A DNA stretch of 64,000 nucleotides, taken from a virus. The stretch spans positions 1 to 64,000 of the IMG/VR virus record IMGVR_UViG_3300042922_000836; one strand, given 5' to 3'. The notes under the pieces are model-generated. The model did not search any database and was not told where the DNA came from. It worked only from the letters and a program-made list of their open reading frames with translations. Below, piece by piece: positions 1 through 64,000 of this stretch. How positions within the stretch are numbered: the stretch's first letter is position 1; the number at the start of each line of letters is the position of its first letter. The position numbers were made by a program, and so were the translations under genes.

Positions 1-219
1 CATCCTACTCAAAAACCTGTAGCTTTGTGCGAATATTTAATTAACACATATTCAAATGAGAGTGAAACAATTTTAGATAATTGTATGGGTTCTGGAACAA
101 CTGCAATTGCTTGTTTAAATTTAAATAGAAATTATATAGGTTTTGAATTGGATAAAGTTTATTTTGATATTTGCTGTAAACGGATTAATGAAAGGAAAAA
201 AATTGATAGAAATAAATAA
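1..219 (+). CDS. N4-C/N6-A DNA methyltransferase (beta class), C-terminal part, truncated by window edge
   Basis: Frame open from base 1: HPTQKPVALCEYLINTYSNESETILDNCMGSGTT...GFELD (motif X and SAM-binding motif I). Confidence 0.9.
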   Translation, partial: HPTQKPVALCEYLINTYSNESETILDNCMGSGTTAIACLNLNRNYIGFELDKVYFDICCKRINERKKIDRNK

Positions 220-1006
220 AATTCATAATGCAAATTGTTTAGATATAATGAAAGAAATACCTGATAAATCAATACATATGATACTTTGTGATTTACCTTA
301 CGGAACAAGTGCTTCATCATGGGATAAAAAATTGCCTATGGACAAGCTTTGGTATGAATATGAAAGAATTATAATGCCAAATAGAGCAATCGTATTATTT
401 GCTCAACAGCCATTTACTTCTTTATTAATAGCATCGAATATAAATCTTTGGAAATATAATTGGATTTGGGAAAAAGATAACGGAACGAATTTTCTTAACA
501 GTCATTATTGTCCTTTAAAAATAACTGAAGATATTTGTGTATTTGGTGACGGTGCTACTTCTTATGTTAAAAAAGGTGAAAACCTTATTTATAATCCGCA
601 GTTTACCGAGGGTAAACCTTATACAATAAAAAGTGGACAACAAAAAGGTGATTCCGCAGTAGTTAGGAGTGGTACAGGTGGCAGAGAAGATATTGGTGGT
701 TATGTTACAGAATCCGATGGAAAGCGGTATCCTAAGAACCTTATTAAATTTAATAGAGATAAAGAAAAATTACATCCTACTCAAAAGCCTGTGGCTCTTT
801 GTGAGTTTCTCATTCGTACATATTCAAATGAGGGAGAAATCATTTTAGATAACTGTGCGGGATCTTTTACAACTGCTGTAGCTTGTGACAATACAAACAG
901 AAATTGGTTTTGTATTGAAAAAGAATTTTCATATTGTAATGTTGGTCTTAACAGAGTGAATGAAAATAGAGAACGATTAAATATATTAAAAAGCTGTATT
1001 GCTTAA
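203..1006 (+). CDS. N4-C/N6-A DNA methyltransferase (beta class)
   Basis: Motif IV variant DLPY, HPTQKP, DNCAGSFTT. Likely TTG start at 203 after AAAGGA (ORF track starts at 143). Confidence 0.9.
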   Translation: MIEINKIHNANCLDIMKEIPDKSIHMILCDLPYGTSASSWDKKLPMDKLWYEYERIIMPNRAIVLFAQQPFTSLLIASNINLWKYNWIWEKDNGTNFLNSHYCPLKITEDICVFGDGATSYVKKGENLIYNPQFTEGKPYTIKSGQQKGDSAVVRSGTGGREDIGGYVTESDGKRYPKNLIKFNRDKEKLHPTQKPVALCEFLIRTYSNEGEIILDNCAGSFTTAVACDNTNRNWFCIEKEFSYCNVGLNRVNENRERLNILKSCIA

Positions 1007-1020
1007 AGGAGAATAAAAAT

Positions 1021-1380
1021 ATGGAAGAAAAAATTGGTGTTGAAACTACATATATAAAAAAAGATAGAGAACGAGCATTAAATTATCTTAGAAGAGAGTT
1101 GTTTAAAAAATTATCTGAAGTTTTAAATGTAAATTATTTAGCTGAATATCCTTCAGGTGATGTTGATAAAGAATATTATACCATATCAATAAATGAATGT
1201 CCAGAACAAATTGATTATAGCAGTAATGGTGAAATGGTTAGTAAACGTATGTATGCAACTATTAGCAGATGTGAAACAGAAATTGTTCATATACCATCAA
1301 GTGAAACATGTTACTTGAGTAAAAAAGCTTCTTTTATTCAAAAATTAAACAACTGTTTTAATTATTTAAAAATGAGGTGA
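1021..1380 (+). CDS. hypothetical protein
   Basis: 119-aa ORF with AAAGGAG SD. Confidence 0.7.
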   Translation: MEEKIGVETTYIKKDRERALNYLRRELFKKLSEVLNVNYLAEYPSGDVDKEYYTISINECPEQIDYSSNGEMVSKRMYATISRCETEIVHIPSSETCYLSKKASFIQKLNNCFNYLKMR

Positions 1381-1390
1381 AAAAATTGTT

Positions 1391-1447
1391 TATGGTTGAG
1401 ATGCAAATCCTTGGGTTTGGGTTTATGAATTTGAAAGAATAAAATAA
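1391..1447 (+). pseudogene. remnant of a phage gene ending in the YGWDANPWVWVxEF motif
   Basis: Translates as YG*DANPWVWVYEFERIK*, with TGA where TGG is expected and no upstream body. Confidence 0.5.
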
Positions 1448-1468
1448 AAAATGTAGGGGGTTATTAAT

Positions 1469-4030
1469 ATAGCATTAAACAAACAAATATATATTTATTC
1501 AGTGGATACAAGTGCTTTTTATAATGTAGATGAGTTAGAAATACATAATAACATAAACAAATTACATAAAGAAAAAAAGGAAAAATCCATTGATAAAGAA
1601 AACAAAATAAAAATAAATAAAGAGATAAAAGAAAATAAAACAAAGCTTTATTCTATCTTTAAAAATAATATAGGGATAAGACAGTTAAATCCTAAGTCTT
1701 TAAATAAATATAGAATTATATCTGTATTTGAATCCGCATTAACAAGAACGTTAAAAATGGAAACAAACCAATTGTATGATGATTTAATCGTTGTCCAAAC
1801 TTATTTCTTTGATATTATTGAGGACATTATACTTGATGGATTTTATCTTAATGGCGAAAAGTATGTTTGCTTTACTGCATCGGCTGGACAGATACGTACA
1901 AAGAAAACTGTATTCATTAAAGAACGGTTATTATCAAAATATTGCGAAACATTAATGTGCGGTTTAAATCTTGATATTATTAATGCATGTGGTGGAATTA
2001 ATGTTAATAAATATCTGGCTTATCTTGCTTTATGTAATAGTGCAACAGATGTTTGGAATGAATTTGATATTAACAAATCAATTGTAATTGATGATATGGA
2101 AACTATTGTACATGGTACTGTTGATTTTATTGATGATGAAATTTATAAGATAGAACGCAAGATAATGGATATTCCTATTACTCACACTGATGGTTGCGGT
2201 ATGATGTTACCATCATTAAGTCGAAAAAACATGATGTGCAGATTACCTTGGGTAAAAGGATTATTGGTTTCTTTCCCTTTCACAAAATTTATCCGAGAGG
2301 CAAATGCAAAAGATCCGTCAAAGAACCATGCATTATTAACAGATATATATGGGGTAGAGCATGATGTATTAAAAGAAGATATTCAAGTGATTTTTACCAA
2401 AAGCCAATTTAAGATGTATAAATATTATAAGAGTTGGGATGAGTACAAAAATAATTATATTAAATATAATTGTACTGCGGGAATGTGCAATGAAGAAGAA
2501 GATTATTTTGAAGATGCTAAGATAAATTATCAGATGATACAAACATTAACTGATATGACAGATGATGAGCTTCGCAAAATTGCATCAGCATCACTTGATA
2601 GAATATCAAAATTAGCTATTGATAGGAAAACAATGCTTAAAGTCTTTGGTGTAACCGAGGGAAATAAAAATAAAACTAATCTTCAACAAGCTTTGGAAAT
2701 ATATCCTGAACTTTTAGCAGATACATATACAAAGGAAATCTTAAAACAAATTAAGAAAAAGTTGGTCAAAGATGCAAGGTCGGCAAAACTTGATATAAAA
2801 GGAAAATATACATTTATAATTCCTGACTTATATGCGTTTTGTGAATACATATTCTTAGGAGATAAAAATCCAAAAGGCTTATTGGAAAACGGACAAGTAT
2901 CTTGTAAAATATATAAAAAGCATCCAAAGCTTGATTGTTTGCGAAGTCCTCATTTATATAGAGAACATGCAGTACGGAATAATGTAATAAATAGCGAAAT
3001 AGAAAAATGGTTCACCACTTATGGGTTATATACAAGCTGTCATGATTTAATAAGCAAAGTCCTTCAATTTGATGTTGATGGTGATAAATCATTGGTTTGT
3101 GCCGATGAAACAATAATTACGGTTGCTGAAAGAAACATGAAAGATGTTGTACCTTTATATTATAAAATGCGTAAAGCGGGAGCAGAAAAAATTGATAATA
3201 AAAAAATATTTCAAGGTTTGGTTTCTGCTTATACAGGTGGCAATATCGGTATGATTAGCAATGATATTACAAAGATCTGGAACAGTAATAATGTTAATTT
3301 GGATGTTATCAAGCTGTTATGTATGGAAAACAACTTTACAATTGACTTTGCAAAGACATTATATAAACCCACAAGACCAAAACATATAAAAAGTCTTATC
3401 TCAAGATATACCAGAGCAAAAACTCCACATTTCTTTATTTATGCAAAAGACAAGACAAAAACTCAAATTGAATCTATTAATGATAGTATCGTAAATAAGC
3501 TTGATAAAATCATACCTAATAAGAGAATTAATTTTCAAGCTGATAATTTGGGCAAGTTCAATTATAAATATCTTATGCATGATAATAAGACTGAAATTAA
3601 TGAAGATATTATAAAAAAATATGATGAACTCAATACAAAAAATCATTTTACCATGAATAATCAGGATATTGAAAATAGCAATATTGATTATCTGTATCAG
3701 GAAATAAGGAACAAATTATTAGATGGTTATGATAAATTGTATGTGGTTGATGTTTTGATAAAATATCTTTATGGAGTTAAAAACAGTAAACACAAAGAAA
3801 CTTTATGGATAAGTTTCGGTGACATTATCATTGAAAACTTAAAAAATAATCTCAAAGAAGATTTGGAAAACGGATATATCCTTTGTTCAGATTGCGGAAA
3901 AAGAATTCCTAAGAATTCTAACAGTCAAAATATGTGTGAAGAATGTTATGTAATTCATAGAAAAGAATATTACCGTAACAAAAAACGTGAACAAAGACGA
4001 AAATCTTGTCCACAAATAGAAATTGCTTGA
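1469..4030 (+). CDS. yonO: YonO-like single-subunit DNA-dependent RNA polymerase
   Basis: ~850 aa with catalytic QFDVDGD, RSPH, HTDGCG and a C-terminal CxxC...CxxC. Frame is open to ATA at 1469, 8 nt after SD AGGGGG (ORF track starts at 1502). Confidence 0.88.
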   Translation: MALNKQIYIYSVDTSAFYNVDELEIHNNINKLHKEKKEKSIDKENKIKINKEIKENKTKLYSIFKNNIGIRQLNPKSLNKYRIISVFESALTRTLKMETNQLYDDLIVVQTYFFDIIEDIILDGFYLNGEKYVCFTASAGQIRTKKTVFIKERLLSKYCETLMCGLNLDIINACGGINVNKYLAYLALCNSATDVWNEFDINKSIVIDDMETIVHGTVDFIDDEIYKIERKIMDIPITHTDGCGMMLPSLSRKNMMCRLPWVKGLLVSFPFTKFIREANAKDPSKNHALLTDIYGVEHDVLKEDIQVIFTKSQFKMYKYYKSWDEYKNNYIKYNCTAGMCNEEEDYFEDAKINYQMIQTLTDMTDDELRKIASASLDRISKLAIDRKTMLKVFGVTEGNKNKTNLQQALEIYPELLADTYTKEILKQIKKKLVKDARSAKLDIKGKYTFIIPDLYAFCEYIFLGDKNPKGLLENGQVSCKIYKKHPKLDCLRSPHLYREHAVRNNVINSEIEKWFTTYGLYTSCHDLISKVLQFDVDGDKSLVCADETIITVAERNMKDVVPLYYKMRKAGAEKIDNKKIFQGLVSAYTGGNIGMISNDITKIWNSNNVNLDVIKLLCMENNFTIDFAKTLYKPTRPKHIKSLISRYTRAKTPHFFIYAKDKTKTQIESINDSIVNKLDKIIPNKRINFQADNLGKFNYKYLMHDNKTEINEDIIKKYDELNTKNHFTMNNQDIENSNIDYLYQEIRNKLLDGYDKLYVVDVLIKYLYGVKNSKHKETLWISFGDIIIENLKNNLKEDLENGYILCSDCGKRIPKNSNSQNMCEECYVIHRKEYYRNKKREQRRKSCPQIEIA

Positions 4031-4192
4031 AACCCGCATAGAATGGGCATTAATCAAGGTTTCAAGTAATATTATTTTTGCAAAAATGTTCACTTTTCGT
4101 GATTGTTAAGCCATTTTTTCACATTTTGAGATAATTCCCTACAAGGGAAGAAAGTCTAATTTACACGTAATAAGAGATATATTCTTTACAAA

Positions 4193-4226
4193 GAAATAGG
4201 GGTATAGCACCCTATACCCTTATTTT
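4193..4226 (+). terminator. hairpin, possible terminator or regulatory stem after the RNAP gene
   Basis: Imperfect inverted repeat AAATAGGGGTATAG...CTATACCCTTATTT. Confidence 0.45.
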
Positions 4227-4304
4227 AATTTTAGATAAAGATTATACTTTCCCAAAATAAAATTAACGTGTTATATTAATTAAAATTAAAGGTGGTTAAA
4301 AAGT

Positions 4305-4640
4305 TTGATCCCAATTTCGCAAGAAGAAAGTTTTTATGTCAGAAAAACATATCCTGATGTTTCTATTGTTGTTATTAATCCTGAACATATGAGTAGGTCA
4401 AAGGGTTATGTTATGACAGCAATAAAGAAAGCTTTATATTTGATAATGAATACTAATATAAAAGCAAGACAGGAATTAATCGAGATTTTGAATAACGAGG
4501 CATCGACAATTCGTGAGTATCTTTTAAGGTTAAAGAAAACTGACAAAAATGATACTAAAAAAATCGAAAGATTAAAAAAAGAAACAAGACTGATAGAAAT
4601 TGAAAGTGAAATTAAAGATATCATAGAATTAGGTATCTAA
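4305..4640 (+). CDS. hypothetical protein
   Basis: 111 aa, TTG start after AAAGGTGG. Confidence 0.65.
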   Translation: MIPISQEESFYVRKTYPDVSIVVINPEHMSRSKGYVMTAIKKALYLIMNTNIKARQELIEILNNEASTIREYLLRLKKTDKNDTKKIERLKKETRLIEIESEIKDIIELGI

Positions 4641-4657
4641 AAAAGGAGTTTTATTAT

Positions 4658-4864
4658 TTGATTAGCAATGACATGTGTATGAAATGCACAAAAGAGCCTG
4701 TATGTAAAAATAGAGATATTCTTTTAAAATTCAGTGATAATGCAAAGAAACCTCTTGGTGTTAATATATCATTAAATTCTTGTTCTTATTTTGATCCTGA
4801 GCCTGATATTGATGATAACGATGACGATTCTGATGATAATTCAGATGATGGAAAGGATGAATAA
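4658..4864 (+). CDS. small Cys-rich protein with acidic tail
   Basis: CxxC-x4-C...C and Asp-rich C-terminus; SD AAAGGAG. Confidence 0.6.
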   Translation: MISNDMCMKCTKEPVCKNRDILLKFSDNAKKPLGVNISLNSCSYFDPEPDIDDNDDDSDDNSDDGKDE

Positions 4865-5831
4865 TATTTCCCAATATGAAGAAATAAAAAGAATTGTAAA
4901 AGGTAAATTAGTTGATAAAACTATTAAAGATGATTTTGAAAGTTTAAGTGAACCTCTTTTTGGCGAGGGAAATTGTTTTAGTTCTGATGAAGTTCGTAAA
5001 CGTATGTATGGTATGAAATATTTAATTGATGTACTTGAAATTGAACGTTATTTTGAAAAATTGTATAAAAAGATATTATCGATTTCAGATTTACATACTC
5101 CCTTTCAACTCCCTATTGAAACATTTAAAGATTATAAAGAAAAGGTAGACATTTTAGTATTAAACGGTGATTTACAAGATGCACAGTCTGTAAGTAAATT
5201 CCCTAAAAAGTATAGGATTCCGTTTGATGAAGAAATGATTGAAACAAGACAATACATAATTGATTTAATAAATTATATTAAGCCAAAAAAAGTTTATATA
5301 AATAAAGGTAATCATGAAGATAGATTATTAAAATTATTATCTGATAAACTTAATGACGATTTATTAAGAATATTGCCTGATTCTCCCCTTGATTTAATTA
5401 TAAATGATGGGTTTAAAATTACAAATAGAAGAAATAAAACAGAAACATGGTATTCACCTGTTAAAGAAATATTTAATGATATTGAGATTATTTATACAAG
5501 AGATTGGAAGTGTAAAATCGGTAAAACAATTTTTGCACATCCCCTTGCTTATTCGTCTGGTATGTTAAAGACAACTGAAAAAGCTGTTAATTATTTCTTG
5601 CGTGAAGATAGAGATTTCGATACTATTGTTTTAGCACATACTCATAAATTGGGTAGTTTCTTGCAAGGTAATATTTATTTATATGAGCAAGGATGTAGCT
5701 GTAAAACAGAGGAATTAAGCTATACAGATGGTTATCTCACTTTACCAGCACAAAAAGGATTTATATTTGTATGTCAAGATAAAGATGGTAATCTTATTCA
5801 TGATAAAACAAAATTAATCGAAATTAAATAA
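4857..5831 (+). CDS. calcineurin-like metallophosphoesterase
   Basis: Motifs SDLH, NGD, GNHE, HP, AHTH; start chosen at ATG 4857. Confidence 0.85.
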   Translation: MNNISQYEEIKRIVKGKLVDKTIKDDFESLSEPLFGEGNCFSSDEVRKRMYGMKYLIDVLEIERYFEKLYKKILSISDLHTPFQLPIETFKDYKEKVDILVLNGDLQDAQSVSKFPKKYRIPFDEEMIETRQYIIDLINYIKPKKVYINKGNHEDRLLKLLSDKLNDDLLRILPDSPLDLIINDGFKITNRRNKTETWYSPVKEIFNDIEIIYTRDWKCKIGKTIFAHPLAYSSGMLKTTEKAVNYFLREDRDFDTIVLAHTHKLGSFLQGNIYLYEQGCSCKTEELSYTDGYLTLPAQKGFIFVCQDKDGNLIHDKTKLIEIK

Positions 5832-5839
5832 AATTCAAG

Positions 5840-6350
5840 TTCGTACTGTGATGTTCTTCGGACTCATGGTCTTATAATTTGCGATCTTGCTACTGATCTC
5901 TACGGAACAGTAGTTAAAGTGTGACTGACACTGTAAAAATCTGAAACTGATTTTCTGAGTATAAAAGCCAGAAAATTGCTTGTAGAACGTATGTGTCTAC
6001 TGTTGGTTTGACAACGATAAAAACAAACATGTTTATCGGACTTCGTGAGTCGATGGTTGGCAGACAACATAAAAATCAGTCAAATCTCAAAGATGGGGTT
6101 TACTACTGCGGTAGTTCTCCCTACTTTGTAGAATGGGTATGAAACCCCAACAAAGAAGATTAACTAATATAGTGTGATGGTTTTTCGACTATCCAAATTA
6201 AAAAAGGGTTACCTTTTTGAATGAGAGTGATAGAAATATTGCTTTCTATTTTTACAAAGTAGAAAGTAGTCGGTACACTACTTTTTATACGGAATTGCGG
6301 TGAGTCATCTGCGGATGCCATCTTAGAATAGTGGTTACGACTGCTATTCT
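5840..6350 (+). ncRNA. large ornate structured ncRNA candidate (ROOL/GOLLD-like context)
   Basis: ~510-nt region with no credible ORF, GC-richer than its flanks, with more than 10 nested stems, long-range pairings and a C(UUCG)G loop; lies directly 5' of the tRNAs. Confidence 0.65.
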
Positions 6351-6357
6351 TATATAT

Positions 6358-6433
6358 TGCGGAATGTAAGCAGTGGTAGCTGGTTAGGCTCATAACCTAA
6401 AGGTCGAGAGTTCGAATCTCTCTTCCGCATCCA
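6358..6433 (+). tRNA. tRNA-CAT (Met, initiator-like body; Ile2 not excluded)
   Basis: Acceptor TGCGGAA/TTCCGCA, anticodon arm TTAGG-CTCATAA-CCTAA, T loop TTCGAAT, encoded CCA. Confidence 0.92.
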
Positions 6434-6436
6434 ATT

Positions 6437-6500
6437 GATTATGTAACAGACGAATAGGACAACTTAATTATTGCTATTTTCAGTCTGCATTTACATAATC
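6437..6500 (+). ncRNA. long interrupted hairpin between tRNAs
   Basis: Nested stems GATTATGTAA/TTACATAATC (10 bp), CAGAC/GTCTG and GAATAG/CTATTT. Confidence 0.45.
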
Positions 6501-6506
6501 TTATAT

Positions 6507-6580
6507 CGAAGAATAGTGTAATGGTAACACAACGGACTTTGACTCCGTTATTCTAAGTTCGAATCTTAGTTCTTCAACCA
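6507..6580 (+). tRNA. tRNA-Gln(TTG)
   Basis: Anticodon arm ACGGA-CTTTGAC-TCCGT, T loop TTCGAAT, encoded CCA, C1:A72 mismatch. Confidence 0.92.
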
Positions 6581-6585
6581 AATAT

Positions 6586-6659
6586 CGAGAAATAGTGTAA
6601 TGATAGCACAGTAGATTTGGGATCTACCAGTTTGGGTTTAATTCCTGATTTTTCGACCA
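6586..6659 (+). tRNA. tRNA-Pro(TGG), atypical D and T loops
   Basis: Acceptor CGAGAAA/TTTTTCG, anticodon arm GTAGA-TTTGGGA-TCTAC, CCA; T loop reads TTTAATT and the D loop lacks GG. Confidence 0.75.
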
Positions 6660-6684
6660 AGGAAACCCCTTGCCTTAGTAGGGA
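6659..6684 (+). ncRNA. ToxI-like H-type pseudoknot (unit A)
   Basis: S1 AAGG/CCTT, S2 CCCT/AGGG; resembles the recalled B. thuringiensis ToxI core. Confidence 0.45.
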
Positions 6685-6686
6685 TA

Positions 6687-6787
6687 TATACAGTGGTGGA
6701 ATAGGTAAACACACAAATACGGTTGATAGGCAACGGAGTTTTGGAAAGGTCTATTATATAAGGTGCAAATCCTTATCTGTATATCAA
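6687..6787 (+). ncRNA. tRNA-like RNA without a canonical anticodon arm
   Basis: Acceptor TATACAG/CTGTATA, Leu-type D arm GTGGAATAGGTAAACAC, T arm ATAAGG-TGCAAAT-CCTTAT; central ~45 nt are non-canonical. Confidence 0.55.
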
Positions 6788-6860
6788 AGAGGTTGTTGAT
6801 ACCTTTAAATCAAGCTTTATATTCAAGGTGTTTCGCTACCTAAAATGCGAAGTTTATATG
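6788..6860 (+). ncRNA. tandem ToxI-like pseudoknots (units B, C; 36-nt period)
   Basis: B: AGAGGT/ACCTTT plus TTGAT/ATCAA. C: AGGTG/TACCT plus TTTCGC/GCGAAG. Both end in AAG(C)TTTATAT. Confidence 0.65.
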
Positions 6861-6868
6861 CATGTGAG

Positions 6869-6933
6869 TGACTACTTTAGTGTCAAATTTAAAACGAGTG
6901 TTCCCTACTTTAATGGGAAATATTTTTTAAGTG
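6869..6933 (+). ncRNA. tandem H-type pseudoknots (units D, E; 33-nt period)
   Basis: TGAC-TACTTTAGT-GTCA-N10-GAGTG and TCCC-TACTTTAAT-GGGA-N10-AAGTG: same geometry, compensatory stem 1. Confidence 0.6.
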
Positions 6934-6960
6934 CTTCGCTATAAGCAACTTATAACAGAA

Positions 6961-6996
6961 CCTCTCGCACCTCTTAATAATGTGTACCAGTAGAGG
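6961..6996 (+). ncRNA. abiF-motif-like structured RNA
   Basis: Outer stem CCTCT/AGAGG and inner stem GCAC/GTGT; the reverse complement CTGGTACACATTATTAAGAGGTGCG resembles the element recalled beside Abi_2/AbiF genes. Confidence 0.45.
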
Positions 6997-7032
6997 GCAT
7001 TATGGTTTACGGTTTTCCTTAAACCGTTCTAT

Positions 7033-7108
7033 GTGGGTGTAGCTTAGTTGGTAGAGCAAGGAGCTTTTAACTCCGAGGTCAGAGGTTCGATTCCTTTCAC
7101 CCGCACCA
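7033..7108 (+). tRNA. tRNA-Lys(TTT)
   Basis: Acceptor GTGGGTG/CACCCGC, anticodon loop CTTTTAA, T loop TTCGATT, encoded CCA. Confidence 0.93.
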
Positions 7109-7173
7109 TTTATTTCTCAATAATTCTTATTTTCGTTCATATTTTATATCTCTCATTTGGGATTATTACTTTG

Positions 7174-7261
7174 ATTGTTGCCTATCGTCTGGCAACTAAA
7201 ACATTGACGATTTGCTTTCAATTGTCACCTACCGTCTGGTGACTGATAAATTGACGGTTTG
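7174..7261 (+). ncRNA. tandem H-type pseudoknots (units F, G; 47-nt period; CptI-like size)
   Basis: F: GTTGCC/GGCAAC plus ATCGTC/GACGAT. G: GTCACC/GGTGAC plus ACCGTC/GACGGT. Both stems covary. Confidence 0.72.
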
Positions 7262-7268
7262 ATAGAAA

Positions 7269-7300
7269 TACCCGCCCTTTATTGGGTGGGTAAAATTTTT
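7269..7300 (+). terminator. GC-rich hairpin closing the RNA island
   Basis: TACCCGCCC-TTTATT-GGGTGGGTA followed by AAATTTTTT. Confidence 0.55.
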
Positions 7301-7302
7301 TA

Positions 7303-7851
7303 ATGAAAGAAGTGCTGAAAATTTTATATACATTAAACCTTGTAACATATATACTTAAAAATAAAGATGGTCATTATATATCATTACCATTACCAAAATA
7401 TATTCAAGTAGGAAAAGAATATTATGATGAAAATGAAATTAAACAAGATCAAATAATTGATATGTATGTTAAAGATTATGCCAAAAAGAATAATTGTGAA
7501 ATAATAACATCAACCGAGAGTTCGTTTAACATTCCTAAAATGTTTAGTTATCAAGTTAATTATAAAGATTTATATAGTTATCATTTTAGAGATTATAGAT
7601 GTTCAAAATGGCATGTTGTAGAATATTTAAAATATAAAAAATGTTTAAAAAAACATAAAGAAGATTTGATTTATACACAAGAGAATTTTCAATTTGTAAC
7701 AAGCTGTAGTGGTGAATATACAATATCTAATACTATATATGATGCTGTTATATGTAATCATTGTAATATAACTTTTTGTTTAACAGATATAAACAAAGGT
7801 TTCCTTTATGCTGTAAAAACAGATATTGGTAGATTATTGGGAAAATACTGA
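7303..7851 (+). CDS. hypothetical protein
   Basis: 182-aa ORF with CxxC near the C-terminus; start uncertain. Confidence 0.6.
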   Translation: MKEVLKILYTLNLVTYILKNKDGHYISLPLPKYIQVGKEYYDENEIKQDQIIDMYVKDYAKKNNCEIITSTESSFNIPKMFSYQVNYKDLYSYHFRDYRCSKWHVVEYLKYKKCLKKHKEDLIYTQENFQFVTSCSGEYTISNTIYDAVICNHCNITFCLTDINKGFLYAVKTDIGRLLGKY

Positions 7852-7854
7852 TTT

Positions 7855-7890
7855 AAACACTTTCAATTAAATTGAGAGTGTTTTATTTTA
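7855..7890 (+). terminator. intrinsic terminator
   Basis: AAACACTTTCAAT...ATTGAGAGTGTTT plus T-rich tail. Confidence 0.6.
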
Positions 7891-7931
7891 TTGTGTAATA
7901 AATATTTGTAAAAGAAAGGTAGGTAATTTTT

Positions 7932-9035
7932 ATTTCCGTAAAGAAAAAAGAAGTTGAACAACCGAAGGTAGAAAAGAAAAGATATACTTGCCTTCATTGT
8001 GAAAAAGAAAAATCCGAGGATGATTTTTATATAAGCAAATGGTCAAAATTCTGGAATTATTCAGATAAACATGTTTTATTTTGTACCAATTGTTTAAATA
8101 GTGAATTTGAAGAAAATTGTAATAAATTTCATTCTGCAAAAACAGCATTAATTATTGCTTGTCATAGATTAGATGTTCCCTTTTATGCATCCCTTTATGA
8201 AAGTGTTATAACAAATAATACAAACTTCGGTATAGGTATGTATCTTAGGCTTATTAATGGCAGACAGTATCAATATAAAACTTTCTTAAATAGTTTAATC
8301 GATGGTGAACTGTCGAAATCAGATAAAGAAATAAAGCAAGAAAAAGAAGCTAAATGGTCTAAACGTGATTTACAAAACAAAGATAGAGTTATAAATAAAA
8401 TTTTAAAATATGATCCATATGAGGACTATGATGATTTTTCAAGAAAATTTATGTTTAATCTCACATCCGATTATCTTGTTGATGAAAGTATTATAGAAGA
8501 TCCTCATAAACTCCAAGGTGTTATTGAGATTGTAAAGACATTTCAGCAAGTAGATGTTATTAATAAACAAATTAATTTAGAAACAAATAATAGCACATTA
8601 AATGCAGATAAATTTAAAACTCTAACAGAAATAAAGAAGAATTGTTTAGATTCAATTAATAAATTTGCAAAAGATAACGGTTTGTCTGCTTCATTAACAA
8701 ATAAAGGTGCAAAAGGTTCAAGCAGTTTAGCATTTTATGTTAAAAGCTTAGATGAAATGCATTTTACAGAATCACAAATTAATTTATTTGATATTGCAAC
8801 ATGTGAATCAATGCGACAATTTGCTGATATAAGCAATGAAAGTATTGTAAAACAAATACATTTAAATGCAGATGAATTAGGTGATTTAAAAGAACAACAA
8901 ACAAGGTTGTTGCAAAATTATAAATTACAGAATATGAAAATTAAAGAGGAAAACAGATTATTAAAAATTAAGTTAATTGAAAATAATATTCCATTTGATA
9001 ATTCCTTTCCGAATAAAGAGGATGAAATAAAATAA
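7932..9035 (+). CDS. Zn-finger protein, putative terminase small subunit
   Basis: Frame is open 102 codons upstream of the ORF-track ATG (8238) to ATT at 7932 after AGAAAGGTAGGT, adding CxxC...CxxC; abuts the large terminase. Confidence 0.6.
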   Translation: MSVKKKEVEQPKVEKKRYTCLHCEKEKSEDDFYISKWSKFWNYSDKHVLFCTNCLNSEFEENCNKFHSAKTALIIACHRLDVPFYASLYESVITNNTNFGIGMYLRLINGRQYQYKTFLNSLIDGELSKSDKEIKQEKEAKWSKRDLQNKDRVINKILKYDPYEDYDDFSRKFMFNLTSDYLVDESIIEDPHKLQGVIEIVKTFQQVDVINKQINLETNNSTLNADKFKTLTEIKKNCLDSINKFAKDNGLSASLTNKGAKGSSSLAFYVKSLDEMHFTESQINLFDIATCESMRQFADISNESIVKQIHLNADELGDLKEQQTRLLQNYKLQNMKIKEENRLLKIKLIENNIPFDNSFPNKEDEIK

Positions 9036-11368
9036 TGGATTTTCTATTTAAAAGAACAAGAGAAGAACTTTCAGAAAGAAAGTTAGAGGCATATCAAAAA
9101 TATGCAGAAATAATTCAATGGGGTAGAAAATTTCCTGTCAGATTCTGCGAAAGGTTTTACGGAATTGAATTGTTAGACCATCAAAGGTATGTTTTCATGT
9201 GTTCTTGGATTACTCCGAGAAACGTTTGGTGTCAATCTCGTGGATCTGGTAAAGCACTTGCATTGGATACAAAAATTCCAACATCTAATGGTTTTACAAC
9301 GATGAGAAATATTCAAGTCGGAGATTATATATTAGATTGTAATGGAAATCCTACCAAGGTTACATATACTTCAGAAATATTTATTGGCAATAGATGTTAT
9401 AAAGTTGCCTTTGATGATGGTGAAGAAATTATAGCTGATGAAAATCATTTATGGTCTGTTTATAGTGATTTTTTAACACCAGATGGTATTGATAAATATG
9501 GATTTAAAACAATTAATACAAGACATTTAGCATATCGTTATTCTGTTCTAAGTGCAAATAATTGTTATTCAGATATGTTAATTCCTACATTAGATAAAGA
9601 TAAATTCAAATATATAACTTCAATTGTTGAAGTACCCTCTGTACCGACTAAATGTATTCAAGTTGATAATGAAAGAGGGTTATTTTTATGTGGTGAGAAA
9701 AATACAGTCACTCATAATACAACATTGGTAGCACCTTTTGTTATGGCAAAATCAAATTTGTTTGCAAAACATCAAACATATATTATGTCTGGTGTTGGTT
9801 CTCAATCACAAGAATGTTTCTTAAAGATAGAGAAAATAGCAAAAAATGAAATTGCATCATTTACAGGATTAACTGAATTCTTCTTGGGCGAGATTGAGGC
9901 TAATCATGCTACCGCAGATGGTTTTGTTCATAATCCAGCATCATTTACTTATAAGCTGTTTAACGACAGTAGAGTTAATTCGCTTAATGGTGCATTTGAT
10001 AATAACCGTAGTAAGAGAAGTAATTTGAATATATATGATGAAAGCGGATTTGCCCCAGAGGATTTATTTGTAACCTCAATGCCTTTCATAACTCAGGATT
10101 CAAACTTTGCTTTGGGTGGAAAAATTAATCTTGAAATAGAACCCGCTAAAATTCCTAATCAAGCAATTTTCGCAAGTTCTGCTTCAGATATGAGTACATA
10201 TTTTTATCAAAAAGCTTATAAAGAATATGCTAAAAAGATGTTCATAGGAGATACGGATTATTTTGTTGCTGATGTTAATGCTACCGTTATGTTTAATGCA
10301 AAATACAACGGTAAAATATATCCTGTTTCTTTGTTAACTCAAAAAGAAGTTGAAGATGAGTTAAAGAAGAATAAAGAAAAAGCTGAACGTGAATATTTTA
10401 ATAAATTCAGTGTTGATGGTGGAGATCATCAACCGTTTAAAAGAAGTGTTATTAATCAATATAGTAAATTAAGAGTTCCTATACTTAGAAATGATGGAAA
10501 TCGTAGATTCGTTATAGCTTACGATCCCGCAAGACAAATAGATAATAGTTTTAGTTTGGTTGCAGAACTTATAAATGATCCAGAACTTGGTTATATGATG
10601 GAAATTTGTAATGGTATAAATTTTATGGATATTGGCAAGAAAAATAAAACACCTATGCGGTATCCTGAACAAATTTCATATTTAAAACAAATGATTTTAA
10701 ATTATAACGGTTCTGGTAAACAAGATTATGAAAATCTTGAAAAACTTTTGATAGATAGTGGTTCTGGTGGTGGTGGTCGATATATCGGTGATGATTTAAT
10801 GGAAGATTGGTATGATAATAACGGTCACAAACATAAAGGAATTATCGATAAAGTTGAACATGAGGAATATTTACCTAAATTTCAAAATGCTTTGGACAAG
10901 CTTAAATTATTAAGTCCTAAGAAATATAAGGTTGAAGCTTTTGATGGTTTAGTTGAAATGCTTAATGCGGGGTTAATTTCCTTTACAGAAAATTATGACC
11001 AAAAGGGTTACATAATGCTCCATAAAGATAAAGAATATGAATACATTGATGAAACTGATGGTCTGTCTAAAAAGGATATAAATAGAGAAATGATTCAATA
11101 TACTTTGTCTTTTGAAGAAGAAATGGCTTTAACACAAATCGACTTAGCAAAAGAAGAAATTTATAACTTCTACAGATATGATGGTACAAACGGTAATGTT
11201 AGATATGATTTATCACCTGACCAAGCAAATAAAATGCACGATGATAGAGCATATTGTTTAGCCATGCTGGGTTGGTATCTTCAGCAAATTCGTAGAGGTC
11301 AGATTATTAATAAACCAAAAAATAAAAATAATAATAAACCTCATTGTGTAACAGCAGTTGATTATTAA
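9035..11368 (+). CDS. terminase large subunit containing an intein
   Basis: Walker A SRGSGK|T, Walker B IYDESG, nuclease motifs AYDPAR and HDDRAY. Confidence 0.92.
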   Translation: MDFLFKRTREELSERKLEAYQKYAEIIQWGRKFPVRFCERFYGIELLDHQRYVFMCSWITPRNVWCQSRGSGKALALDTKIPTSNGFTTMRNIQVGDYILDCNGNPTKVTYTSEIFIGNRCYKVAFDDGEEIIADENHLWSVYSDFLTPDGIDKYGFKTINTRHLAYRYSVLSANNCYSDMLIPTLDKDKFKYITSIVEVPSVPTKCIQVDNERGLFLCGEKNTVTHNTTLVAPFVMAKSNLFAKHQTYIMSGVGSQSQECFLKIEKIAKNEIASFTGLTEFFLGEIEANHATADGFVHNPASFTYKLFNDSRVNSLNGAFDNNRSKRSNLNIYDESGFAPEDLFVTSMPFITQDSNFALGGKINLEIEPAKIPNQAIFASSASDMSTYFYQKAYKEYAKKMFIGDTDYFVADVNATVMFNAKYNGKIYPVSLLTQKEVEDELKKNKEKAEREYFNKFSVDGGDHQPFKRSVINQYSKLRVPILRNDGNRRFVIAYDPARQIDNSFSLVAELINDPELGYMMEICNGINFMDIGKKNKTPMRYPEQISYLKQMILNYNGSGKQDYENLEKLLIDSGSGGGGRYIGDDLMEDWYDNNGHKHKGIIDKVEHEEYLPKFQNALDKLKLLSPKKYKVEAFDGLVEMLNAGLISFTENYDQKGYIMLHKDKEYEYIDETDGLSKKDINREMIQYTLSFEEEMALTQIDLAKEEIYNFYRYDGTNGNVRYDLSPDQANKMHDDRAYCLAMLGWYLQQIRRGQIINKPKNKNNNKPHCVTAVDY
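9254..9718 (+). mobile_element. class 3 mini-intein (155 aa)
   Basis: Starts ALALDT, ends VTHN before Thr+1; WCT triplet (HLW, TKC, VTHN); no endonuclease domain. Confidence 0.88.
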
Positions 11369-11382
11369 GAAAGGAGGTATAC

Positions 11383-12975
11383 ATGTTTGAAGAAAATTTT
11401 GAAGTAATAATTGCATCTAAAGATGAAAAAAGTAATACTACAATAATTACAGCATCTGAAAAAGCTAAAAAAATACTTGCCGAGGCATTTGATAAATATG
11501 ATCCATCAAACAGATTATATTCTGCCTATCTTACAGAAAATTCTGATTCATCTTCTGTAACATCAGATTTAATAAATGAATTATCTAATGCACCTCAAAG
11601 TGATTTAAAGAAAATTACTCAAATAAATAATATTGTTTTAAGATACATTAATAAAAATGATTTAATTGGAATTACAATGTCTTCGATTGAAACCAATGTA
11701 AACACAAATTATAAATTATCTTATAAAGATTTTTCTGAATTTAGAAACAAACAAAAAGCTATTGATAAAGGTAAAACATTTATTAATGATTTTAATGAAC
11801 AAATAAATTTAAGAAGAATTATTCGGAATACCATTCCCCTTACATACACTGAGGGAACTTATATTTTGTATTTAAGAAAAAAAGATTTAAGTTATACAGT
11901 GGATGCTTATCCTTTAGGAGTTGCTATTATCAGTGACTATGATGTAAACGGTGATCCTGTTGTTTTAATCGATATTAAACAATTAACCAATCGATTGAAG
12001 AAAACAATGTTAAAAGATAAAAAAGGTAAACCGTTATTTTTCGATACTGTTGAAAAAGAAATTCAAGAAAATTATCCTAAAGAAGTTTATGATGCTTATA
12101 AAGCAAATGAATCTTATGCCATTCTTGATATAAGATATACAGGAGTAATACGAATTGGTAATTTAAATAGAAAATATGGATTAACACCTATCTTCCGAGC
12201 AATATCCCCAGCTATTATGCTGGACACTTTTGAAGAGGCAGATAGAACAAATACCAAAGCAAAAGCTAAAAAGATTATATTTCAGAAATTAAGAAAAGAA
12301 GTTCTTGGAGTAGATTTTACAAACGATGGATTTGAAGAACAGGCATTTGCACATGAAAATTTAATGGATGCTTGGAAATTACCTACAGTTGTAGTTACTC
12401 CACCCGCTACAGTAGAAAATATTGAATATGTAGAGCCTAAAAGTGAATTAACAAATATTGATATTATTAACCAATACAGAAACAGAGTAATGACCTGTTT
12501 AGGTATTGGCTTTTTAAGTCAAGAGGGAAAACAGACTGTTTCTACTGCTAATATTTCAGTTGAACAATTAATGCTAACCATAAATAAAATTTCAGAACAA
12601 TTGGAAGATGTTATTTATAAATGGTATGTAAATGTTTTAATTGAAAATGGAATGGATAAGATTTATGCTCCGAAAATTAAAGTCATTGATGCTGAACAAA
12701 TGAGTTTTGAAGTAAAAACTAAATTAGCTGAATTGTTATATTCTAAGCTTGGTGCATCTTATAAAACAGTATACGAAACGATAGGACTTGATGTTGAAGA
12801 AGAAAAACAACGTAGAGTAGAAGAAAATGAATTGAAATTTGATGAAGTTTTCATGCCTCATTTATCTTCGTATACAACAAGCGGGAAACCTGAAAGTGAT
12901 GGTAAACCCGCAGATGAAAATCCAAAGAATCCTGACAAACAACAATATGATAAAAATAGAGCAAAAACTCAATAA
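11383..12975 (+). CDS. portal protein
   Basis: 530 aa directly after the terminase; YGLTP motif; SPbeta-like synteny. Confidence 0.75.
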   Translation: MFEENFEVIIASKDEKSNTTIITASEKAKKILAEAFDKYDPSNRLYSAYLTENSDSSSVTSDLINELSNAPQSDLKKITQINNIVLRYINKNDLIGITMSSIETNVNTNYKLSYKDFSEFRNKQKAIDKGKTFINDFNEQINLRRIIRNTIPLTYTEGTYILYLRKKDLSYTVDAYPLGVAIISDYDVNGDPVVLIDIKQLTNRLKKTMLKDKKGKPLFFDTVEKEIQENYPKEVYDAYKANESYAILDIRYTGVIRIGNLNRKYGLTPIFRAISPAIMLDTFEEADRTNTKAKAKKIIFQKLRKEVLGVDFTNDGFEEQAFAHENLMDAWKLPTVVVTPPATVENIEYVEPKSELTNIDIINQYRNRVMTCLGIGFLSQEGKQTVSTANISVEQLMLTINKISEQLEDVIYKWYVNVLIENGMDKIYAPKIKVIDAEQMSFEVKTKLAELLYSKLGASYKTVYETIGLDVEEEKQRRVEENELKFDEVFMPHLSSYTTSGKPESDGKPADENPKNPDKQQYDKNRAKTQ

Positions 12976-13009
12976 TTAAAATTGATTGTTAAGAAAGGTG
13001 GTGATATAC

Positions 13010-14563
13010 ATGGATAACGAAAACATTGCTCTATCTAATTGTGGTGTTGTATGTAGTGAAGCTACAGAAGATGATGTTTCATTAACAGCTAAATTTATTA
13101 TCTGCGATTTTTTCCCTAATTTTAATGACTTAATGTTAAATAGAAAAACTATCAGCAATTGGTTAAATACTCTTATTACACAGCCTGTTGTTGGTGAACT
13201 TGGAGTTACCGATGCGGGTGTTTCTGATTTTGAAAGTCATAATTTGTTCCCTGTTAAAAGAGTTGCAAAAGATGGTTCAGTTTATCAAGACACTAAATTC
13301 TTTACTTCTGCTATGGGAGTATTTACTGATGTATCTATTGAAAATATCAAAAATAAAGAATACATAGTTGCCACAGCAAAAATATGGAAACGGTTTCCTG
13401 AATTTTGTGCTGTTATTAAAAGGCGAATTGCTGAAGATACTTTACATACTTCTTTTGAAATAGCAGTTAAAAACTTTCATATAGAAAAAATTAATGGTAA
13501 AAAAATAAAAGTAGTTGATGATGCTGTCTTTCTTGGACATGCTTTACTTGGCTCAAAAATAACTCCCGCATATGCGGATAGTCGAATGATTGAAGTTGCA
13601 AGTCAGAATGAGAATCAAGATTTAATCAATGCGATAGTAAAAGATATAGAAAATATTAGTCCAGAAAAGGAGGGCAAAATTTTGGAAAATGATTTAAATA
13701 AACCTGTTGAAACTCAAATAGCTACGGAAAATACAAATGTTCCTGTAGTAGAACAAAACAAAGAAAATGAAATACTTCAAGTGGCAAATGTTACTCCTGA
13801 AAATGGTGAGAAAACAGAGCCTGTCACATCCAATGAAAATAAAGAGAACACCAAAGAAGTATCAGCAATCACAATGTATGATTTATATAAGTCTATAAGA
13901 CAAGCAGTATCCGAAAAAATAAATAAAGATAGATGGGATTTTGATATATACTATCTTTTCCCCAATGAAAAAATCGCATGGGTAAGATATTGGGATGATG
14001 CAAGTGAGTTAGACATTCATGTATTTACATATACAGTTGAAAATGATGTTGTTGCTGTTGGTGAACCTACTGCTATGAAACTTACTGTTTCTGTTGCAGA
14101 AATTAATAAAACAGTTGCTGAATTAAATACAAAACTTCAGGAAAAAGATAATTCGCTTATTAAGGCAAGTCAAACAATACAAACTTTAAATACTACAGTC
14201 GCTACTTTGACTCCCTACAAAGACAAGTTTGAGAAAACTGAACAAGATCGAATAGCTAAAGAATTAGCCGATAAACAAACCACCCTTAAAGCTTATGCCT
14301 TAAAGAGTGGTTATATTTTTGAAAAAGAACTTGCTGAGTCGGATGATATTAAGCAGATGATTGAAAAAGTAGATGAAGTTGGTATTAAGAATGTTATAGC
14401 TGAAAGATTTATGAAATCTCTTGAAAAACCGCAGACGAAAGAGATTGAAACTTCAACAGCAAATGTTCCGCAAATAACTCCTAAAGCAAACATCACAAAT
14501 GATGAAGATAATTCAGAAACCGTAGATTACAAATCATTCATTAAGTCTTACTTGAGAAAGTAA
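13010..14563 (+). CDS. prohead protease/scaffold protein
   Basis: N-terminal protease-like domain (TSFEI...GHALLG...PAY) and C-terminal coiled coil; ATG at 13010 after AAAGGTGG. Confidence 0.7.
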   Translation: MDNENIALSNCGVVCSEATEDDVSLTAKFIICDFFPNFNDLMLNRKTISNWLNTLITQPVVGELGVTDAGVSDFESHNLFPVKRVAKDGSVYQDTKFFTSAMGVFTDVSIENIKNKEYIVATAKIWKRFPEFCAVIKRRIAEDTLHTSFEIAVKNFHIEKINGKKIKVVDDAVFLGHALLGSKITPAYADSRMIEVASQNENQDLINAIVKDIENISPEKEGKILENDLNKPVETQIATENTNVPVVEQNKENEILQVANVTPENGEKTEPVTSNENKENTKEVSAITMYDLYKSIRQAVSEKINKDRWDFDIYYLFPNEKIAWVRYWDDASELDIHVFTYTVENDVVAVGEPTAMKLTVSVAEINKTVAELNTKLQEKDNSLIKASQTIQTLNTTVATLTPYKDKFEKTEQDRIAKELADKQTTLKAYALKSGYIFEKELAESDDIKQMIEKVDEVGIKNVIAERFMKSLEKPQTKEIETSTANVPQITPKANITNDEDNSETVDYKSFIKSYLRK

Positions 14564-14585
14564 GCAAAAGAAAGGAAGAAAAAAT

Positions 14586-15053
14586 ATGTTAAGAGAATTA
14601 CAAGTACATTTAAACAAAGCCATTAATTCTATGTATAAAGCCGATGGTGCTTTAAAAACAGGTATGGGTGTTGTTGCTGACCATGCAAATAAAACAGTAG
14701 GTTTACCTGATGCCGAAACAGCAGAGGGTATTGTTCTGGTAAATAAGGAACGTATTCCTACTGGTGCAAATACTGGATATGCAAACATTTCCGATTGGGA
14801 TACAAATTTCGTTGATATTGCAACAGGCGAATTTGTTAAGCAGATTCCTATGGAAAACGGTGAAAGATATGGTGTTGACCAATATGCAGATGGTTTATTA
14901 ATTAATGACAGATTGAGTATCGGCACAGATGGTAAATGGAAAAAGGCTGGTGCTGGTATCAATTCAAGATTTGTTTATGCTGGTACACAAGACGATGCTG
15001 GACATACTCTTGCAATCGTTGAAGTTACAGCAGATGTAAAAGCAAATGCTTAA
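14586..15053 (+). CDS. capsid decoration/cement protein (putative)
   Basis: 155 aa, Gly/Ala-rich, immediately before the major capsid gene. Confidence 0.6.
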   Translation: MLRELQVHLNKAINSMYKADGALKTGMGVVADHANKTVGLPDAETAEGIVLVNKERIPTGANTGYANISDWDTNFVDIATGEFVKQIPMENGERYGVDQYADGLLINDRLSIGTDGKWKKAGAGINSRFVYAGTQDDAGHTLAIVEVTADVKANA

Positions 15054-15084
15054 TTAAATTAATTGAAGAAAGAAGGTAAATGAT

Positions 15085-16074
15085 ATGTTAAAAACTGAAA
15101 TCGCAGAAGTTTTAAATAAAGATGGCAAAGTCTATGAAATTGCCGAAAAGATTAACTATAATCAGACATTAACTTCTGAGGAAAAAGAAGTATCCACTCT
15201 GTGCGATGCTTGGGTTAAAGAAGTTTCCGAAAAGGGCGATCCTGATAAGGAAATTGCGGCTTTTATCAAAAAGACAATAAATGAGGAAGTTTATAATGCA
15301 CCTGATGAACTGCTTGATGGTATGTTTGAACGTGGCTCTGTTGGTGAATTTGATGATTATCAGGTTGAAAAAGCACCTGTTAATACTCTTATTGCACATG
15401 AAGCCGCTAAAGGTGGTAACGTTGATAGATCTTATATAGATTTCTCTGTATTAAGACCTACATGGAAGAACAGACAGGTAGAAACTGATTTGTCTTATGT
15501 TGATATGCGTAGAAATGGTTTCAAATCCGTTGCTTTGCTGACAACTTTCGCAAATGAGGCTCTTAAAAATGCCATGTTCTATGATATCTTTGGTTTGGTT
15601 GATACAGCTATCGTTGGTGGCGATCAAGCTATTGCAGAAGCTGGTGCATTACCGACACAAACATCTATGGACAAGTTATCTCTCTATCTGAATGATAGAA
15701 ATCCCCAAGGTGCTGTAGCAACAACTCTGTCCAAATATGCACAGGCAATTATGCGTATGGAAGGTTATGCTACATATATGTCCGATGCTATGAAAGATGA
15801 GTTTAACCGTTACGGTCTTGCTCGTTTCTTCGATGGTGTTAAAGTTGCATCTATTTCTGGTGCTAAGAAACAAGGAAATGGTTCTCTGTTAATTCCTGAT
15901 AAGAAAATCTTTGGTACTGCTGGTATCATCGGTACTCTTGATATGAAGGGCGAAATCCATGTATACGAGGATCTTGATAATCAGAACGAAGTTTTGAAAA
16001 TCAAAGTTGCTGACTTTACATATGGCTATTGCATCACCGACATATCCAAAGTATGCAAAATTACAATGGCTTAA
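15085..16074 (+). CDS. major capsid protein
   Basis: 329 aa, expected position in the head module, followed by a terminator hairpin. Confidence 0.8.
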   Translation: MLKTEIAEVLNKDGKVYEIAEKINYNQTLTSEEKEVSTLCDAWVKEVSEKGDPDKEIAAFIKKTINEEVYNAPDELLDGMFERGSVGEFDDYQVEKAPVNTLIAHEAAKGGNVDRSYIDFSVLRPTWKNRQVETDLSYVDMRRNGFKSVALLTTFANEALKNAMFYDIFGLVDTAIVGGDQAIAEAGALPTQTSMDKLSLYLNDRNPQGAVATTLSKYAQAIMRMEGYATYMSDAMKDEFNRYGLARFFDGVKVASISGAKKQGNGSLLIPDKKIFGTAGIIGTLDMKGEIHVYEDLDNQNEVLKIKVADFTYGYCITDISKVCKITMA

Positions 16075-16088
16075 TAGTTTCCTGATTA

Positions 16089-16121
16089 ATAAGAGGGGTG
16101 AAATATCCCCTCTTATCATTT
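16089..16121 (+). terminator. intrinsic terminator after the capsid gene
   Basis: ATAAGAGGGG...CCCCTCTTAT. Confidence 0.65.
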
Positions 16122-16151
16122 AATTAAAAATAAATATAAAGTGGTGAAAGA

Positions 16152-16850
16152 ATGTCAATTAAAGACAAAAAAATGATAGATGTTATAAACTATTATAGTT
16201 TCGGTATTTCATTTAAAGCAAAAGACCATAATTATTGGATAGATGGAGTAAAAGATAATATACCTCATCGAATACCATTGTTAATTGATGAAATTCAATA
16301 TATTGATACAACTTCACAAGCCTTTAAATCAGGCTTGTTATTTTTTGATGAAGATATTGAGCAAGAAGTATATGAAGATATATTAAGAATACCTCAATGG
16401 AGAAATATATTGAAACCCTCAAAGATAAAGGAAATAATTTTAAAGCCTACTATCGAGGGATTGGAACAGTTCTTAAATGTTAAGAGTATTACTGTTTTTG
16501 ATATAATTCGTGGTATTTTTGTTGATTTAAAATACAATGAAAATGCTGATATATCAACAAGAGTTGAAAGAATTATAACCGAAAGACATAAAGAACTTTT
16601 AAATAAAGTTTATAACACAAATATAATTTTAAAACCCAAAGATGTTGTTGGTTCATCTGAAGATGTGAATACATTAAAGGCTCAGAATGAAACAATGCAA
16701 TCTGAACTTAAAGCAATGAAAGAAATGTTGGCACAGTTTATGGCAACTCAAAACAAAACTGATGATGCTAAACCTGAAAATAATACAGAAACTGTTCCGA
16801 CTGTTCCCAAAGAGAAACCTAAGAAATCAAAGAAAGTTGCAGAGGAATAA
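16152..16850 (+). CDS. virion morphogenesis protein (hypothetical)
   Basis: 232 aa with a C-terminal coiled coil; head-module synteny. Confidence 0.55.
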   Translation: MSIKDKKMIDVINYYSFGISFKAKDHNYWIDGVKDNIPHRIPLLIDEIQYIDTTSQAFKSGLLFFDEDIEQEVYEDILRIPQWRNILKPSKIKEIILKPTIEGLEQFLNVKSITVFDIIRGIFVDLKYNENADISTRVERIITERHKELLNKVYNTNIILKPKDVVGSSEDVNTLKAQNETMQSELKAMKEMLAQFMATQNKTDDAKPENNTETVPTVPKEKPKKSKKVAEE

Positions 16851-16863
16851 TTAAAAAGAAAGG

Positions 16864-17370
16864 GTGATATTAATGCCGACTTCATTTGATAAACCATATG
16901 ATGTGTTTTTTAAGCATATTGAAAATGATCCTGATTTCTTTAACTATAGAAATTTATCGGTTACTGAAGCTCTGGAATTGGCGAAATTAAGAGCAGATGA
17001 TTATTTAAAAGAAGCTATATCTTTGTTGACATTAAAATGCACTCCTGATGTTGATTTTAATGATTATAACGATATTACCAAAGAATTTAATTTTGACTTA
17101 GTACCAAATGAAATTCTCATACTTGGTTCTTTAATGTTTGAAATTTATTTGGAAAGAGATATTAGTAAAGTTAAAATATACTCTGCACATTTAACATCTC
17201 AAGAAATAAAAACAATATTTTCTCCCGCAAACGAAAGAAAAACTTTTCTTGAAATGTATACCAAAATACAGCTTGATAATGATAAATTAATTACAAAATA
17301 TATTTCAAAAGATAGGAAAACAGGTAAACGAAAAAAGATAAATCATGCCTTGTTAATTGGTGAGAATTAA
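16864..17370 (+). CDS. head-tail adaptor (putative)
   Basis: 168-aa helical protein; synteny. Confidence 0.5.
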   Translation: MILMPTSFDKPYDVFFKHIENDPDFFNYRNLSVTEALELAKLRADDYLKEAISLLTLKCTPDVDFNDYNDITKEFNFDLVPNEILILGSLMFEIYLERDISKVKIYSAHLTSQEIKTIFSPANERKTFLEMYTKIQLDNDKLITKYISKDRKTGKRKKINHALLIGEN

Positions 17371-18347
17371 TGGATATTATTTCTTATATACAAAAAATTA
17401 ACAATGATTATCTTTCTACAAGTAAAAAGGATACCGAATTATATAATCTAAAAAATCAAATTGAACATGATTTTGTAAAAACTTTGGATTATGAAGACAG
17501 CACTTTGGTAAATGGTGTTAAACAAAGCTTAACTGTATTAACTACAAAAGATAATAGTGTTAAAAAAGTAGTGGCTAAACCAAATGAAACAATTTCAATT
17601 GGTGATATTGTTGATTGTTATGGCTTTAAATGGCTTGTTACAAGCATTGATGCTAATACCCAAATACAGACCAGAGGAGAAATGACTTTATGTCCTAATC
17701 TATTAAAGTTTCAAGATAATTCAGGAAAAATTTATGAATATCCTTATTTTGTTGATACAAGTTCTGCATCAATTGATAAAAATACTTTCTTAAATACACC
17801 TGATGGTATTCGTAAAATAATTTTAAGAATAGATTCAATAACTCAGCAATTCACTAATGATAAAAGATTTTTAGGTGCTAAATTCGGTGGCATAAATCAA
17901 TGTTGGAAAATAATTGATTTAAATCCTGAATTACATAGTGGATTATTAACAGTAACAATGACAATAGATGAATTAACCGCTAATGATAATGTTGAACTTG
18001 GTATTGCCGATTACATAGAAGAAAAACCTGAACCGATATTTACAAAATGTGATATTGTTTATATTGATTTACCTGAGATTAAAAAAGGTGGTTCTGAAAA
18101 GACTTTTACTGCTAAATTTTATAATGATGATGGTACTCCCAATCCTACAATAAATGCTATATGGAATTTGGAAGTACCTATTATATTTGCAGATAAAATT
18201 GTAGTTACAGAACAAACAACAAGTTATATAAAAATAAAAGCTTTATTTGACACAAAAATGATAGGTATATTTATAAACCTTAATTTAACAGGTGAGGGTG
18301 TTACGGATAGTAAAAATTTACAAATCAAGGTGGTGTCAAATATATGA
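17370..18347 (+). CDS. head closure/neck protein with Ig-like C-terminus (putative)
   Basis: 325 aa, beta-rich, translationally coupled to neighbours. Confidence 0.5.
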   Translation: MDIISYIQKINNDYLSTSKKDTELYNLKNQIEHDFVKTLDYEDSTLVNGVKQSLTVLTTKDNSVKKVVAKPNETISIGDIVDCYGFKWLVTSIDANTQIQTRGEMTLCPNLLKFQDNSGKIYEYPYFVDTSSASIDKNTFLNTPDGIRKIILRIDSITQQFTNDKRFLGAKFGGINQCWKIIDLNPELHSGLLTVTMTIDELTANDNVELGIADYIEEKPEPIFTKCDIVYIDLPEIKKGGSEKTFTAKFYNDDGTPNPTINAIWNLEVPIIFADKIVVTEQTTSYIKIKALFDTKMIGIFINLNLTGEGVTDSKNLQIKVVSNI

Positions 18348-18811
18348 ATGTTAATGAAGTTATTAATAGCATTGCATATGATGAAAAAATAGCTAAATGT
18401 TTATTATGTGCTGATCCAAACTTTGAAAATTATGTTCTTCCTGAAAATGCTATGGATAATTTAGCATGGAATTATATATTTCCATATTCTCATATTCCTA
18501 AAACAACTGATATTGCAAAGTGCTTTATCACTATGGATTTTGAATATGCAAATATTAACAATACCGACAAATTTATAGTTGGACAAGTTGTATTTTATGC
18601 CTTTTGTCATGAGAGCATGATAAGAACCGATTATGATGATTTGCGATATAATTATCTTTTTGAACGGATTAAAGAAATAATAAAAACTAAAAGATTTATT
18701 AACTGTGTAGGAAAAATGAATTTCGTAACAAGAAAAGACTTTTCCATAGCAGATGCTGATAGAGAATATTTCGGTTCTGAAATTACTTATAGAAATGTGG
18801 AATTTATGTGA
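18344..18811 (+). CDS. tail terminator/completion protein (putative)
   Basis: 155 aa; synteny. Confidence 0.45.
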   Translation: MNVNEVINSIAYDEKIAKCLLCADPNFENYVLPENAMDNLAWNYIFPYSHIPKTTDIAKCFITMDFEYANINNTDKFIVGQVVFYAFCHESMIRTDYDDLRYNYLFERIKEIIKTKRFINCVGKMNFVTRKDFSIADADREYFGSEITYRNVEFM

Positions 18812-19557
18812 TACCTAAATTAGAAAATTATGATTTATTAAGTCCAGAACCAATTTATATTGATGGAATTGGATATTTTCAATCACCTACATTAAGAAAA
18901 ATTTCAAAATTGACTTTTCATAAATACAATATTTTTATCAATTTAGTTTCTATGGATAAAGATAGATGTTTAGAAATAATGGAATTGAAACAGGAATTCG
19001 ATTCTTCGCCTGAAGATGTTAAGGATAGAATTACGGTTTTTGATTTAGTTTTATCTAAAGACTATATGATTAATTTGTTTTTACAAATTTTTTCTTTTTT
19101 TATCGTAAATGAAATTCAATTCGATAAGAACAAAAAAATGTTTTATGTTATTGATGAAAACAAACAATTAATTGGTAGTATTCAAAGAGATAATTTTTCT
19201 ACTGTATGTAATTTAATATTAAAAATCAATTATATGGCAACAGGAAATATAGAGAAAAAATATAAAAATAAAAAAGCTAAAGAATTATGTGAACTTATAG
19301 ATAAAGCTAAAAAAGAACTTGGCAAAAAAGCGGAAAACAACAATGATATGGAATTATCCAATATTATTTCAAAACTATCAGTTCAGCATAATAGCTTAAA
19401 TATATATAACATTTGGGATATAACTGTTTATCAGTTATATGACCAATTTATTGCACAAAATTATAAAAATCAAAATGATATACGTTCTATGAATTTTGCT
19501 AATTGGGGTGGTGATTACAACCCCCAAGATTGGTATAAAACGTTAAAAAATTTATAA
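18808..19557 (+). CDS. tail morphogenesis protein (putative)
   Basis: 249 aa with a WDITVYQLYDQF motif, before the tail tube gene. Confidence 0.45.
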   Translation: MIPKLENYDLLSPEPIYIDGIGYFQSPTLRKISKLTFHKYNIFINLVSMDKDRCLEIMELKQEFDSSPEDVKDRITVFDLVLSKDYMINLFLQIFSFFIVNEIQFDKNKKMFYVIDENKQLIGSIQRDNFSTVCNLILKINYMATGNIEKKYKNKKAKELCELIDKAKKELGKKAENNNDMELSNIISKLSVQHNSLNIYNIWDITVYQLYDQFIAQNYKNQNDIRSMNFANWGGDYNPQDWYKTLKNL

Positions 19558-19575
19558 AAAAGAAGGAGAATTATT

Positions 19576-20310
19576 ATGACTTTTAATCCTAACATGGCAA
19601 ACAGAGAAACTGCAAATTTAGTGTTTCTTGATTACAAAACTCAAGTACCCTTTTTAAACTTAGACTTTGCAAATGTAACTACAACTGACCTTGGTGCTTC
19701 CAGAGTTTTTGCAAAAGGTGGTCAAGGAGCTCCTAATAGAATTGGTTTCGATGGTGAGAGAAATGGTACAATTAAGATTGATTCTCAAATTACACCGATG
19801 AAATTGTATTCTATAATTTCTGGCTCTCCGATTACATCTGTTGCTAAATACATAATGCGTGAAGTTTTAACTTCTGCAACAAAGGCACTTACATTAACAA
19901 AGACACCTGTCGCTAATTCGGTACATGTTTATGCAGATGGTGATGATTGTGGAACACCTGTAACAGTTACTGTGGCAGATAAAGTGGCAACTCTTGGTGG
20001 CACAGCTACTGATGGTGTTTTCATAGTTTATTATTTCGTTAGTGTTACTTCTGGAGCAAAGACAGTTAAATTTAATTCCAAGACATTCCCCAAAGCATTT
20101 TCTATCTTTGGCGAAACACCTTTCAAAACCGAAGATGATGAAATTGTTGGTGTTAAATTGGCTTATTACAAGGCTCAACCCCAGTCTACTATGTCTTTGG
20201 CACTCAGTAGCACTGGTGATCCTACGACACTTTCCGTTACATGTGACCTTTTGGCAAATGGTGATGGCGATATCTATGATATGAGTGTTATAGAAGACGA
20301 AGCAGTATAA
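19576..20310 (+). CDS. major tail (tube) protein
   Basis: 244 aa, Thr/Val-rich, strong SD, followed by a terminator. Confidence 0.7.
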   Translation: MTFNPNMANRETANLVFLDYKTQVPFLNLDFANVTTTDLGASRVFAKGGQGAPNRIGFDGERNGTIKIDSQITPMKLYSIISGSPITSVAKYIMREVLTSATKALTLTKTPVANSVHVYADGDDCGTPVTVTVADKVATLGGTATDGVFIVYYFVSVTSGAKTVKFNSKTFPKAFSIFGETPFKTEDDEIVGVKLAYYKAQPQSTMSLALSSTGDPTTLSVTCDLLANGDGDIYDMSVIEDEAV

Positions 20311-20325
20311 TTTAGAATAATGATT

Positions 20326-20372
20326 AAATGGACAGTCCAGACCACTAAGGTTTTTGGTCTGTCCATTTTTTT
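20326..20372 (+). terminator. intrinsic terminator
   Basis: AAATGGACAG...CTGTCCATTT followed by a T run. Confidence 0.65.
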
Positions 20373-20396
20373 ACAAATTTTAAGGATGTGTAAATT

Positions 20397-20924
20397 ATAA
20401 ACTCAGGTAAAATTTTTGAAACTCAATTTAAAAATTCTGTGAAAGAAGATGTGTATTACCAAAGAATTAAAGATCCCGCACAAAGTTTTAATCCAAATAA
20501 TTCTTTAAGATTTTCACTGCAAAATCCATATGACTGTTTTATGTATTCCTACCCTGCTTTGTTCACTCTTGAATTAAAGTCTACCGAGGGTACATCAATG
20601 ACATTTTATAGAGATGATTTTATTGAAGATGATAAGAAACAAACTTTTATGATTAAAAAGAACCAAATATTAGGATTAGAAGAAAGTTCTAATTTTAAGG
20701 GCATAATATCTGGTTTAGTTTTAAATTTTAGGAAAACAAATCATACATATTTTTGGGCAATTAAAGACTTTATAAAAGGTACTAAAGACCTTCCAAAAAA
20801 ATCATTTAATGAAACCGATGTTATTAACAATAACGGATATTTATTTGACCAGACATTAAAAAGAATAAATTATAAATATAACATAGAAAAATTCATTTCA
20901 GATATGAAATTAAAAGGAGAATAA
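20397..20924 (+). CDS. recU: RecU-like Holliday junction resolvase
   Basis: NSGKIFE...YDC...ELKST...NQI motifs; ATA start at 20397 restores the N-terminal GKxFE motif. Confidence 0.75.
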   Translation: MNSGKIFETQFKNSVKEDVYYQRIKDPAQSFNPNNSLRFSLQNPYDCFMYSYPALFTLELKSTEGTSMTFYRDDFIEDDKKQTFMIKKNQILGLEESSNFKGIISGLVLNFRKTNHTYFWAIKDFIKGTKDLPKKSFNETDVINNNGYLFDQTLKRINYKYNIEKFISDMKLKGE

Positions 20925-20930
20925 AATTTA

Positions 20931-21503
20931 ATGGCAAAAAAAGATGGAAAATTAGCAATAAGAGATTTAGATGAAATCATGAAAGAAACCTTAGAAAGAA
21001 ATGAAAAGCCTTTGGTTTATCATGATTTAGAAATCAAAGTTAAAACTTATTTGAATATAGGTGAATCTATTTCATTTGTAAACAGTGTACTTGCATCAGC
21101 TACAGCAAATGATGTTTATTATCCTTCACTTTTTGATCTTGCATTTAAAATAAATGTAATAACATATTTTACAAACATTACAGTTCCCACAAATCCTGAA
21201 AAATGTAATGATTTAGTAAATGGTACAAAATTATATAATGCAATTATTGAAATTGGTGATTTAAAAACATATATTGATAAATTAGAAAAATCATGCAGAG
21301 AACAGTTGGAAATCAATAAAGAAAATAAACCTAATGATATAATAAACCTCATTAAAAATGTAGTTGAAAAAAATGAGGAACGAATGGAAGGTATCGATAT
21401 AAAAGAAACTGTTGATATTCTTAAACCAGTTGCAAATGCTGATACTAAACAAATAGCAGAGGCAATAATTGAGTTACATAATAAGAATACCGACAAAAAA
21501 TAA
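20931..21503 (+). CDS. hypothetical protein
   Basis: 190 aa, AAAGGAG SD. Confidence 0.65.
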   Translation: MAKKDGKLAIRDLDEIMKETLERNEKPLVYHDLEIKVKTYLNIGESISFVNSVLASATANDVYYPSLFDLAFKINVITYFTNITVPTNPEKCNDLVNGTKLYNAIIEIGDLKTYIDKLEKSCREQLEINKENKPNDIINLIKNVVEKNEERMEGIDIKETVDILKPVANADTKQIAEAIIELHNKNTDKK

Positions 21504-21536
21504 TTAAAAAATTTAAAGGAAAATGAGGTAGTTAAA

Positions 21537-22157
21537 ATGGACAATAATATAAAAATCACAATGCCTAAAGAAATAGAAAATTTGCAACTTCCCTCACCTG
21601 AACTTATTACTTATTATAAAAATTTTAATGATAGAATTTTATGGTTAGATTTTGAAGTTAATGATTGTTACTTAGAGTTTATACGAAATATTTTAGCATG
21701 GAATAAGGAAGACTTCGGTAAATTAAATGAGGATCGTAAACCAATAAAACTTATGATTTATTCTTATGGTGGGGATTTAGATATTAATAATTCACTTATA
21801 GATATAATCAAATTAAGCAAGACACCTGTCTATGGATATAATATGGGTGTATGTGCAAGTGCTGGATGTTTCATTTTTCTTTCATGCCATAAAAAATACA
21901 CTTTACCAAATTCATATTTTTTACTTCATAAGGGTAGTGCTGAAAACATATCAGGAACAGCAGATCAAGTTGTTGATACTATAAATGAATATCAAAGAAA
22001 AATTCAGACTTTAGCTGAATATATATTTGAAAATACAAAAATATCGAAAAAAGAACTTGCAAAGAATATTTGTACAGAATGGTATGTTTCAGCAAAAGAA
22101 GCGGTTGAAAAGTATGGTATTGCAGATGCGATTATAACAGATATCGATGAAGTGTAG
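21537..22157 (+). CDS. clpP: ClpP-like serine protease
   Basis: SYGGD, CASAG (catalytic Ser), LLHKG (His), AxEAVxYGIAD. Confidence 0.85.
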   Translation: MDNNIKITMPKEIENLQLPSPELITYYKNFNDRILWLDFEVNDCYLEFIRNILAWNKEDFGKLNEDRKPIKLMIYSYGGDLDINNSLIDIIKLSKTPVYGYNMGVCASAGCFIFLSCHKKYTLPNSYFLLHKGSAENISGTADQVVDTINEYQRKIQTLAEYIFENTKISKKELAKNICTEWYVSAKEAVEKYGIADAIITDIDEV

Positions 22158-22165
22158 GTAAAAAT

Positions 22166-23596
22166 ATGGGGAAAACAAAAAATAAAATACGTGTTTCCTT
22201 TATCGGTGGTAATTCTGAAAGTGTAACAGGTTCTATGACTTTAATAGAATTTCAAAATTATAAAATTTTATTAGAGTGTGGTTTATGGCAATCCTCTGAC
22301 TCAGCAATAGAAAATTATAAAATAAACAATAGAAGATTACCTGTTAAACCGAAACAAATCGATTATATTTTTATTAATCATTGTCATGCAGATCATAGCT
22401 TATTACTTCCAAGGCTATACGCAGAGGGATTTCGTGGACAAGTTATAGTTCCGAAAGGATTAACAAAATTATTTGCACTAATGTCTAAGGATAGTGCCTA
22501 CATTATGTCTAAAGATGCTGAATTAATACAAAGACAAAATGGCATAAAAGTCAAACCGATTTATACCGAGGATGATGCTCATAATTGTTTAGATTTGTTT
22601 TGTGAATATGATTTTAATCAAAAAATTGAGCTGGATGAAAATATAAGTTTTCAATTCACTTATAGTGGACATATTATCTGTTCTGCTCAATTAGAGTTAT
22701 GGCTTAAAAATGGAAACATTATAAAAAAAATTCTATATACATCCGATTTAGGGAATACCTCATGCAGTAATTATTACATTAAAGCTTTTCAACCCGCCCA
22801 AAAAGCTAATTTAGCAATTTGTGAATCTACATATTCAGATATAAAACGTGCTACTTCTCAAAAAGATAGAATTAAAGATTTAGAAAAAATTAAGTCTATA
22901 ATTGATAATGCGTGTTTAGAAAATAAAAGTAAAGTTTTAATTCCTATTTTTAGTCTTGCACGTTGTCAAGAGATTATGACACATATATATTTGATGTATC
23001 ATGAAGATAAAAATTTTAACTTACCAATACTCGTTGATAGTCCTTTGGCTATTAAAATGTGTAAAGTATATAGTGAAATTTTAGAAGATGACCAACTCAA
23101 ACTTTGGGATGAAGTAATGAGTTGGCAAAATTTTAGATTTATAAATGAGTATGCTGAAAGCAAAGAATGGATGAACAATAGTGAAAAGTCTTGTTGTGTT
23201 TTATCAGCATCTGGCTTTATGCAAGCTGGTCGTAGTCGGCAATGGGCAAAGTCTTTATTACCTAATGGGAATAGTCATATTTTATTTGTAGGTTTTGCAT
23301 CTGAAAATAGTTTAGCTGGGAAAATTAAAAATTATAATTCAAAAACTATAAAAATTGATGGCAAAGCTTATTCAAATAAATGTAATGTTACGGATTTAAA
23401 ATCCTTTTCAAGTCATATGCAAAGAAATAATCTTCTTGATTATTACTCTGATTTAATTGTTGAAAAAGTTGCTTTAGTTCATGGAGAATTCAAAGCAAAA
23501 TGTAATTTCGCTAAAGAATTACAAATTAAAATGAGTGATAAAAATAAAACAGGAAGAGTAGTATGTGTAAATAAAACTACTGAAATTTTATTATAA
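22166..23596 (+). CDS. metallo-beta-lactamase/beta-CASP ribonuclease
   Basis: Motifs HCHADH, SGHI, TSDLG, ESTY, SSH, VHGE. Confidence 0.88.
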   Translation: MGKTKNKIRVSFIGGNSESVTGSMTLIEFQNYKILLECGLWQSSDSAIENYKINNRRLPVKPKQIDYIFINHCHADHSLLLPRLYAEGFRGQVIVPKGLTKLFALMSKDSAYIMSKDAELIQRQNGIKVKPIYTEDDAHNCLDLFCEYDFNQKIELDENISFQFTYSGHIICSAQLELWLKNGNIIKKILYTSDLGNTSCSNYYIKAFQPAQKANLAICESTYSDIKRATSQKDRIKDLEKIKSIIDNACLENKSKVLIPIFSLARCQEIMTHIYLMYHEDKNFNLPILVDSPLAIKMCKVYSEILEDDQLKLWDEVMSWQNFRFINEYAESKEWMNNSEKSCCVLSASGFMQAGRSRQWAKSLLPNGNSHILFVGFASENSLAGKIKNYNSKTIKIDGKAYSNKCNVTDLKSFSSHMQRNNLLDYYSDLIVEKVALVHGEFKAKCNFAKELQIKMSDKNKTGRVVCVNKTTEILL

Positions 23597-23610
23597 AGTG
23601 AGGTGGATTC

Positions 23611-24042
23611 ATGGAAGATAAAGATAAAGAATTATATGATGAAAAACTCAGAAGTGTAAATAAGGCACTTGATGATCATGAAAATAGATTAACAACAACA
23701 GAAGATAAATGTCAAAATATGGATAAAACTATTGGAATCATATTAGAAAAAATAAATTCTGCTTTTGAAAAATTAAGTGAATTACCATCTGTATTGAAAG
23801 ATATAAATTTAAACATGTCAAATATGGGTAAAAACATGTCAAATATGGAAAAGATACTTCAAAGCAATACTTTTGAAATTAATACTTTGAAACAAACCGT
23901 TGAAAATCAGGGTAAATCAATCAAAGATATTGATAATAAAAGTAAATTAGATTTCTTAGAATGGTTAAAACAAAATTGGTTAGGTGCTGCAACTGCTGTA
24001 GTTTTAGTCATTTATATAGGAAAAGATACGATTTTTAAATAA
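23611..24042 (+). CDS. coiled-coil protein with C-terminal TM helix (XhlA-like)
   Basis: Coiled coil followed by WLGAATAVVLVIYIG. Confidence 0.5.
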   Translation: MEDKDKELYDEKLRSVNKALDDHENRLTTTEDKCQNMDKTIGIILEKINSAFEKLSELPSVLKDINLNMSNMGKNMSNMEKILQSNTFEINTLKQTVENQGKSIKDIDNKSKLDFLEWLKQNWLGAATAVVLVIYIGKDTIFK

Positions 24043-24056
24043 ATTGGGGTGATTTA

Positions 24057-24569
24057 ATGACAATAGACATTAAGGATATAGTTTCACCGACAGGCAAAAC
24101 ATATGTAGAAGAACTCATATCTTCAGCAGAATATTTGAAAAAATGTTTACAAGATGAACTTGATATATGGTATGCAAGTCATACACCGTCAAACTATTAC
24201 AAAAGAAGAAAAACAAATAGTTTGAGAACTTCAATAGTTGATAATATTTCTAATATTAATGTGGATGTTTTAAATTTATCTATTAATATAGAATTTGATG
24301 AAATGAGTATTTATCATAAATCTTGGTTCAGGAATGGATATGTAAATGTTTTATGGTTAATGAATTACGGTTATAGTGTTAAAAAAGATGTGTGGTTTAA
24401 AAACTATAAATATTTTGGATATCGTGATGGTGGAGAATTTATTGAAAAAGCAATTGCAAAATTTAATGCAACAAATACTCTTGGGTTTGTAGTTACACCT
24501 ATGTTTAACGGAAAACCAATGGATAGAAATGTTTATAATAGAACTAATGATATGTATATGCCAAGTTAA
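24057..24569 (+). CDS. hypothetical tail-associated protein
   Basis: 170 aa immediately before the tape measure gene. Confidence 0.55.
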   Translation: MTIDIKDIVSPTGKTYVEELISSAEYLKKCLQDELDIWYASHTPSNYYKRRKTNSLRTSIVDNISNINVDVLNLSINIEFDEMSIYHKSWFRNGYVNVLWLMNYGYSVKKDVWFKNYKYFGYRDGGEFIEKAIAKFNATNTLGFVVTPMFNGKPMDRNVYNRTNDMYMPS

Positions 24570-24596
24570 CAATTTAACTTGGCATATTATTTTTTA
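24558..24596 (+). terminator. hairpin/attenuator before the tape measure gene
   Basis: ATGCCAAGTTAA-CAAT-TTAACTTGGCAT followed by a T-rich stretch. Confidence 0.5.
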
Positions 24597-24616
24597 ATGA
24601 AGGGGGGCAAAATTTA

Positions 24617-27600
24617 TTGGCAACTAATATTACAATTGGTATAGATATACCAGCAAGTCAACTTCAATGGGAACATGACATTGAAAAAATAATAAATAAT
24701 TTAAAAACAAAAAACATACCACAAATTACTGTATCTATTGATGAAAAAGCTACAACCACTGTATTTCAGAGCCAACTTAATCAAATATTAAAAAACTTAA
24801 ATTTAAAAGGTACAAGCGGTAAAAAAGGTAGTATCGGAATATTCGATACAACAGACCTTAAAGCACAAGGAATAAAATATTATGATACTACTGTCGATAT
24901 TATAGAAAAGATTAAAAATGAATATAAAACATCAAATGGTCATACCAATTCTGTCAATGTAACTAATATACATAAAAACGAATTAAAAGAAATTGAAAAT
25001 CTTTCTGTAGCAGTAACTAAATATACAGGTGAAATAGAAAAGCTTAATTTTGTACGAGCAAAAATTAATAATCAGGGTGCGATTTCTGATGGTTTCGTTT
25101 TTCAAAGTTCTACTGGAGCAGATAAATTAATTGGTTCTGATTTAGAGAAAAAATTCGCAACATTACAAAAATATAGCGATCAAGTATTAAGAATAAAACA
25201 AAGATTTACATCATCCAGTAATGCTATAACTGATCCCAAACATCTCACATTGTTAAATAAAGAATATTCAAAAATATTTAATGAGATAAATAGTATCAGA
25301 AGTTCTTCAGATGCAATGTCTAAAGGTCAATCAACTAATCTTAATAAAATGATAGAAAAAGTTACAAGACTTGGTGGTGCATATAGAACTCTTGAACAAA
25401 CCAAAGTTAAGACAGAAAAGAGTACATCACAATCTTTAGATTTTACAAAGTTGAAGAATAATAGTATTGAAAAATTAGAAAAGTTCTGGGCAAATAATAC
25501 AAAAGCATTAAAATTATATAAAAATGAATATGATAGTGTTTCAAATGCCTATAGAAATGCCACCATTCCTGATGATGTTACAAAAGCTGATATCGCCTTT
25601 CAAAATTTAAGAAAGAGCATAAGAGATACTGGCTCTACAGGTATGTCAACTGTTCAAAAAATAAGCGGATTATTTGAAAGATTCACACAATGGTATAGTA
25701 TTTCAAGACTTATTATAATGGCAACCAACACATTTAAACAAATGTATGATACTGTTGTTGAATTGGATGCAAGTTTTGTTGAACTTCAAAAAGTTACAGA
25801 TTTATCTGGTAATTCTTTAAAGACATTTACAAACAATGCTTTTGATATGGGTGAAGCTATTGGAAGAACTGCTAAAGATGTTATTGATGCAACTACAATT
25901 TTTAAGAGAGCTGGTTATGAGTTACAGAACAGTTTTGAATTAGCTAAATCTGCCTTGATAATGACAAACGTTGGAGATGGAATTAATGATGTTAAAGACG
26001 CTTCTTCTGCTTTAATTGCTGTACTTAAAGGCTTTAATATGAAAGATACTCAAGCTATGGGTGTTTTGGATGCAATCAATGAAGTATCTAATACATCTGC
26101 CATTGATTTTGCAAGTATTACAGAGGGTTTAAGAAGGGTATCTGGTACTTTATCTCAAACAGGTGCAAGTTTAGAAGAAACTATCGGTTTACTTACAGGT
26201 GGTTTCGGAAGTTTAAGAGATATTGAAACAGTATCTGCTGGACTTATAATGATTTCTCAAAGACTTCGTGGTATTGGTGAAGATGGCGAAGTCATTGATG
26301 GACTTGCTCCGAAACTTCAAAAAGCATTTAAAAATATTGCTAAAATTGACATTCAAGATAAAAGTGGTAATCTACGTAATACATTTGATATATTAACTGA
26401 TATGTCAAAAATAATGCCTACACTTTCTGATGAAAATCAACAATATTTAGGTGAATTAGCGGGTGGCAATCGACAAGTTAAAGTATTAAATGCTATTTTA
26501 AATGGTTGGCAAGATGTTGAAAAAGCTGTTAATAGTGCAACAAATAGCCAAGGTTCTGCATTAAAAGAAAATGAGAAATTTTTAAATAGTATTCAAGGAA
26601 AGTTAAATCTTTTAACATCAGAATTTCAAAAAATGGCTACAAAAACTGTTGATAGTGGTCTTGTAAAATTTATTATTGATTTTGGTACAAGTATTTTAAA
26701 ACTTATTAATTCGTCTGGTAGTTTAATTCCTGTTTTAACATTAGTAGGTACTTTAATAGCTGGGTTTAAATTAAAGGGTTTATCTGATTTATTTCAACCA
26801 TTTATAAGCAAATTACAACAAACATCTATGTATTTAAATACATTCGGAGATTCAGCTAAAAGTGCATCTATATCAGCAGGTCTTTTAACTTCAGCTTTAT
26901 CATTCGGTGCTGTTCTTGTTGTACAAGCTTTAATAGGTGTTATTGGTCATTTAATAGAAGAACAAAAAAGATCTATTGAAATAGCAAATGAATTAGCAAA
27001 TACATATAAATCAACAGTAAAAGAAATTAATTCTGTAATATCTACATTAAAAAACTTAGATGAAGAATTTAAAACATTATCAAAAGGTGTAGATCAATAT
27101 GGAAATAATGTTTCTTTATCGGCTGATGAATATCTTCGATATAAAGAAATTCTACAAGAAATATTAACGATTTCTCCTGAATTAATCGAGGGTTATGATA
27201 TCGAGGGAAAAGCATTTGCTGATAAAAATAAGCTTATTCAAGCAAGTATTGACTTACAAAAAGAAAAATTAAGACAAGATCGTGAAGAAATAACTTCTAC
27301 TGAAAAATTGTGGAAATTAACAAAAGGTTATAATGCAGAATATACAAAAATAAATAGAGAACTTTTTGATAAAAACGGTAAAGATTTTTATAATATACTT
27401 CAAAATCTTATTCCCAAAAGACTTTCGCAAGAAACTAAATTCTTTGCTGATTTAGCTGAACAAATTTCAGGTAAAGATATTAATACCAGTAGTGGTACTT
27501 ATTGGTCATTCGGTACAATTTTATTAGATAATCTTACAACAACATATCAGGAAATGGCAAAAAGAACCGATTTGTTTACAGAAGAAGATTTAAATAAATT

Positions 27601-30600
27601 TAAAGATTACATCGATGAAAAGAATAGCTTATCTGCCGACCTTGAAAAACAAACGAAAAAATTAAATCCTATTTTGCAAGAACTTCCTCAGTCTTTGACA
27701 GCATATGATAAATTAACTGATGCTCAAAAAAGTTTTATAACTACTTATATAAATGGTTTTAAAATTACTCCTGACGAAATTAAAAATTCAGATGCAATAA
27801 GTACATTGCGTGATGAAATTTTAGATTTTACACAAGATTTAGCAAATAGTTCTACTGCTCAAGAGGCTATTAATAATTTCTTTTCATTAGATACCTCAAA
27901 ATTAACAGCTAACGAGTGGGAAAAAAAAGTAAATGAAATTGTTAAAATTATTTCAAGTGAACTTGATATGGATATTTCTGACATAAAATTAAGACTTGGA
28001 ATAACCTTTGAAACAAATGATAAACAAATATATAGTATGAAAACTAACATGAAGAAAGAAATTTCTAATGTTTTAAAGCAAATATCATTTGAAGAATTAG
28101 GTAAATTAACAGTTGACCAACTTACAATGGCTTTTGAACATCTTAATGATGTCGGTGATGTTACTTTTAGTCAATTAGTTAAAAAACTTAAAGAATTTAC
28201 AGATACTGTACCTGAGAGTGGTGATTCTCTTGAATCCTTAAAAGGGCAGTTAAAGAGCCTAAAAGGTGCATATAATACTCTTAAAGATGCTATAGATGAA
28301 TATCATAAAAATGGTTATATCTCTATTGATACACTTGAAGGTTTAATGGATTTAGGTGATGATTATCTTCAATATTTAATTGATGAAAATGGAAATCTTG
28401 ATTTAAATAAAGATGCAATTAAAAAGGTTATTATAGCGAAACTTGAAAATATTAAAGCATCAAAAATGACTGCCATTAATACTGAAATTGAAAGTCTTGA
28501 AAAAGAAAGACAAGCTTATATTGACAGTGGTGATGAAGCCGAAACTGCAACACAAAAAATCATTGAACTTGCTTTAGCACAGACTATTTTAAGAAATAAT
28601 ATTAATGGTACTGTTGAAGATTGGAAAAACCATCCCGCAATAAAAGCTTTATTGGCAGAAATTGCATTAATTGATAATTCTATTGCTAATATCGATTCAG
28701 CTTTAGATCCTACAGGCATAGGAAAAGAAACCGAAGATGCTATAGAAAAAGAATTTAAGGTTCTTGAAGAAAAATATAAGCAACAAGAAATAACTACACA
28801 ACAATATTATGAATCTTTAAACACAATAAACGAAAAGTATTATGCTAATAATAAAGACCATATTGATGATTATGAGTCAAATCTTACTCAACTTCGTGAA
28901 TTAGAGGCTAAATTATCAACCGAACGTATCGGTGATATGGAACATGAAATTTTTAAACTTCAACAAAAAGCTGGTACTGAAAAAGAACAAGTTGCAATAT
29001 ATAAAAATATTCAAGCTGAAATTTTGTCTGAAATTGAAAGATATAAGAAATTAGGTCTTGATTTAAATAATGATACTATTCAAGAATTAGAAAAACAATG
29101 GGATGAATACGCAAACTACATAGTTGATACAAATGCTAAATCGTTTGAAAATTTAAGGTCTGAACTTGACCATAAAGCAGATATTCTTTCAAGAACCAAA
29201 GGCAACGAACAAGAAATCGTTGAAATTTATAAAAAAGCACAAGAAAGTATATCACAACAATATAGTGAGAGTAAAAATGACCAATCTGAGGCAAACAAAC
29301 AACATTTAAGAGAGTTGGAAAATCAATGGTATGCTTATGCTGATAAAATTGCTGAAGTTAATAGTAATTCTTTAGATAAAGTGCAAGAAATGTTTACTGC
29401 TTTTCAACAATCGGCTGTAAAGCAATTAGAAAAAGAAGTAGATAGTCTTAATGACCAATTGGATAAAACTAATAATAATTTTGATAAACAAATTGAGGCT
29501 CTTCGTGACCAGAAAAAAACTATGGATGAACAGCTTGAAGATCAAAAACAATTATTAGAAGTTGAAGAAAAACGTAAAGCTTTAGAAGATGCTAAAAAAC
29601 AAAAAACAGCATTAATTTATAGAGAAAATCGTGGTTTTGATTATGAAGTTGATGCTGGAGAAGTTGAAAAGGCACAAAAAGATTATGATGATGCTATAGC
29701 AGACCGTAATAAAACTCTAAAAGATAATGCTCTTGAAGCACAAATAGAGGTATTGGAAGATGCAAAGAAAGCAAATGAAGAAAGTGTTAAGGCACAAATT
29801 AAAAATCTTGAAGACCTCAAAAAAGGTTGGGAAGATGTTTTAGATATCGACAGTGAAATGGAAATGTATACAAGTACATTATTTAAATTAAGTGGATTTG
29901 AAAACATGAGTTATGATGAACGTACAACCATGCTAAAAACATTTAGTAATGCGTTTAATGAATTAGGTGTTGTAAAACAACAACTTGATTTAAATAAACA
30001 AACTGAGAATTTCCAAAATGCTGTAAATCAACAAGCGGATGTATCTGATACTCAACAAGAAAATTTAAAAAATCTTCATGATACTTTCGGTAAAGCTTTT
30101 GATATTTCAACAGAGTTAAATTCATACAGCAGTATGATCCAAGCACTTGAATCTGGCGAAAATAATAGCTACACCACAAGATTAAAATCATTTGCATCTT
30201 TTGTACAGGAAATGGCAAAATTACAATCATTTTTACTTGGAGTAATGGGTGGTGAAAAAGGTGGAACAAATTTCTCATTACCGTCTATTCTTGGTAATTT
30301 TTCCAAATCAGGATCTTTCGATATACCAGATGCTTTAAAAAGTGTATGGGATATTGCAGAAAGTGTTCGTGTAAGTGGACAAAGTTCATCTTCATCTACA
30401 TCTGCAAAAAGCAATACATCAGGTAGTCTTGTTGATATTTTATCATCTTTATTTGGTGGTTCGCCTTCAAGTGATACCAGTTCTTCGGCTCAAAAGCCTA
30501 TGTCTATGGCAGATGCTTTAGCAAAAGAATTTGCGGGTAATCCTGTTGGCACTCAATCATATAAAGAAGAAATTCATGCAAAAGATAATCGTTCAAAAGC

Positions 30601-31099
30601 GGAAGCTGATGAAATTAATGCAAGAAAATCTGCGGGAATTTATATTCCTGTCGGTGAAATGACTCCAGCTCAACGTGAAGAATATGAATATGCTATAAAT
30701 AAACGATTAAGTTCTATGTATCAAGCTGAAACAGGAAGTGGTTATGGTATTCATGGTGTTCCAGTTTGGGCAAGAGATACAGGATATAATTATTATGCTA
30801 ACGGTACAATGAGTTCAAAAGGCGGAGCTTCGGTTGTTGGTGAAAATGGCAGAGAATTGAGAATTTTAAACAGAGGTGATGGAATTCTTACCAACAAAAT
30901 AACTGAAAATATAGCTAAATTAGGACAAGCTGTACCCAATATATTACAAAACTTGACTGGTGGAAGTTCATTCGCCAAAGTTCCTAATATATCTATAGGT
31001 GATATTTATATGTCTGGTGTTCAAGATGAAAATGGTTTAGCAAAGAAAATTAAAGAAAGATTTCCTAATGCACTTATGCAAGAAATTTATAAAAAATAA
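24617..31099 (+). CDS. tape measure protein
   Basis: 2160 aa, TP901-family core, TM-like segments, coiled coils, C-terminal YANGT...VGENGREL. Confidence 0.93.
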   Translation: MATNITIGIDIPASQLQWEHDIEKIINNLKTKNIPQITVSIDEKATTTVFQSQLNQILKNLNLKGTSGKKGSIGIFDTTDLKAQGIKYYDTTVDIIEKIKNEYKTSNGHTNSVNVTNIHKNELKEIENLSVAVTKYTGEIEKLNFVRAKINNQGAISDGFVFQSSTGADKLIGSDLEKKFATLQKYSDQVLRIKQRFTSSSNAITDPKHLTLLNKEYSKIFNEINSIRSSSDAMSKGQSTNLNKMIEKVTRLGGAYRTLEQTKVKTEKSTSQSLDFTKLKNNSIEKLEKFWANNTKALKLYKNEYDSVSNAYRNATIPDDVTKADIAFQNLRKSIRDTGSTGMSTVQKISGLFERFTQWYSISRLIIMATNTFKQMYDTVVELDASFVELQKVTDLSGNSLKTFTNNAFDMGEAIGRTAKDVIDATTIFKRAGYELQNSFELAKSALIMTNVGDGINDVKDASSALIAVLKGFNMKDTQAMGVLDAINEVSNTSAIDFASITEGLRRVSGTLSQTGASLEETIGLLTGGFGSLRDIETVSAGLIMISQRLRGIGEDGEVIDGLAPKLQKAFKNIAKIDIQDKSGNLRNTFDILTDMSKIMPTLSDENQQYLGELAGGNRQVKVLNAILNGWQDVEKAVNSATNSQGSALKENEKFLNSIQGKLNLLTSEFQKMATKTVDSGLVKFIIDFGTSILKLINSSGSLIPVLTLVGTLIAGFKLKGLSDLFQPFISKLQQTSMYLNTFGDSAKSASISAGLLTSALSFGAVLVVQALIGVIGHLIEEQKRSIEIANELANTYKSTVKEINSVISTLKNLDEEFKTLSKGVDQYGNNVSLSADEYLRYKEILQEILTISPELIEGYDIEGKAFADKNKLIQASIDLQKEKLRQDREEITSTEKLWKLTKGYNAEYTKINRELFDKNGKDFYNILQNLIPKRLSQETKFFADLAEQISGKDINTSSGTYWSFGTILLDNLTTTYQEMAKRTDLFTEEDLNKFKDYIDEKNSLSADLEKQTKKLNPILQELPQSLTAYDKLTDAQKSFITTYINGFKITPDEIKNSDAISTLRDEILDFTQDLANSSTAQEAINNFFSLDTSKLTANEWEKKVNEIVKIISSELDMDISDIKLRLGITFETNDKQIYSMKTNMKKEISNVLKQISFEELGKLTVDQLTMAFEHLNDVGDVTFSQLVKKLKEFTDTVPESGDSLESLKGQLKSLKGAYNTLKDAIDEYHKNGYISIDTLEGLMDLGDDYLQYLIDENGNLDLNKDAIKKVIIAKLENIKASKMTAINTEIESLEKERQAYIDSGDEAETATQKIIELALAQTILRNNINGTVEDWKNHPAIKALLAEIALIDNSIANIDSALDPTGIGKETEDAIEKEFKVLEEKYKQQEITTQQYYESLNTINEKYYANNKDHIDDYESNLTQLRELEAKLSTERIGDMEHEIFKLQQKAGTEKEQVAIYKNIQAEILSEIERYKKLGLDLNNDTIQELEKQWDEYANYIVDTNAKSFENLRSELDHKADILSRTKGNEQEIVEIYKKAQESISQQYSESKNDQSEANKQHLRELENQWYAYADKIAEVNSNSLDKVQEMFTAFQQSAVKQLEKEVDSLNDQLDKTNNNFDKQIEALRDQKKTMDEQLEDQKQLLEVEEKRKALEDAKKQKTALIYRENRGFDYEVDAGEVEKAQKDYDDAIADRNKTLKDNALEAQIEVLEDAKKANEESVKAQIKNLEDLKKGWEDVLDIDSEMEMYTSTLFKLSGFENMSYDERTTMLKTFSNAFNELGVVKQQLDLNKQTENFQNAVNQQADVSDTQQENLKNLHDTFGKAFDISTELNSYSSMIQALESGENNSYTTRLKSFASFVQEMAKLQSFLLGVMGGEKGGTNFSLPSILGNFSKSGSFDIPDALKSVWDIAESVRVSGQSSSSSTSAKSNTSGSLVDILSSLFGGSPSSDTSSSAQKPMSMADALAKEFAGNPVGTQSYKEEIHAKDNRSKAEADEINARKSAGIYIPVGEMTPAQREEYEYAINKRLSSMYQAETGSGYGIHGVPVWARDTGYNYYANGTMSSKGGASVVGENGRELRILNRGDGILTNKITENIAKLGQAVPNILQNLTGGSSFAKVPNISIGDIYMSGVQDENGLAKKIKERFPNALMQEIYKK

Positions 31100-31115
31100 A
31101 AAAAGGGGGTAATGT

Positions 31116-34100
31116 ATGAGTGATATTAATGATGAAGTAGTACAAATGTTAGCAAAATACATAGTTGAAGCAGTTAAGCATCAAATTACTCAAGCACCTT
31201 TTGACAGGATTGTTGATGGGGTAATTACCTCTGTTAATAATAATATATACACCGTTACGATAAGTGGCGGTGTATATAATATTTCTGATGTAAATACTCA
31301 TAATATTAATGAAAAAGTTAAGATTGTTATTCCACAAAATGACAATGATAGAATGTTTATTTTATCTTTAACAGGTAGCGGTGAAGTAAACCCTGACAGT
31401 ATGTTGAAATCTATTTTTGCAACTAATTTAAAAGCTGAACAGGGTTATGTAGATAAAGCTATAAATTCTGAAACCGTAGGTGGTAAATCAATAGCAGATT
31501 TTACTCCAGTATCTCATGTCGGTATGACAGGTTCTGCTCATGGTATAGTAACTACAAATGTAAATGGTTTTATGAGTTCATCTGATAAAATAAAAATTGA
31601 TAACATAAGTTCAGGTGCAAATAAAATTGAAACATCTTTATTAAATGGTAATATTAAAATAGATGGTACGGAAAAAAATGTGTATACACATCCTACTGGT
31701 ACAAATCCCCATGGAACAACAAAAGCAGATGTTGATTTAGGAAATGTAGATAATACTTCCGATGTGAATAAACCAATTTCCTCTGCTGTTTTAAATGCTT
31801 TAAATTCAAAATTAAATACTACTTCAAATGCTGTATCTGCAAGTAAAATTTCAGAAAGTGATACACGAAATACGAATGAAACACCTCAATGGTATATGAC
31901 AACTCATGGGAAAAGTAATGTTTATGAATTTAAAACAAATACAATTATTGGTTTAACAACAGCTTTTTCTGAAGTTTCTACATATTCTGAAGTTTCTACT
32001 TTTGTATCGTGGGGAGATTTAAGCGGTGGTTATCCTGTTCAATTAGCTGTAAATAATACTGGTATGTATTTCAGGTATGGAATTAGTAATACTACATGGG
32101 GTGCATGGAATAAGATTGTTAAAACTACTGATATTCCGACTTCCCTACCCGCAAGTGGTGGCAATGCTGATACTGTAAACGGTCATTCAGTTAATATTGA
32201 TATACCAGCAAATGCTGTTTTTACAGATACAATTACTACAATAAATGGTAAAACAGGTGTTATTGCCAAATCAGACATTACAGCACTTGGAATTCCAGCA
32301 CAAGATACAATCTATACACATCCCGCAAATCATAGTGCCGATATCATAATAGATGGAACAACAAATAAAAATTTTACTGCGATTGAAAAAACTAAATTAG
32401 CGGGAATTGCTTCAGGTGCTGAAGTAAATGTTCAATCTGATTGGAACGCAACATCAGGTGATGCTCTTATATTGAATAAGCCTACGAATGTATCTGGTTA
32501 TGGAATTACAGATGTATATACGAAGAATGAAATAGATAATAAAGTATCTGCTGTTTATAAGTACAAAGGAAGTGTTTCTACTTATGCATCATTGCCAACC
32601 ACAAATAGAATAATCGGTGATGTTTGGAATGTAACAGATACAGGTATTAATTATGCATGGGATGGAACAGTTTGGGATGATATTGGTGGTATAGAAGCAT
32701 TAGCTACAGCAATAAATAATGGTTTAATGTCAAAAGAAGATTTTCTAAAACTTTCAAATATTGAAGCGGGTGCTAATAAATATACACATCCACTAAGTCA
32801 TAATGCAACAATGATAACAGAAGATACTACTCATAAATTTGTAACCGATGCTGAAAAAATAATATGGAATGGTAAATTAGATTCTACTATTTATACAGCT
32901 AATGATATTTTAGTAAAAATAAAAACAGTTGATGGAAGTGGAAGTGGAATTGATGTTGATTTATTGGATGGAAAACATGCAAGTGAATTTGCTTTAATAA
33001 ATGGTGTTTCCACTCATTGGAAAACAGGTAAAATAGTACATAATGTTATAAATTGTTTAATTAATACAACTCCCACAGAAATTTTAATAAAAACAGGAAT
33101 ACCTTTTATTTCAGCAGCTCATATGCCAGTTATTCACATACAGGGTTATGCCTATGGATTGCAAAGTCCGATTGAGTTGAAAATTGGTTATTATGTTTAT
33201 GGTGGACAACATGGTTGGTGTGGTGCTGTTTCTATGGGTGCATGGAAACCTACAATAAAGCTATTTACATATTTGGTTGGCACAGATAAATATACAGGAG
33301 TTGCGTTGTTAGGTAGTATATATTATCCTCAATTTAGTGTAAATGTTCAAACTGAAATGGGTGGTATATATGAAACAGGATGGTCTATTGAACATAATGG
33401 TGCAAATTCTTCTATTTCAATAATACCTACAACCGATGTAGTAGTTGTTCCTTATAAATCAACTTTTTCAAGTAAAATTAATAATGTAGTTTATAACGGA
33501 TTAACAGATATTTCAATAACTGCTCCCGCTAACGGTGGAAATGCAGATACAGTTGGTGGACATACTGTAGGTAAAGATGTTCCCGCTGATGCAATTTTTA
33601 CGGACACTATAACAACTGTCAATGGTAAAACTGGTGTAATTAGTAAAGCTGATATTGTAGCTTTAGGAATTCCAGCACAAGACAACGATACTATTACAAC
33701 AGTAAACGGAAAGTCAGGGATAATTAGTAAATCGGATATCGTTGCGTTAGGAATACCAGCACAAGACACAGTTTATGCTTTGCCTGTGGCGGGTATTTCA
33801 TTAGGTGGTATTAAAAATGGTACTGATATTACTGTTGATGCAAGTGGAAATGTTACTGTTAATGACGATAGTCATAATCATATTATAAGTAATATAGATG
33901 GGTTACAATCTGCATTAGATGGTAAGGTAGATGATAGTCAGGTATTAACAAATGTTCCAATTAATGCTATATTTACAGATACCATTACAACCGTTAACGG
34001 TAAAACAGGTGCGATTAGCAAATCCGATATAGTTGCATTGGGAATTCCATCACAAGATACTGTTTATAATTTACCAATTGCATCAACAATACTTGGCGGT

Positions 34101-34523
34101 GTAAAAAGCGGTACAGATATTACAGTTGATGTTAATGGTAATGTATCAGTTAATGATGATAGTCATAACCATACAATTGGAAATGTTGACGGTCTGCAAT
34201 CAGCTTTAGATGGCAAAGTGGATGATAGCCAAGTATTGACTAATGTTCCAATAAATGCAGTTTTTACTGATACTGTTACTACTGTTAATGGGAAGACAGG
34301 AACAATAGCTAAATCTGATATTGTTGCACTTGGTATCCCCGCCCAAGATACACTTTATACACATCCTGAATTTCACCCAGCGACTATAATAACGGAAGAT
34401 ACAACACACAAATTTACAACAGACACTGAAAAAAATACTTGGAATGGAAAACAGAGTCAAATATCAAGTGGAACAACTGTTCCAACTGGTGGTGTTGATG
34501 GTGATGTTTATTTTAAAGTTTAG
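31116..34523 (+). CDS. tail fibre protein with internal repeats
   Basis: 1135 aa; YTHP, NADTV and DxDLLDG motifs, and repeated TTVNGKTG-KSDIVALGIPAQD units. Confidence 0.85.
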   Translation: MSDINDEVVQMLAKYIVEAVKHQITQAPFDRIVDGVITSVNNNIYTVTISGGVYNISDVNTHNINEKVKIVIPQNDNDRMFILSLTGSGEVNPDSMLKSIFATNLKAEQGYVDKAINSETVGGKSIADFTPVSHVGMTGSAHGIVTTNVNGFMSSSDKIKIDNISSGANKIETSLLNGNIKIDGTEKNVYTHPTGTNPHGTTKADVDLGNVDNTSDVNKPISSAVLNALNSKLNTTSNAVSASKISESDTRNTNETPQWYMTTHGKSNVYEFKTNTIIGLTTAFSEVSTYSEVSTFVSWGDLSGGYPVQLAVNNTGMYFRYGISNTTWGAWNKIVKTTDIPTSLPASGGNADTVNGHSVNIDIPANAVFTDTITTINGKTGVIAKSDITALGIPAQDTIYTHPANHSADIIIDGTTNKNFTAIEKTKLAGIASGAEVNVQSDWNATSGDALILNKPTNVSGYGITDVYTKNEIDNKVSAVYKYKGSVSTYASLPTTNRIIGDVWNVTDTGINYAWDGTVWDDIGGIEALATAINNGLMSKEDFLKLSNIEAGANKYTHPLSHNATMITEDTTHKFVTDAEKIIWNGKLDSTIYTANDILVKIKTVDGSGSGIDVDLLDGKHASEFALINGVSTHWKTGKIVHNVINCLINTTPTEILIKTGIPFISAAHMPVIHIQGYAYGLQSPIELKIGYYVYGGQHGWCGAVSMGAWKPTIKLFTYLVGTDKYTGVALLGSIYYPQFSVNVQTEMGGIYETGWSIEHNGANSSISIIPTTDVVVVPYKSTFSSKINNVVYNGLTDISITAPANGGNADTVGGHTVGKDVPADAIFTDTITTVNGKTGVISKADIVALGIPAQDNDTITTVNGKSGIISKSDIVALGIPAQDTVYALPVAGISLGGIKNGTDITVDASGNVTVNDDSHNHIISNIDGLQSALDGKVDDSQVLTNVPINAIFTDTITTVNGKTGAISKSDIVALGIPSQDTVYNLPIASTILGGVKSGTDITVDVNGNVSVNDDSHNHTIGNVDGLQSALDGKVDDSQVLTNVPINAVFTDTVTTVNGKTGTIAKSDIVALGIPAQDTLYTHPEFHPATIITEDTTHKFTTDTEKNTWNGKQSQISSGTTVPTGGVDGDVYFKV
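33687..34268 (+). repeat. 291-bp (97-aa) tandem duplication inside the fibre gene
   Basis: DTITTVNGK...NVPINAxFT occurs twice, starting at 33687 and 33978. Confidence 0.85.
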
Positions 34524-34534
34524 GATGGTGCATA

Positions 34535-35305
34535 ATGGCTAATTTTATTCAATGGCAAAATTCAAGCGGTATATATGTAGGAGATCCACCTACAGCAAGG
34601 ATATCACCTCAAAGTACATACCGCTTTTATATGACATCCAATTATACAGGTAATCATAGATTTGATATTCAGTTAATAAATCAATATGGAACACCGATAA
34701 AAGCTTATACTGTAATAAGTTCACAATATCTTAGTTCATCTGGTGGCTATTCAACATATTTTGTATTACAAACATACCCTGAAATGGGATGGACAAGCGG
34801 TGGCACTAAAATTAGAGGTCAATTGTATTATGGTACTACTTTATTAGCAAATACAAGTAACTATGACTTATTATTTCCTACTGCTACTGCTCCGTCTTTT
34901 AATACTTATCAAACAACATATGCCGACACATTAGATATAACTATGTCATGGACAGCATCAACTATTTCTACAGGATCAATAATTGGATATATATTGGAAA
35001 GAAAAATAAACAGTGGCTCATGGACACAGATATATAATGGCACAAATAGAACATTCATAGATACAGAAGTGAAAACAACATGGAATACTGTAGCTTATAG
35101 AGTTTTAGCAAAAAGCAGTTTCGGTTTAAATAGTAGTTATACAACTTCATCAGCTATAACTATAGCACATTCCACAAATAGTATTTATATAAAAAAAAGT
35201 GGTATATGGACTAATGGAATACCTTATGTAAAAAAAAGTGGTGTATGGACTGAGGTAGCTGGTGCTTATAAAAAGATAAATGGTGTCTGGACAATAAATT
35301 CATAA
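34535..35305 (+). CDS. FN3-like fibre accessory/receptor-binding protein
   Basis: SWTAS...GYILERKINSGSWTQIY...YRV; three C-terminal KxxGxW repeats. Confidence 0.65.
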   Translation: MANFIQWQNSSGIYVGDPPTARISPQSTYRFYMTSNYTGNHRFDIQLINQYGTPIKAYTVISSQYLSSSGGYSTYFVLQTYPEMGWTSGGTKIRGQLYYGTTLLANTSNYDLLFPTATAPSFNTYQTTYADTLDITMSWTASTISTGSIIGYILERKINSGSWTQIYNGTNRTFIDTEVKTTWNTVAYRVLAKSSFGLNSSYTTSSAITIAHSTNSIYIKKSGIWTNGIPYVKKSGVWTEVAGAYKKINGVWTINS

Positions 35306-35329
35306 TATAAAATTTAGGTAGGTGAAAAA

Positions 35330-36082
35330 ATGGCAACAGCTATACAATGGCAAAATTCAAGCGGTGTATATTTTACTAATGCTACTCCAATTGTTGCGGG
35401 AACTAATTATAAATTATATTCCTATGTAGACTTGGCTGGATATTACACTATATCTATAAGAGTTAAAGATTCAAATGGAATTGTATTAGGAACTCATTTA
35501 GTACAAAGCGAAGTAAACAAAGGTGCGAATTCTTATTGGACAATAGATGTCACACCATTATTGCAATATGCCGAATTTGTTGCGGGTGGAAAAATAGATG
35601 CTATATTAATTAAAACAAGCGGTTCGTCTGTCACAACAGGAGATTATTTATATACTGTTCCAATACCATCTACACCAAGTTTTACAACATATCCAAGTGT
35701 AAATATTACTGATACAACAGGGATTACGTTATCATGGAGTGCATCTACTGTTTCATATGGTATTATCTCAGGTTACATATTAGAGAGAAAAATAAATAAT
35801 GGCTCTTGGACACAAATATATATCGGAACATCAAGAATATTTAATGATACTGCTGATAAAGTTGTATGGGATACTGTTGTATATAGAATAAAATCATATA
35901 CTTCAGGTATTTCAAGTGTTTATGCAACTGGCTCAACAATTACAATTACTCATGCCTCAATGATTGTAAAAAACAATGGAGTATGGGCAAAAGGTATTCC
36001 GTTTGTGAGGAACAATGGTGTTTGGACAAAAGGTATTGGTGTCTTTGTTAAAATAAACGGTGTTTGGACAAGAAATAAATAA
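35330..36082 (+). CDS. FN3-like fibre accessory protein, paralogue of the preceding gene
   Basis: Shares IQWQNSSG, GYILERKINxGSWTQIY and the C-terminal xNGVW repeats. Confidence 0.65.
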   Translation: MATAIQWQNSSGVYFTNATPIVAGTNYKLYSYVDLAGYYTISIRVKDSNGIVLGTHLVQSEVNKGANSYWTIDVTPLLQYAEFVAGGKIDAILIKTSGSSVTTGDYLYTVPIPSTPSFTTYPSVNITDTTGITLSWSASTVSYGIISGYILERKINNGSWTQIYIGTSRIFNDTADKVVWDTVVYRIKSYTSGISSVYATGSTITITHASMIVKNNGVWAKGIPFVRNNGVWTKGIGVFVKINGVWTRNK

Positions 36083-36105
36083 AAATATTAGGAGGAAAAA
36101 TATAT

Positions 36106-36480
36106 ATGCAAAATATAATATTAAATAATGGAACACAATTAAATGTTAAAACTGTAGTTGCTGGTGAGGCAACTATTCAAAATACAATAAGAAAAGTATT
36201 GATGTTTAATTTTAGAAAAGCTGATTATACTTTTGACATGCTTGAGGGTTTGTTTAATGTTAAAACAAATACAGATAAAATTAAAATATATGAAGGTGAG
36301 AGCATGTTTCTACACGAAGGTTATAATATTCGTGCATCTATGCTTTTACAACCTGAACTTATAAGCGGTGGAGATGCAACAACTCCCCCAACCTATGAAG
36401 ATATTATCATAATTACCATGGCACAAGAAAGTTATCTTGAAAGACAAATGAGATTATTGTTAGAAGCTCAAGGTGTTTAA
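36106..36480 (+). CDS. hypothetical tail-associated protein
   Basis: 124 aa, AGGAGG SD. Confidence 0.6.
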   Translation: MQNIILNNGTQLNVKTVVAGEATIQNTIRKVLMFNFRKADYTFDMLEGLFNVKTNTDKIKIYEGESMFLHEGYNIRASMLLQPELISGGDATTPPTYEDIIIITMAQESYLERQMRLLLEAQGV

Positions 36481-36490
36481 TAATTTAAAT

Positions 36491-36520
36491 AAAGAGGTAG
36501 GATAATTTCTACCTCTTTTT
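36491..36520 (+). terminator. intrinsic terminator
   Basis: AAAGAGGTAG...CTACCTCTTTTT. Confidence 0.7.
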
Positions 36521-36536
36521 ATATGGGGGTGAATAA

Positions 36537-37598
36537 ATGGCACAACCGATTTTATATAGTATTTCTGCATTTGATAAAATAAAAGAACAGACTTTTAAAT
36601 TTAGTTATTCAGGCAATCAGGCTTATAAAAATAGACTTGTTATACGTAACAATGTAACAAATGCAGTAGTGTATGATAATGTACAAACAACATTTAAATT
36701 GCAACATGATTTACCCGCCAATACTTTAACAAATGGCATTATTTATAATGCTTGTCTTTCTGTTATAGATGGTAATAATGTCGAAACAACATTAAGTGAT
36801 GCAATTTTATTTTATTGTTTTACAACTCCTACATTTGCTTTTACAAATGTTATATTAAACCAAGTGATTGAAAATTCAACATATACAGTAATTTTAAAAT
36901 ATTCACAGGTTGAAAATGAACTTTTAAATGAATACCAAATTATTTTATATGACCAAACCATGTCGCAAGTTTTTACTTCTGGTGTTAAATATGAAACTAT
37001 AAATTTACAAGCAGTTTTAATTAATTTAGAAGATAACCATCAATATTTTATTCAAGCTACAGGAAAAACATTAAACGGTATGTTTGTTAATACAGGTGTA
37101 ATTCCTATTTCTGTTGATTACTTATCTCCTATTACTTTTTCTACAATTTCACTTGAAAATCAATCATCAGAGGGAAATATTAAAATTAGTGCCAATATGT
37201 ATTCAATTTTAGGTAAATCAAATCCAGATCCCGCTACTTTTATAAATAATGAATCTGTTGATTTAAAAGCAAATGGGAGCTGGGTAAAATTTGATGATAA
37301 TTTTCTTATTAATAAGAACTTCACATTACAATGTATTGGTAGAAATTTTTCTGATTTTAGTGAAATTTTAACTTTAAGTAATGGAAATTTAAAACTTGAA
37401 ATTAAATATATGAAAGGTAAATTTGATGGCAGTACAGTAGATAAAGTCTTTCTTATTTTACGAGCATACAACAGCTTAACAAATTACGAATTAATAAGCA
37501 ATTACATTAATGTACCAAATCTTGATACATGGTTAAGTATTTGGGTTAGACATATTGATAATGTATATGAATTAAAGATAGGAGAATATGTAGTATGA
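36537..37598 (+). CDS. tail/baseplate protein with Ig-like domains
   Basis: 353 aa, beta-rich. Confidence 0.6.
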   Translation: MAQPILYSISAFDKIKEQTFKFSYSGNQAYKNRLVIRNNVTNAVVYDNVQTTFKLQHDLPANTLTNGIIYNACLSVIDGNNVETTLSDAILFYCFTTPTFAFTNVILNQVIENSTYTVILKYSQVENELLNEYQIILYDQTMSQVFTSGVKYETINLQAVLINLEDNHQYFIQATGKTLNGMFVNTGVIPISVDYLSPITFSTISLENQSSEGNIKISANMYSILGKSNPDPATFINNESVDLKANGSWVKFDDNFLINKNFTLQCIGRNFSDFSEILTLSNGNLKLEIKYMKGKFDGSTVDKVFLILRAYNSLTNYELISNYINVPNLDTWLSIWVRHIDNVYELKIGEYVV

Positions 37599-38497
37599 TA
37601 TTTTTAGGACAAGGATTTTGTTCTGGTAAACATTCGTTAGATTATACAGTAACAAATGTATCAGAAATTAACAATGTTTTAATTCAGAACGGTATTTTTA
37701 CTGATTTGTTTATGACAAAAAATACTACATATACATATTCGTTAAGTATTGATGGTACATGGGATTTTGATACAGTTATGTATGCAAAATTTGACGGAAA
37801 TTTACATGCTGGTAACATTGAATTCGTTGCAAATCAAGTTTCAATGTTAAGAATTAAACGCAGAAAACAAGGAACTTATGATTGGACAACTCTTTATGAA
37901 GTTCCGATATTAACAACTGACGATTTTAACTTTGAACGTTTTGATAACTTCGCAAGAAGTGGTACAAAGTATGAATATGCAGTTATTCCTATAATTGGTG
38001 GAATTGAAAGCGGTCTTATCATCAATTCTGTTGAAAGCAATTTCGAAGGTTTATTCATAATAGAAAAAGATAGAGCCTTCGGTACAGAACTTGAAGTTGA
38101 TGTATCGGCAGATAAAAATGCACCTTATTCCATTGTAAATACGATAAACAGAAAATATCCTTATTATGTTAAAAACGGAAATAACAATTATTATAGTGGT
38201 ACTGCCACAGGATTATTTATTGAAAAAGTAAATGGCGATTATGAAGTTAATCCCCAATACGATTGGGAAAGAAGTCATTCTATTATGGAATTTTTATCAG
38301 ACGGTCAAGCAAAAATTTTAAAGAATGATGATGGTCGCATGTGGATGGTCGGCATTATTGGTAATCCGTCTGAAAGATCTGAAGAAATCCAAAACAAAAA
38401 AATTATTTCCTTTGATTGGGTTGAAATTGGTGACTGTGAATCAGGACATGAATTATATAATAATGGATTTATTGATGTTGATTATGAGGGGGTGTAA
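37595..38497 (+). CDS. tail protein (distal-tail-like, putative)
   Basis: 300 aa, overlapping start; synteny. Confidence 0.55.
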   Translation: MIFLGQGFCSGKHSLDYTVTNVSEINNVLIQNGIFTDLFMTKNTTYTYSLSIDGTWDFDTVMYAKFDGNLHAGNIEFVANQVSMLRIKRRKQGTYDWTTLYEVPILTTDDFNFERFDNFARSGTKYEYAVIPIIGGIESGLIINSVESNFEGLFIIEKDRAFGTELEVDVSADKNAPYSIVNTINRKYPYYVKNGNNNYYSGTATGLFIEKVNGDYEVNPQYDWERSHSIMEFLSDGQAKILKNDDGRMWMVGIIGNPSERSEEIQNKKIISFDWVEIGDCESGHELYNNGFIDVDYEGV

Positions 38498-38502
38498 TAC
38501 TT

Positions 38503-39636
38503 TTGTATAATATTGAACAAGCTGATATTGATATAACAAAACAGTCTATTCAAGAGTATTACTGCAAAATAGAATTACTCAACAGAGATATGAAAACCAT
38601 TGATGAAATGTCAGGTGATCTAATATCTGGTAGTTTGACAATTGATGCAGATTCCGATATAAGACGGACATGTGATGTAACATTTCATGTAAAAGATAAA
38701 AGCTATTTAATTGGTTCAGATTCAAAAATCTGGATAGATAAATTTATGAGAATTTACATTGGAATTGTACATCAACGTTCTAAAACAATAAGATGGTATT
38801 CATTGGGTATTTTCATTTTTAATGATAATTCATATAGTTATGACAATCAATCTAAATCTTTAAGTATAAATTGTGCTGATATGATGTGTAAGCTCACAGG
38901 AACAAGAAACGGTCAATTACCGAGTTTAACTACAGAAATTCCTGTGGATAGTAATATAAGAAATGCTATGATTTCAACAATAACACAATTAGGATGGGTA
39001 AAAAAATACATTATAAATGATATTAATAAGCTTGTTCCTTATGATTTAAAATTTAGTACAGGTCAATCTGTATACGATGTTATAGCTAAATTACGTGATT
39101 TATACCCAGCTTGGGAAACATATTTTGATGTTGATGGCACTTTTATTTGCAAACAAATACCGACAGGAACTAATGAAGCTGTTATTATTGATGATAGTGT
39201 TTTATCGGATTTATTAATCAGTGAACCTTTGAGTAACAGCTTTAACGGTATAAAAAATGTAACTCGTATATATGGCAAGGATACTGTTTTTGCAGAATAT
39301 AAAGAAACTTCTGTTGATAATCCATTCTCAACTGTAAATATCGGTGAAGAAATTGTTCAAGTATTTGCAGATGGAGATTATGCTAAAATTACAACAAATG
39401 AATTAGCAATGGAAAGAGCAAAATATGAAACTTGGAAATCTACATATTTAAAAGATCAAAGGTCTTTTAATATGCTGTATATTCCCTTTCTTGATGTAAA
39501 TCAGAAAATTTCATATAGGTCAACAATAACTAACAATATCGAAACTGATATTACAAAAAGAATATCGGTTTCTTTTTTAACTGGAACAATGACAGTAGAT
39601 ACTGTAAAATTTTATCCACTTTATGAGTGGTTATAA
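38503..39636 (+). CDS. baseplate hub/Tal-like protein
   Basis: 377 aa; DADSDIRRT...YFDVDG...IPFLDVNQKI pattern typical of hub proteins. Confidence 0.6.
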   Translation: MYNIEQADIDITKQSIQEYYCKIELLNRDMKTIDEMSGDLISGSLTIDADSDIRRTCDVTFHVKDKSYLIGSDSKIWIDKFMRIYIGIVHQRSKTIRWYSLGIFIFNDNSYSYDNQSKSLSINCADMMCKLTGTRNGQLPSLTTEIPVDSNIRNAMISTITQLGWVKKYIINDINKLVPYDLKFSTGQSVYDVIAKLRDLYPAWETYFDVDGTFICKQIPTGTNEAVIIDDSVLSDLLISEPLSNSFNGIKNVTRIYGKDTVFAEYKETSVDNPFSTVNIGEEIVQVFADGDYAKITTNELAMERAKYETWKSTYLKDQRSFNMLYIPFLDVNQKISYRSTITNNIETDITKRISVSFLTGTMTVDTVKFYPLYEWL

Positions 39637-39649
39637 AGGATGTGAATAA

Positions 39650-40621
39650 ATGAATCAAATATATAATGATTTAGAAAATAAATTCCCTGTAGAGGTTGAT
39701 GATTTTCCCCGCTTTTCCGATCCTGATTTAACAGCTATAGGATATATTAATCAGTATTATACTTTATATAATGCTGGTGATGTGGCGGGTGCAACAGCAA
39801 TATTAGATAGTTATCCTCAACTAAAGACAATGATATTTAATGCCTCAAATATGAATAAAGAAAGAGATGCAATTATATCTGTTCAAAGATTTTTCTTTGA
39901 TGAAGTGCAAACATATTTAGTTGAAATAATTAAAAACAAAGGTGTTTATAATGCCTCTGCTACATATACCAAATATGATGTTGTTAGTTATGTAAATAAT
40001 GGTGCAACTGAATACTATATGGGTATTGTTAAAGTTATTCCTGTTGGTACACTTCCCATTGATACCAATTATTTTATAGCTTTAGTATTAAGAGGTGAAC
40101 AAGGTGCAAGTGGTATAGGTCTTGCTCCGAGAGGTGCATGGAACTCAGCAACCGCTTATTTAAAAGATGACTGTGTATCTTATAATAATATTTTGTGGCA
40201 ATGTTTAAGTAATAATACTAACACAATACCTGTAGATGGTAGCGGTGTTTGGGTAGCAATTATGCATAGTGCTTCGCAAATTTTATTTGGAACTTCAGCA
40301 CCTACATCACAAGCAAATGATGGAATTTGGTATCAAGTTGATGCTAATGGAAAGAAGAGAGAATTTAGAAAAACCAATGAGGGTTATGTTGAATTATTTG
40401 CAACAACAAAATCAAATAATGTTTCTATGGTTGATGGTTCTTCTTTAGAAGATAAAATGAATTCTCATACTCATTCACCAATATCTATCATACAAGATAC
40501 AAATAATAAATTTGTTTCCGATGTTGAAAAAGAAAAATGGAACACAAAACAAACTGCGATTACATATGGTACAATCGATCCGACAGGTGGTAATAACGGT
40601 GATGTTTATATCAAAATATAG
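39650..40621 (+). CDS. baseplate/fibre protein with carbohydrate-binding-like repeats
   Basis: YNASATYTKYDVV and WNSATAYLKDDCV repeats; C-terminal PTGGNNGDVY. Confidence 0.6.
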   Translation: MNQIYNDLENKFPVEVDDFPRFSDPDLTAIGYINQYYTLYNAGDVAGATAILDSYPQLKTMIFNASNMNKERDAIISVQRFFFDEVQTYLVEIIKNKGVYNASATYTKYDVVSYVNNGATEYYMGIVKVIPVGTLPIDTNYFIALVLRGEQGASGIGLAPRGAWNSATAYLKDDCVSYNNILWQCLSNNTNTIPVDGSGVWVAIMHSASQILFGTSAPTSQANDGIWYQVDANGKKREFRKTNEGYVELFATTKSNNVSMVDGSSLEDKMNSHTHSPISIIQDTNNKFVSDVEKEKWNTKQTAITYGTIDPTGGNNGDVYIKI

Positions 40622-40649
40622 AGTGGGTTCTTTTGAACTCACTCTTTTT
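40621..40649 (+). terminator. hairpin/terminator
   Basis: GAGTGGGTTC-TTTT-GAACTCACTC followed by a T run. Confidence 0.6.
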
Positions 40650-40663
40650 AAGGAGGAATATTT

Positions 40664-42022
40664 GTGTTTATTATAAAAATGAATTCTGATAAAAGTTTAT
40701 CTGTAGTTAAATCAAGTATTGTTTATGTCGGAGAAAATGGTGCAGAACAAGTTATGATTTTGTTACCGAATATGTATGACAATCATGATTTAAGTACATT
40801 TTCTGTTAGAGTTGATTTGATTACCCAAGGTCAAACTGGTAATGCACATACATTAACATTTGTTGCAAGTGAATATCAAGGATATTTAAAAGCCTATTTT
40901 GATATAGATTATATATTAACTTTTAATTCAGGTCGAATAGAACTTTGGTTAACAATGGAAAAAGTTCCTTTAATTGTTTTAAAGACAAGTTCAACTTTTA
41001 TTCCTGTCAATGACCATGAAATTATTAGTGATTTTATTCCCACATCACAATTGGATTTACTTGATGGTTGGCAAAATAAGATGGATGAAACATATACTAA
41101 TGCTCAAAAAGCAGTAACTGATGCTACAGCACAAGCTAATATTTCAACAGAACAAGCAACAATTTCTTTAAATTCTGCAAATACTGCGGTTCAAAAAGTA
41201 ACAGAGGCTAATACAAGTGCTGGTAATGCTTTATTGAGTGAACAAAATGCAAAAGCAAGTGAAACTATAATTTTAAATAAAGTTACAGAGGCAGAACAAC
41301 ATGCTTTAAATAGTTCAAATTCTGCAATTTCAGCAGAGCAACAGGCTATTCTTGCTTATCAATATGCCCAACAAGCACAGGATGTTGTAACAGGTGAAAT
41401 AATAATAACCGACTTTGCTATTCAAAACAGTAAACCTATGTTTTCTCAGTCAATGTTCAGGGAAAATATTGTAAGTGGTACAGATACTTTATCTATAATA
41501 CTTGGTAAACTTATGAAATTGTATTATGATTTACAACCGATAGCATATAAATCTCAAATATCAAAAACTGATATTGATACAGCATTTGCATTTGAATTAG
41601 ATGGAAAATTAAATTCATCCGTATATACAGCACAAGATATATTAGCTAAATTACAAACAGTTGATGGATTAGGTAGTGGTATAGACAGTGAAACATTAAA
41701 TGGTTTATTTGCAAATGATTTTAAAGCTTATACAAATACAGCTATTGCAGAACTTATCGACCAATCACCTGATACACTTGATACATTATACGAATTGTCA
41801 ACTGCTTTAGGAAATGATCCTAATTTCGCTACAACCATAACAAATTTAATTGCAACTAAAGCCGATGGTAATCATACTCATACAGATTTACATACTCACA
41901 GCAATAAAACTTTATTAGATAGTATTACAACAGATAAGATTAGAAAAACTACCATATCTAATCTTGATCCAATAGATGGTGAAGGTATTGATGGCGATAT
42001 TTGGATTAAATATACACCATGA
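40664..42022 (+). CDS. upper-baseplate (BppU-like)/fibre protein
   Basis: N-terminal BppU-like domain, Ala-rich coiled coil, PDTLDTLYELSTALGNDPNFATTI fibre motif. Confidence 0.7.
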   Translation: MFIIKMNSDKSLSVVKSSIVYVGENGAEQVMILLPNMYDNHDLSTFSVRVDLITQGQTGNAHTLTFVASEYQGYLKAYFDIDYILTFNSGRIELWLTMEKVPLIVLKTSSTFIPVNDHEIISDFIPTSQLDLLDGWQNKMDETYTNAQKAVTDATAQANISTEQATISLNSANTAVQKVTEANTSAGNALLSEQNAKASETIILNKVTEAEQHALNSSNSAISAEQQAILAYQYAQQAQDVVTGEIIITDFAIQNSKPMFSQSMFRENIVSGTDTLSIILGKLMKLYYDLQPIAYKSQISKTDIDTAFAFELDGKLNSSVYTAQDILAKLQTVDGLGSGIDSETLNGLFANDFKAYTNTAIAELIDQSPDTLDTLYELSTALGNDPNFATTITNLIATKADGNHTHTDLHTHSNKTLLDSITTDKIRKTTISNLDPIDGEGIDGDIWIKYTP

Positions 42023-42038
42023 TAGGAGATGATAATAT

Positions 42039-43001
42039 ATGGCTTTAATAAAAAATTTACCTATTGGTACAATCGTTAAGGATGTCAATACAAAATATTA
42101 TGGAGTGCCTATAAATTTCATAGTTTTAGACCACAATCATTCAGGATATCCAGATAATTCAACCACTTTATTTGCAGAAAAATCATTCAGATTTATATTT
42201 GTTGATGGAACTGAGTTAGGTGGTGGATCAAGAGGTAGTAACGGTAGTAACCGATGGAAATTTTCAAATTTAAGACAATGGTTAAATAAAGATTGTCTTC
42301 CTTGGTGGGTAGCAACACATCCTGATGATAGACCACCCGCTATAGCATATTCAGTTCCTACTTATCGAAATGTTTATGATACTGAGATAGGATTTCTTTC
42401 CAACTTATCACAAGAAATGAGAGATGCAATGTTCTCAACATCATATACTGTAGCAAAAGCTACATTTGATGGTGGTGGAGTGGAAGTCTTACAAGATTTA
42501 ATTTTTTTATTATCAAGAACTGAATTGGGTTTAGGTAATGAAATAACAAATTCTCCAGAGGGTGTTGCCTTTTCATATTTTAATTCAAATATAAAAAGAA
42601 TTGGTTATTATACTCCAGAGGCGGGTATTAATTCTTATAAAACACCAAACACATCATCTAATAATAGCTATTGGATTAGAACACCCGCATTAGGTTATGA
42701 ATATCAAACTCGTGTTATAAATTCTGGTGGTCTTACACCAACATATGGTGAAGCTTGTTTTAGTGGTTTAACAGGGTTAAGACCAGCATTAAATATTTCT
42801 TCAGATACTTTAGTTTCAGATGTCGTAAATGAAGATGGTTCATATACACTTTTTAGTGGTGGTGTAACTACTCCTACATCAAACATTCAAGTAAAAATGA
42901 ATGGAATTATATATACCAATACACAAGCATTTGTTAATGTAAATGGTGTGTGGAAACAAGGAGAAGTCTTTGCTAATGTAAACGGTTTATGGAAGAAATA
43001 G
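42039..43001 (+). CDS. DUF6273-like receptor-binding protein
   Basis: SNLRQWLN, IFLLSRTE, YWIRTP and GLRPAL motifs; C-terminal NGxW repeats. Confidence 0.65.
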   Translation: MALIKNLPIGTIVKDVNTKYYGVPINFIVLDHNHSGYPDNSTTLFAEKSFRFIFVDGTELGGGSRGSNGSNRWKFSNLRQWLNKDCLPWWVATHPDDRPPAIAYSVPTYRNVYDTEIGFLSNLSQEMRDAMFSTSYTVAKATFDGGGVEVLQDLIFLLSRTELGLGNEITNSPEGVAFSYFNSNIKRIGYYTPEAGINSYKTPNTSSNNSYWIRTPALGYEYQTRVINSGGLTPTYGEACFSGLTGLRPALNISSDTLVSDVVNEDGSYTLFSGGVTTPTSNIQVKMNGIIYTNTQAFVNVNGVWKQGEVFANVNGLWKK

Positions 43002-43008
43002 AAAGGAA

Positions 43009-43389
43009 TTGCACATGGACAAGCCTGAAATAAAGAAAAGGAAAAGAAAAAAGAAGAACAAAAAACCTAAAATAGAATTTACAAAATTGCTTGTTGCTAT
43101 CGTAAACATATTCGGAATTTTATGGGTAGAACAATCATACATACTTGCCTTTATGGGATATGACAGTAACTCCGAAGTTACTGTCACAATTGTTTCTGCC
43201 CTACTTGGAGTTGTTAATTCAGGCTATTTCCTAAAAAGTTTTGGCGAAAAAAATAGCATGAATAAATTTAATTATCATGAAGATTTTGATTATGACGATG
43301 TTGAAATTGTTAATGAAGATGCAGATATTCCTTTAGAATCATTTAATGAAATACCTGAATCTGCGATAACACAGAAAGGAGAAATGTAA
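43009..43389 (+). CDS. two-TM membrane protein (holin-like)
   Basis: Basic N-terminus, two hydrophobic helices, directly upstream of the endolysin. Confidence 0.55.
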   Translation: MHMDKPEIKKRKRKKKNKKPKIEFTKLLVAIVNIFGILWVEQSYILAFMGYDSNSEVTVTIVSALLGVVNSGYFLKSFGEKNSMNKFNYHEDFDYDDVEIVNEDADIPLESFNEIPESAITQKGEM

Positions 43390-44168
43390 TGGTAATAATC
43401 AATAAACCTACTACAAATAAATATTCAAGAGATGGTAATATACCTGACATGATATGTTGTCATCAGACTTCTGGAACTAAAGCAAGTTCTGCCTTAAACT
43501 GGTTTTTAGATAAATTAAGTTTTACTTCTGCAAACTTTTTGGTAGACCAAGATGGTACGATTTATCAATGTGTTCCGATAAATTATGGTGCTTGGTGTAA
43601 TGGAAATAAAATAAAATTGTCTGAAATAAATGAATCCAATCACTATACAAAATCGTTAAATCCGATTATACGCAGTAGAAAAATTAATGCAAATAAATAT
43701 ACTGTTTCCATTGAGTTTGTACATAAAGGATTAGGAGATATAACAGACAAACAGAAAGAATCTGGTCTGTGGTTGATGAAATACATAATAGCTGAGATCA
43801 AAAGAATTTATAATTATGACTTCATCATAGATAGACAACACATCATAGGTCACTATGAAATTAGTCCTGTTAAAAAGGCGGGATGTGCTGGGAAATTGTT
43901 TCCCTACGATTATTTTATTAACGGTTTAAAAGGTAATGAACCTGTAAAAATACCTGTAAAAGTTAATAATATTATTGAAATTGGAGATAAAGTTGAATAT
44001 GCTGGAGCAATTTTTACAAATAGTTTAGGCGAATGTAAATCATGTAAAGGTTATAGAACAGGCACAGGAATTGTTAATGATATTAATGACAATAAAGCTG
44101 GTTATCTTATTGATGGTCAAGATAAAGGCTGGTTTAAAAAAGAAAGTTTAAAGGAGATACAAAAATGA
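43389..44168 (+). CDS. endolysin, N-acetylmuramoyl-L-alanine amidase (Amidase_2)
   Basis: CCHQT, SANFLV, AWCNG, SIE, IIGHYEI...GCAG; SH3-like C-terminus. Confidence 0.88.
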   Translation: MVIINKPTTNKYSRDGNIPDMICCHQTSGTKASSALNWFLDKLSFTSANFLVDQDGTIYQCVPINYGAWCNGNKIKLSEINESNHYTKSLNPIIRSRKINANKYTVSIEFVHKGLGDITDKQKESGLWLMKYIIAEIKRIYNYDFIIDRQHIIGHYEISPVKKAGCAGKLFPYDYFINGLKGNEPVKIPVKVNNIIEIGDKVEYAGAIFTNSLGECKSCKGYRTGTGIVNDINDNKAGYLIDGQDKGWFKKESLKEIQK

Positions 44169-44533
44169 ATATTGGAATAATTATAGAAAACTGGTGGATA
44201 TTTGCTTTAATTGCGGGTGCGTGTTTTGGTGCGGGTATGTGGGTACATAATTTTATGTTATTGCCTATAGAGGAAAAGAAAAAAAGAATTGGTGCATTTT
44301 TACTTGGCTTAATGATACAGGCAGAAGATAAATTTAAATCTGCTGAAGGACAAGCACGTTTTGAAATTGTTCTACAGTGGTTTTACGCACAATGTCCAAA
44401 ATGGCTACAAGGAGTTTTTACATACGATGATTTAAGAAAATTTGCACAAGAAATTTTTGATAATAAAAAAGTTGTTATAGAATCGGCAGTAAAAAAGACT
44501 GAGGAAGCTAAGACAGAAGTAGCAGAAAAATAA
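44165..44533 (+). CDS. holin (putative)
   Basis: N-terminal TM helix, AE...G..RF..V pattern, overlaps the endolysin stop. Confidence 0.6.
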   Translation: MNIGIIIENWWIFALIAGACFGAGMWVHNFMLLPIEEKKKRIGAFLLGLMIQAEDKFKSAEGQARFEIVLQWFYAQCPKWLQGVFTYDDLRKFAQEIFDNKKVVIESAVKKTEEAKTEVAEK

Positions 44534-44540
44534 TTCTTTA

Positions 44541-44571
44541 GGGATATACAGAAATGTATATCCTTTTTTTT
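44541..44571 (+). terminator. terminator of the lysis module
   Basis: GGGATATACA-GAAA-TGTATATCCT followed by a T run. Confidence 0.8.
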
Positions 44572-44581
44572 ACAAAATCTA

Positions 44582-44610
44582 TTGACAAATGGTAATATAT
44601 AAATTATAAT
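44582..44610 (+). promoter_or_regulatory. consensus sigmaA promoter
   Basis: TTGACA-17 nt-TATAAT. Confidence 0.8.
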
Positions 44611-44616
44611 ATTGAT

Positions 44617-44683
44617 ACAATTTGTTAAGTGGAATCCCAACTCCCTTTTTATGAGCATACAGAAAATGTATGCTCTTTTTTTT
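44617..44683 (+). ncRNA. putative ~65-nt sRNA
   Basis: Lies between a perfect promoter and terminator GAGCATACA-GAAAA-TGTATGCTC-T8; no ORF; contains CCCAACTCCCTT. Confidence 0.55.
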
Positions 44684-44685
44684 AC

Positions 44686-44714
44686 TTGATTTCTTATGTA
44701 AAATATGTTATAAT
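44686..44714 (+). promoter_or_regulatory. sigmaA promoter with extended -10
   Basis: TTGATT-17 nt-TATAAT, with TG one base before the -10 box. Confidence 0.65.
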
Positions 44715-44737
44715 GTTTCCATTATTTTATGTAAAGG

Positions 44738-46162
44738 ATGATAAAGATAAAAAAAGAAGTTGATTTTGAAACTATACCTTTTATTTGTGAATCACTTGCG
44801 ATTATAGATAAAATTCGCATTGACATCGACAGATTTTATGAAACAAATAAAATTGTATTTTATAATTATGCGAAAAACAGTAAATGGTATAATTGCTCTT
44901 TATTTTCTGAGGGTTCTATTTTACACGAAGAAACTTGTAGGAAGGTATTGGGCATAATGGAAAGCGAAGATGAAACACATCCTACAATGCAAATGGTATT
45001 ATATTTTTGTGATAAAGGTTATCATGATGTTTTTAATTATGTACAAACACATAATGAAATTTACGTAAATGAATATACAAAGCATTTATCCAAAAAGAAA
45101 AATGTTGAAAATATAAATGATGATTATATCAATGGAAGTATTACCATTCTTATATTTCTCGCAAATAGTTTTGAAAAGCCAATTAAAAATGATAATATGC
45201 TTAAAGTTTATGTGGATGCAATGTTAAGAAGGCTTAATAGATTTGCTGAATCACCTATAACATCAAAAATTATAAAGGAAGAAAGTAAAGCAAAAATACA
45301 ACAGTATAAAGATATTCTCTTTGAAAAGTACGGTAACTTTCGCAATTATAATAAAAGTGTTTTAAACGAAAGAAGTTATTATGAAAATATCATATTTGAT
45401 ATGGAGAGGATTTCTTATGTCACTTTATTAAATGATGGGTTGGAAATAACATCGGAAGAATTTAATATTTTATTGTTTTTTGCATGGGAGAATTTTAACG
45501 GTGTTGATTTAACTGCTGACCAATTATTCGATTTCCTTGTTCCTAAAATGGATATTTTGTTTTTATTAAAAGCTTATAGAGATGGTAAAAAGCTTTACTT
45601 TAAAAACAATAAAGAAACAATGTTTGTTGATCTTCAAATGATTAATTTACAGCTTACAACTTTAATTGATGATTATGAAAAAAAGAAAAAAGAAATTGAT
45701 AATTTAAATGATATAGTTTCCAAAAAGGATAAAGAAATTGAAAAGCTAAGAGCCGAATTAGAGGAATCAAAAGCAAATGACAATGAATTAATTGCCTTGC
45801 GAAACTTAATGTTTACACAGGAACATAAAGAAAATAATGAGGTTTCAGATGTTGTAAATGATGTCGCTAAAGTTCAGTTAGAGAGCATTAAAGGGTGCTT
45901 TATTGGGGGTAATGAAAGTTTACAGACAAAGCTTAAACCTATCTTAAAAAGCACTGTATTCCTTAATATGAACAACCTTAATTTCGATGTAAATGTATTG
46001 AATGTTGATTATATTTTTATCTACACAGATTGTCTTAATCATGCTATGTATTATAAAGTTATTGATTATATTCGGAGTAAAAACATTAAACTTTTATATA
46101 TAAACAACCGAAATATAGATATAATCAAAAACGAAATAAATAAATTTATTATGAAAATATGA
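44738..46162 (+). CDS. moron-like protein: helical domain, coiled coil and DUF2325-like C-terminus
   Basis: C-terminal FIGG...DYIFIYTDCLNHAMYYKV; has its own promoter. Confidence 0.6.
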   Translation: MIKIKKEVDFETIPFICESLAIIDKIRIDIDRFYETNKIVFYNYAKNSKWYNCSLFSEGSILHEETCRKVLGIMESEDETHPTMQMVLYFCDKGYHDVFNYVQTHNEIYVNEYTKHLSKKKNVENINDDYINGSITILIFLANSFEKPIKNDNMLKVYVDAMLRRLNRFAESPITSKIIKEESKAKIQQYKDILFEKYGNFRNYNKSVLNERSYYENIIFDMERISYVTLLNDGLEITSEEFNILLFFAWENFNGVDLTADQLFDFLVPKMDILFLLKAYRDGKKLYFKNNKETMFVDLQMINLQLTTLIDDYEKKKKEIDNLNDIVSKKDKEIEKLRAELEESKANDNELIALRNLMFTQEHKENNEVSDVVNDVAKVQLESIKGCFIGGNESLQTKLKPILKSTVFLNMNNLNFDVNVLNVDYIFIYTDCLNHAMYYKVIDYIRSKNIKLLYINNRNIDIIKNEINKFIMKI

Positions 46163-46175
46163 AAGAGGTTTAATT

Positions 46176-46499
46176 ATGAAAAAATATAAAGATTTAGATA
46201 TTGATGAAAAAGAAGAAATAAGAAAGAATGGTCAAAGACCAGTTTCATGTGATAAGTGTGGTTATGAATGGATAATGGACAGTAGAGAATTATTAAAAAT
46301 ATTAAGTGAAAAAAAAGATCCTTGTCCTTGGTGTTCAAGAGAGGCAGAAAAATATATACCTAAATGTCCGACTTGCCAATCCCCTGATGTTAAAAAATTA
46401 ACCAACACACAAAAGGCAGTTTCGGCTGGAATGTTTGGATTATTTAGTGGTAGAGTAAAGAAAACGTTCCATTGTAACGGTTGCGGGTATGAATGGTAA
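46176..46499 (+). CDS. double Zn-ribbon protein
   Basis: Four CxxC pairs; PKCPTCQS...GLFS...CNGCGYEW. Confidence 0.7.
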   Translation: MKKYKDLDIDEKEEIRKNGQRPVSCDKCGYEWIMDSRELLKILSEKKDPCPWCSREAEKYIPKCPTCQSPDVKKLTNTQKAVSAGMFGLFSGRVKKTFHCNGCGYEW

Positions 46500-46532
46500 T
46501 ATTGCACAAAGTCTAAAAAACATAGTAAAAAT

Positions 46533-46568
46533 GAGGGTTTGGACAATTTTCCAAATCCTCTTTTTTTT
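46533..46568 (+). terminator. intrinsic terminator (possibly bidirectional)
   Basis: GAGGGTTTGGA...TCCAAATCCTC followed by T8. Confidence 0.75.
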
Positions 46569-46616
46569 CATCCTATTAATATTTTGCCACCAGTGACAGG
46601 AAATATATAGGATGAA
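46567..46616. other. attP of the large serine recombinase (central CA/TG dinucleotide at 46591-46592)
   Basis: Perfect terminal inverted repeat TTCATCCTAT/ATAGGATGAA and inner TGCCAC-CA-GTGACA, symmetric over 50 bp; the core encodes SCHW of YyaL on the - strand. Confidence 0.75.
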
Positions 46617-46619
46617 CTT

Positions 46620-46781
46620 TTAGCTATACCCAATAGATAAGAAAACAGGCTTGTTTTCCAGTTTAGCTTTATTAAAAGCTTCAACTCCCCAAGGAAACCA
46701 ATCAACTGGATTATTTGCATGTTGTAATAGATAAGGTGACTTCTCCTTGGCTAATCTATTGGGTATATTAAATTCAATCAC
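46620..46781 (-). pseudogene. yyaL: 5' fragment of yyaL (thioredoxin-domain, DUF255/SPATA20 family)
   Basis: [53 protein letters not shown], with SD AAAGGTGG; not in the ORF track. Confidence 0.85.
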
Positions 46782-46868
46782 ATTAATCACCACCTTTAAT
46801 TTTAGAATAATTTTAATATATCCGTATTAATAAAAATTAAACTAAAATACAATGGAAACAATAAAATT

Positions 46869-46897
46869 ATAATATCATATAATATTATTTCTGTCAA
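46869..46897 (-). promoter_or_regulatory. sigmaA-type promoter for the yyaL fragment
   Basis: TTGACA-17 nt-TATTAT with extended TG, on the - strand. Confidence 0.5.
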
Positions 46898-46917
46898 TAA
46901 AAATACTTTTTTATACA

Positions 46918-46950
46918 ACAAAAAACCATCTTATTACATTAAGATGGTTT
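46918..46950 (-). terminator. terminator after the recombinase
   Basis: AAACCATCTTA...TAAGATGGTTT, with an A run on + (U run on -). Confidence 0.6.
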
Positions 46951-46980
46951 AATTTAAATTTTAAATTTGTGTTATTAATA

Positions 46981-48501
46981 TTATTTAAATTTTACTTCAA
47001 CTGAAACATTATCACCTATTCTTGTATAAATAATTTTTTCAATAATTGATTTATAACATTTGTTTTTTTCTTCACCTGATAGACTATCATCATTTAATTT
47101 ATTCAAGGTATTAATTAAATTTTCATATTTTAATTCTAATGATTTTATATCTATTTTTTGTTTTTCGATTTGCAAACCTTTTAATTTAATGGTTAATTCT
47201 TCTGATTCATTTTCGTAGTTTTTTTTCTTTCCCATATATTGGTCAAAAGTATAACCACCATTATCATAAGCATATGATACTCTTTCTAATGTTTTTTTAA
47301 TTTGTTGTAAATTTTGATTTATATCAATAATTTGTTTATCGATATTTTTATTTAATGAATCAGTATTTCTATTTTTAAGTTTTTCTTGTATTTCTTCTTT
47401 ATAATTTAAAATGTTTTGATTTAAAATAGGATATATTTCTTTTGTTGCTAAACCACTGTTTGTACATTTTTCTCCCATATGACTTTTATGTTGACAAGTT
47501 TCTATATACTCAGAACCACCTCTAACTCCAATTGACATACCATAACCACATAATCCGCATTTTAATAATTTACTTAAAGGTTTTATGATAATGTATTCTC
47601 TTCTTGGAATACATTTCAATCTTTGTTTATGAAGCATAATTAAATCATGTTCCTCTTGTGTTTTTACTGCCTCATGACAATTTTCAATTACTAACCATTC
47701 ACTTTTAGGTAACTGTTTTACCCCAATTGAATCAGGTTTTCTTTTATGGTAATCTCCTTTTGTTTTATTGGATATGATTTTACCTAAATGAGTTTCATTA
47801 AATAATAATCTTCTAACAACTGTATTAGTCCAAAATTTCCCTTTAGGTGAGAGAATATGATTTTTATTTAATTCAATAGAAATTGTTTCTGGAGATTTAT
47901 TTTCCTTAATAAAAGAATCAATAATAAATCTATACACTTTTAATTTATCATCATTTATAACTAAACCTTTATGTTTATATCTATTTCCCCATTTTTCATA
48001 TTCATATGGATATGGTGGTGTACCATTAGTCCACATTCCTAATTTTGCACCTATTTTCTTTCCTTGAGATAATCTTTTTACTATTTGTTTATATTCTGAA
48101 CGTGCCATAAAACTTCTAAAATCAACTTGAAATTCATCATTATCAATGCTTAAATTATAAATTTGTTGTGGTGTTATAATAACAGTATCAGATTTAATAA
48201 AAGCTTTTTTAATTCTATCTTGATCGCCCATATCACCTCTACCTAAACGGTCAATATCAACTACTGCAACTGCATCAAAATCTTCTTCTTCAATATCTTT
48301 TAAAAGTCTTTGAAATACAGGTCGAGCATAAATACTATCACCTGAACCGATTTCAATGTATTCAACTGTTACATAACCTCTACCATCACATAGACTTTTT
48401 AATATAGTTCTGTGTTTTTCCAAATCTGTATCGATATCACCACGAGATTTTCTTAAATACATTGCTACATACTTAATAATTTTGTCTTCTTTTTTTTCCA
48501 T
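46981..48501 (-). CDS. large serine recombinase (integrase)
   Basis: YLRKSR (catalytic Ser), DRLGR, PYPY, recombinase domain, CxxC Zn ribbon and coiled coil. Confidence 0.95.
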   Translation of the reverse strand: MEKKEDKIIKYVAMYLRKSRGDIDTDLEKHRTILKSLCDGRGYVTVEYIEIGSGDSIYARPVFQRLLKDIEEEDFDAVAVVDIDRLGRGDMGDQDRIKKAFIKSDTVIITPQQIYNLSIDNDEFQVDFRSFMARSEYKQIVKRLSQGKKIGAKLGMWTNGTPPYPYEYEKWGNRYKHKGLVINDDKLKVYRFIIDSFIKENKSPETISIELNKNHILSPKGKFWTNTVVRRLLFNETHLGKIISNKTKGDYHKRKPDSIGVKQLPKSEWLVIENCHEAVKTQEEHDLIMLHKQRLKCIPRREYIIIKPLSKLLKCGLCGYGMSIGVRGGSEYIETCQHKSHMGEKCTNSGLATKEIYPILNQNILNYKEEIQEKLKNRNTDSLNKNIDKQIIDINQNLQQIKKTLERVSYAYDNGGYTFDQYMGKKKNYENESEELTIKLKGLQIEKQKIDIKSLELKYENLINTLNKLNDDSLSGEEKNKCYKSIIEKIIYTRIGDNVSVEVKFK

Positions 48502-48557
48502 AACTATTCACTCCATCCTCACATGTATATTGTATAATTATTATATAACATTTATTG

Positions 48558-48740
48558 TCATGTGTCAAGTAGTTTAGTTGATGTTTTTATTGTTATTTGA
48601 TATAAACAATCAGCAAGAGCCTCTAAACCCTTATCAGATGGGTGATTACTTTTATATGTAAAATTTAAAGATTTTCCTTTTGTGTAAATTACTTTCTGAA
48701 TAAACATTCCATTATTATCATTTTTCTCTATATTATCCAT
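48558..48740 (-). CDS. small protein, possible recombination directionality factor
   Basis: 60 aa directly upstream of the recombinase; function inferred from position only. Confidence 0.35.
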   Translation of the reverse strand: MDNIEKNDNNGMFIQKVIYTKGKSLNFTYKSNHPSDKGLEALADCLYQITIKTSTKLLDT

Positions 48741-48801
48741 TAATATTTCCTTTCAATAATCGAGGATGGACATTAAATCCACCCTCAATATGTATTCCTT
48801 T

Positions 48802-49302
48802 CTATTTACCGCTTGATCCTAACATTCCTGAACCACGTTTTGATTCGATTTTTAAAAGTTCCTCATAAGGTACTACATTAACTTTTACTTTAAATACAGG
48901 TAAAAATAAAGCCTGTGCTATTGCTTTTTCATATGGATAAATGATTCCACTTTCGGTAGGTATGTTACCCTTTTTATTAATTATTATAGGCATACTGTTA
49001 CCATTATATATAAGTACAAACCATTCACCTCTAAAACCACTATCAATTACACCAGCATTAACTTTCATATTCTTAATTCCTGTGCTACCTCTTTCTCTAA
49101 AAACAGCACAATAATCTTCTGTAAAAGCTGATGCTAAACCTGTGGGGATAAGCATTGAAGTGAGAGGATTAATTATCATACACCCCTCCTCAAAGCAAGG
49201 ATATATATCCCATCCGCCATTTTCATCCTCTTTAGATGGTACAATTGCATTTGGTTTTACTTGTGAAAAAGTTACATTTACTTCTATATTATTAATTAAC
49301 AT
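48802..49302 (-). CDS. dut: trimeric dUTPase
   Basis: GWDI, ERGS, GVIDSGFRGE, IAQ, RGSGMLGSSG. Confidence 0.93.
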   Translation of the reverse strand: MLINNIEVNVTFSQVKPNAIVPSKEDENGGWDIYPCFEEGCMIINPLTSMLIPTGLASAFTEDYCAVFRERGSTGIKNMKVNAGVIDSGFRGEWFVLIYNGNSMPIIINKKGNIPTESGIIYPYEKAIAQALFLPVFKVKVNVVPYEELLKIESKRGSGMLGSSGK

Positions 49303-49303
49303 A

Positions 49304-49591
49304 TTATTTTACTTCCTTTCTATTATCTATACCACGTATAGCTTGTGGAACACCATCATTTAAATTACAAGTTATTTTCACATCATTAGAAGTGTTAGAA
49401 TCTAATTTATTTATTGATGCTTTTGTATAAGTAACACCTGTTTCAATTGGATTTATATAGGGTAACGGAGTTGACCAAGGAAATATATTTGGCTTATCTT
49501 CTGTTTCCTCTATCCATTCTGTGGTAGTTTTTTTTATTAATTTTCCATCATTATTAAATTCTTCTATTGTTTCTTTAGTTATGTTTTTCAT
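49304..49591 (-). CDS. hypothetical protein
   Basis: ATG at 49591 after an AAAGGA SD. Confidence 0.55.
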   Translation of the reverse strand: MKNITKETIEEFNNDGKLIKKTTTEWIEETEDKPNIFPWSTPLPYINPIETGVTYTKASINKLDSNTSNDVKITCNLNDGVPQAIRGIDNRKEVK

Positions 49592-50525
49592 TATTTGTTT
49601 CCTTTTCTTTTTTATTTTTATCGTGAAGTTCACGTAATTTTTTTATTATATAATCATAATCATAATGAGGTATTACACAGTCAGTACAGTCTTTCCATCC
49701 GTTGGAGAGAACTTTATAGTTCCCTCCACAGTCATCGTAACAGGATAAAGGACAAAAACAAAACAAGCATGAAAAAGTAGATTCTTGATTCTTTGATATT
49801 TTATGACATGGATATGCTTCACACCAAATATTCTGGAAAAACCTATAAGATCCTTCGTTTATTTTATAATATGTATAAAATTTAACCTTTTTTCTTAACA
49901 TACAAAAGGGTTCATTGTTATATAAATACTTGAATATTTTAAATGCTTGTGCATTTCCATGTATATCTAAAGTAAATATTTTATTAATTTGTCTTACATT
50001 TCCTTGATTACATTTACATTCATTTGTAAAAATAAAATTGATTTTTTCTAAAATGTCTTTTGTACCTAAAATATTTATTTGTAGTTGTTTGTTTTCGTCT
50101 ACATAAATACATCCGTCACCATCAATATAACCTCGTATAAAATCAGATTGATATTGTTTTGGCAGAACAGATTCATTTGGAAATATAAGAGAAAACGTTT
50201 TTTTAGGAATACAACCCAAATCAATTAAATTTTTAGCAAACTCTGTATTATTAATTACAAGTCTATAATTTAAGTATTTATTTTTAATATATTTTGGAAC
50301 TAATGGAGCATTAGAATTTATATCTAATTTAAATTGTTCTAAAATATATTTGTCTTTCCCTTGTAAACAAAACTCTAATTTTATCGCACGAACATTTCCG
50401 TTATGGTAACGAACTGAAACGTTACCATCAGCACATAAAAAACCTAACCAATATGCTTTTTGTCTATTATCTATTGTTTTAAAATAATCGACATTTACAT
50501 TATATTTTTTATATTTTTCTTTCAT
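49575..50525 (-). CDS. LAGLIDADG homing endonuclease fused to a Cys-rich small (zf-like) domain
   Basis: YWLGFLCADG and FIRGYIDGDG; C-terminal FFQN..CE.YPCH...CLFCFCPL...KDCTDCVIPH; ATG overlaps the nrdJ stop. Confidence 0.8.
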   Translation of the reverse strand: MKEKYKKYNVNVDYFKTIDNRQKAYWLGFLCADGNVSVRYHNGNVRAIKLEFCLQGKDKYILEQFKLDINSNAPLVPKYIKNKYLNYRLVINNTEFAKNLIDLGCIPKKTFSLIFPNESVLPKQYQSDFIRGYIDGDGCIYVDENKQLQINILGTKDILEKINFIFTNECKCNQGNVRQINKIFTLDIHGNAQAFKIFKYLYNNEPFCMLRKKVKFYTYYKINEGSYRFFQNIWCEAYPCHKISKNQESTFSCLFCFCPLSCYDDCGGNYKVLSNGWKDCTDCVIPHYDYDYIIKKLRELHDKNKKEKETNNEKHN

Positions 50526-52774
50526 TAATTGCATCGACTCCAGCCACAGTCTAAACAAGCAATACATCCGTTTTCATGTTTTATTTTACTTCCACATTCA
50601 GGACATTTGTTATCGTCTGATGCTACTTTTTTGATTACGGTTTGTTCTGTTTCAACTGACTTGACTTCAGTAACTTCAAGATTATCATTCACAAATTCTT
50701 TGATTGTTCTTGAGATTATATCTGCACATGATAACCCATCTATCTGATCTCCTTTTGTCTTTGCCTTGCCACAAGCTGGACAGTTTATACCACGCAACTG
50801 GTCTGCAATTTCATCAATTACAACACCTGACCGTAATGCCAATGAAATCATTCTGTTAACCGCACCAATATTGGCTTGACAAATTCCACCCTTGGATGTA
50901 TTTACAAAACTTTCTACTATATTACCTTTATCATCTTTATTTATTGTCAAATATAGAGTACCACAAGCACACTTTTTACAATATGTATTTCCATGTGTTG
51001 TACCAATTTCCTTGCGTGAAACAGGTGTGATTGAGTTATATTTTATACCTTTATCTTCTACCTTTTCTTCGGCTTTAGGTGTTGTAGATGTTGTTAAAAT
51101 ACCTAACCGTTTGCAACCATCTCTGAAAATTGTAATACCTTTTAAACCTTTTTCCCAAGCATAAAGATATAATTGTTCAACATCTTCTATGGGAGTTGCC
51201 ATAGGTAAATTTACTGTAGAGCTGATTGCTGTATCGACATGATTTTGCATAACAGCTTGTACATCAACTCTGTCTTTCCAATTAATATCTGCCGATGAAA
51301 TGAAATAATCAGGACAATCTTTATTACCTGTTACAGCTTGATATTCATTTACAGCTTTGCAATATACATCATAAAATTTTACTTCACCACCGTTTAAACT
51401 TTCGGTTTTACGAGTATATTTAATTGCATATTCAGGTTCGCATCCACCTGTAACACCGAGCATTGTACCAATTGAACCTGTAGGTGCAATTGAAATTAAA
51501 GAACAATTTCTTAAACCATTTTCTCTTAATTTATCAATTTCATCTTCTGTAAAATGTACTTTTATAATTGTACTATTAAATAAAACATCTTTGTATTTAG
51601 GGAAAGAACCCTTTTCTTTTGCTAATTTATTACTTGCAAGAATAGCAGTTACAAATAATGTATTGAATATTTCATCAGCGAATATCTTTGACTTGTCAGA
51701 ACCGTATTTAATACCAAGTTTCATAAGTGCTGTACCAAATCCCATTGTACCAAGTCCAATATTTCTATATTTAATTGAATTCTCACTCTGCTCTTTTAAT
51801 GCATGATTATTTTTATTTTCGTCTATGATTGTATCTAATGCTCTAACAGCAGTTGCGATTGCTTTCATAAACTCATAATTATCAAAGGAAGAATTTTGTG
51901 TATAAGGATCAATAATAAACTCTGCCAAATTCAATGAACCTAAATTACAACAGAAATCTTTCGGCAACGGTTGTTCCCCGCAAGGATTACTTGTAGCTAT
52001 TTCATATTCATTATCAAATTCCATCAGGTTATAATTTCTAAATCTGTTAGTAAACAAACAAGCGGGATCTCCCCAATCATAACAATTTTCTACTAACAAT
52101 TTATATAACTTAATCGGAATAATATCATATTCAACATCATGACCATTGTAATTTTTTACTTCATGTAAAACAACTTGTTCACCTGTTAAATAAAATTGTT
52201 GAACTGCTTTCATGAATTCATCATCAATTTCAAGAGAAAGATTTGCCTTACTTATCTTGCTATCTCCCGCCTTAATTTTGATAAATTCTTCTGCCTCTTT
52301 ATGTCTTATATCAAGTGAAACCATCAAAGCACCTTTGCGTGAACCACCCTGAGATATTACAGAAGTTGTCTGATTAAATAATTCAAGAAAAGGAATTATA
52401 CCATCACTTGAATACCTGTTACCTATCGGAGTTCCCTTTGGTCTTACCTTTGTTAATGATAAACCTTGTCCACCCTGTGACTTATATGTAAGAGCAAGAT
52501 TTGTGTTTAATTCCATTATTCCTGTAAGTTCATCAGGACAATAACCTGAACTATAGCAGTTAAACATACTACCTTTTGAATTTGTATTTCTATTCGATAA
52601 GGCTCTGCCACCAAAGAGAAATTTTCTATTTTTTATTAAGTTTTTTAAATCATTATCTCTCCCTGATACTCTATCGAGCCATTCATCGAAACTCTCATTA
52701 TTGTATCGATATTTCTTCTCCCAAATATCAATTCCTAAAAAATTATCTTTTCCTAACCATTCTTGTACTGTCAT
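50525..52774 (-). CDS. nrdJ: class II (B12-dependent) ribonucleotide reductase
   Basis: SNPCGEQPL, CNLGS, IAPTGS, ISSTVN, KGITIFRDG; C-terminal TSCPD-like domain and Zn ribbon. Confidence 0.93.
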   Translation of the reverse strand: MTVQEWLGKDNFLGIDIWEKKYRYNNESFDEWLDRVSGRDNDLKNLIKNRKFLFGGRALSNRNTNSKGSMFNCYSSGYCPDELTGIMELNTNLALTYKSQGGQGLSLTKVRPKGTPIGNRYSSDGIIPFLELFNQTTSVISQGGSRKGALMVSLDIRHKEAEEFIKIKAGDSKISKANLSLEIDDEFMKAVQQFYLTGEQVVLHEVKNYNGHDVEYDIIPIKLYKLLVENCYDWGDPACLFTNRFRNYNLMEFDNEYEIATSNPCGEQPLPKDFCCNLGSLNLAEFIIDPYTQNSSFDNYEFMKAIATAVRALDTIIDENKNNHALKEQSENSIKYRNIGLGTMGFGTALMKLGIKYGSDKSKIFADEIFNTLFVTAILASNKLAKEKGSFPKYKDVLFNSTIIKVHFTEDEIDKLRENGLRNCSLISIAPTGSIGTMLGVTGGCEPEYAIKYTRKTESLNGGEVKFYDVYCKAVNEYQAVTGNKDCPDYFISSADINWKDRVDVQAVMQNHVDTAISSTVNLPMATPIEDVEQLYLYAWEKGLKGITIFRDGCKRLGILTTSTTPKAEEKVEDKGIKYNSITPVSRKEIGTTHGNTYCKKCACGTLYLTINKDDKGNIVESFVNTSKGGICQANIGAVNRMISLALRSGVVIDEIADQLRGINCPACGKAKTKGDQIDGLSCADIISRTIKEFVNDNLEVTEVKSVETEQTVIKKVASDDNKCPECGSKIKHENGCIACLDCGWSRCN

Positions 52775-52821
52775 TGTTTTCTCCTTTGTTTTGTTAATTT
52801 TTATTTTTTATGTCAACAATG

Positions 52822-53403
52822 CTACATTACTTTCAGCATTGTAAACTTGCAATTAAGACCTTTTTGCCATACCATGTGACAATATTCTATCGAGTCTGTG
52901 CTACCGTCTTCAGTAAAACTTATCCTTTTGTGATGAACATATATATACTTAGGTAAACATTCATTGAAGAAAGGAAACCTATCTTTACTGCCAAGAAAAT
53001 TTAAACGCAATAACATTATTACGAAACCATTGTCGGCTACATCATCCAAAGCTTTTTTAATAATTGGAAGTGCCAAATTAAAAGGCGGGTTTGTAATTAT
53101 GATATTAGGTTTTTCTTTTATCTCATATGTAAGGTAATCGGCTTTTGTTTCTGCTAAACTATCCTGTCTTATATCCAATGTTTTCATTGAAACATCATCA
53201 TATATTTTTTTAATAGCTGTTGGATAAGACATAGGATGTTTTGTATCACCACCCGCACAAGGATCTAAAATAAGTGGTTGATGTTTAAAAATAGATTCTG
53301 ATTTTTCAAACTCATTTAAAAAATTTTCTATTATATTCATCGGAGTTATATAATAATCAGCTATATGCTGATTTCTTGCGTTTGACCTATTTGTTGATGA
53401 TAT
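52822..53403 (-). CDS. N6-adenine DNA methyltransferase
   Basis: LDPCAG and NPPF motifs; frame extends to ATA at 53403 (SSTNR...DYYITP) after GAAAGGAAG. Confidence 0.8.
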   Translation of the reverse strand: MSSTNRSNARNQHIADYYITPMNIIENFLNEFEKSESIFKHQPLILDPCAGGDTKHPMSYPTAIKKIYDDVSMKTLDIRQDSLAETKADYLTYEIKEKPNIIITNPPFNLALPIIKKALDDVADNGFVIMLLRLNFLGSKDRFPFFNECLPKYIYVHHKRISFTEDGSTDSIEYCHMVWQKGLNCKFTMLKVM

Positions 53404-53404
53404 A

Positions 53405-53773
53405 TTATTTACTTCCTTTCATTGACCAAAATGTAATCATATTTGCAAATGATTTAGTTGGTGTTTCTTCTACTTCATTAAAATTTATAATATACAAAGG
53501 TTTCTTATAAGCAAATGCCATACCTAAATCAAATAAAGAACCTTGGCTATTTTTATCCCAAAAGATATAAACTTCATCTGCGTTTTCAATAGCTTTTCTA
53601 TTATCTTCACAAATTCTGTAACCGATTAGATCAGTTTGATTTGTATCTTTATCAGGATAATAAACTTTATTTCCATGTTCTTCTAATAAAGATATGAAAG
53701 ATTTTATTGCATTTTTTTGTTCTTCCGTTGCGTTTCTAACAGGACAAATTATAAAGATATTTATTTTATTCAC
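53405..53773 (-). CDS. nucleoside 2-deoxyribosyltransferase-like (flavodoxin-fold) protein
   Basis: IFIICPV...VYYP...AIENAD...SQGSLFDLGMAFAYKKP. Confidence 0.65.
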   Translation of the reverse strand: MNKINIFIICPVRNATEEQKNAIKSFISLLEEHGNKVYYPDKDTNQTDLIGYRICEDNRKAIENADEVYIFWDKNSQGSLFDLGMAFAYKKPLYIINFNEVEETPTKSFANMITFWSMKGSK

Positions 53774-53778
53774 CTCTT

Positions 53779-54006
53779 TTAATCATATGTTTTGTATGGT
53801 TCACTTTCCCACTCACACTTGCATTTTTCACACTTATAACAGTCAATCTGCATAAATCCTTTAATTAAATCAACCCATTGTTTACAGAACAGTGTAGGAT
53901 GTTTTAATGGTGTTCCACAATTAGGGCATTTATTACATCCTATATTTGCTATTTCTTTAACAATTTTAGCTTTATTTACTTGTTTTATCGATTTTGTTAT
54001 TTTCAA
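53779..54006 (-). CDS. Zn-ribbon protein
   Basis: MKITKS...CNKCPNC...DCYKCEKC..EWESEPY. Confidence 0.6.
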   Translation of the reverse strand: MKITKSIKQVNKAKIVKEIANIGCNKCPNCGTPLKHPTLFCKQWVDLIKGFMQIDCYKCEKCKCEWESEPYKTYD

Positions 54007-54020
54007 TTATTGCACCTCTT

Positions 54021-54254
54021 TCAATAATACGATTTATACGGTTTACTTTGCCATTCAGTATCACAATTTCTACAACTATAACAATCGATTTCCAAAAAAC
54101 CTCTAATAAATGAAAATACCGTTTTAGTATGCATGGGATATAAATAATTTTCATTTTTTGTATTACACTCAGGGCATTTATCACAGTATTCATTTGCTGT
54201 TTTTCTTTTTATTTTTAATAAAGTAATTTTTCTACCGCTTTTTGTTATTTTCAA
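54021..54254 (-). CDS. Zn-ribbon protein, paralogue of 53779-54006
   Basis: MKITKS...CDKCPEC...DCYSCRNC..EWQSKPY. Confidence 0.6.
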   Translation of the reverse strand: MKITKSGRKITLLKIKRKTANEYCDKCPECNTKNENYLYPMHTKTVFSFIRGFLEIDCYSCRNCDTEWQSKPYKSYY

Positions 54255-54269
54255 ATATAATTTTCCTTT

Positions 54270-54824
54270 CTAATTGTAAGCTACTGTATATTTTTTCATT
54301 GACCAAATACAAGACTTATATTCAAATTGTTGCAACATTTGTACTCCATTTGAAGTAAAATAAAGTCTTATGAATTCACAAGATGGATCTAATAAGCTTT
54401 CAGCAATGATTATTTCTATCTCTTTATAATTAATTTTATAATCAATATCAGTCATATGGTGATAATTAAAACCATTACATCCATTAAAATATAATGCATT
54501 AAATTCATCAATAGCAACATCACACGTAAGAGTTATCTCACACATTGTTTTATAACTTATTAAATTCGGATTATGAGATTTATTTTCGTTATTATCATCA
54601 AATGCTTTAAAAATTTCAATATATTTATTTTCTATTTCAGCTTCATGTTTTTGGATATATTCATGAATTGGATCGTATGGAAAAGCTAACTTGTAAAGAT
54701 TTTCTTTGATTTCTTTATTTTTTTGTTTCCAGAACTTGTATAGCCTTTCACATTCATTCTTTATATCTGCAACTAAAGCACTCCTATTTATATCACTCAT
54801 ATTCTTGCACTCATCCATCCGCAT
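54270..54824 (-). CDS. hypothetical protein
   Basis: 184-aa ORF in a - strand operon. Confidence 0.55.
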   Translation of the reverse strand: MRMDECKNMSDINRSALVADIKNECERLYKFWKQKNKEIKENLYKLAFPYDPIHEYIQKHEAEIENKYIEIFKAFDDNNENKSHNPNLISYKTMCEITLTCDVAIDEFNALYFNGCNGFNYHHMTDIDYKINYKEIEIIIAESLLDPSCEFIRLYFTSNGVQMLQQFEYKSCIWSMKKYTVAYN

Positions 54825-55135
54825 TGTCTACAAACATAAGCACTAAAATATAGATCAAATTCAGCAATTCTTTCACACTCTGGACATGATATTAAATTTT
54901 CTCTTATTTTTTTAGTAGTTTGAAATCCGATTGTAGTTATTATTTTATTATCCCTATTGTTTGTCATTTTTTCTAAACGCAGAAAATTTTCAAATATAAA
55001 AACAGTTACATCATCAGGAGTTACATTAGTTACAACACCGACAACATTATCATTTAACATAAAAGGTTGATTTATATCATCGTTTGTCATTGCATATTCA
55101 TTTTTAATTTTGATAGTCATGATATATCCTTTCAA
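54797..55135 (-). CDS. hypothetical protein with C-terminal Zn ribbon
   Basis: CPEC...CRQCGW. Confidence 0.55.
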   Translation of the reverse strand: MKGYIMTIKIKNEYAMTNDDINQPFMLNDNVVGVVTNVTPDDVTVFIFENFLRLEKMTNNRDNKIITTIGFQTTKKIRENLISCPECERIAEFDLYFSAYVCRQCGWMSARI

Positions 55136-55507
55136 TTATCTTCGTTGATTATTCCATTCTTCAACTTTATCAAATACACTAAGCCAATCAGCAACCAAAT
55201 GCCTGTGGCAAAAATCAGATGGTTTTTCATAACATAAAAGAACCACATCAAAACCACCAGACATTATCTTTAATTCTTTTAATACCGATTGTCTATCAAG
55301 AACATCCAATACTTCTTTATTAAAATGCTCTATGTAAAAATTGTTATCGTGATTTTTCTTCCATTCCATAAAGAAATCATATTTGGGAGCAAGTTTTTTA
55401 TATTGTAAACCTTTATAATTATCAGGTGTTTTACCACAGATGGAGATAGGCACAATATCAGATGGAATTGATTTAAGCTTTGCAAAGTAACTTGTATATA
55501 TTCTCAT
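55136..55507 (-). CDS. DUF488-like protein
   Basis: IYTSYFA...LAP...LLCYEKPSDFCHRHLVADW. Confidence 0.75.
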   Translation of the reverse strand: MRIYTSYFAKLKSIPSDIVPISICGKTPDNYKGLQYKKLAPKYDFFMEWKKNHDNNFYIEHFNKEVLDVLDRQSVLKELKIMSGGFDVVLLCYEKPSDFCHRHLVADWLSVFDKVEEWNNQRR

Positions 55508-55521
55508 AAATATTATTTAAC

Positions 55522-55749
55522 TCAATCAAAATGATTTTCGATTTTTAAAAATCGCAAACATTTAATATCAAGAGATATAAAGTTTATATTTGTGAATTTT
55601 GCTAAAGCATCACTTTTTATTGTTAAATCATATAATGTTTCAGAATATTTACATACATCTTTTTTAGCACAATTATCACATAATGTTGATCTCTTTGGTA
55701 ATTCAACTCCAGCTATTAGAGTTCCCCATGATTTAGTATCATTGTTCAT
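55522..55749 (-). CDS. small Cys-rich hypothetical protein
   Basis: CDNC...VCKY; GAGG SD. Confidence 0.5.
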   Translation of the reverse strand: MNNDTKSWGTLIAGVELPKRSTLCDNCAKKDVCKYSETLYDLTIKSDALAKFTNINFISLDIKCLRFLKIENHFD

Positions 55750-55770
55750 TTATTCAACCTCTTTCTTCTA

Positions 55771-55977
55771 TTAATTTTTTTCATAAGCATGATAACCATT
55801 ACCCATATTCATGATTGATATTGGTATAGATGATTGTCCGTCTATTTTAATTCTGCAATAACTGAAATCAACTACACCATTCGTAGCTGATGCTGTTATT
55901 TCATTGCCAGTTTCATCGAGAAGTATTATGTTAATTTCCTGACCGTCTTGTAAATCGGTTATTTTAAGTTGTTTCAT
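55771..55977 (-). CDS. hypothetical protein
   Basis: 68-aa ORF co-oriented with its operon. Confidence 0.45.
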   Translation of the reverse strand: MKQLKITDLQDGQEINIILLDETGNEITASATNGVVDFSYCRIKIDGQSSIPISIMNMGNGYHAYEKN

Positions 55978-56294
55978 AAACTAAATAAACGAAATAAATT
56001 AAAATTTAATAAAACAAAATTTAATAAAGCTAATAAAATCATAATTATAAAAAAATATTTTTTTTGTTTTATAAAACTTATTGCTCCTGAAATACTAAAA
56101 TATAAGCCTAATATATTACACCCTATTAAAATAATAATTAATATCATTTTCTACTCTCCTTATCTTAATTACATATAAAATCTTTATGATATTTTAATTC
56201 TGCTTGTTCTCTTACTTTAACAGCTTGTTCAATGTTTTACCGACAATATTGAGTAGTTAAATATCCATAATTTTCATTTACAATTACAGCCATT

Positions 56295-57512
56295 TTATTC
56301 TTTTATCTCCACTAAATAGCTAATAGTCATTTGATTTTCCTTATAAACAACAATTTCATCATTTTTTAACATTGAACCAGCATGTGCATGTAGACAATTA
56401 GCACCTTGACAAGCTTTTTGTAATTGGTCATAGTCAAAATCATAGAATTTACTATCAAACGAATATACATCATATGGTTTTCCATAAGCTACATTCATTA
56501 AAGCCATAAAACCTATATTAGAATTACCGTTTACCCAATATGAACCTTTTAAAGATGTATAACCCATTGATTTTCTTGCTGTAGGACTGTAATAACAACC
56601 ATTCCCAAACATTTTTCCTGTAATTATTGCATTTGTTGGTCTGAGTACTAAGCCACTGTTAATGATACTCCACCAATTTTCATTCCTACTTCCATGCCAT
56701 AAAAGTTTCGTTTCAGGATTTCCAGCAGACTGAACATATTTATCAAATCTCATCTGAGTTTTATTATTTTCGACTCTCCATGCTTGAAAAAATTTATTTG
56801 AACAAGAACCTAACGCACTATTAATTTTCATTTTATCCAAGTCTGTTATGTCAGCAAATTTCAATCCCAAAGCATCCAAAATAGTTAATTGTTTTACTTC
56901 ATTATTATCTTCAGGTTCATTACTTTCAACTTGTTGCTGTACTACTTGCCCTTTCATTATATCAAGTAAATCCTGTTCTCTTTGGACTATATTAGAGAAA
57001 TTATCTCGATTATTTGCAAGGTAATCTGAAACTTTGCTCATTTTCCTTGGAATAATTTTAAACAAATCAATAAGAATTTTATTAAAAGATTCAGTAGTAT
57101 CAGTACTTATAAGATTGGTTAAAGTAATCTGAGCTTCATCAACCATTGCTTTTGTAACTTTCGCAGAAGAAATTGTATAATTTTCACTGATTGCTTGTTT
57201 TGCCATTGTTTGTAACCGTTCAACTATTTTTGCTATTGATGGATTTTCAATATCTATGTATTCTTTCTTTTTCTCTTTAACAATTAAATCTGCAACTAAA
57301 TGACTCTGGTCAACATATCCTTTTTTTATTTTTTCATTATACTTCAAATAAAATTGGCTTATCGGATAGGAAGAAGTTTGAAACCCTCCAACTCCAATTC
57401 TGCCATATTCAACAGTAAACGTATTACCATTGGGTATCATACGATAAAATTTATTATGATTATCATCACCTGTTACCATGACAAGGTAGACAGGATTTTT
57501 TACTTCTTCCAT
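56295..57512 (-). CDS. PARP-like ADP-ribosyltransferase (WGR, regulatory and catalytic domains)
   Basis: NKFY...EYGRIG (WGR), helical domain with IPR, LLWHGS, MFGNGCYYS and NDEIVVY (H-Y-E triad). Confidence 0.92.
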   Translation of the reverse strand: MEEVKNPVYLVMVTGDDNHNKFYRMIPNGNTFTVEYGRIGVGGFQTSSYPISQFYLKYNEKIKKGYVDQSHLVADLIVKEKKKEYIDIENPSIAKIVERLQTMAKQAISENYTISSAKVTKAMVDEAQITLTNLISTDTTESFNKILIDLFKIIPRKMSKVSDYLANNRDNFSNIVQREQDLLDIMKGQVVQQQVESNEPEDNNEVKQLTILDALGLKFADITDLDKMKINSALGSCSNKFFQAWRVENNKTQMRFDKYVQSAGNPETKLLWHGSRNENWWSIINSGLVLRPTNAIITGKMFGNGCYYSPTARKSMGYTSLKGSYWVNGNSNIGFMALMNVAYGKPYDVYSFDSKFYDFDYDQLQKACQGANCLHAHAGSMLKNDEIVVYKENQMTISYLVEIKE

Positions 57513-57523
57513 TTATTTACCTC

Positions 57524-57943
57524 TTACATATAACAAACAAGAATTTCTATATTTGTATCTGCAAACATTTCTTGAATTATATCTTTAACCTTATCCCAAT
57601 CAAGTCCATCAAGACCACAACCAATCCTTGGCATTGCAAGTTTTTCTATTTCAAGTCCGATTACAGCATCATGCAATTCAGATAAAGCCTCAATCAAACT
57701 ATCGTATGTAGGTTTCTGAAAATATTTATCTTTTGTAACAAGGTTAAATACATTATCAACAAGGATTACGCAATTATAATTTATACTGCCATACTTCTTA
57801 ACTAATTTTTCTCTCATGTTGTAAAGGAGATCAAACTGCTTTGCAACTCCAGCTCCTAACGCAAAATCTCCTGATATACAATGAGCAAAATAATATCCAT
57901 GCTCAACTCCAAATAAATTTCTATTTTCTTCTCTAAATGTCAT
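57524..57943 (-). CDS. macrodomain ADP-ribosylhydrolase (TARG1/OARD1-like)
   Basis: AHCISGD..LGAGVAKQF, NLVTK, KPTY, MPRIGCGLDGLDW. Confidence 0.9.
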   Translation of the reverse strand: MTFREENRNLFGVEHGYYFAHCISGDFALGAGVAKQFDLLYNMREKLVKKYGSINYNCVILVDNVFNLVTKDKYFQKPTYDSLIEALSELHDAVIGLEIEKLAMPRIGCGLDGLDWDKVKDIIQEMFADTNIEILVCYM

Positions 57944-57983
57944 TTTTTAATTTCCTTTCTTTTCTTGTTTTATAATTTTATAC

Positions 57984-58181
57984 TTATTTTTGTTTGTCAC
58001 TTCTACTTGCCAATATGTGATATTTAATTTTTACACAATTGTGAGGATTACCTTTACAAATTTTTGCATCTTCACCTTGTTCACAAAGTAAATGTCCATT
58101 ATAATCATCACAATAATTACACCATGAACCATATTTGTTTTGTTTTTTATCTGGATTATGCCTTGGTTTACCTTTACCCAT
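57984..58181 (-). CDS. small Cys-rich basic protein
   Basis: 65 aa; CxxC...C...CKGNPHNC. Confidence 0.55.
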   Translation of the reverse strand: MGKGKPRHNPDKKQNKYGSWCNYCDDYNGHLLCEQGEDAKICKGNPHNCVKIKYHILASRSDKQK

Positions 58182-58196
58182 ATTTATTAATCCTTA

Positions 58197-58913
58197 TTAA
58201 TTCATGCTTATTTCTGTTTTATCTATTCGTCTGTATTTGCCAAAATATTTTATTTCTGCCTCTTTCCTAACATCTATAGCATCTTGTATATTTTCAAAAA
58301 TACCTAAATATATTTTTTGCTTATTATAATTAATTTCTACTTGCCATTTATTAAGTTTTTTACAATAAGATACACCTGTACAACCGCTTGAGTTATTTTT
58401 ATATTTATTATGATTATAATTATTTTGTTGAATCTCAACAATTCTTAATTCACTTTTCCTATTATCATAATTAATTCCGAAAATATGGTCTACTATAAAT
58501 TTTGGTTTATTTATTATATCCATTAATAAACGATGCATTTTTATTATTTTATGTGATTTAATATCTTTTGAATTAAGATATTTATTTTTATCATATGACC
58601 AACAATAATTTTTAATTTTATCATAATCATTTAAGTCAAAATAAAATGGTTCTCCTTTTGATGTATATCCTATTCCGTATTCACCAGATAAATCATATGT
58701 ATTGTACTTTTTCATAACTTCTTTATGGTAACACCCACATGATTGAACATTTCCACTGATTAAAACACTTGAACTAACTGTAATTATATTTCCACAATTA
58801 CATTTACATTTCCATAAAACATAACCATATTTATTTCTTCCAAATTCTTCAAACACTTTTAATCTACCATATTGTTTTCCTAATAAATTTTTATATTTTG
58901 GTATAATCAACAC
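58197..58913 (-). CDS. HNH homing endonuclease with AP2 domain
   Basis: WKCKCNCG...SCGC, MHRL...VDHI...DNRKSELR, N.SG..GV and AP2-like tail. Confidence 0.88.
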   Translation of the reverse strand: MLIIPKYKNLLGKQYGRLKVFEEFGRNKYGYVLWKCKCNCGNIITVSSSVLISGNVQSCGCYHKEVMKKYNTYDLSGEYGIGYTSKGEPFYFDLNDYDKIKNYCWSYDKNKYLNSKDIKSHKIIKMHRLLMDIINKPKFIVDHIFGINYDNRKSELRIVEIQQNNYNHNKYKNNSSGCTGVSYCKKLNKWQVEINYNKQKIYLGIFENIQDAIDVRKEAEIKYFGKYRRIDKTEISMN

Positions 58914-58916
58914 CCC

Positions 58917-60230
58917 TTAATAGTAACTAACTTCTTTATCAATATCTCTTAATTCTTCAAATACAGGAAATCTTAATGATTTAATACCATTTTTATCTTC
59001 TGTTTCTTCAAAATATTGAACCGTTATTACTCTATCAAGTAATTCACTTTGATGTTCCCAAAAATATTTTCTATCATTATCACTAAAACCACTTCCAACA
59101 CCTACAATAGAATTTTTATATTCAACATTTATTCTACCAAGTGTTCCAGATAATCTTCCTGAACCCTCTTCAAACCCAACAATTTTTAAATCACACGTTT
59201 GCATTACTTTGCATTTTAATAGCTTGTCCGTTCTCTTGAATTGATAGGTTGCATCATTGATATTAATCATAATTCCCTCTTGATTATCAGCTTTGGCTAA
59301 ATCATGCAGTTCTTTTATTTTCGATGTATCATAGCCACAATAAAGTACAGGCAATATTTCAACATATTTCATGATTATATCATTGCTCAATCTTTCCAAC
59401 CATCGTCTGCGTTGCGAATAAGTATTGAAACCTCTTCGGCTTGTAAATTCAGCCAAATCCAAAATATCAAAGGTTAATAATTTAATACCATGTTTTTCTC
59501 CGTCTTTACGTGTAATTTTTTCTGTTTGTTTATATTGCTCTTTGGATGGAATTCCTTTACCATCAAGAAGTGTTAATTCACCGTCAAGAACAAAATTATC
59601 TGCTGGAATATTCAATATTTCATTTTCAATGTCAATTAATCCCTCAATCAATTGTCCTTCTCGACTATAAAATAAAACTTCATCATTCTTTTTTACAGCA
59701 AGGCAACGTTGACCGTCAATTTTAAGTGTTATCGAAAATGCTTTCCCCTCAACCTTTTCAGGTTTTTCAAAATATTTATCTGCCAGCATACATTCAAAAG
59801 ACGGAATAAAATCTTTACTCCATACCTTATTTGCTGTTTTATCGGAAATACCAAGTTTCAATGATTTAGTCAAAATACTTTTTATAAATTTTTGCATTTC
59901 ATTGTCGAAATTGGTGAAATACATTTCACAAACCGATATATCAATATCTCTACCTGTATTATTTTTCTTGATGTAATTAAGCAAATTAATCAATCCTTTT
60001 ACTGGATCATCTCCAAGGCTTATTAATTCCTTATAATTGACATTCGGAATGATACCGACATTCTTATTGATTTTCTTTTTTGATAAGCCAGAAACTATGT
60101 AAGGATTAAGCAGAAAGTATATTATTTCTATAAGAGAAAGATTTTCCTGTTCTCTTCTTAAAATTGTTTCTTTTTCTTTTACACTATTTGTTGCCTGTAA
60201 TTCATCACAGATTGCTTTTATTTTATTCAT
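58917..60230 (-). CDS. ATP-dependent DNA ligase
   Basis: KIDGQR, LDGEL, FD, EGIM, LLKCK, VGSGF, SLRFPVF. Confidence 0.93.
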   Translation of the reverse strand: MNKIKAICDELQATNSVKEKETILRREQENLSLIEIIYFLLNPYIVSGLSKKKINKNVGIIPNVNYKELISLGDDPVKGLINLLNYIKKNNTGRDIDISVCEMYFTNFDNEMQKFIKSILTKSLKLGISDKTANKVWSKDFIPSFECMLADKYFEKPEKVEGKAFSITLKIDGQRCLAVKKNDEVLFYSREGQLIEGLIDIENEILNIPADNFVLDGELTLLDGKGIPSKEQYKQTEKITRKDGEKHGIKLLTFDILDLAEFTSRRGFNTYSQRRRWLERLSNDIIMKYVEILPVLYCGYDTSKIKELHDLAKADNQEGIMININDATYQFKRTDKLLKCKVMQTCDLKIVGFEEGSGRLSGTLGRINVEYKNSIVGVGSGFSDNDRKYFWEHQSELLDRVITVQYFEETEDKNGIKSLRFPVFEELRDIDKEVSYY

Positions 60231-60700
60231 ATTACTTCTCCATTAAATGCAACTCCTAAGAATTCAACTAAATCATCTCTAAATTCATTACCAGAATAAT
60301 CATTTTTACCAAAAGTACCTTTTATTAACCTATTTTCTAACTCTGGTAAAAGCACTTCTTCAGGACACCATTGATCTTCAAGTCCGTAACATGAACAATG
60401 AGAACCGTTTACTTCATACAATTTACCATTCTGTTCAAACAAAACGAAAGCATCTCCTGACCAATTATCAGTTCCATATGTTGCAAATAAAATATTAACA
60501 TCCTTATATTTTTCAAGAGCCTTTGTCATTTCATTCTTTTTTGCTTGAAAATATTCTTCATTATGATATGGTGATTTTTCCATTTTATATTCTTCGCTTG
60601 TTATATAAATGTTTTCAAAATTAGCGATAACATCCATTTTTTCAGTCCAATTATGTAAATAAACAGGGGTTTGACTCAATAAATCTTTTATATCTTTCAC
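60227..60700 (-). CDS. conserved phage hypothetical protein
   Basis: LYEVNGSHCSCYGLE motif. Confidence 0.65.
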   Translation of the reverse strand: MKDIKDLLSQTPVYLHNWTEKMDVIANFENIYITSEEYKMEKSPYHNEEYFQAKKNEMTKALEKYKDVNILFATYGTDNWSGDAFVLFEQNGKLYEVNGSHCSCYGLEDQWCPEEVLLPELENRLIKGTFGKNDYSGNEFRDDLVEFLGVAFNGEVI

Positions 60701-60742
60701 TTTCTATGTCCTTTCAGTTTATTTATATTAGTTTCCAATACT

Positions 60743-61267
60743 TTACCTGTCAAAGATGCCCTCATTAAAATTTAAATACCCCTCATTTCTTAACTTTTTT
60801 CTGATGTTCATCAAACATTTACCTAAGTTATTTTCACCAACACCGTCACAAACACCCCAAAATGTATCATTCCAATCATTGGTTTCTTCCAAATATTTAT
60901 CACCAGTCGAAAGCAATAATTCTTTTAAGTGCTGATTTTGTGAAAATTTAGAATATAGAATTTTTTCTATTGTCGCAACTTTTATTTTATCCCAATCTTC
61001 TCTTAAAGGGCATAATCTGCCAAGTCTTTTTGACTCTGCGGGAGTTTCTGCATTTAATATTTTCTCTTGCCAACCTTTATCAAGTGTTTTATGATAATGA
61101 AAAGCATGTTCACTCGATTTAAACACTATTGCATTTTCATCATGACTTAATGTAAAAGGTGTTGTATCAAAATTACTCAATGGTCTATATTTGCCGAAGA
61201 ATCCATAAATTGCTTTATCTGTTTCTTTTGATTGTATTAACATTTTATTTTCCTTTCTTATTTCCAA
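60743..61267 (-). CDS. NADAR (YbiA-like) N-glycosidase
   Basis: LSNF, SSEH..H..K, KRLGR, KFSQN...LLSTG, E...WNDTFWG, NNLGK.LM..R. Confidence 0.9.
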   Translation of the reverse strand: MEIRKENKMLIQSKETDKAIYGFFGKYRPLSNFDTTPFTLSHDENAIVFKSSEHAFHYHKTLDKGWQEKILNAETPAESKRLGRLCPLREDWDKIKVATIEKILYSKFSQNQHLKELLLSTGDKYLEETNDWNDTFWGVCDGVGENNLGKCLMNIRKKLRNEGYLNFNEGIFDR

Positions 61268-61565
61268 ATTTAAAATCTACTATGAGAACAGCTTTTGAAA
61301 TAGCTTCAGGTTTAAATACATCATCTGCTTCTTTTGTTTCTGTCCAATCTGATAACATAACTGCATCCCTATATCTTAATGCTCTTCCGTCAATCAGTTT
61401 ATAACCAAAGAAAAAATGAGGATCATATTCTGTTATTTGAAAATTTCTTATATATTTTTTGTCACCTGATTTAAAAACTTTTAAATACCAATTGCCATCT
61501 TCATTTGCTTTTAAAATCAAATTTTCATTTTCGGTTAATACTTTGATAGCCTCCCAAGTATTCAT
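61245..61565 (-). CDS. hypothetical protein
   Basis: 106 aa, AAAGGA SD. Confidence 0.55.
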   Translation of the reverse strand: MNTWEAIKVLTENENLILKANEDGNWYLKVFKSGDKKYIRNFQITEYDPHFFFGYKLIDGRALRYRDAVMLSDWTETKEADDVFKPEAISKAVLIVDFKFGNKKGK

Positions 61566-61582
61566 TTCATTAATTTCCTTTC

Positions 61583-62500
61583 TTATCTTGCCATTTCATC
61601 TGCTTTATGTAATAACATGAGGTTATTATAAAATCCTTCACCCCAAAGTTTTTTATACATTTCGGACTGACTTTTCTTTTCCCAAAAATGAGGTTGCATG
61701 TGCCATTGTATATAATTAGATCGTTTCAATTCATTACCTAAACCTTGACTGTAAAATAGACTATCATAAGCAGAAACCAAATGATGTTGATAATAATGTG
61801 CTACATCTGTTATTTCATCTTTACTATTTTTGAAACTCTTTGTAAAAGGTTTACCAATATCATGCATAAGTGCTGACTCAAACAATTCTATTGGTGCATC
61901 ACCTTTATACATTTCCTCTAAATGTATACTACATTGATAACAATGTTGACCGATTGTTAATGTATGATGGGGATTATCATGACTTATTTTATTCAAACCA
62001 TTTTTTCCGTTGAATAAATCTCCTAAATTATATTCATTCTCTTTAAAATTCCAACAGATTTCGATTTTATCCCAACCCTCATAATATTGAGGAACGAAAA
62101 AATTTAAATACATTTTTTTAATTACATATTCAGGAATGTTCCGTTCTCTATTTGCATTTTGATATAAGCAATCTTTATAAGGTGTTGCCATAAACAGACA
62201 TATCTTTTTACAATCAATATCTTTAATTTCATCTAAGAAAGCCATTCGCTTTTTATAATCAATATTGGTTGCATCATAGATTGTATTTTTACCCGCATAC
62301 AAATCAGCTTTAATTCTCTTATGTAATAACTCAAATACTTCCTTGTTTACATCCTGACAATTAATATCCGAGGTTAATTCTTCTCTGATTTTATCGGAAG
62401 AATGAATATTCGCATTATTTGCTTTACTTATAATATCTGCCTGATATGATTTACCACTTGCGGGTAAACCGACCATCATATAAAAATTTGTCATAACCAC
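61583..62500 (-). CDS. P-loop polynucleotide-kinase-like (AAA_33) plus HD domain protein
   Basis: GLPASGKS, DATN...R; NPHH...H, MHDIGK, H, HM, AD. Confidence 0.85.
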   Translation of the reverse strand: MVMTNFYMMVGLPASGKSYQADIISKANNANIHSSDKIREELTSDINCQDVNKEVFELLHKRIKADLYAGKNTIYDATNIDYKKRMAFLDEIKDIDCKKICLFMATPYKDCLYQNANRERNIPEYVIKKMYLNFFVPQYYEGWDKIEICWNFKENEYNLGDLFNGKNGLNKISHDNPHHTLTIGQHCYQCSIHLEEMYKGDAPIELFESALMHDIGKPFTKSFKNSKDEITDVAHYYQHHLVSAYDSLFYSQGLGNELKRSNYIQWHMQPHFWEKKSQSEMYKKLWGEGFYNNLMLLHKADEMAR

Positions 62501-63285
62501 ACATCCATTTCTGTTTGAAAATTATACTTCATAACATTTAAAAGAACATTATCCATAATTTCTTCGCACTTCGTATTGATTAAAGGCTTATTGTTATGTA
62601 TATAATCATTTTTTATATCAAGAGTTTCATTTGTTAATTTATTTGCTAATTCTCTTGCTTTTTCTAAGTCTAAACAACCTTTCTTTACATCAATTATAAA
62701 ATCTCGTTGATTAGAGATTAAACAACTATGATATGGTTCTCCACTCAAATATCGTTTTATGAATTCATTGAGCCTTATAATTGTGGATAATTGTTTTGGA
62801 TCATATCCGTATTTTTCGATTTTACTAATAATGCTTGGATACGGATGTTCAAGAGCCTTACGTTTTTCCATACATGCACCGCTTATACAATTAACAGATG
62901 CATAATTGTTATATCTTCCAATTAATTCATTGTTGTCAAGCATTGGTTTAAACAACGATTCATATTTTGGATTAAGGATTTTGTATTTAGTAAATAGGAT
63001 TTCAACAAAATTAATGTTTTGTTTTCTAAAACATTCAAACATAAGTCGTATATCCTTAATGTCAACATGTTCTTCGTTTTCCATTATGTGTGTATAACTA
63101 ACCATTTTATTGCCGAGAACAAAATCTTCAAACTTTGGAAGGACAATTACTTTAGTGTCAATATCACTTCCCTCATATTCCAAATTGTAATTTTGACTCC
63201 CCTGAAGGAAGATACCAATAGTTTCATATCCCATATCGAGAACCGCTTGATAATGCTCTTTTAATCTATTTATTACATTGTCCAT
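62491..63285 (-). CDS. Pol-beta superfamily nucleotidyltransferase
   Basis: GSQNY.L...SDIDTK; NINFVE; YDPKQL. Confidence 0.8.
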   Translation of the reverse strand: MDNVINRLKEHYQAVLDMGYETIGIFLQGSQNYNLEYEGSDIDTKVIVLPKFEDFVLGNKMVSYTHIMENEEHVDIKDIRLMFECFRKQNINFVEILFTKYKILNPKYESLFKPMLDNNELIGRYNNYASVNCISGACMEKRKALEHPYPSIISKIEKYGYDPKQLSTIIRLNEFIKRYLSGEPYHSCLISNQRDFIIDVKKGCLDLEKARELANKLTNETLDIKNDYIHNNKPLINTKCEEIMDNVLLNVMKYNFQTEMDVWL

Positions 63286-64000
63286 TATTATTGCCCCCTT
63301 TTATTAACCATTTAATATAATCTTGCCTATTTATTTCACCAGAAAAATTTTTATGTAAATTTATTTCTGCATTGTGCCTTACCTCAATAGCATCCTGTAT
63401 ATCATCGAATGTTCCTAAATAATATCTTATATTATTAAAAGATATTTGAGATTGCCATTTACCATTTTTAGTAGGCTTTATTCCTGTATACCCGCTTGAA
63501 TTATTGGATTTGCGTTTTATATTAACATTATTTTCACTTAGTGTTGCAATTCTAAGATTAGATTTAATATTTAAAGTTCTATCCCAATTTATATGGTCTA
63601 TTAATTCATCTTCTTTTGCATCCATAATTAATCTGTGTATTCTAATTGTTTTATTTTTACCCTGTCTTTTATTTGAAACTACATAACCTTCTCTATCTAA
63701 TCTCCAACAATAATTTTTGACTTTTTCATAATCATTAATGTCAATATAAAATTTTTGATTTTTGGTTGTAAACCCTACAGCTATATCATTTTCAAAATAC
63801 CATTTATTTGTTTTGAAATTTTTAGTTTGTTTTTGTTTTTCTTTTGCATAACAACCGCAAGAAGATGTATTTCCATTTTTTAAATTGTTCCCAGTAACCG
63901 ATATAATTTTCGGATTACCACAATCACAAATACAAAACCAATGAATGTTTTTACATGTTTTATCAAAATCTCTACCTAAGACTGCTAATTTTCCATATTT
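63266..64000 (-). CDS. HNH/AP2 homing endonuclease, 5' end beyond the window
   Basis: Frame open from 64000 (KYGKL...WFCICDCG...SCGC...DHIN...NLR, AP2 tail); paralogue of 58197-58913. Confidence 0.82.
   Translation of the reverse strand, partial: KYGKLAVLGRDFDKTCKNIHWFCICDCGNPKIISVTGNNLKNGNTSSCGCYAKEKQKQTKNFKTNKWYFENDIAVGFTTKNQKFYIDINDYEKVKNYCWRLDREGYVVSNKRQGKNKTIRIHRLIMDAKEDELIDHINWDRTLNIKSNLRIATLSENNVNIKRKSNNSSGYTGIKPTKNGKWQSQISFNNIRYYLGTFDDIQDAIEVRHNAEINLHKNFSGEINRQDYIKWLIKGGNNNGQCNK

What the first reader, a model, noticed from the sequence alone, without database searches (positions are those of the whole stretch)
5840..6350. ~510-nt ornate non-coding RNA upstream of the tRNAs
Local stems seen include CTACTG/CAGTAG (5890/5908), ATTTTCTG/CAGAAAAT (5950/5969), GTAGA/TCTAC, GGGGTTT/AAACCCC (6095/6142, enclosing sub-hairpins), ATAGAAA/TTTCTAT, AAAGTAGT/ACTACTTT and a terminal 10-bp hairpin (6325-6350). 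Long-range pairings include TGACTGA/TCAGTCA (5922/6076) and 5866-5884 with 6308-6321, plus a possible CGATAAA/TTTATCG pseudoknot. ROOL and GOLLD are known large RNAs beside phage tRNAs in Firmicutes. The size is nearer ROOL, but I cannot confirm the family; it may be new.
Basis: partly seen in the sequence, partly recalled or inferred. Interest (0 to 1): 0.72.

Follow-up and report, generated by a model that had tools for sequence, protein, structure and literature searches.

The report
Folded leader region before phage tRNAs
The stretch is a real gene-free, unusually G+C-rich and hairpin-rich piece of a large SPbeta-like soil phage, but it is not a ROOL or GOLLD RNA; it looks like the untranslated leader that sits between the phage's own RNA polymerase gene and its late genes, and only two short pieces of it recur in other phages.

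Summary
Window 5832-6357 (+) is ORF-free, G+C-enriched (0.361; genome 0.289) and folds better than shuffles (z -4.81; 25 control windows ranged +1.6 to -4.2). It opens the longest and most G+C-rich gene-free gap of the 137-kb phage, and all four tRNAs of the phage lie in that gap.

No Rfam family matches it. ROOL fails even at E<=10, although the same search scores two related phages at 291 and 282 bits.

No homologue of the whole stretch turned up in 67 related loci, 27 related phage records, GenBank phages or exact-word scans of IMG/VR, so covariation could not be tested.

Two short pieces are conserved. Block A (6135-6158) is a 24-nt hairpin plus A-rich tail, found in 12 other phage contigs. 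It is always intergenic and gene-co-oriented, and was single-copy in each whole record searched. Block B (6293-6302) is a 10-mer shared with SPbeta and Perkons in the non-coding DNA downstream of yonO.

The phage encodes a YonO orthologue (53% identical). In SPbeta the matching gap holds the single YonO late start site and an unannotated ncRNA.

Best reading: a lineage-specific leader RNA region of the late operon, not one conserved ornate RNA. Transcription is untested.

The parts
5832..6357 (+). ORF-free, G+C-enriched (0.361), hairpin-rich stretch between the phosphoesterase gene and tRNA-Met: the finding itself
5845..5870 (+). First hairpin, 10 nt after the stop of the upstream gene, with G-U pairs; followed by TCTTATAATTT. 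Possible weak terminator of the upstream gene.
   Evidence: pair probability 0.87; repeat D5; not called as a terminator by the scan
5889..5914 (+). Hairpin (7 pairs plus 3 pairs)
   Evidence: probability 0.94-0.99
5949..5977 (+). Hairpin with a 9-pair stem
   Evidence: probability 0.95
6005..6086 (+). Predicted four-way junction: closing helix 6005-6012/6079-6086 around three hairpins (6015-6038, 6039-6051, 6056-6068)
   Evidence: probabilities 0.55, 0.63, 0.85 and 0.73; a covariance model of 6004-6150 found no counterpart in 19 related phage records
6086..6131 (+). Extended hairpin with an internal loop, directly upstream of Block A
   Evidence: MFE, centroid and MEA structures
6135..6158 (+). 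Block A: conserved 24-nt element, a GGG-(8 nt)-CCC hairpin followed by AACAAAGAAG. Candidate promoter or leader signal.
6174..6288 (+). Four successive hairpins (6174-6194, 6201-6218, 6223-6246, 6259-6288)
6293..6302 (+). Block B: the 10-mer AATTGCGGTG, shared with SPbeta, Goe14 and Perkons in the non-coding DNA downstream of yonO
6325..6350 (+). 11-pair terminal hairpin, 7 nt before tRNA-Met. Terminator-like by consensus; inferred to be a 3' protective hairpin after RNase P cleavage.
6358..7108 (+). tRNA-Met, tRNA-Gln, tRNA-Pro and tRNA-Lys with non-coding spacers: the rest of the same gene-free island (5832-7302)
7269..7292 (+). G+C-rich terminator-like hairpin with a T run at the end of the island
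1502..4030 (+). YonO-type single-chain RNA polymerase gene
   Evidence: PF05183, E 2.6e-15; 53% identity to SPbeta yonO and 60% to Clostridium phage D-1873
4791..5831 (+). Calcineurin-like phosphoesterase gene that ends at the start of the finding
   Evidence: PF00149, E 5.4e-11

Best explanation
Window 5832-6357 is the first third of a 1.47-kb gene-free RNA island (5832-7302). The island lies between the phage RNA-polymerase (YonO-type) and phosphoesterase genes and the block of presumed structural genes of an SPbeta-like temperate phage.

It is the positional counterpart of the 1.68-kb gene-free, G+C-rich gap between yonN and yonK in SPbeta. [quoted passage not shown]

I read the stretch as untranslated leader RNA, transcribed on the + strand together with the four tRNAs. 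RNase P cleavage at the 5' end of tRNA-Met (6358) would free the upstream piece, which would end in a stable hairpin (6325-6350).

Two short conserved signals lie inside it:
- Block A (6135-6158) is a candidate promoter or leader recognition site at the head of the late genes.
- Block B (6293-6302) is shared with SPbeta-type phages.

The remaining roughly 490 nt are lineage-specific hairpins.

Shown here: no coding capacity, G+C enrichment, excess folding, absence of any Rfam family, the two conserved blocks, and the synteny. Inferred: transcription, the strand, RNase P release, and any promoter role.
For: **Context**
- The island is the longest of 22 ORF-free gaps of at least 250 nt in the 137-kb genome. 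It also has the highest G+C (0.37; the others are 0.19-0.34) and holds all 4 tRNAs.
- G+C of 5832-6357 is 0.361, against a genome mean of 0.289 (sd 0.033). Only 2.9% of 2732 windows reach that value. Long G+C-rich intergenic regions are the published signature of structured RNA genes (abstract of PMC8632094).

**Folding**
- z -4.81 on + and -3.07 on -. None of 25 control windows is as low.
- Local z is negative across the whole stretch but not in the upstream coding DNA.

**Link to YonO**
- The 842-aa protein is 53% identical to SPbeta YonO.
- SPbeta has yonO, yonN, a 1681-nt unannotated gap with G+C 0.416 (locus 0.344), then yonK and yonJ.
- Forrest et al. [quoted passage not shown]

**Block B**
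- The exact 10-mer occurs only 3 times in 1.07 Mb of held sequence, both strands searched. The three places are the window, SPbeta and Perkons; each is on the yonO strand, in non-coding DNA downstream of yonO.
- It is also present in Goe14.

**Block A**
- Besides the window it is present in 12 other loci: L041, L071, L095, L096-L103 and L112.
- In all 12 loci examined (the window and 11 others; L112 not examined) it is intergenic and co-oriented with the flanking genes. The flanking sequence is unrelated.
- It is present exactly once in 7 of 7 whole records that carry it.
- In L102 and L103 the genes 2.6-4 kb downstream are homologues of window 7923-8990, 9059-9253 and 9722-11308.
- In the 3 records with a detectable yonO (G000, G035, G036), Block A lies 2-11 kb downstream of yonO on the same strand.

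**Same kind of locus elsewhere carries other orphan RNA motifs**
- DUF3800-VIII in the SPbeta gap, and drum in an unannotated gap about 4 kb downstream of yonO in D-1873.
- Skipping-rope beside Block A in L071 and L098.
- Skipping-rope and DUF3800-VIII are annotated between hup and the yonK-like gene of Goe14.
- ROOL lies near the phosphoesterase gene in L011 and L012.
Against: - There are no RNA data. The only public run holding the sequence is a DNA run that may be the source sample, so transcription, ends and strand are all inferred.
- Block A is absent from SPbeta, D-1873 and Perkons within the 14-20 kb examined around yonO. It is also absent from 19 of 19 whole records of phages related through the phosphoesterase gene, 8 of them at least 90% complete. 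So it cannot be a universal YonO promoter.
- The one Block-A-like word in SPbeta (L104 12341) loses its 5' arm in Goe14, so that resemblance is doubtful.
- YonO was found in only 2 of 8 Block A records. The largest, G031 (78% complete), had none.
- A scan with the stem left free found no alternative complementary stem: 6 GGG/CCC, 1 GGG/CTC and 8 unrelated hits. There is therefore no covariation for even this hairpin.
- Block B is only 10 nt. I estimate a chance match in the island at roughly 1 in 1000, not negligible given how many words were looked at.
- In the window the phosphoesterase gene lies upstream of the gap, but in SPbeta, L041 and L071 it lies downstream. The synteny is approximate.
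- The fold z-score is extreme but not far outside the genome's own spread (lowest control -4.2).
Confidence: 0.5

Rival explanations
1. A discrete, new class of large (~470-520 nt) ornate RNA. It would fill the niche that ROOL or GOLLD fill in related phages, be released from the tRNA precursor, and possibly self-assemble.
For: - Size, tRNA adjacency and phage context match what is described for ROOL and GOLLD (PMC5737381, ROOL section read; bioRxiv 10.1101/2024.12.08.627333, passages read).
- Two of 27 related loci carry true ROOL beside a tRNA, whereas this phage has no Rfam RNA other than tRNAs.
- Predicted features include a four-way junction, a possible 17-pair long-range closing helix 5921-5943/6290-6308 (probability about 0.38) and a 3' terminal hairpin.
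- z is -4.81.
Against: - No homologue of the whole stretch was found anywhere, so there is no covariation.
- The centroid structure is almost entirely local hairpins.
- The only conserved piece, Block A, works elsewhere inside intergenic regions as short as about 95 nt (L100). That argues for a modular element rather than the core of a large fold.
Confidence: 0.15
2. A string of independent small RNAs or hairpins, such as decoys or anti-defence RNAs. An earlier follow-up in this scan proposed this for the spacers between and after the tRNAs.
For: - The structure is about 15 mostly local hairpins.
- A hairpin with loop UACUUU at 6113-6127 resembles one at 6897-6911 in the downstream spacer (repeat D14).
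- There is a weak abiF-motif hit downstream (25.9 bits against a cut-off of 37).
- Related phages carry small orphan RNA motifs in this kind of locus.
Against: - There are no tandem repeats in the stretch.
- No Rfam small-RNA family matches inside 5832-6357 even at E<=10.
- The k-mer recurrences (CTACT 5 times against 0.84 expected) do not survive correction for the 1024 words tested.
Confidence: 0.15
3. Spacer DNA without a function of its own: decayed tRNA genes and terminator or processing hairpins left in a tRNA island.
For: - Short resemblances to the phage's own tRNAs: 6169-6190 to the D-arm and 3' end of tRNA-Gln and tRNA-Pro, and 6320-6333 to the 5' end of tRNA-Gln (repeats D3, D16 and D17).
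- Relics of tRNAs would raise G+C and give stems.
- The stretch is an orphan in all searches.
Against: - No tRNA-like hit at E<=10 nor with ARAGORN at an 80% threshold.
- Blocks A and B are conserved across distant phages.
- The fold excess is spread over the whole 526 nt.
Confidence: 0.15
4. A very divergent ROOL or GOLLD.
For: Context only: tRNAs, a phage, and relatives that carry ROOL.
Against: - No ROOL or GOLLD match at E<=10 with permissive filters on 1.7 kb.
- No ROOL match in the whole genome, although the positive controls scored 291 and 282 bits.
- None of the conserved ROOL words visible in the model alignment is present.
Confidence: 0.03

Closest known systems
[quoted passage not shown] 2017, PMC5467207). 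In the relative Goe14 it is annotated with skipping-rope and DUF3800-VIII RNAs.
   Same: - It lies downstream of the yonO gene on the same strand and ahead of the structural genes.
- It is a 1.5-1.7 kb ORF-free gap, richer in G+C than its surroundings.
- It shares the 10-mer Block B.
- It hosts non-coding RNAs.
   Different: - There is no alignable similarity beyond Block B.
- The window has tRNAs and no skipping-rope or DUF3800-VIII match.
- The phosphoesterase (yonJ-like) gene is upstream of the gap here and downstream of it in SPbeta.
- The SPbeta start site could not be mapped onto the shared block because the B. subtilis 168 genome is not held and the paper's supplements are closed.
ROOL RNA (Rfam RF03087)
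   Same: About 500-600 nt, phage-borne, next to tRNAs, function unknown. It is present near the same phosphoesterase gene in 2 of 27 related loci.
   Different: - There is no match to the covariance model at E<=10.
- The conserved words are absent.
[quoted passage not shown]
GOLLD RNA
   Same: A large phage RNA beside or interleaved with tRNAs; one studied example lies downstream of a tRNA-Met.
   Different: There is no Rfam match, and the stretch is shorter.
Promoters of single-subunit phage RNA polymerases such as T7, T3 and SP6: roughly 20-nt invariant words (recalled; not from a call)
   Same: Block A is an invariant, asymmetric 24-nt word. It is intergenic, co-oriented with the genes, and in L100 sits between a terminator hairpin and the next gene's ribosome-binding site.
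   Different: - It is single-copy per genome.
- It is absent from SPbeta, D-1873 and Perkons.
- YonO is a two-barrel polymerase, not T7-like.
- No start-site data exist.

Membership tests
ROOL (RF03087) | Score at or above the Rfam gathering cut-off (99.1 bits) against the ROOL covariance model | tested here: not met
   There was no hit at gathering score, none at E<=10 on 5600-7300 and none in the whole 137-kb record. In the same search the positive controls G011 and G012 scored 291 and 282 bits.
ROOL (RF03087) | [quoted passage not shown] | tested here: inconclusive
   The stretch is 526 nt. The thermodynamic prediction gives one four-way junction (probability 0.55) and otherwise local hairpins. 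No homologues were found, so no covariation test was possible.
ROOL / GOLLD | Located in phages or prophages, often next to tRNAs | tested here: met
   It ends 0 nt before tRNA-Met, in a 137-kb virus record with terminal repeats.
GOLLD, OLE, HEARO, raiA, tmRNA, RNase P, group I and II introns (all of Rfam 15) | A match to the family's covariance model | tested here: not met
   cmscan of all 4227 families found only 4 tRNAs at gathering score. At E<=10, the hits inside 5832-6357 were only weak chance-level ones, at 16-23 bits against cut-offs of 35.6-90.
tRNA or tRNA pseudogene | Cloverleaf detectable by a tRNA model | tested here: not met
   There was no extra tRNA hit at E<=10. ARAGORN found none at the default or 80% threshold. 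At 70% it made one call at 6258-6344 among several obviously spurious ones.
Late-operon leader / ncRNA region of SPbeta-like (YonO) phages | Downstream of yonO on the same strand and upstream of the structural gene block | tested here: met
   The YonO orthologue is at 1502-4030. Genes from 7923 onward are homologous to the genes that follow Block A in L102 and L103. The ORF at 12986-14563 is similar to the gene after the portal gene of Perkons.
Late-operon leader / ncRNA region of SPbeta-like (YonO) phages | Long ORF-free gap enriched in G+C | tested here: met
   Window: 1471 nt, G+C 0.37, against a genome value of 0.289. SPbeta: 1681 nt, 0.416 against 0.344.
Late-operon leader / ncRNA region of SPbeta-like (YonO) phages | Shared sequence with the SPbeta region | tested here: met
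   Block B, the 10-mer, occurs only in the window, SPbeta and Perkons among 1.07 Mb held, and also in Goe14. Nothing else aligns. The Block-A-like word in SPbeta is doubtful.
Late-operon leader / ncRNA region of SPbeta-like (YonO) phages | A YonO-dependent transcription start within it | not testable with these tools
   No RNA run holds the sequence.
Type III antitoxin-like repeat arrays (ToxI, CptI type) | Tandem repeats of about 30-50 nt | tested here: not met
   Tandem Repeats Finder found no array inside 5836-6357.

The most novel reading that the evidence does not exclude
The ~500 nt between the phosphoesterase gene and tRNA-Met may be a discrete, abundant, RNase-P-released structured RNA of a new class. 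It would take the place that ROOL or GOLLD occupy in related phages. It would be built around the invariant Block A hairpin, with Block A and Block B acting as recognition sites for the phage's YonO-type RNA polymerase or a partner. That would give the first sequence handle on how this polymerase family finds its start site.
Probability: 0.15. Interest if true: 0.75.

Novelty: new variant of a known kind. Interest (0 to 1): 0.45.

Why it matters
SPbeta-type phages use a minimal single-chain relative of cellular RNA polymerases (YonO). Its promoter is still undefined; Forrest et al. 2017 say so explicitly (passage read).

This work places the candidate RNA in the equivalent leader region of an uncultivated SPbeta-like phage. 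It also picks out two short conserved words there: a 24-nt hairpin-plus-tail found in 12 other phage contigs, and a 10-mer shared with SPbeta, Goe14 and Perkons. Both are cheap to test as promoter or leader signals.

It also shows that this locus type is a hot spot where different phages keep different orphan RNAs: ROOL, skipping-rope, DUF3800-VIII, drum, tRNAs, and here an unmatched 500-nt folded stretch. That makes it a useful place to look for their shared function.

If the stretch is only a leader with hairpins, the finding is ordinary.

Tried and rejected
**Searches for a homologue of the whole stretch (all negative)**
- blastn of 5832-7302 against 50,697 GenBank phages matched only the tRNA parts, at most 6% coverage.
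- nhmmer and sensitive blastn against 27, then 67, related loci found only the tRNAs, with short upstream extensions.
- BLAST against whole related phage records covered 3 records (2 further loci were not held) and 24 records. The best E was 0.02, on matches of at most 30 nt.
- The own genome holds a single copy.
- Exact-word scans of IMG/VR with five window words gave 0, 0, 2, 5 and 1 hits. None of the hits extended beyond about 20 nt.
- A covariance model of 6004-6150 found only itself among 20 records; the next best E was 3.1.
- Leader-only Smith-Waterman alignments against 13 distinct tRNA-Met leaders gave z from -0.9 to +1.3 against 100 shuffles. The 'shared hairpin plus linker before tRNA-Met' that I saw in alignment A1 is therefore not significant on its own.
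- tblastx against the loci gave nothing below E 0.45.
- Earlier-findings look-ups by sequence and by relatives returned none.

**Closer relatives through the phosphoesterase protein**
- The best was 62% identity in IMG/VR, 70% in JGI metagenomes on a 2.3-kb contig with no gap after the gene, one Clostridium MAG contig in GTDB genomes, and 72% in the large protein collection.

**Expression**
- No RNA holder was listed. The only run listed is one DNA run, which may be the source sample.

**Other ideas tested and dropped**
- The word TCTTATAWWTT follows both the first and the last hairpin, but it is not enriched in the window (52 hits against 46 expected).
- The phage's private promoter (23 copies at 100-121 kb) has no copy near the island.
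- K-mer enrichments are not significant after correction for multiple testing.
- Block A is absent from GenBank phages by blastn of a 38-nt query, and absent from SPbeta, D-1873 and Perkons near yonO.
- Pfam gave no name for the three large genes after the island.
- Literature: searches for 'yonN' plus 'yonK' found 0 papers. Searches on YonO promoters found no paper that defines the promoter. The supplementary figure and table of PMC5467207, which show the start site and primers, are closed and could bear on Block B.
- No complex prediction or structure prediction was run.
Full report
**What is there**

The window is the first 64 kb of a 137,094-bp IMG/VR virus record with direct terminal repeats. 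The phosphoesterase gene ends at 5831, and no ORF of 80 aa or more follows until 7303. Four tRNAs lie in this gap: Met 6358-6433, Gln 6507-6580, Pro 6586-6659 and Lys 7033-7108. They are the only tRNAs of the genome.

The finding is the 526 nt before tRNA-Met. Of the 22 ORF-free gaps of at least 250 nt in the genome, this one (1471 nt) is the longest and has the highest G+C: 0.37, against 0.19-0.34 for the others. The 526 nt alone have G+C 0.361. The genome mean is 0.289 (sd 0.033), and only 2.9% of 2732 windows reach 0.361.

The small ORFs inside have no family match and no protein-level similarity to related loci. By reading the sequence, none is preceded by a Shine-Dalgarno word.

**Is the folding more than chance?**

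- The + strand folds to -149 kcal/mol, z -4.81, with 0 of 100 shuffles as good. The - strand gives -113.3 kcal/mol, z -3.07.
- As a control I folded 25 windows of the same length spread over the window. Their z ranged from +1.61 to -4.20 with mean -1.10. The finding is the most extreme, but the genome has a tail: 3 of 25 are at or below -3.3.
- In 120-nt windows the signal is spread over the whole stretch. Thirteen windows average -2.26 on + and -1.33 on -, and + is lower in 10 of 13. The six windows in the upstream coding region run from -1.44 to +1.16.
Two stems (GGGGTTT/AAACCCC and ATAGAAA/TTTCTAT) and both proposed long-range pairings have probabilities of 0.00-0.05.
- The consensus picture is about 15 local hairpins and one four-way junction at 6005-6086 (closing helix 0.55). 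One possible long closing helix, 5921-5943 with 6290-6308, has probability about 0.38.

**Known families**

cmscan of all 4227 Rfam families finds only the tRNAs at gathering score. At E<=10 on 1.7 kb there is nothing credible inside the stretch. The only near-miss in the island is an abiF-motif hit at 6961-6997 (25.9 bits; cut-off 37), which lies outside this finding.

ROOL deserves a separate statement because related phages carry it. Among 27 loci fetched through the phosphoesterase gene, L011 and L012 have full-length ROOL (291 and 282 bits), each followed by a tRNA-Asn. Run on whole records, the ROOL model hits 2 of 21 (G011 and G012) and not this phage, even at E<=10. The rest of this genome has no Rfam match at all. 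No tRNA relic is detectable. There are no tandem repeats.

**Homologues of the whole stretch**

None was found; the list of searches is under Tried and rejected. The phage has no close relative in the collections. The best phosphoesterase identities are 62-72%, and the closest contigs have no gap after that gene. In relatives that keep both flanking genes, the interval is shorter and coding, so the island is an accessory insertion.

**Two conserved words**

A BLAST of the stretch against the one MAG that carries a related phosphoesterase gave two 26-nt matches. These led to Block A at 6135-6158: GGG, eight bases, CCC, then AACAAAGAAG.

- It occurs in L041, L071 and L095.
- An IUPAC scan with 20 specified bases found it in 8 IMG/VR contigs. 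By my own estimate, well under one hit would be expected by chance.
- A second scan found one more contig, with a G-U-compatible change in the stem (L112).
- In all 12 loci examined (the window and 11 others; L112 not examined) it is intergenic and on the strand of the flanking genes, and the next ORF starts 46-622 nt later.
- The flanks do not align, although a hairpin often precedes it.
- It is present exactly once in each of the 7 whole records that carry it, and in 0 of 19 records of the phosphoesterase-related phages.
- Leaving the stem free gave no alternative complementary stems. The element is therefore conserved as sequence, which suits a protein recognition site (promoter or RNA-binding site) better than a purely structural RNA.
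- In L100 it sits between a strong terminator-like hairpin and the ribosome-binding site of the next gene, in an intergenic space of about 95 nt. So it is self-contained.

Block B at 6293-6302 (AATTGCGGTG) came from comparing with cultivated phages, as described below.

**The YonO connection**

The 842-aa protein at 1502-4030 hits Pfam RdRP. It is 53% identical over 91% of its length to YonO of SPbeta, and 60% identical to a protein of Clostridium phage D-1873.

In SPbeta the gene order is yonO, yonN, a 1681-nt unannotated gap (G+C 0.416 against 0.344 for the locus), yonK, yonJ (exonuclease), then terminase and portal.

Forrest et al. 2017 (PMC5467207; I read the passages around 'promoter', 'late genes', 'TSS' and 'yonK') report the following. 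[quoted passage not shown] The promoter remains to be determined. A review says the same of the single polycistronic late transcript (PMC8270828, passage read).

The window's island has the same position: after yonO and before a gene block that is shared with L102 and L103 and partly with Perkons.

The exact 10-mer Block B occurs only three times in 1.07 Mb of held sequence. The three places are the window, the SPbeta gap (L104 12392) and the yonO-hup spacer of Perkons (L106 5134), all on the yonO strand. Goe14 also has it.

SPbeta also has a Block-A-like word 50 nt upstream of Block B, but Goe14 does not keep its 5' arm. I count that resemblance as inconclusive.

The same kind of gap carries other orphan RNA motifs in other phages. 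DUF3800-VIII is in SPbeta and drum in D-1873. Skipping-rope is in L071 and L098. Skipping-rope and DUF3800-VIII are annotated in Goe14.

**How it most likely works**

Shown:
- The stretch is a non-coding, G+C-rich, hairpin-rich segment on the gene strand.
- It is joined without a gap to tRNA-Met.
- It lies at the boundary between the yonO module and the presumed late genes.
- It contains two words conserved in other phages.

Inferred:
- It is transcribed with the tRNAs as a leader.
- RNase P, which defines every tRNA 5' end (established knowledge), would cut at 6357/6358. That would leave an upstream RNA whose last 33 nt form an 11-pair hairpin, which would protect it from 3' exonucleases.
- Block A or Block B or both are recognition signals for late transcription.

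If Block A is a promoter, the RNA made from it would be only about 200 nt of leader plus the tRNAs. The 300 nt before it would then belong to the 3' end of the upstream unit.

I give this leader reading 0.5. The rivals are a discrete new large RNA (0.15), a set of small independent RNAs (0.15), a functionless spacer (0.15) and a divergent ROOL (0.03).

**Against my reading**

- There are no RNA data at all.
- Block A is absent from SPbeta, D-1873 and Perkons near yonO, and from all 19 phosphoesterase-related records.
- YonO was detectable in only 2 of 8 Block A records, and not in the most complete one.
- Block B is short.
- The gene order around the gap differs from SPbeta.
- The z-score control shows that this genome has other strongly folding windows.

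**Novelty and score**

The stretch is not a member of any described RNA family. Its locus type (a leader with ncRNA at the head of the YonO late operon) is known but barely characterised. Block A appears to be undescribed: there is no Rfam match and no match in GenBank phages. I did not search the literature for the motif itself.

I rate it a new variant of a known kind, interest 0.45. It is a good, cheap experimental lead on YonO promoter recognition and on the RNA cargo of this locus, but expression and structure conservation are both unproven.

An earlier follow-up in this scan (e1-6162955) described the spacers after the tRNAs as small antitoxin-like RNAs. Another (e1-6147858) described a private promoter class elsewhere in the genome. 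I re-derived that promoter (23 copies) and found none near this stretch.

Noticed in passing
window 7852-8237 (frame of the ORF 8238-9035): This 'gap' is an open frame that continues into the 265-aa ORF. Homologues in L102 and L103 align from 7923, and the translation shows a zinc-ribbon-like CxxC...CxxC N-terminus with no ATG, GTG or TTG before 8238. The gene probably starts near 7920-7940 at a non-canonical start codon. This also explains the low fold z (-4.2) of the control window 7801-8326 less well than a coding reading does.
   Followed up: partly
L011 3339-3939 and L012 3319-3935; L009 2801-2866; L005 2623-2659 and L006 253-289: Related phages carry full-length ROOL followed by tRNA-Asn, a RAGATH-18 RNA, and abiF-motif RNAs just after tRNA-Thr. 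All lie within a few kb of the same phosphoesterase gene.
   Followed up: partly
L021 897-2335, L024 2736-4162, L026 1-1736, L027 1102-2947 and relatives: A group of gut and other phages has 0.85-1.4 kb ORF-free, G+C-raised gaps around tRNA-Met and tRNA-Lys with no Rfam match. These are further candidate unknown RNAs.
   Followed up: no
L104 (SPbeta) 13198-13263; L105 (D-1873) 15356-15463; L071 349-421; L098 627-764: DUF3800-VIII, drum and skipping-rope RNA motifs lie in or near the non-coding DNA downstream of yonO or beside the phosphoesterase gene in different phages. Goe14's record annotates skipping-rope and DUF3800-VIII there.
   Followed up: partly
G000 122702-123704 and 124497-124855 (outside the window): These are further ORF-free gaps with raised G+C (0.33-0.34; some windows reach 0.38) and no Rfam match.
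   Followed up: no
G000 100329-121233, - strand: There are 23 copies of a two-part promoter-like word (GTAAGGAA, 15 nt, TGTTATATAA). All are on one strand, confined to 21 kb, with none elsewhere in the genome.
   Followed up: partly
window 6434-6506: The A+T-rich (G+C 0.26) 73-nt spacer between tRNA-Met and tRNA-Gln has a perfect 10-nt inverted repeat, 6437-6446/6491-6500. Local fold z is -3.7 on + and -3.9 on -.
   Followed up: no
window 6113-6127 and 6897-6911: The word AGTxxTCCCTACTTT (13 of 15 identical; CCCTACTTT occurs only at these two places in 64 kb) links a hairpin just before Block A to a hairpin in the spacer after tRNA-Pro. It may be chance.
   Followed up: partly

Follow-up and report, generated by a model that had tools for sequence, protein, structure and literature searches.

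A 42-nt hairpin encoded at positions 6958–6999 on the + strand of the window (the whole 64,000-nt stretch that was analysed, from a large soil phage with a 137-kb genome) folds like the abiF antitoxin RNA and lies among the tRNA genes of the phage, without a toxin gene. With some reservation, we assign this hairpin to a family of phage hairpins, most members of which lack a toxin. The best-supported reading, to which we give a probability of roughly 45%, is that it is a single AbiF-antitoxin decoy, a copy of the AbiF-antitoxin RNA (abiF motif/AbiFr/RCd22) that has diverged and has no toxin gene with it. AbiF is a widespread abortive-infection nuclease, and it has been proposed as the ancestor of Cas13. 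The hairpin would be part of the tRNA transcript, from which the processing of the tRNA ends would release it. The freed hairpin would then bind AbiD/F-family HEPN RNases of the putative Bacillota host or of resident prophages, and the bound RNases would stay inhibited once the host antitoxin RNA runs out during infection, as in the model for the pseudo-ToxI RNA of phage phiTE. In the available part of one report, RCd22 neutralizes AbiF in trans by direct binding, both of its motifs are required for this neutralization, and it also lowers abiF expression in cis (PMC12373285). In the literature searched, we found no paper proposing toxin-less abiF RNAs in phage tRNA arrays; an earlier mention is possible.

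The region from 5832 to 7302 contains no long open reading frame, and its GC content is 31–43% as compared with 20–31% in the flanking genes. The four tRNA genes of the 137-kb genome are all encoded here on the + strand: tRNA-Met (CAT) at 6358–6433, tRNA-Gln (TTG) at 6507–6580, tRNA-Pro (TGG) at 6586–6659 and tRNA-Lys (TTT) at 7033–7108. They were identified by both ARAGORN and Rfam (55.9 bits with the Rfam tRNA model for tRNA-Met). Between the abiF-type hairpin and tRNA-Lys there is another stable hairpin on the same strand (7002–7027; z −2.46 for the fold of 6996–7032), and the nested fold of 7109–7302 is strong (z −5.18). The block is best explained as the distal segment of an operon of phage tRNAs and small RNAs, read on the + strand. 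Because promoter-like sites occur at the frequency found in shuffles (28 found, 29.4 expected), we make no claim about a promoter. The only sequencing run listed as containing the stretch is a DNA run, probably its source, and no RNA run is listed.

An abiF-like hairpin had been noticed in a preliminary description made from the letters of the window, and the Rfam search confirmed its presence: the abiF model matched 6961–6997 with a score of 25.9 bits, which is below the gathering score of 37. Elsewhere in the 137-kb genome the model had no match at E ≤10, and the E value of the hairpin, 1.3e-3, refers to a single family searched in a single genome. The hairpin is composed of an outer stem (CCUCU/AGAGG), an inner stem (CAC/GUG), the loop CUCUUAAUAAU and a 3′ bulge (ACCAGU). 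It shows the abiF consensus fold, in which an outer stem and a 3-bp inner stem carry a conserved 11-nt loop, and its loop matches the conserved CCUCU.AA..AUG. Two further models were compared with it. Model R1 gave 35.0 bits, a partly circular score: of the 74 rows in its seed, 9 had been found with a pattern that was itself based on the window and locus L006, and the seeds were pre-filtered for a stem. Model R2, which contains only rows with the canonical 14-mer and is over-narrow, did not match the hairpin at E ≤10 under default filtering; with the filters off it scored 10.9 bits, and the register was wrong. This model also misses L092, the closest look-alike of the hairpin. The phage has one copy only of the abiF-type hairpin, and a search of the 137-kb genome for the Abi_2 domain (PF07751) returned nothing at E ≤10.

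Intermediates connect the hairpin with a family of hairpins found widely in phages. Pattern scans of IMG/VR for the hairpin yielded 20 and 117 loci. In the second scan an outer stem of at least 5 bp was present in 98 of 116 instances, and the pattern used did not include the stems. Before modelling, instances with an outer stem shorter than 5 bp were dropped, together with nine judged to be chance matches (L079, L088, L090, L167, L176, L179, L190, L198 and L208). This selection favours pairing in the alignment and covariation statistics, and it is with this bias that 90.2% of cells are paired in the 101 aligned hits (29–47% when the partners are slid), that double changes occur in 9 of 10 pairs, and that the observed values are reached in 0 of 500 shuffles. 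The Rfam abiF cut-off was reached in 15 of 19 sampled loci of the family. Furthermore, a same-strand tRNA gene lies no more than 60 nt away from 18 of 87 hairpins, whereas random placement gives 1.5 ± 1.1; in 14 of these 18 the tRNA starts 2–7 nt after the hairpin. Two of 27 related virus records, which represent one lineage, contain an abiF hairpin above the cut-off (42.4 bits) directly 3′ of tRNA-Thr, and both records lack an Abi_2 gene. A hairpin without a toxin, from a family that is found beside tRNAs, fits a trans-acting antitoxin mimic that is released by tRNA processing.

Of two further sets of virus records, the first (13 records) had no Abi_2 and the second (50 records) had it in 2, giving 2 of 63 together; among the 15 records of the second set that are at least 90% complete, it was found in 2. 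In both positive records the hairpin is located just upstream of the toxin gene. Thus, the search does detect the canonical arrangement. Because many virus records are fragments, the absence of Abi_2 from them is weak evidence. The open reading frames downstream of the family hairpins are heterogeneous (77 frames fall into 60 clusters), and none of the 10 that were tested resembled Abi or HEPN proteins. The complete genomes of two cultured phages, Synechococcus phage S-CREM1 and Mycobacterium phage Optimus, contain the hairpin and lack Abi_2. In the S-CREM1 record the hairpin is annotated as an ncRNA, "abiF", between tRNA-Asn and tRNA-Gly, with manA and wcaG annotated beside it.

Stable RNAs and Rfam motifs have long been known among phage tRNA genes. 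In one alternative reading, all elements of the block are likewise spacer structures of the tRNA operon, such as processing signals, nuclease barriers, terminators or decayed tRNA remnants, and none of them serves anti-defence. Phage tRNA arrays do hold other structured RNAs, such as manA and wcaG in S-CREM1, and GOLLD and ROOL often occur near tRNAs according to the accessible text of their description (PMC5737381). The segment 6660–7032 has no excess of nested stability (z −0.62). T runs follow many of the family hairpins, so that a role as a terminator or in RNA stability is possible. When the spacer units were searched as tRNAs or pseudo-tRNAs, ARAGORN at thresholds of 80–85% found nothing new on the + strand; at 70% the sole new call on this strand was a nonsense one at 6717–6783, and a T-arm-like hairpin lies within the same segment. 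However, in cyanophages, mycobacteriophages and phages of Bacillota the stems differ freely but the 11-nt loop is kept, and a purely structural role would explain neither this pattern nor the position of this hairpin as cis partner of Abi_2 genes in two phages. Moreover, the 47-nt pair described below has compensatory changes in both of its interleaved stems, which point to selection for a specific tertiary fold. We regard spacer structures as a rather unlikely explanation of the whole block.

The reading as an AbiF-antitoxin decoy can be compared with two known cases. The hairpin resembles abiF RNA (RF03085) in its length (a hairpin of about 37–42 nt), its outer stem, its 3-bp inner stem, the loop CCUCUyAAyrAUG and the 3′ bulge. 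It differs from abiF RNA in that it scores below the cut-off, is present in one copy rather than two, and lies inside a tRNA operon and not upstream of an Abi_2 gene. As far as the available text of the phiTE study goes, the pseudo-ToxI of phiTE is likewise a phage-encoded, toxin-less RNA that resembles a host antitoxin and was proposed as a suppressor of abortive infection (PMC3475682). It belongs to another antitoxin family, and no ToxI similarity exists in the phage studied here. The phiTE effect was demonstrated with escape mutants (the same partial text, PMC3475682), whereas that of the present hairpin is predicted from its sequence. If cyanophages, mycobacteriophages and a Bacillota phage carry a toxin-less AbiF antitoxin in their tRNA arrays, antitoxin mimicry would be a common natural counter-defence and no longer a laboratory curiosity of one phage. 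The decoy reading is directly testable in the cultured phages that carry the hairpin.

The spacers of the block had also been described as holding at least seven small H-type pseudoknots, one single and six in tandem pairs. Four of these are solid, two are plausible and one is weak. We found five compact pseudoknots of at least 9 bp in 643 nt, as compared with 0.90 in shuffles, and 3 of 300 shuffles reached five. The natural background of the window is 3.25 pseudoknots per kb, and against this value the enrichment is about 2.4-fold. The pairs with periods of 47 and 36 nt are the only tandem pseudoknot pairs in the whole genome, on both strands, that are not AT-rich. The best explanation of the tandem pairs is that they are real, lineage-specific folded RNAs, with the 33-nt pair being plausible only. 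None of the three pairs had relatives in the viral, genome or metagenome collections; therefore, a function for them has no support from conservation. In a blastn search of the spacer DNA against 50,697 phage records, only the tRNAs matched. The preliminary description had proposed a comparison with the corresponding regions of related phages. In the 27 related IMG/VR loci, which were collected via the phosphoesterase, alignment to the block was limited to the tRNAs; the four tandem pseudoknot pairs seen there were AT-rich chance pairs, none of them convincing.

The 36-nt pair (units at 6790–6813 and 6826–6851 of the segment 6790–6851, + strand; 4 + 5 bp in a scanner that accepts Watson-Crick pairs only) has the compensatory changes claimed for it. 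Stem 1 is constant (AGGT/ACCT in both copies), and stem 2 differs by three compensatory pairs, TTGAT/ATCAA in one copy and TTCGC/GCGAA in the other. Alternative pairing exists on the minus strand too, and the nested-fold z-scores of the units are only −0.63 and −0.16. Pattern scans with the 36-nt unit gave 35 matches, four of which pass the stem test outside open frames, and none of these is alike. At 6866–6933 (+ strand) the repeat with the 33-nt period (D10) is real, and its folding as a tandem pair of pseudoknots is plausible only, with stems read by eye and G-U pairs required. Two hairpins, 6869–6885 (TGAC/GTCA) and 6901–6919 (TTCCC/GGGAA), covary by eye, and TACTTTART is the loop of both; in a possible second stem, which includes G-U pairs, TACTT would pair with RAGTG 9–10 nt downstream. 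The Watson-Crick-only scanner did not detect this pair, and its nested-fold z-scores are +0.49 and −1.56. Pattern scans with the 33-nt unit gave 42 matches, of which one passes the stem test outside open frames and is not alike. The single pseudoknot proposed at 6659–6684 has 4 + 3 bp only, which is at chance level, and the minimum-energy fold favours another hairpin there (z −0.39).

For the 47-nt pair the preliminary description was borne out. Two H-type pseudoknots (7177–7211 and 7224–7258, in 47-nt units of repeat D1 that span 7174–7267 on the + strand) were detected by the scanner with 6 + 6 bp in each copy, and the third loop is A-rich in both units. Between the copies, 13 of 47 positions differ; six of the differences fall in stems, where they make up three compensatory double changes, and 12 of 12 pairs are kept in each copy. 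A shuffle control on the two copies (55/500) was uninformative, and a simulation of substitutions was used in its place; random substitutions matched the covariation of the pair in 17 of 200,000 trials. Tandem Repeats Finder did not detect the units. Scans with the 47-nt unit pattern gave 0 viral, 21 genome and 16 metagenome matches, none of them with both stems. The GC hairpin reported at the end of the block is also present, as an intrinsic-terminator-like hairpin at 7269–7292 with nine pairs, six of them G-C; a T run follows, and the whole element spans 7269–7302 (+ strand). An orphan open reading frame, P0001 (182 aa; 7303–7851, + strand), begins directly after the T run, and this leaves no room for a promoter of its own. 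A terminator search found a second terminator-like hairpin at 7855–7883 (+ strand), which closes the unit.

The statement that no toxin is recognizable in the window had overlooked P0001 as a candidate. P0001 sits where a type III toxin gene would sit, so the 47-nt pair could be part of an ordinary cis module and may serve P0001 rather than act as a decoy. In this alternative, which competes with a decoy role for the 47-nt pair only and does not conflict with the AbiF reading of the hairpin, the pair, the terminator and P0001 form a type III-like toxin-antitoxin or abortive-infection module of a temperate phage. Here P0001 would represent a new family of toxins, restrained by two pseudoknot RNAs, and terminator read-through would set the ratio of RNA to toxin. 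In the available part of the published survey, type III systems consist of tandem repeats, a terminator and a toxin gene with gaps of 1–50 bp; cptIN has repeats of 40–48 nt in 1.9–3.4 copies and toxins of 45–213 aa, and tenpIN has repeats of 39–57 nt in 1.9–3.0 copies (PMC3401426). With repeats ending at 7267, a terminator-like hairpin at 7269–7292 and an ORF start at 7303, the block has this published layout, and the two units of about 47 nt and the ORF that follows a few bases on, about 180 aa long, fit the sizes of cptIN and tenpIN. The non-identical repeats are likewise reminiscent of tenpI, in which differences between repeats may reach 35% and the repeats can go undetected by Tandem Repeats Finder (PMC12283969, available text), as with the diverged 47-nt copies. 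Covariation in both stems, the A-rich third loop and the low GC content of P0001 (21–23%; genome 28.9%) are also consistent with a module.

In contrast to cptIN and tenpIN, P0001 has no detectable ToxN similarity and is a candidate toxin only, and the repeats have no relatives. P0001 had no family match in Pfam, PADLOC, NCBIfam or PHROGs, and none to PDB structures by sequence. A full HMMER search against 1.84 billion representatives found just two relatives, which share 46% and 35% identity with P0001 and are encoded on short contigs, and a third match was a low-complexity false hit; a word-based search returned P0001 itself alone. No locus encoding P0001 was found in the viral, genome or metagenome collections. 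The structure models are poor (pLDDT 39 and 51), and the fold searches with them gave only noise: Foldseek gave no match at E 0.001 or better, and the best VIA-align Z was 5.5. The protein atlas likewise yielded noise, with scores of at most 0.80 and TM below 0.4. The similarity of residues 11–73 to the T4 antitoxin Dmd (Z 4.7) was no better than that of unrelated rows. A HEPN reading of P0001, based on an R-x4-H string, was dropped since the string is not conserved in its relatives. Furthermore, a tRNA operon terminator ahead of the next gene gives such a layout trivially. We consider the module doubtful on balance; if it is real, a new family of type III-like toxins could be defined from P0001 and the 47-nt pair.

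It is very improbable, in our view, that the 47-nt pair is instead a cis-acting leader, either riboswitch-like or a protein-binding attenuator, that controls terminator read-through into P0001. Two aptamer-sized pseudoknots do lie directly upstream of a terminator and an ORF, and RCd22, as far as the available text describes it, also acts on abiF expression in cis. However, no alternative pairing of the pseudoknots with the 5′ arm of the terminator was seen by eye, no Rfam riboswitch family, preQ1 included, matched at E ≤10, and the pair has no relatives in which conservation could be tested.

The block had been interpreted as a library of orphan mimics of ToxI, CptI, TenpI and abiF that gives broad RNA-based anti-defence. 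The abiF-type unit of this library is supported, and three more pairs have the size, tandem order and H-type topology of type III antitoxins and are probably co-transcribed with the tRNAs. The multi-family part was not supported. The ToxI covariance model (RF02519) gave a best score of 13.1 bits at 6663–6689 against a gathering score of 50 and no match at the 36-nt units; the 137-kb genome was also negative for ToxN (PF13958) at E ≤10. No other Rfam antitoxin family matched at E ≤10, and no CptI or TenpI family came up in that scan. In addition, the pairs have no relatives in the collections searched, one unit is at chance level, and the 47-nt pair has a candidate cis partner. We consider the library improbable. 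The interleaving of non-tRNA folded RNAs with phage tRNA genes on the same strand is itself reminiscent of manA, wcaG and abiF in S-CREM1 and of GOLLD and ROOL, as far as their available descriptions go, and the pseudoknot pairs match none of the manA, wcaG, GOLLD and ROOL families. Phage tRNAs are themselves known counter-defence tools (PMC13728456, available part). It is a long shot, in our view, that the entire tRNA operon serves as a multi-target RNA counter-defence cassette, in which the three pseudoknot pairs would act as decoys beside the AbiF mimic, all of them released by tRNA processing. In such a cassette, the targets of the pseudoknot pairs might be further undescribed type III-like host defence nucleases, and the co-released tRNAs might replace cleaved host tRNAs.

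The 137-kb record, of which the first 64 kb form the window, has direct terminal repeats and a GC content of 28.9%. The 1.47 kb that separate P0001, an orphan 182-aa ORF (7303-7851), from a calcineurin-like phosphoesterase gene (4791-5831, Pfam Metallophos) contain no long ORFs, and the GC content of this stretch reaches 31-43%. It contains the only four tRNA genes of the genome (tRNA-Met, tRNA-Gln, tRNA-Pro and tRNA-Lys, all on the plus strand). The region examined here begins where tRNA-Pro ends and runs to a terminator-like hairpin (7269-7292). In the preliminary description, the small structured RNAs of this region were regarded as decoys of antitoxin RNAs. This idea is supported for one unit, the abiF-like hairpin at 6958-6999, but is unsupported for the others.

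The Rfam abiF model (RF03085) matched 6961-6997 with 25.9 bits, under the gathering score of 37. This match was the sole one in the 137-kb genome at E-values up to 10 (E 1.3e-3 for that single family). Two covariance models of phage abiF-type hairpins were also used. R1, which was made from 74 phage hairpins with the window left out, gave 35.0 bits on the window hairpin and no other match in 64 kb; nine of its seed rows trace to a pattern derived from the window and one other viral locus, L006. R2 was built from the 65 rows in which the canonical 14-mer is unaltered, and its invariant loop makes it too narrow: it detected nothing at the window hairpin under default filters and gave a misregistered match of 10.9 bits with the filters off. 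R2 also fails to detect the closest look-alike of the window hairpin, which is located 11 nt after tRNA-Asn in locus L092. The same model ties an 'ACCAGU' sub-family to the canonical hairpins (L081, 36.5 bits; L095, 29.7; L086, 26.2; L082, 23.5; L077, 21.8), and intermediates form a chain from the window hairpin to the canonical one with one or two loop changes per step. The inner stem varies in a compensatory manner, from CGC/GCG to CAC/GUG. Judging from the sub-threshold Rfam match and the chain of intermediates, the window hairpin is probably a member of the abiF family (probability about 0.75). Its membership is less certain than the reality of the family.

According to two pattern scans of IMG/VR, the hairpin is widely distributed among viral contigs. 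Although the search pattern left out the stems, 98 of the 116 canonical loop 14-mers are enclosed by an outer stem with 5 or more base pairs. In 101 model-aligned hits, 90.2% of cells were paired versus 29-47% in slid alignments, with double changes in 9 of 10 pairs, figures that lean towards pairing because the seeds were stem-filtered and the alignment was fitted to the model. Rfam accepts 15 of 19 sampled hairpin loci. A same-strand tRNA lies within 60 nt of 18 of 87 hairpins, and in 14 of these the tRNA begins 2-7 nt past the hairpin; when hairpins were placed at random within these loci, 1.5 ± 1.1 lay near a tRNA (maximum 6 in 2,000 trials). Because the neighbouring tRNAs differ (Arg, Thr, Met, Asn, Asp, Gln, Tyr and Gly), several lineages are involved. 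The cultured carriers include, among others, three Synechococcus phages and 36 Mycobacterium phage records. In the S-CREM1 record, the hairpin is labelled as ncRNA 'abiF' between tRNA-Asn and tRNA-Gly, adjoining manA and wcaG. Among 27 records related to the window phage, two of one lineage carry an abiF hairpin (42.4 bits) that directly follows the final tRNA of the cluster on its 3′ side, and neither has an Abi_2 gene.

A search of further records for Abi_2 (PF07751) gave none among 13 and two among 50; of the 15 records of the second set that are at least 90% complete, 2 have it. S-CREM1 and Mycobacterium phage Optimus have no Abi_2. In the two positive records, the toxin gene follows the hairpin on the same strand at a distance of about 120 nt; this arrangement identifies the hairpin family as the AbiF partner RNA and shows that the search was able to detect the toxin. 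In most phages, the family is toxin-less. The ORFs downstream of other hairpins are mutually unrelated (77 ORFs in 60 clusters), and none of the ten that were compared with Pfam has an Abi or HEPN domain.

[quoted passage not shown] Because RCd22 acts in trans by binding, it is plausible that a toxin-less abiF copy made together with phage tRNAs would be an antitoxin mimic. The 2-7 nt spacing to tRNA ends suggests that tRNA processing would release the putative mimic. In the literature searched, we found no paper on toxin-less abiF RNAs of phage tRNA arrays as counter-defence. The window phage has a single motif copy. RCd22 is a two-motif RNA, which is resembled by tandem double abiF-type hairpins in some phages (L107, 11932-12017; L108, L115, L117, L122, L151 and L160); the 5′ copy is the more divergent (about 27 bits).

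The pseudoknots were searched with a scanner for compact H-type folds (Watson-Crick pairs only, short loops, a minimum of 4 bp in each of two stems and of 9 bp overall). It found five in the 643-nt region versus 0.90 in dinucleotide shuffles, and 3 of 300 shuffles reached five. Against the natural background of the AT-rich window (3.25 per kb), the density is raised only about 2.4-fold. The unusual feature is the tandem arrangement. Across both strands of the whole genome, a search for neighbouring pseudoknots that resemble each other in geometry and are at least 50% identical found only two non-AT-rich pairs, both in the examined region.

The pair with a 47-nt period (7177-7211 and 7224-7258) has 6+6 bp in each copy. 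Of the 47 positions, 13 vary between the copies; six of the changes fall in stems, where they make up three compensatory double changes, and all 12 base pairs are preserved in each copy. Random substitution retained the full pairing in only 17 of 200,000 trials. These compensatory changes, so rarely matched by chance, are good internal evidence of selection for an RNA pseudoknot, a fold in which two stems interleave. In the 36-nt pair (6790-6813 and 6826-6851), stem 1 is unchanged and three pairs of stem 2 are swapped compensatorily; the pair is thermodynamically weak, and stem 2 is readable on the minus strand as well. The repeat underlying the 33-nt pair (D10) is real and its hairpin stems covary by eye; stem 2 depends on G-U pairs. 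The nested fold of 7109-7302 is far more stable than shuffles (z -5.18), and that of 6660-7032 is no better than shuffles (z -0.62). The array as originally described is confirmed in part: the 47-nt and 36-nt tandem pairs stand, but the single unit at 6659-6684 has only 4+3 bp and a more favourable alternative hairpin.

Among the closest phages, 27 IMG/VR loci reached via the phosphoesterase (44-62% protein identity), only tRNA sequence is shared with the tRNA stretch and no comparable tandem pseudoknot pairs occur. Each unit type was also sought by pattern in viral, genome and metagenome collections, with chance-like matches only. The best ToxI match was 13.1 bits, with none at the 36-nt units, and Rfam at E-values up to 10 gave abiF and no other family. 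Mimicry of ToxI, CptI or TenpI by the pairs is therefore supported by nothing more than their size and topology.

The 47-nt pair could instead belong to a type III-like module acting in cis. In the preliminary description, no toxin was recognised in the window; P0001, which was overlooked there, is a candidate. The repeats end at 7267 and are followed by the terminator-like hairpin (7269-7292) and by P0001, which starts at 7303, directly past the T run of the terminator; a second terminator-like hairpin (7855-7883) closes the P0001 unit. Repeats, terminator and gene follow one another here in the layout that defines type III loci, and their sizes are within those of cptIN/tenpIN (PMC3401426); non-identical repeats are described for tenpI (PMC12283969). 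However, P0001 has no family match, no usable structure model and only two relatives, and we regard such a module as unlikely.

Other features were observed around the tRNAs and hairpins. The 526 nt without an ORF 5′ of tRNA-Met (5832-6357) form a row of hairpins (fold z -4.81, equalled by 0 of 100 shuffles) and match no Rfam family at E-values up to 10. The tRNA-Met/tRNA-Gln spacer (6434-6506) forms a single long hairpin (-17.8 kcal/mol, z -4.5). A T-arm-like hairpin, TAAGG-TGCAAAT-CCTTA, with a 7-bp closing stem lies at 6717-6783; ARAGORN calls it a tRNA solely at 70% of threshold, with a nonsense anticodon, and it may be a decayed tRNA. T-arm/acceptor-like tRNA ends that ARAGORN does not call flank the hairpin in proviruses and phages (L089, 2902-2943; L091, 9690-9731; L094, 11684-11725; L093, 5357-5398), and could represent attachment-site remnants or elements resembling tRNAs. 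Where the hairpin precedes tRNA-Arg (L152, 3630-3727; L207, 12209-12305; L134, 1829-1877), the contigs also carry wcaG RNA, a glutamine riboswitch and arrays of up to 30 tRNAs, which are typical of cyanophage-like genomes. An 842-aa ORF in the window (1502-4030) matches Pfam RdRP (PF05183, E 2.6e-15); we take it to be a single-subunit RNA polymerase of the same kind as YonO of Bacillus phage SPbeta. In three unrelated phages, a calcineurin-like metallophosphoesterase gene is within 1-3 kb of the hairpin/tRNA region (window, 4791-5831; L006, 4001-4945; Optimus, L292, gp174), and the second ORF 3′ of the L006 hairpin encodes a beta-CASP/metallo-beta-lactamase RNase-like protein. These neighbours of the hairpin and tRNAs may constitute an RNA repair or processing neighbourhood.

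Follow-up and report, generated by a model that had tools for sequence, protein, structure and literature searches.

Two 41-nt units lie in tandem on the + strand at positions 7174 to 7214 and 7221 to 7261 of the window, by which we mean the whole 64,000-nt stretch of DNA analyzed here, the first 64 kb of the 137,094-base virus record IMGVR_UViG_3300042922_000836. The record has terminal repeats and is that of a phage, with a genomic G+C content of 29%. Its environment is a soil metagenome, the label of the sole sequencing run that contains the stretch, a DNA run that is probably its source. No RNA run was listed among the sequencing runs with the stretch, and the contigs of that DNA run over the stretch were only tRNA fragments of other organisms. 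The portal protein matched no cultured phage by tblastn, and no close cultured phage was found. Searches by blastn returned only tRNA similarity for the repeat region and, for the RNA region against phages, only chance matches (E of ~5).

The repeats fall within a noncoding stretch of ~1.4 kb with a G+C content of 36 to 39%, against ~25% in the flanking genes. ARAGORN placed genes for tRNA-Met, tRNA-Gln, tRNA-Pro, and tRNA-Lys in this stretch, all on the + strand. The last of the four, tRNA-Lys (UUU) at 7033 to 7108 on the + strand (Rfam tRNA, 65.5 bits), ends 65 nt upstream of the repeats, and because of this short distance the repeats may be the final elements of the tRNA transcription unit. 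Downstream of the repeats come an intrinsic terminator, an open reading frame (ORF) for 182 amino acids, and a second terminator-like hairpin, and 3' of the ORF lie a gene resembling that for the small terminase subunit (terS), the large terminase gene (TerL), and structural genes. The tRNAs, both terminators, and all neighboring ORFs share the + strand.

Two noncoding stretches around the tRNAs, at 5831 to 6357 and 6660 to 7032 (~530 and ~370 nt; G+C content of 36 to 39%, against ~25% in genes), matched no Rfam family apart from a weak match to the abiF RNA motif, and further RNAs may reside there. The abiF match, at 6961 to 6997 on the + strand, scored 25.9 bits, below the gathering score of 37, with E values of 0.016 (386-nt search) and 0.12 (3-kb search); its outer 6-bp stem is present, and the consensus is kept at 10 of 11 loop bases and at the two flanking inner-stem bases. 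The abiF motif has been proposed to be the antitoxin-like RNA of AbiF abortive-infection genes, and the match, if real, would give the tRNA region two different antitoxin-like RNAs. A ToxI match at 6667 to 6689 (E of 2.4) looks like a product of chance.

The terminase genes have peculiarities of their own. The terS-like gene (7932 to 9035, + strand) has no ATG, GTG, or TTG before 8238, and its homology to a 382-residue protein (62% identity) of the closest complete relative phage, L014, begins at an ATT codon at 7932, after AAAGGTAGGT; the gene probably starts at this rare ATT codon. The large terminase (9035 to 11368, + strand) has 777 residues, against 636 in L014, and is 75% identical to its counterpart outside an insert of ~155 extra residues (74 to 228). 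The insert lies inside the P-loop, directly after GSGK, and has no Pfam match; it begins with ALALDT and ends with THN, which is followed by T, and it looks like a mini-intein with Ala as its first residue.

Tandem pseudoknot units

Each unit can form an H-type pseudoknot with a 6-bp stem 1, a 1-nt loop, a 6-bp stem 2, and an A-rich 9-nt loop; in unit numbering, stem 1 pairs positions 4 to 9 with 18 to 23 and stem 2 pairs 11 to 16 with 33 to 38. In unit 1, preceded by CTTTGA (7169 to 7174), stem 1 pairs 7177 to 7182 with 7191 to 7196 and stem 2 pairs 7184 to 7189 with 7206 to 7211, with the one-base loop at 7183, the junction base at 7190, and the A-rich loop at 7197 to 7205. Unit 2, preceded by CTTTCA (7215 to 7220) and followed by TTTGA, pairs 7224 to 7229 with 7238 to 7243 (stem 1) and 7231 to 7236 with 7253 to 7258 (stem 2), leaving 7230 as the one-base loop, 7237 as the junction base, and 7244 to 7252 as the A-rich loop, all on the + strand as in unit 1. 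The units start 47 nt apart and are identical at 32 of 41 positions, and with the leading CTTTGA and CTTTCA included the repeated stretch extends from 7169 to 7261, or ~2.0 copies. An earlier sequence-only reading had described a tandem pair with this sequence, position, and 47-nt period, and the description was confirmed.

The two units differ at nine unit positions (6, 7, 12, 20, 21, 25, 27, 29, and 37). Six of these differences are in helices, where they constitute three compensatory double changes (U-A to C-G, G-C to A-U, and U-A to C-G), and the remaining three are all in the 9-nt loop. The same reading had claimed that every stem difference was compensatory, and so it proved: every one of the 24 cells is a standard pair, and both sides are changed in 3 of the 12 pairs. 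The paired-stem observation is thus confirmed, within the limits that there are two copies and that correction of a palindrome at the DNA level could give the same changes, since template switching or repair can change both arms of an inverted repeat together. In each unit the fold of minimum energy consists of stem 1 alone, at -9.7 kcal/mol for unit 1 and -10.0 kcal/mol for unit 2 (3 and 8 of 200 shuffles, respectively, fold as well); stem 2 alone has energies of -5.6 and -7.6 kcal/mol.

Several controls bear on the covariation. With the 3' partners slid by 1 to 3 columns, 8 to 54% of cells paired and no pair was changed on both sides. Shuffled columns reached the observed values in 55 of 500 cases, and because this control is weak with two sequences, a simulation of random substitutions was added. 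Of 200,000 trials in which nine substitutions by any base were placed at random in unit 1, 12 kept all 12 pairs and had three or more double changes; when transitions only were allowed, 342 of 200,000 trials did so. The probability that six changed stem positions would fall into three partner pairs is 0.0016.

Pairing alone does not give the strand, because all pairs are Watson-Crick. A workable H-type knot places its one-base loop over the deep groove of stem 2 and its nine-base loop over the shallow groove of stem 1; the - strand version would have a single base spanning the shallow groove of a 6-bp helix, which is sterically impossible. The sterically possible knot is therefore that of the + strand only.

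Folds of this kind are rare in the genome. The two strands of the 137-kb sequence together have 7 distinct sites for a compact H-type pseudoknot in which both stems are 6 bp of Watson-Crick pairs, and among these only the two units are adjacent and share their geometry (loops of 1, 1, and 9 nt); the other five sites are A+T-rich and elsewhere in the genome. A covariance model of the units recovered only the two copies in the genome, and its best match in 6 related loci had an E value of 0.31. No second example of the tandem units was found, either by exact pattern in IMG/VR or by covariance model in those 6 loci; 10 loci returned by the exact-pattern scan were rejected as single chance matches in unrelated, mostly G+C-rich sequence. 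No Rfam family, neither ToxI nor a riboswitch, matched the units in a search of 7120 to 7310 (191 nt) with matches allowed to an E value of 10. Tandem Repeats Finder, which Blower et al. (2012; PMC3401426) used, did not report the array, even at a score of 30.

Terminators and transcription

The intrinsic terminator (7269 to 7302, + strand) has a 9-bp stem with 6 G-C pairs and a 6-nt loop, followed by AAAATTTTTT. It begins 7 nt past unit 2, and its T run stops 10 nt before the ATG of the ORF. The hairpin at 7269 to 7292, with its T run, makes a strong terminator; its folding energy is -17.6 kcal/mol (z of -4.09), and none of 200 shuffles was as stable. In a fold of 136 nt the terminator forms independently, with no alternative pairing of the units with its arms; because the arms are not engaged by the units, a classical attenuator is unlikely. 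The 3' arm of the terminator, GGGTGGGT, appears to supply the sole Shine-Dalgarno-like sequence before the ORF.

One site upstream of the repeats, at 7096 to 7124, matches the promoter consensus at 9 of 12 positions, in a region that has 9 such sites against 10.6 expected from shuffling. A k-mer search of the spacer at 7109 to 7173 for a common promoter motif was uninformative. As read from the sequence, the gap between terminator and ATG is too short for a promoter; the ORF must therefore be transcribed together with the RNA, at a lower level than the RNA. A second terminator-like hairpin (7855 to 7883, + strand; 13 bp, A+T-rich) closes the ORF, and the terS-like gene starts at about 7932, past this hairpin and ~0.7 kb downstream of the repeats.

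Elsewhere in the window, at 1502 to 4030 on the + strand, an 842-residue protein is encoded that matches the Pfam RdRP family PF05183 (E of 2.6e-15) and phrog_8308 (E of 8.7e-281). We take its family to be that of single-chain two-barrel polymerases, such as YonO and the polymerases of crAss-like phages. The phage may transcribe its late genes with this polymerase-like protein of its own, a possibility that bears on how the terminators around the gene for the 182-residue protein are passed and that would make local transcription control nonstandard.

The 182-residue protein and its relatives

The ORF (P0001; 7303 to 7851, + strand) encodes 182 residues with a pI of 8.5 and has a G+C content of 22%, close to that of the surrounding phage coding sequence (21 to 27%; genome, 29%). 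A full HMMER search with the protein found relatives at 46 and 35% identity, and a profile search gave a family of 14 proteins of 134 to 208 residues, all unnamed and with no Pfam domain; the closer relatives, P0002 and P0014, are 44 to 46% identical to the protein. All members are on metagenome or virus contigs, several of them 54 to 188 kb long, and no longer, fused forms were found. A 477-residue repeat protein (P0003) was excluded from the family, its match being one 42-residue stretch repeated five times. Judged from sequence, the 182-residue protein is a real gene product. No member of the family turned up in 185,579 prokaryote species genomes (GTDB), PLSDB plasmids, or GenBank phages, and a JGI metagenome search found no relatives. 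IMG/VR searches with single proteins or with alignment A1 likewise gave none; a search with alignment A3 found, among the matches listed, a locus that we call L021.

No resemblance to a toxin was detected. The protein matched nothing in Pfam (ToxN included), PADLOC, NCBIfam, or PHROGs, and no ToxN, CptN, or TenpN model; the whole 137-kb genome gave no ToxN-family match. Searched as a single sequence and as 3- and 14-sequence profiles, it matched no solved chain at E values up to 10, in a PDB set that should include the solved type III toxins. AlphaFold models reached pLDDT values of 39.2 (single sequence) and 50.7 (3 sequences), too poor for fold comparison; with these models Foldseek gave no PDB match at an E value of 0.001 or less (best E, 0.12), and a search of the ESM Atlas returned nothing above 0.80 and no TM score above 0.39.

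L021 is a 54-kb viral record whose homologue is 30% identical to the 182-residue protein. The homologue follows an anti-repressor-like gene, has terminator-like hairpins on both flanks, and lies directly 5' of a terS-like gene and TerL; the terS products of L021 and L014 are 35% identical. The 102-nt spacer upstream of the homologue contains no direct repeat and no pseudoknot with stems of at least 5 bp, so the repeats did not travel with the gene in L021, the one homologous locus compared. Because L021 has the terminator-plus-ORF layout with neither repeats nor pseudoknot, this layout can be explained without the RNA. The pseudoknot pair is, against L021, an addition seen only in this stretch, which weakens the view that the protein needs the RNA. 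Since the gene stands before the terminase genes in both loci (this phage and L021), it reads as a gene of a phage lineage.

The slot before terS differs among these phages. In L021 (2104 to 2898) and in this phage it holds the gene of the 182-residue family, behind an anti-repressor-like gene and the tRNA cluster, respectively. No homologue of the protein was found in L014 or in four fragments, and in L014 the slot is taken by an ORF for a very acidic 153-residue protein (4163 to 4624) after tRNA-Gln and tRNA-Cys. This slot, variable among related phages, has the look of an accessory-gene hot spot.

Comparison with type III antitoxins

Blower et al. (2012; PMC3401426) describe a type III locus as tandem repeats, a terminator, and a toxin gene, mostly 1 to 50 bp apart. 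Across the families the repeats are 31 to 62 nt long in 1.9 to 5.6 copies, and for cptIN the values are 40 to 48 nt, 1.9 to 3.4 copies, and toxins of 45 to 213 residues (Table 2 of PMC3401426). The present locus is inside the cptIN or general type III ranges with its repeat of 46 to 47 nt in ~2.0 copies, its protein of 182 residues, and its gaps of 7 and 10 nt. It has the tandem array and the intervening terminator of the Blower description; the third element, a gene for an endoribonuclease of the ToxN, CptN, or TenpN superfamily, was not recognized by sequence.

The closest structural parallel is the CptI RNA of Eubacterium rectale, CptI(Er), whose processed form, 45 nt long and stemming from a pair of genetic repeats, is an H-type pseudoknot of the classic kind (PMC4627078). 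According to the same source, it has a one-base loop (G13) and an A-rich nine-base loop (A27 to G35) that forms an A-minor twist; A29 and U30 are essential for antitoxicity, and A45 is the processed 3' end with a cyclic phosphate. We took the CptI(Er) repeat from the primer table of that paper and checked its numbering on 13 named residues. With the units placed in the register 7171 to 7217 and 7218 to 7264, both have their one-base loop at 13 and their long loop at 27 to 35, as in CptI(Er), and the CptI geometry, in which loop 1 is a single base and loop 2 is long and rich in A, is thus present in silico, with putative A-minor contacts. Also shared are the unit of ~45 nt, the two genetic repeats, and the terminator directly after them (PMC4627078). 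The sequence-only reading had likened the two copies of ~45 nt and the hairpin that follows to the CptI layout, and loop positions, spacings, and terminator all agree with this.

The 6-1-6-9 geometry is that of compact H-type pseudoknots in general rather than of CptI alone. At the level of sequence, unit 2 is identical to CptI(Er) at 26 of 45 positions, including AUAAAU at 29 to 34 and UUGA at 42 to 45, a value reached by 3 of 274,100 genome windows, and unit 1 at 18 of 45. Because paired positions are not independent, we also counted one side of each pair, which gave 19 of 35 for unit 2 (321 of 274,100 windows as good) and 14 of 35 for unit 1 (27,859 of 274,100). The likeness in sequence is modest, and suggestive for one unit only. 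Stems are 6 bp here and 5 bp as read from the primer-encoded CptI repeat. CptI repeats, like those of toxI, are described as near identical (PMC13682666), with 1 or 2 differences in the case of CptI, against 9 of 41 positions here. CptI has its CptN partner, and no recognizable CptN adjoins the units; CptN toxins are reported to accept the cognate CptI only (PMC4627078). The 33 cptIN loci of Blower et al. were all chromosomal (PMC3401426), and the replicon here is a phage.

Other type III systems offer partial parallels. TenpI often consists of two nonidentical repeats, both functional and both pseudoknots (PMC13682666), and in this it resembles the two units; TenpIN also has a terminator after the repeats, and tenpN genes occur in viral genomes, many of them without detectable repeats (PMC12283969). 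Against this likeness, the 182-residue protein gives no TenpN match, and the mean tenpI repeat is longer, at 50.9 nt (PMC3401426). The operon order of ToxIN (repeats, terminator, toxin gene) is the same as here, but the ToxI covariance model (RF02519) has no match on 7120 to 7310 at E values up to 10, ToxN has no match in the genome, and the ToxI unit differs in being 36 nt long around a triplex core. Pseudo-ToxI of Pectobacterium phage PhiTE is an intergenic tandem repeat that mimics a type III antitoxin and has no toxin gene of its own, and PhiTE escapes ToxIN by expressing ToxI-like repeats during infection, which block the host abortive-infection (Abi) toxin (PMC3475682). The PhiTE repeats closely resemble a known host ToxI, and those of the wild type, with 1.5 copies, are unable to fold (PMC3475682); here there are two complete, diverged, foldable units.

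The interpretation of the units as a CptI-type antitoxin can thus be followed in part. Fold and layout fit, and the partner does not, there being no ToxN, CptN, TenpN, or solved-chain match. The setting that goes with such an antitoxin was not borne out either: the L021 homologue has no repeats, the repeats differ from one another at 9 of 41 positions where those of cptI are near identical, and the replicon is a phage rather than a Clostridial chromosome. The RNA half of the antitoxin reading stands; the toxin half does not.

Discussion

The tandem repeat, its compensatory pairing, the CptI-like geometry, the terminator, and the lack of a recognizable toxin are observations, and we infer from them transcription, folding, protein binding, and a target. 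The explanation that we favor, with a probability of roughly 0.35, is that the phage tRNA unit ends in a CptI-like RNA that stands alone and acts as an antitoxin decoy. The units would be phage genes for a small structured RNA, transcribed on the + strand, whether by a start at a weak promoter past tRNA-Lys or by extension of the tRNA transcript, with the 3' end at the terminator at 7269 to 7292. Each would fold into a compact H-type pseudoknot of the CptI type, with its A-rich 9-nt loop in the minor groove of stem 1, and the RNA would bind and block an endoribonuclease of the ToxN, CptN, or TenpN kind, as a type III antitoxin does. The likeliest target would be an abortive-infection toxin of the host, so that the RNA would be a decoy as PhiTE pseudo-ToxI is against ToxN. 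On this view the gene for the 182-residue protein would be an unremarkable phage gene, placed after the terminator by coincidence.

In favor of a decoy are the fold kept by double changes, the CptI-like lengths of its elements, the lack of a recognizable toxin nearby and of a ToxN anywhere in the genome, the gene of L021 that occupies the same slot without the RNA, and the precedent of PhiTE (PMC3475682). Against it, repeats, terminator, and ORF are spaced as tightly (7 and 10 nt) as in a true type III operon, unit 1 resembles CptI(Er) only weakly (18 of 45), the geometry is generic, and no second example was found. A decoy must also match a particular host toxin, because CptN accepts the cognate CptI only.

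The tight spacing is what would be expected if the locus were a true phage-borne type III pair and the 182-residue protein an endoribonuclease of a new, fourth toxin family, made by read-through of the terminator, cutting the two-unit precursor at the unit borders, and inactivated by the resulting pseudoknots. We consider this unlikely, but it has real points in its favor: the order of tandem repeats, terminator, and ORF is that of Blower et al., the length of the ORF is within the family ranges, and the lack of room for a promoter before the ATG, which puts the ORF below the RNA level, follows type III logic. TenpI provides a case of two nonidentical functional repeats, and since the known toxin families share 11 to 13% identity (PMC13682666), a toxin family invisible to sequence search is conceivable. 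Many viral tenpN genes have no detectable repeats either (PMC12283969), so that L021, which has none, does not settle the matter. Repeats are nevertheless lacking in the one homologue examined, as are pseudoknots, and the protein matched neither Pfam ToxN, PADLOC, nor NCBIfam, nor any solved chain at E values up to 10, while its structure models (pLDDT of 39.2 and 50.7; best Foldseek E of 0.12) were too poor to compare. No member of the family was seen in the 185,579 prokaryote species genomes, PLSDB, or GenBank phages, and the gene stands before the terminase in two of two loci; the G+C content of the ORF, 22%, is close to that of the neighboring phage coding sequence; and an RNA of real CptI descent should partner a CptN. 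In its most specific form, in which the protein founds a fourth, phage-borne toxin family that is unrelated in sequence to ToxN, CptN, and TenpN, is held in check by a CptI-shaped tandem pseudoknot, and is expressed only by read-through at the head of the packaging operon, the proposal is a shade less likely again. If it were true, a large lytic-type phage would carry an RNA-gated ribonuclease for host shutoff or for the exclusion of rival phages.

A structured RNA with some other role is a serious competitor to the decoy, though still improbable in absolute terms. The units might be a cis-acting leader that lets RNA polymerase pass two terminators into the late packaging operon, for which the put RNA of HK022 is a precedent, or sites through which the 182-residue protein controls its own expression, or else part of the tRNA operon, as small RNAs of high stability or as structures that protect its 3' side; the tRNA cluster of T4 has unexplained stable RNAs. 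Their place between the tRNA cluster and the packaging genes, right before a terminator that late transcription must pass, would suit such roles, as would the polymerase-like protein of the phage (PF05183; E of 2.6e-15), the terminator-like hairpins that also box in the L021 homologue, and the fact that no Rfam family claims the units. L021, however, has the same gene arrangement without the pseudoknots, the units do not pair with the terminator arms, which makes a classical attenuator unlikely, and nothing points specifically to any one of these roles, whereas a tandem pseudoknot followed by a terminator is a hallmark of type III antitoxins. It is quite unlikely that the repeats act as DNA, as a site for protein binding or packaging, or are a duplicated segment whose palindromes are due to chance or maintained at the DNA level. 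They do lie 0.7 kb upstream of the terS-like gene, in only two copies, the column-shuffle control was not significant (55 of 500), and template-switch repair can change both arms of an inverted repeat together; but there are two interleaved helices, both kept by double changes, all three nonstem differences belong to a single loop, the units have a strong terminator 3' of them on their own strand, and background pseudoknot sites are rare in the genome, with no other adjacent pair. A tandem riboswitch, in which small pseudoknot aptamers such as preQ1-I control the terminator, would account for the order of aptamer-like units, terminator, and ORF, and tandem small pseudoknot aptamers exist. We give it very little credence, since no riboswitch family matched the 191-nt region at E values up to 10, there is no antiterminator pairing with the terminator, and 6-bp stems joined by 1-nt connectors would leave no ligand pocket of the known kinds.

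No RNAs other than type III antitoxins are known to inactivate an enzyme by wrapping around it in the form of pseudoknots. Examples from phages are few, comprising one prophage toxIN locus and predicted viral tenpN genes (PMC12283969), and the PhiTE decoy is one laboratory-evolved case (PMC3475682). According to Nadig et al. (2025; PMC12283969), the prophage toxIN locus and their own viral tenpN matches were the only type III systems reported for phages, and our literature search found no report of a phage-borne CptI-like RNA. In two studies CptIN is reported to have given no protection in Escherichia coli (PMC3401426 and PMC4627078), and it is not known to have an antiphage role. Here, an uncultured phage of 137 kb with no recognizable toxin carries a CptI-shaped RNA that is naturally occurring and complete in its two units. 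This RNA may represent the first natural decoy directed at CptIN systems; alternatively, it may signal a family of toxins beyond the reach of homology searches.
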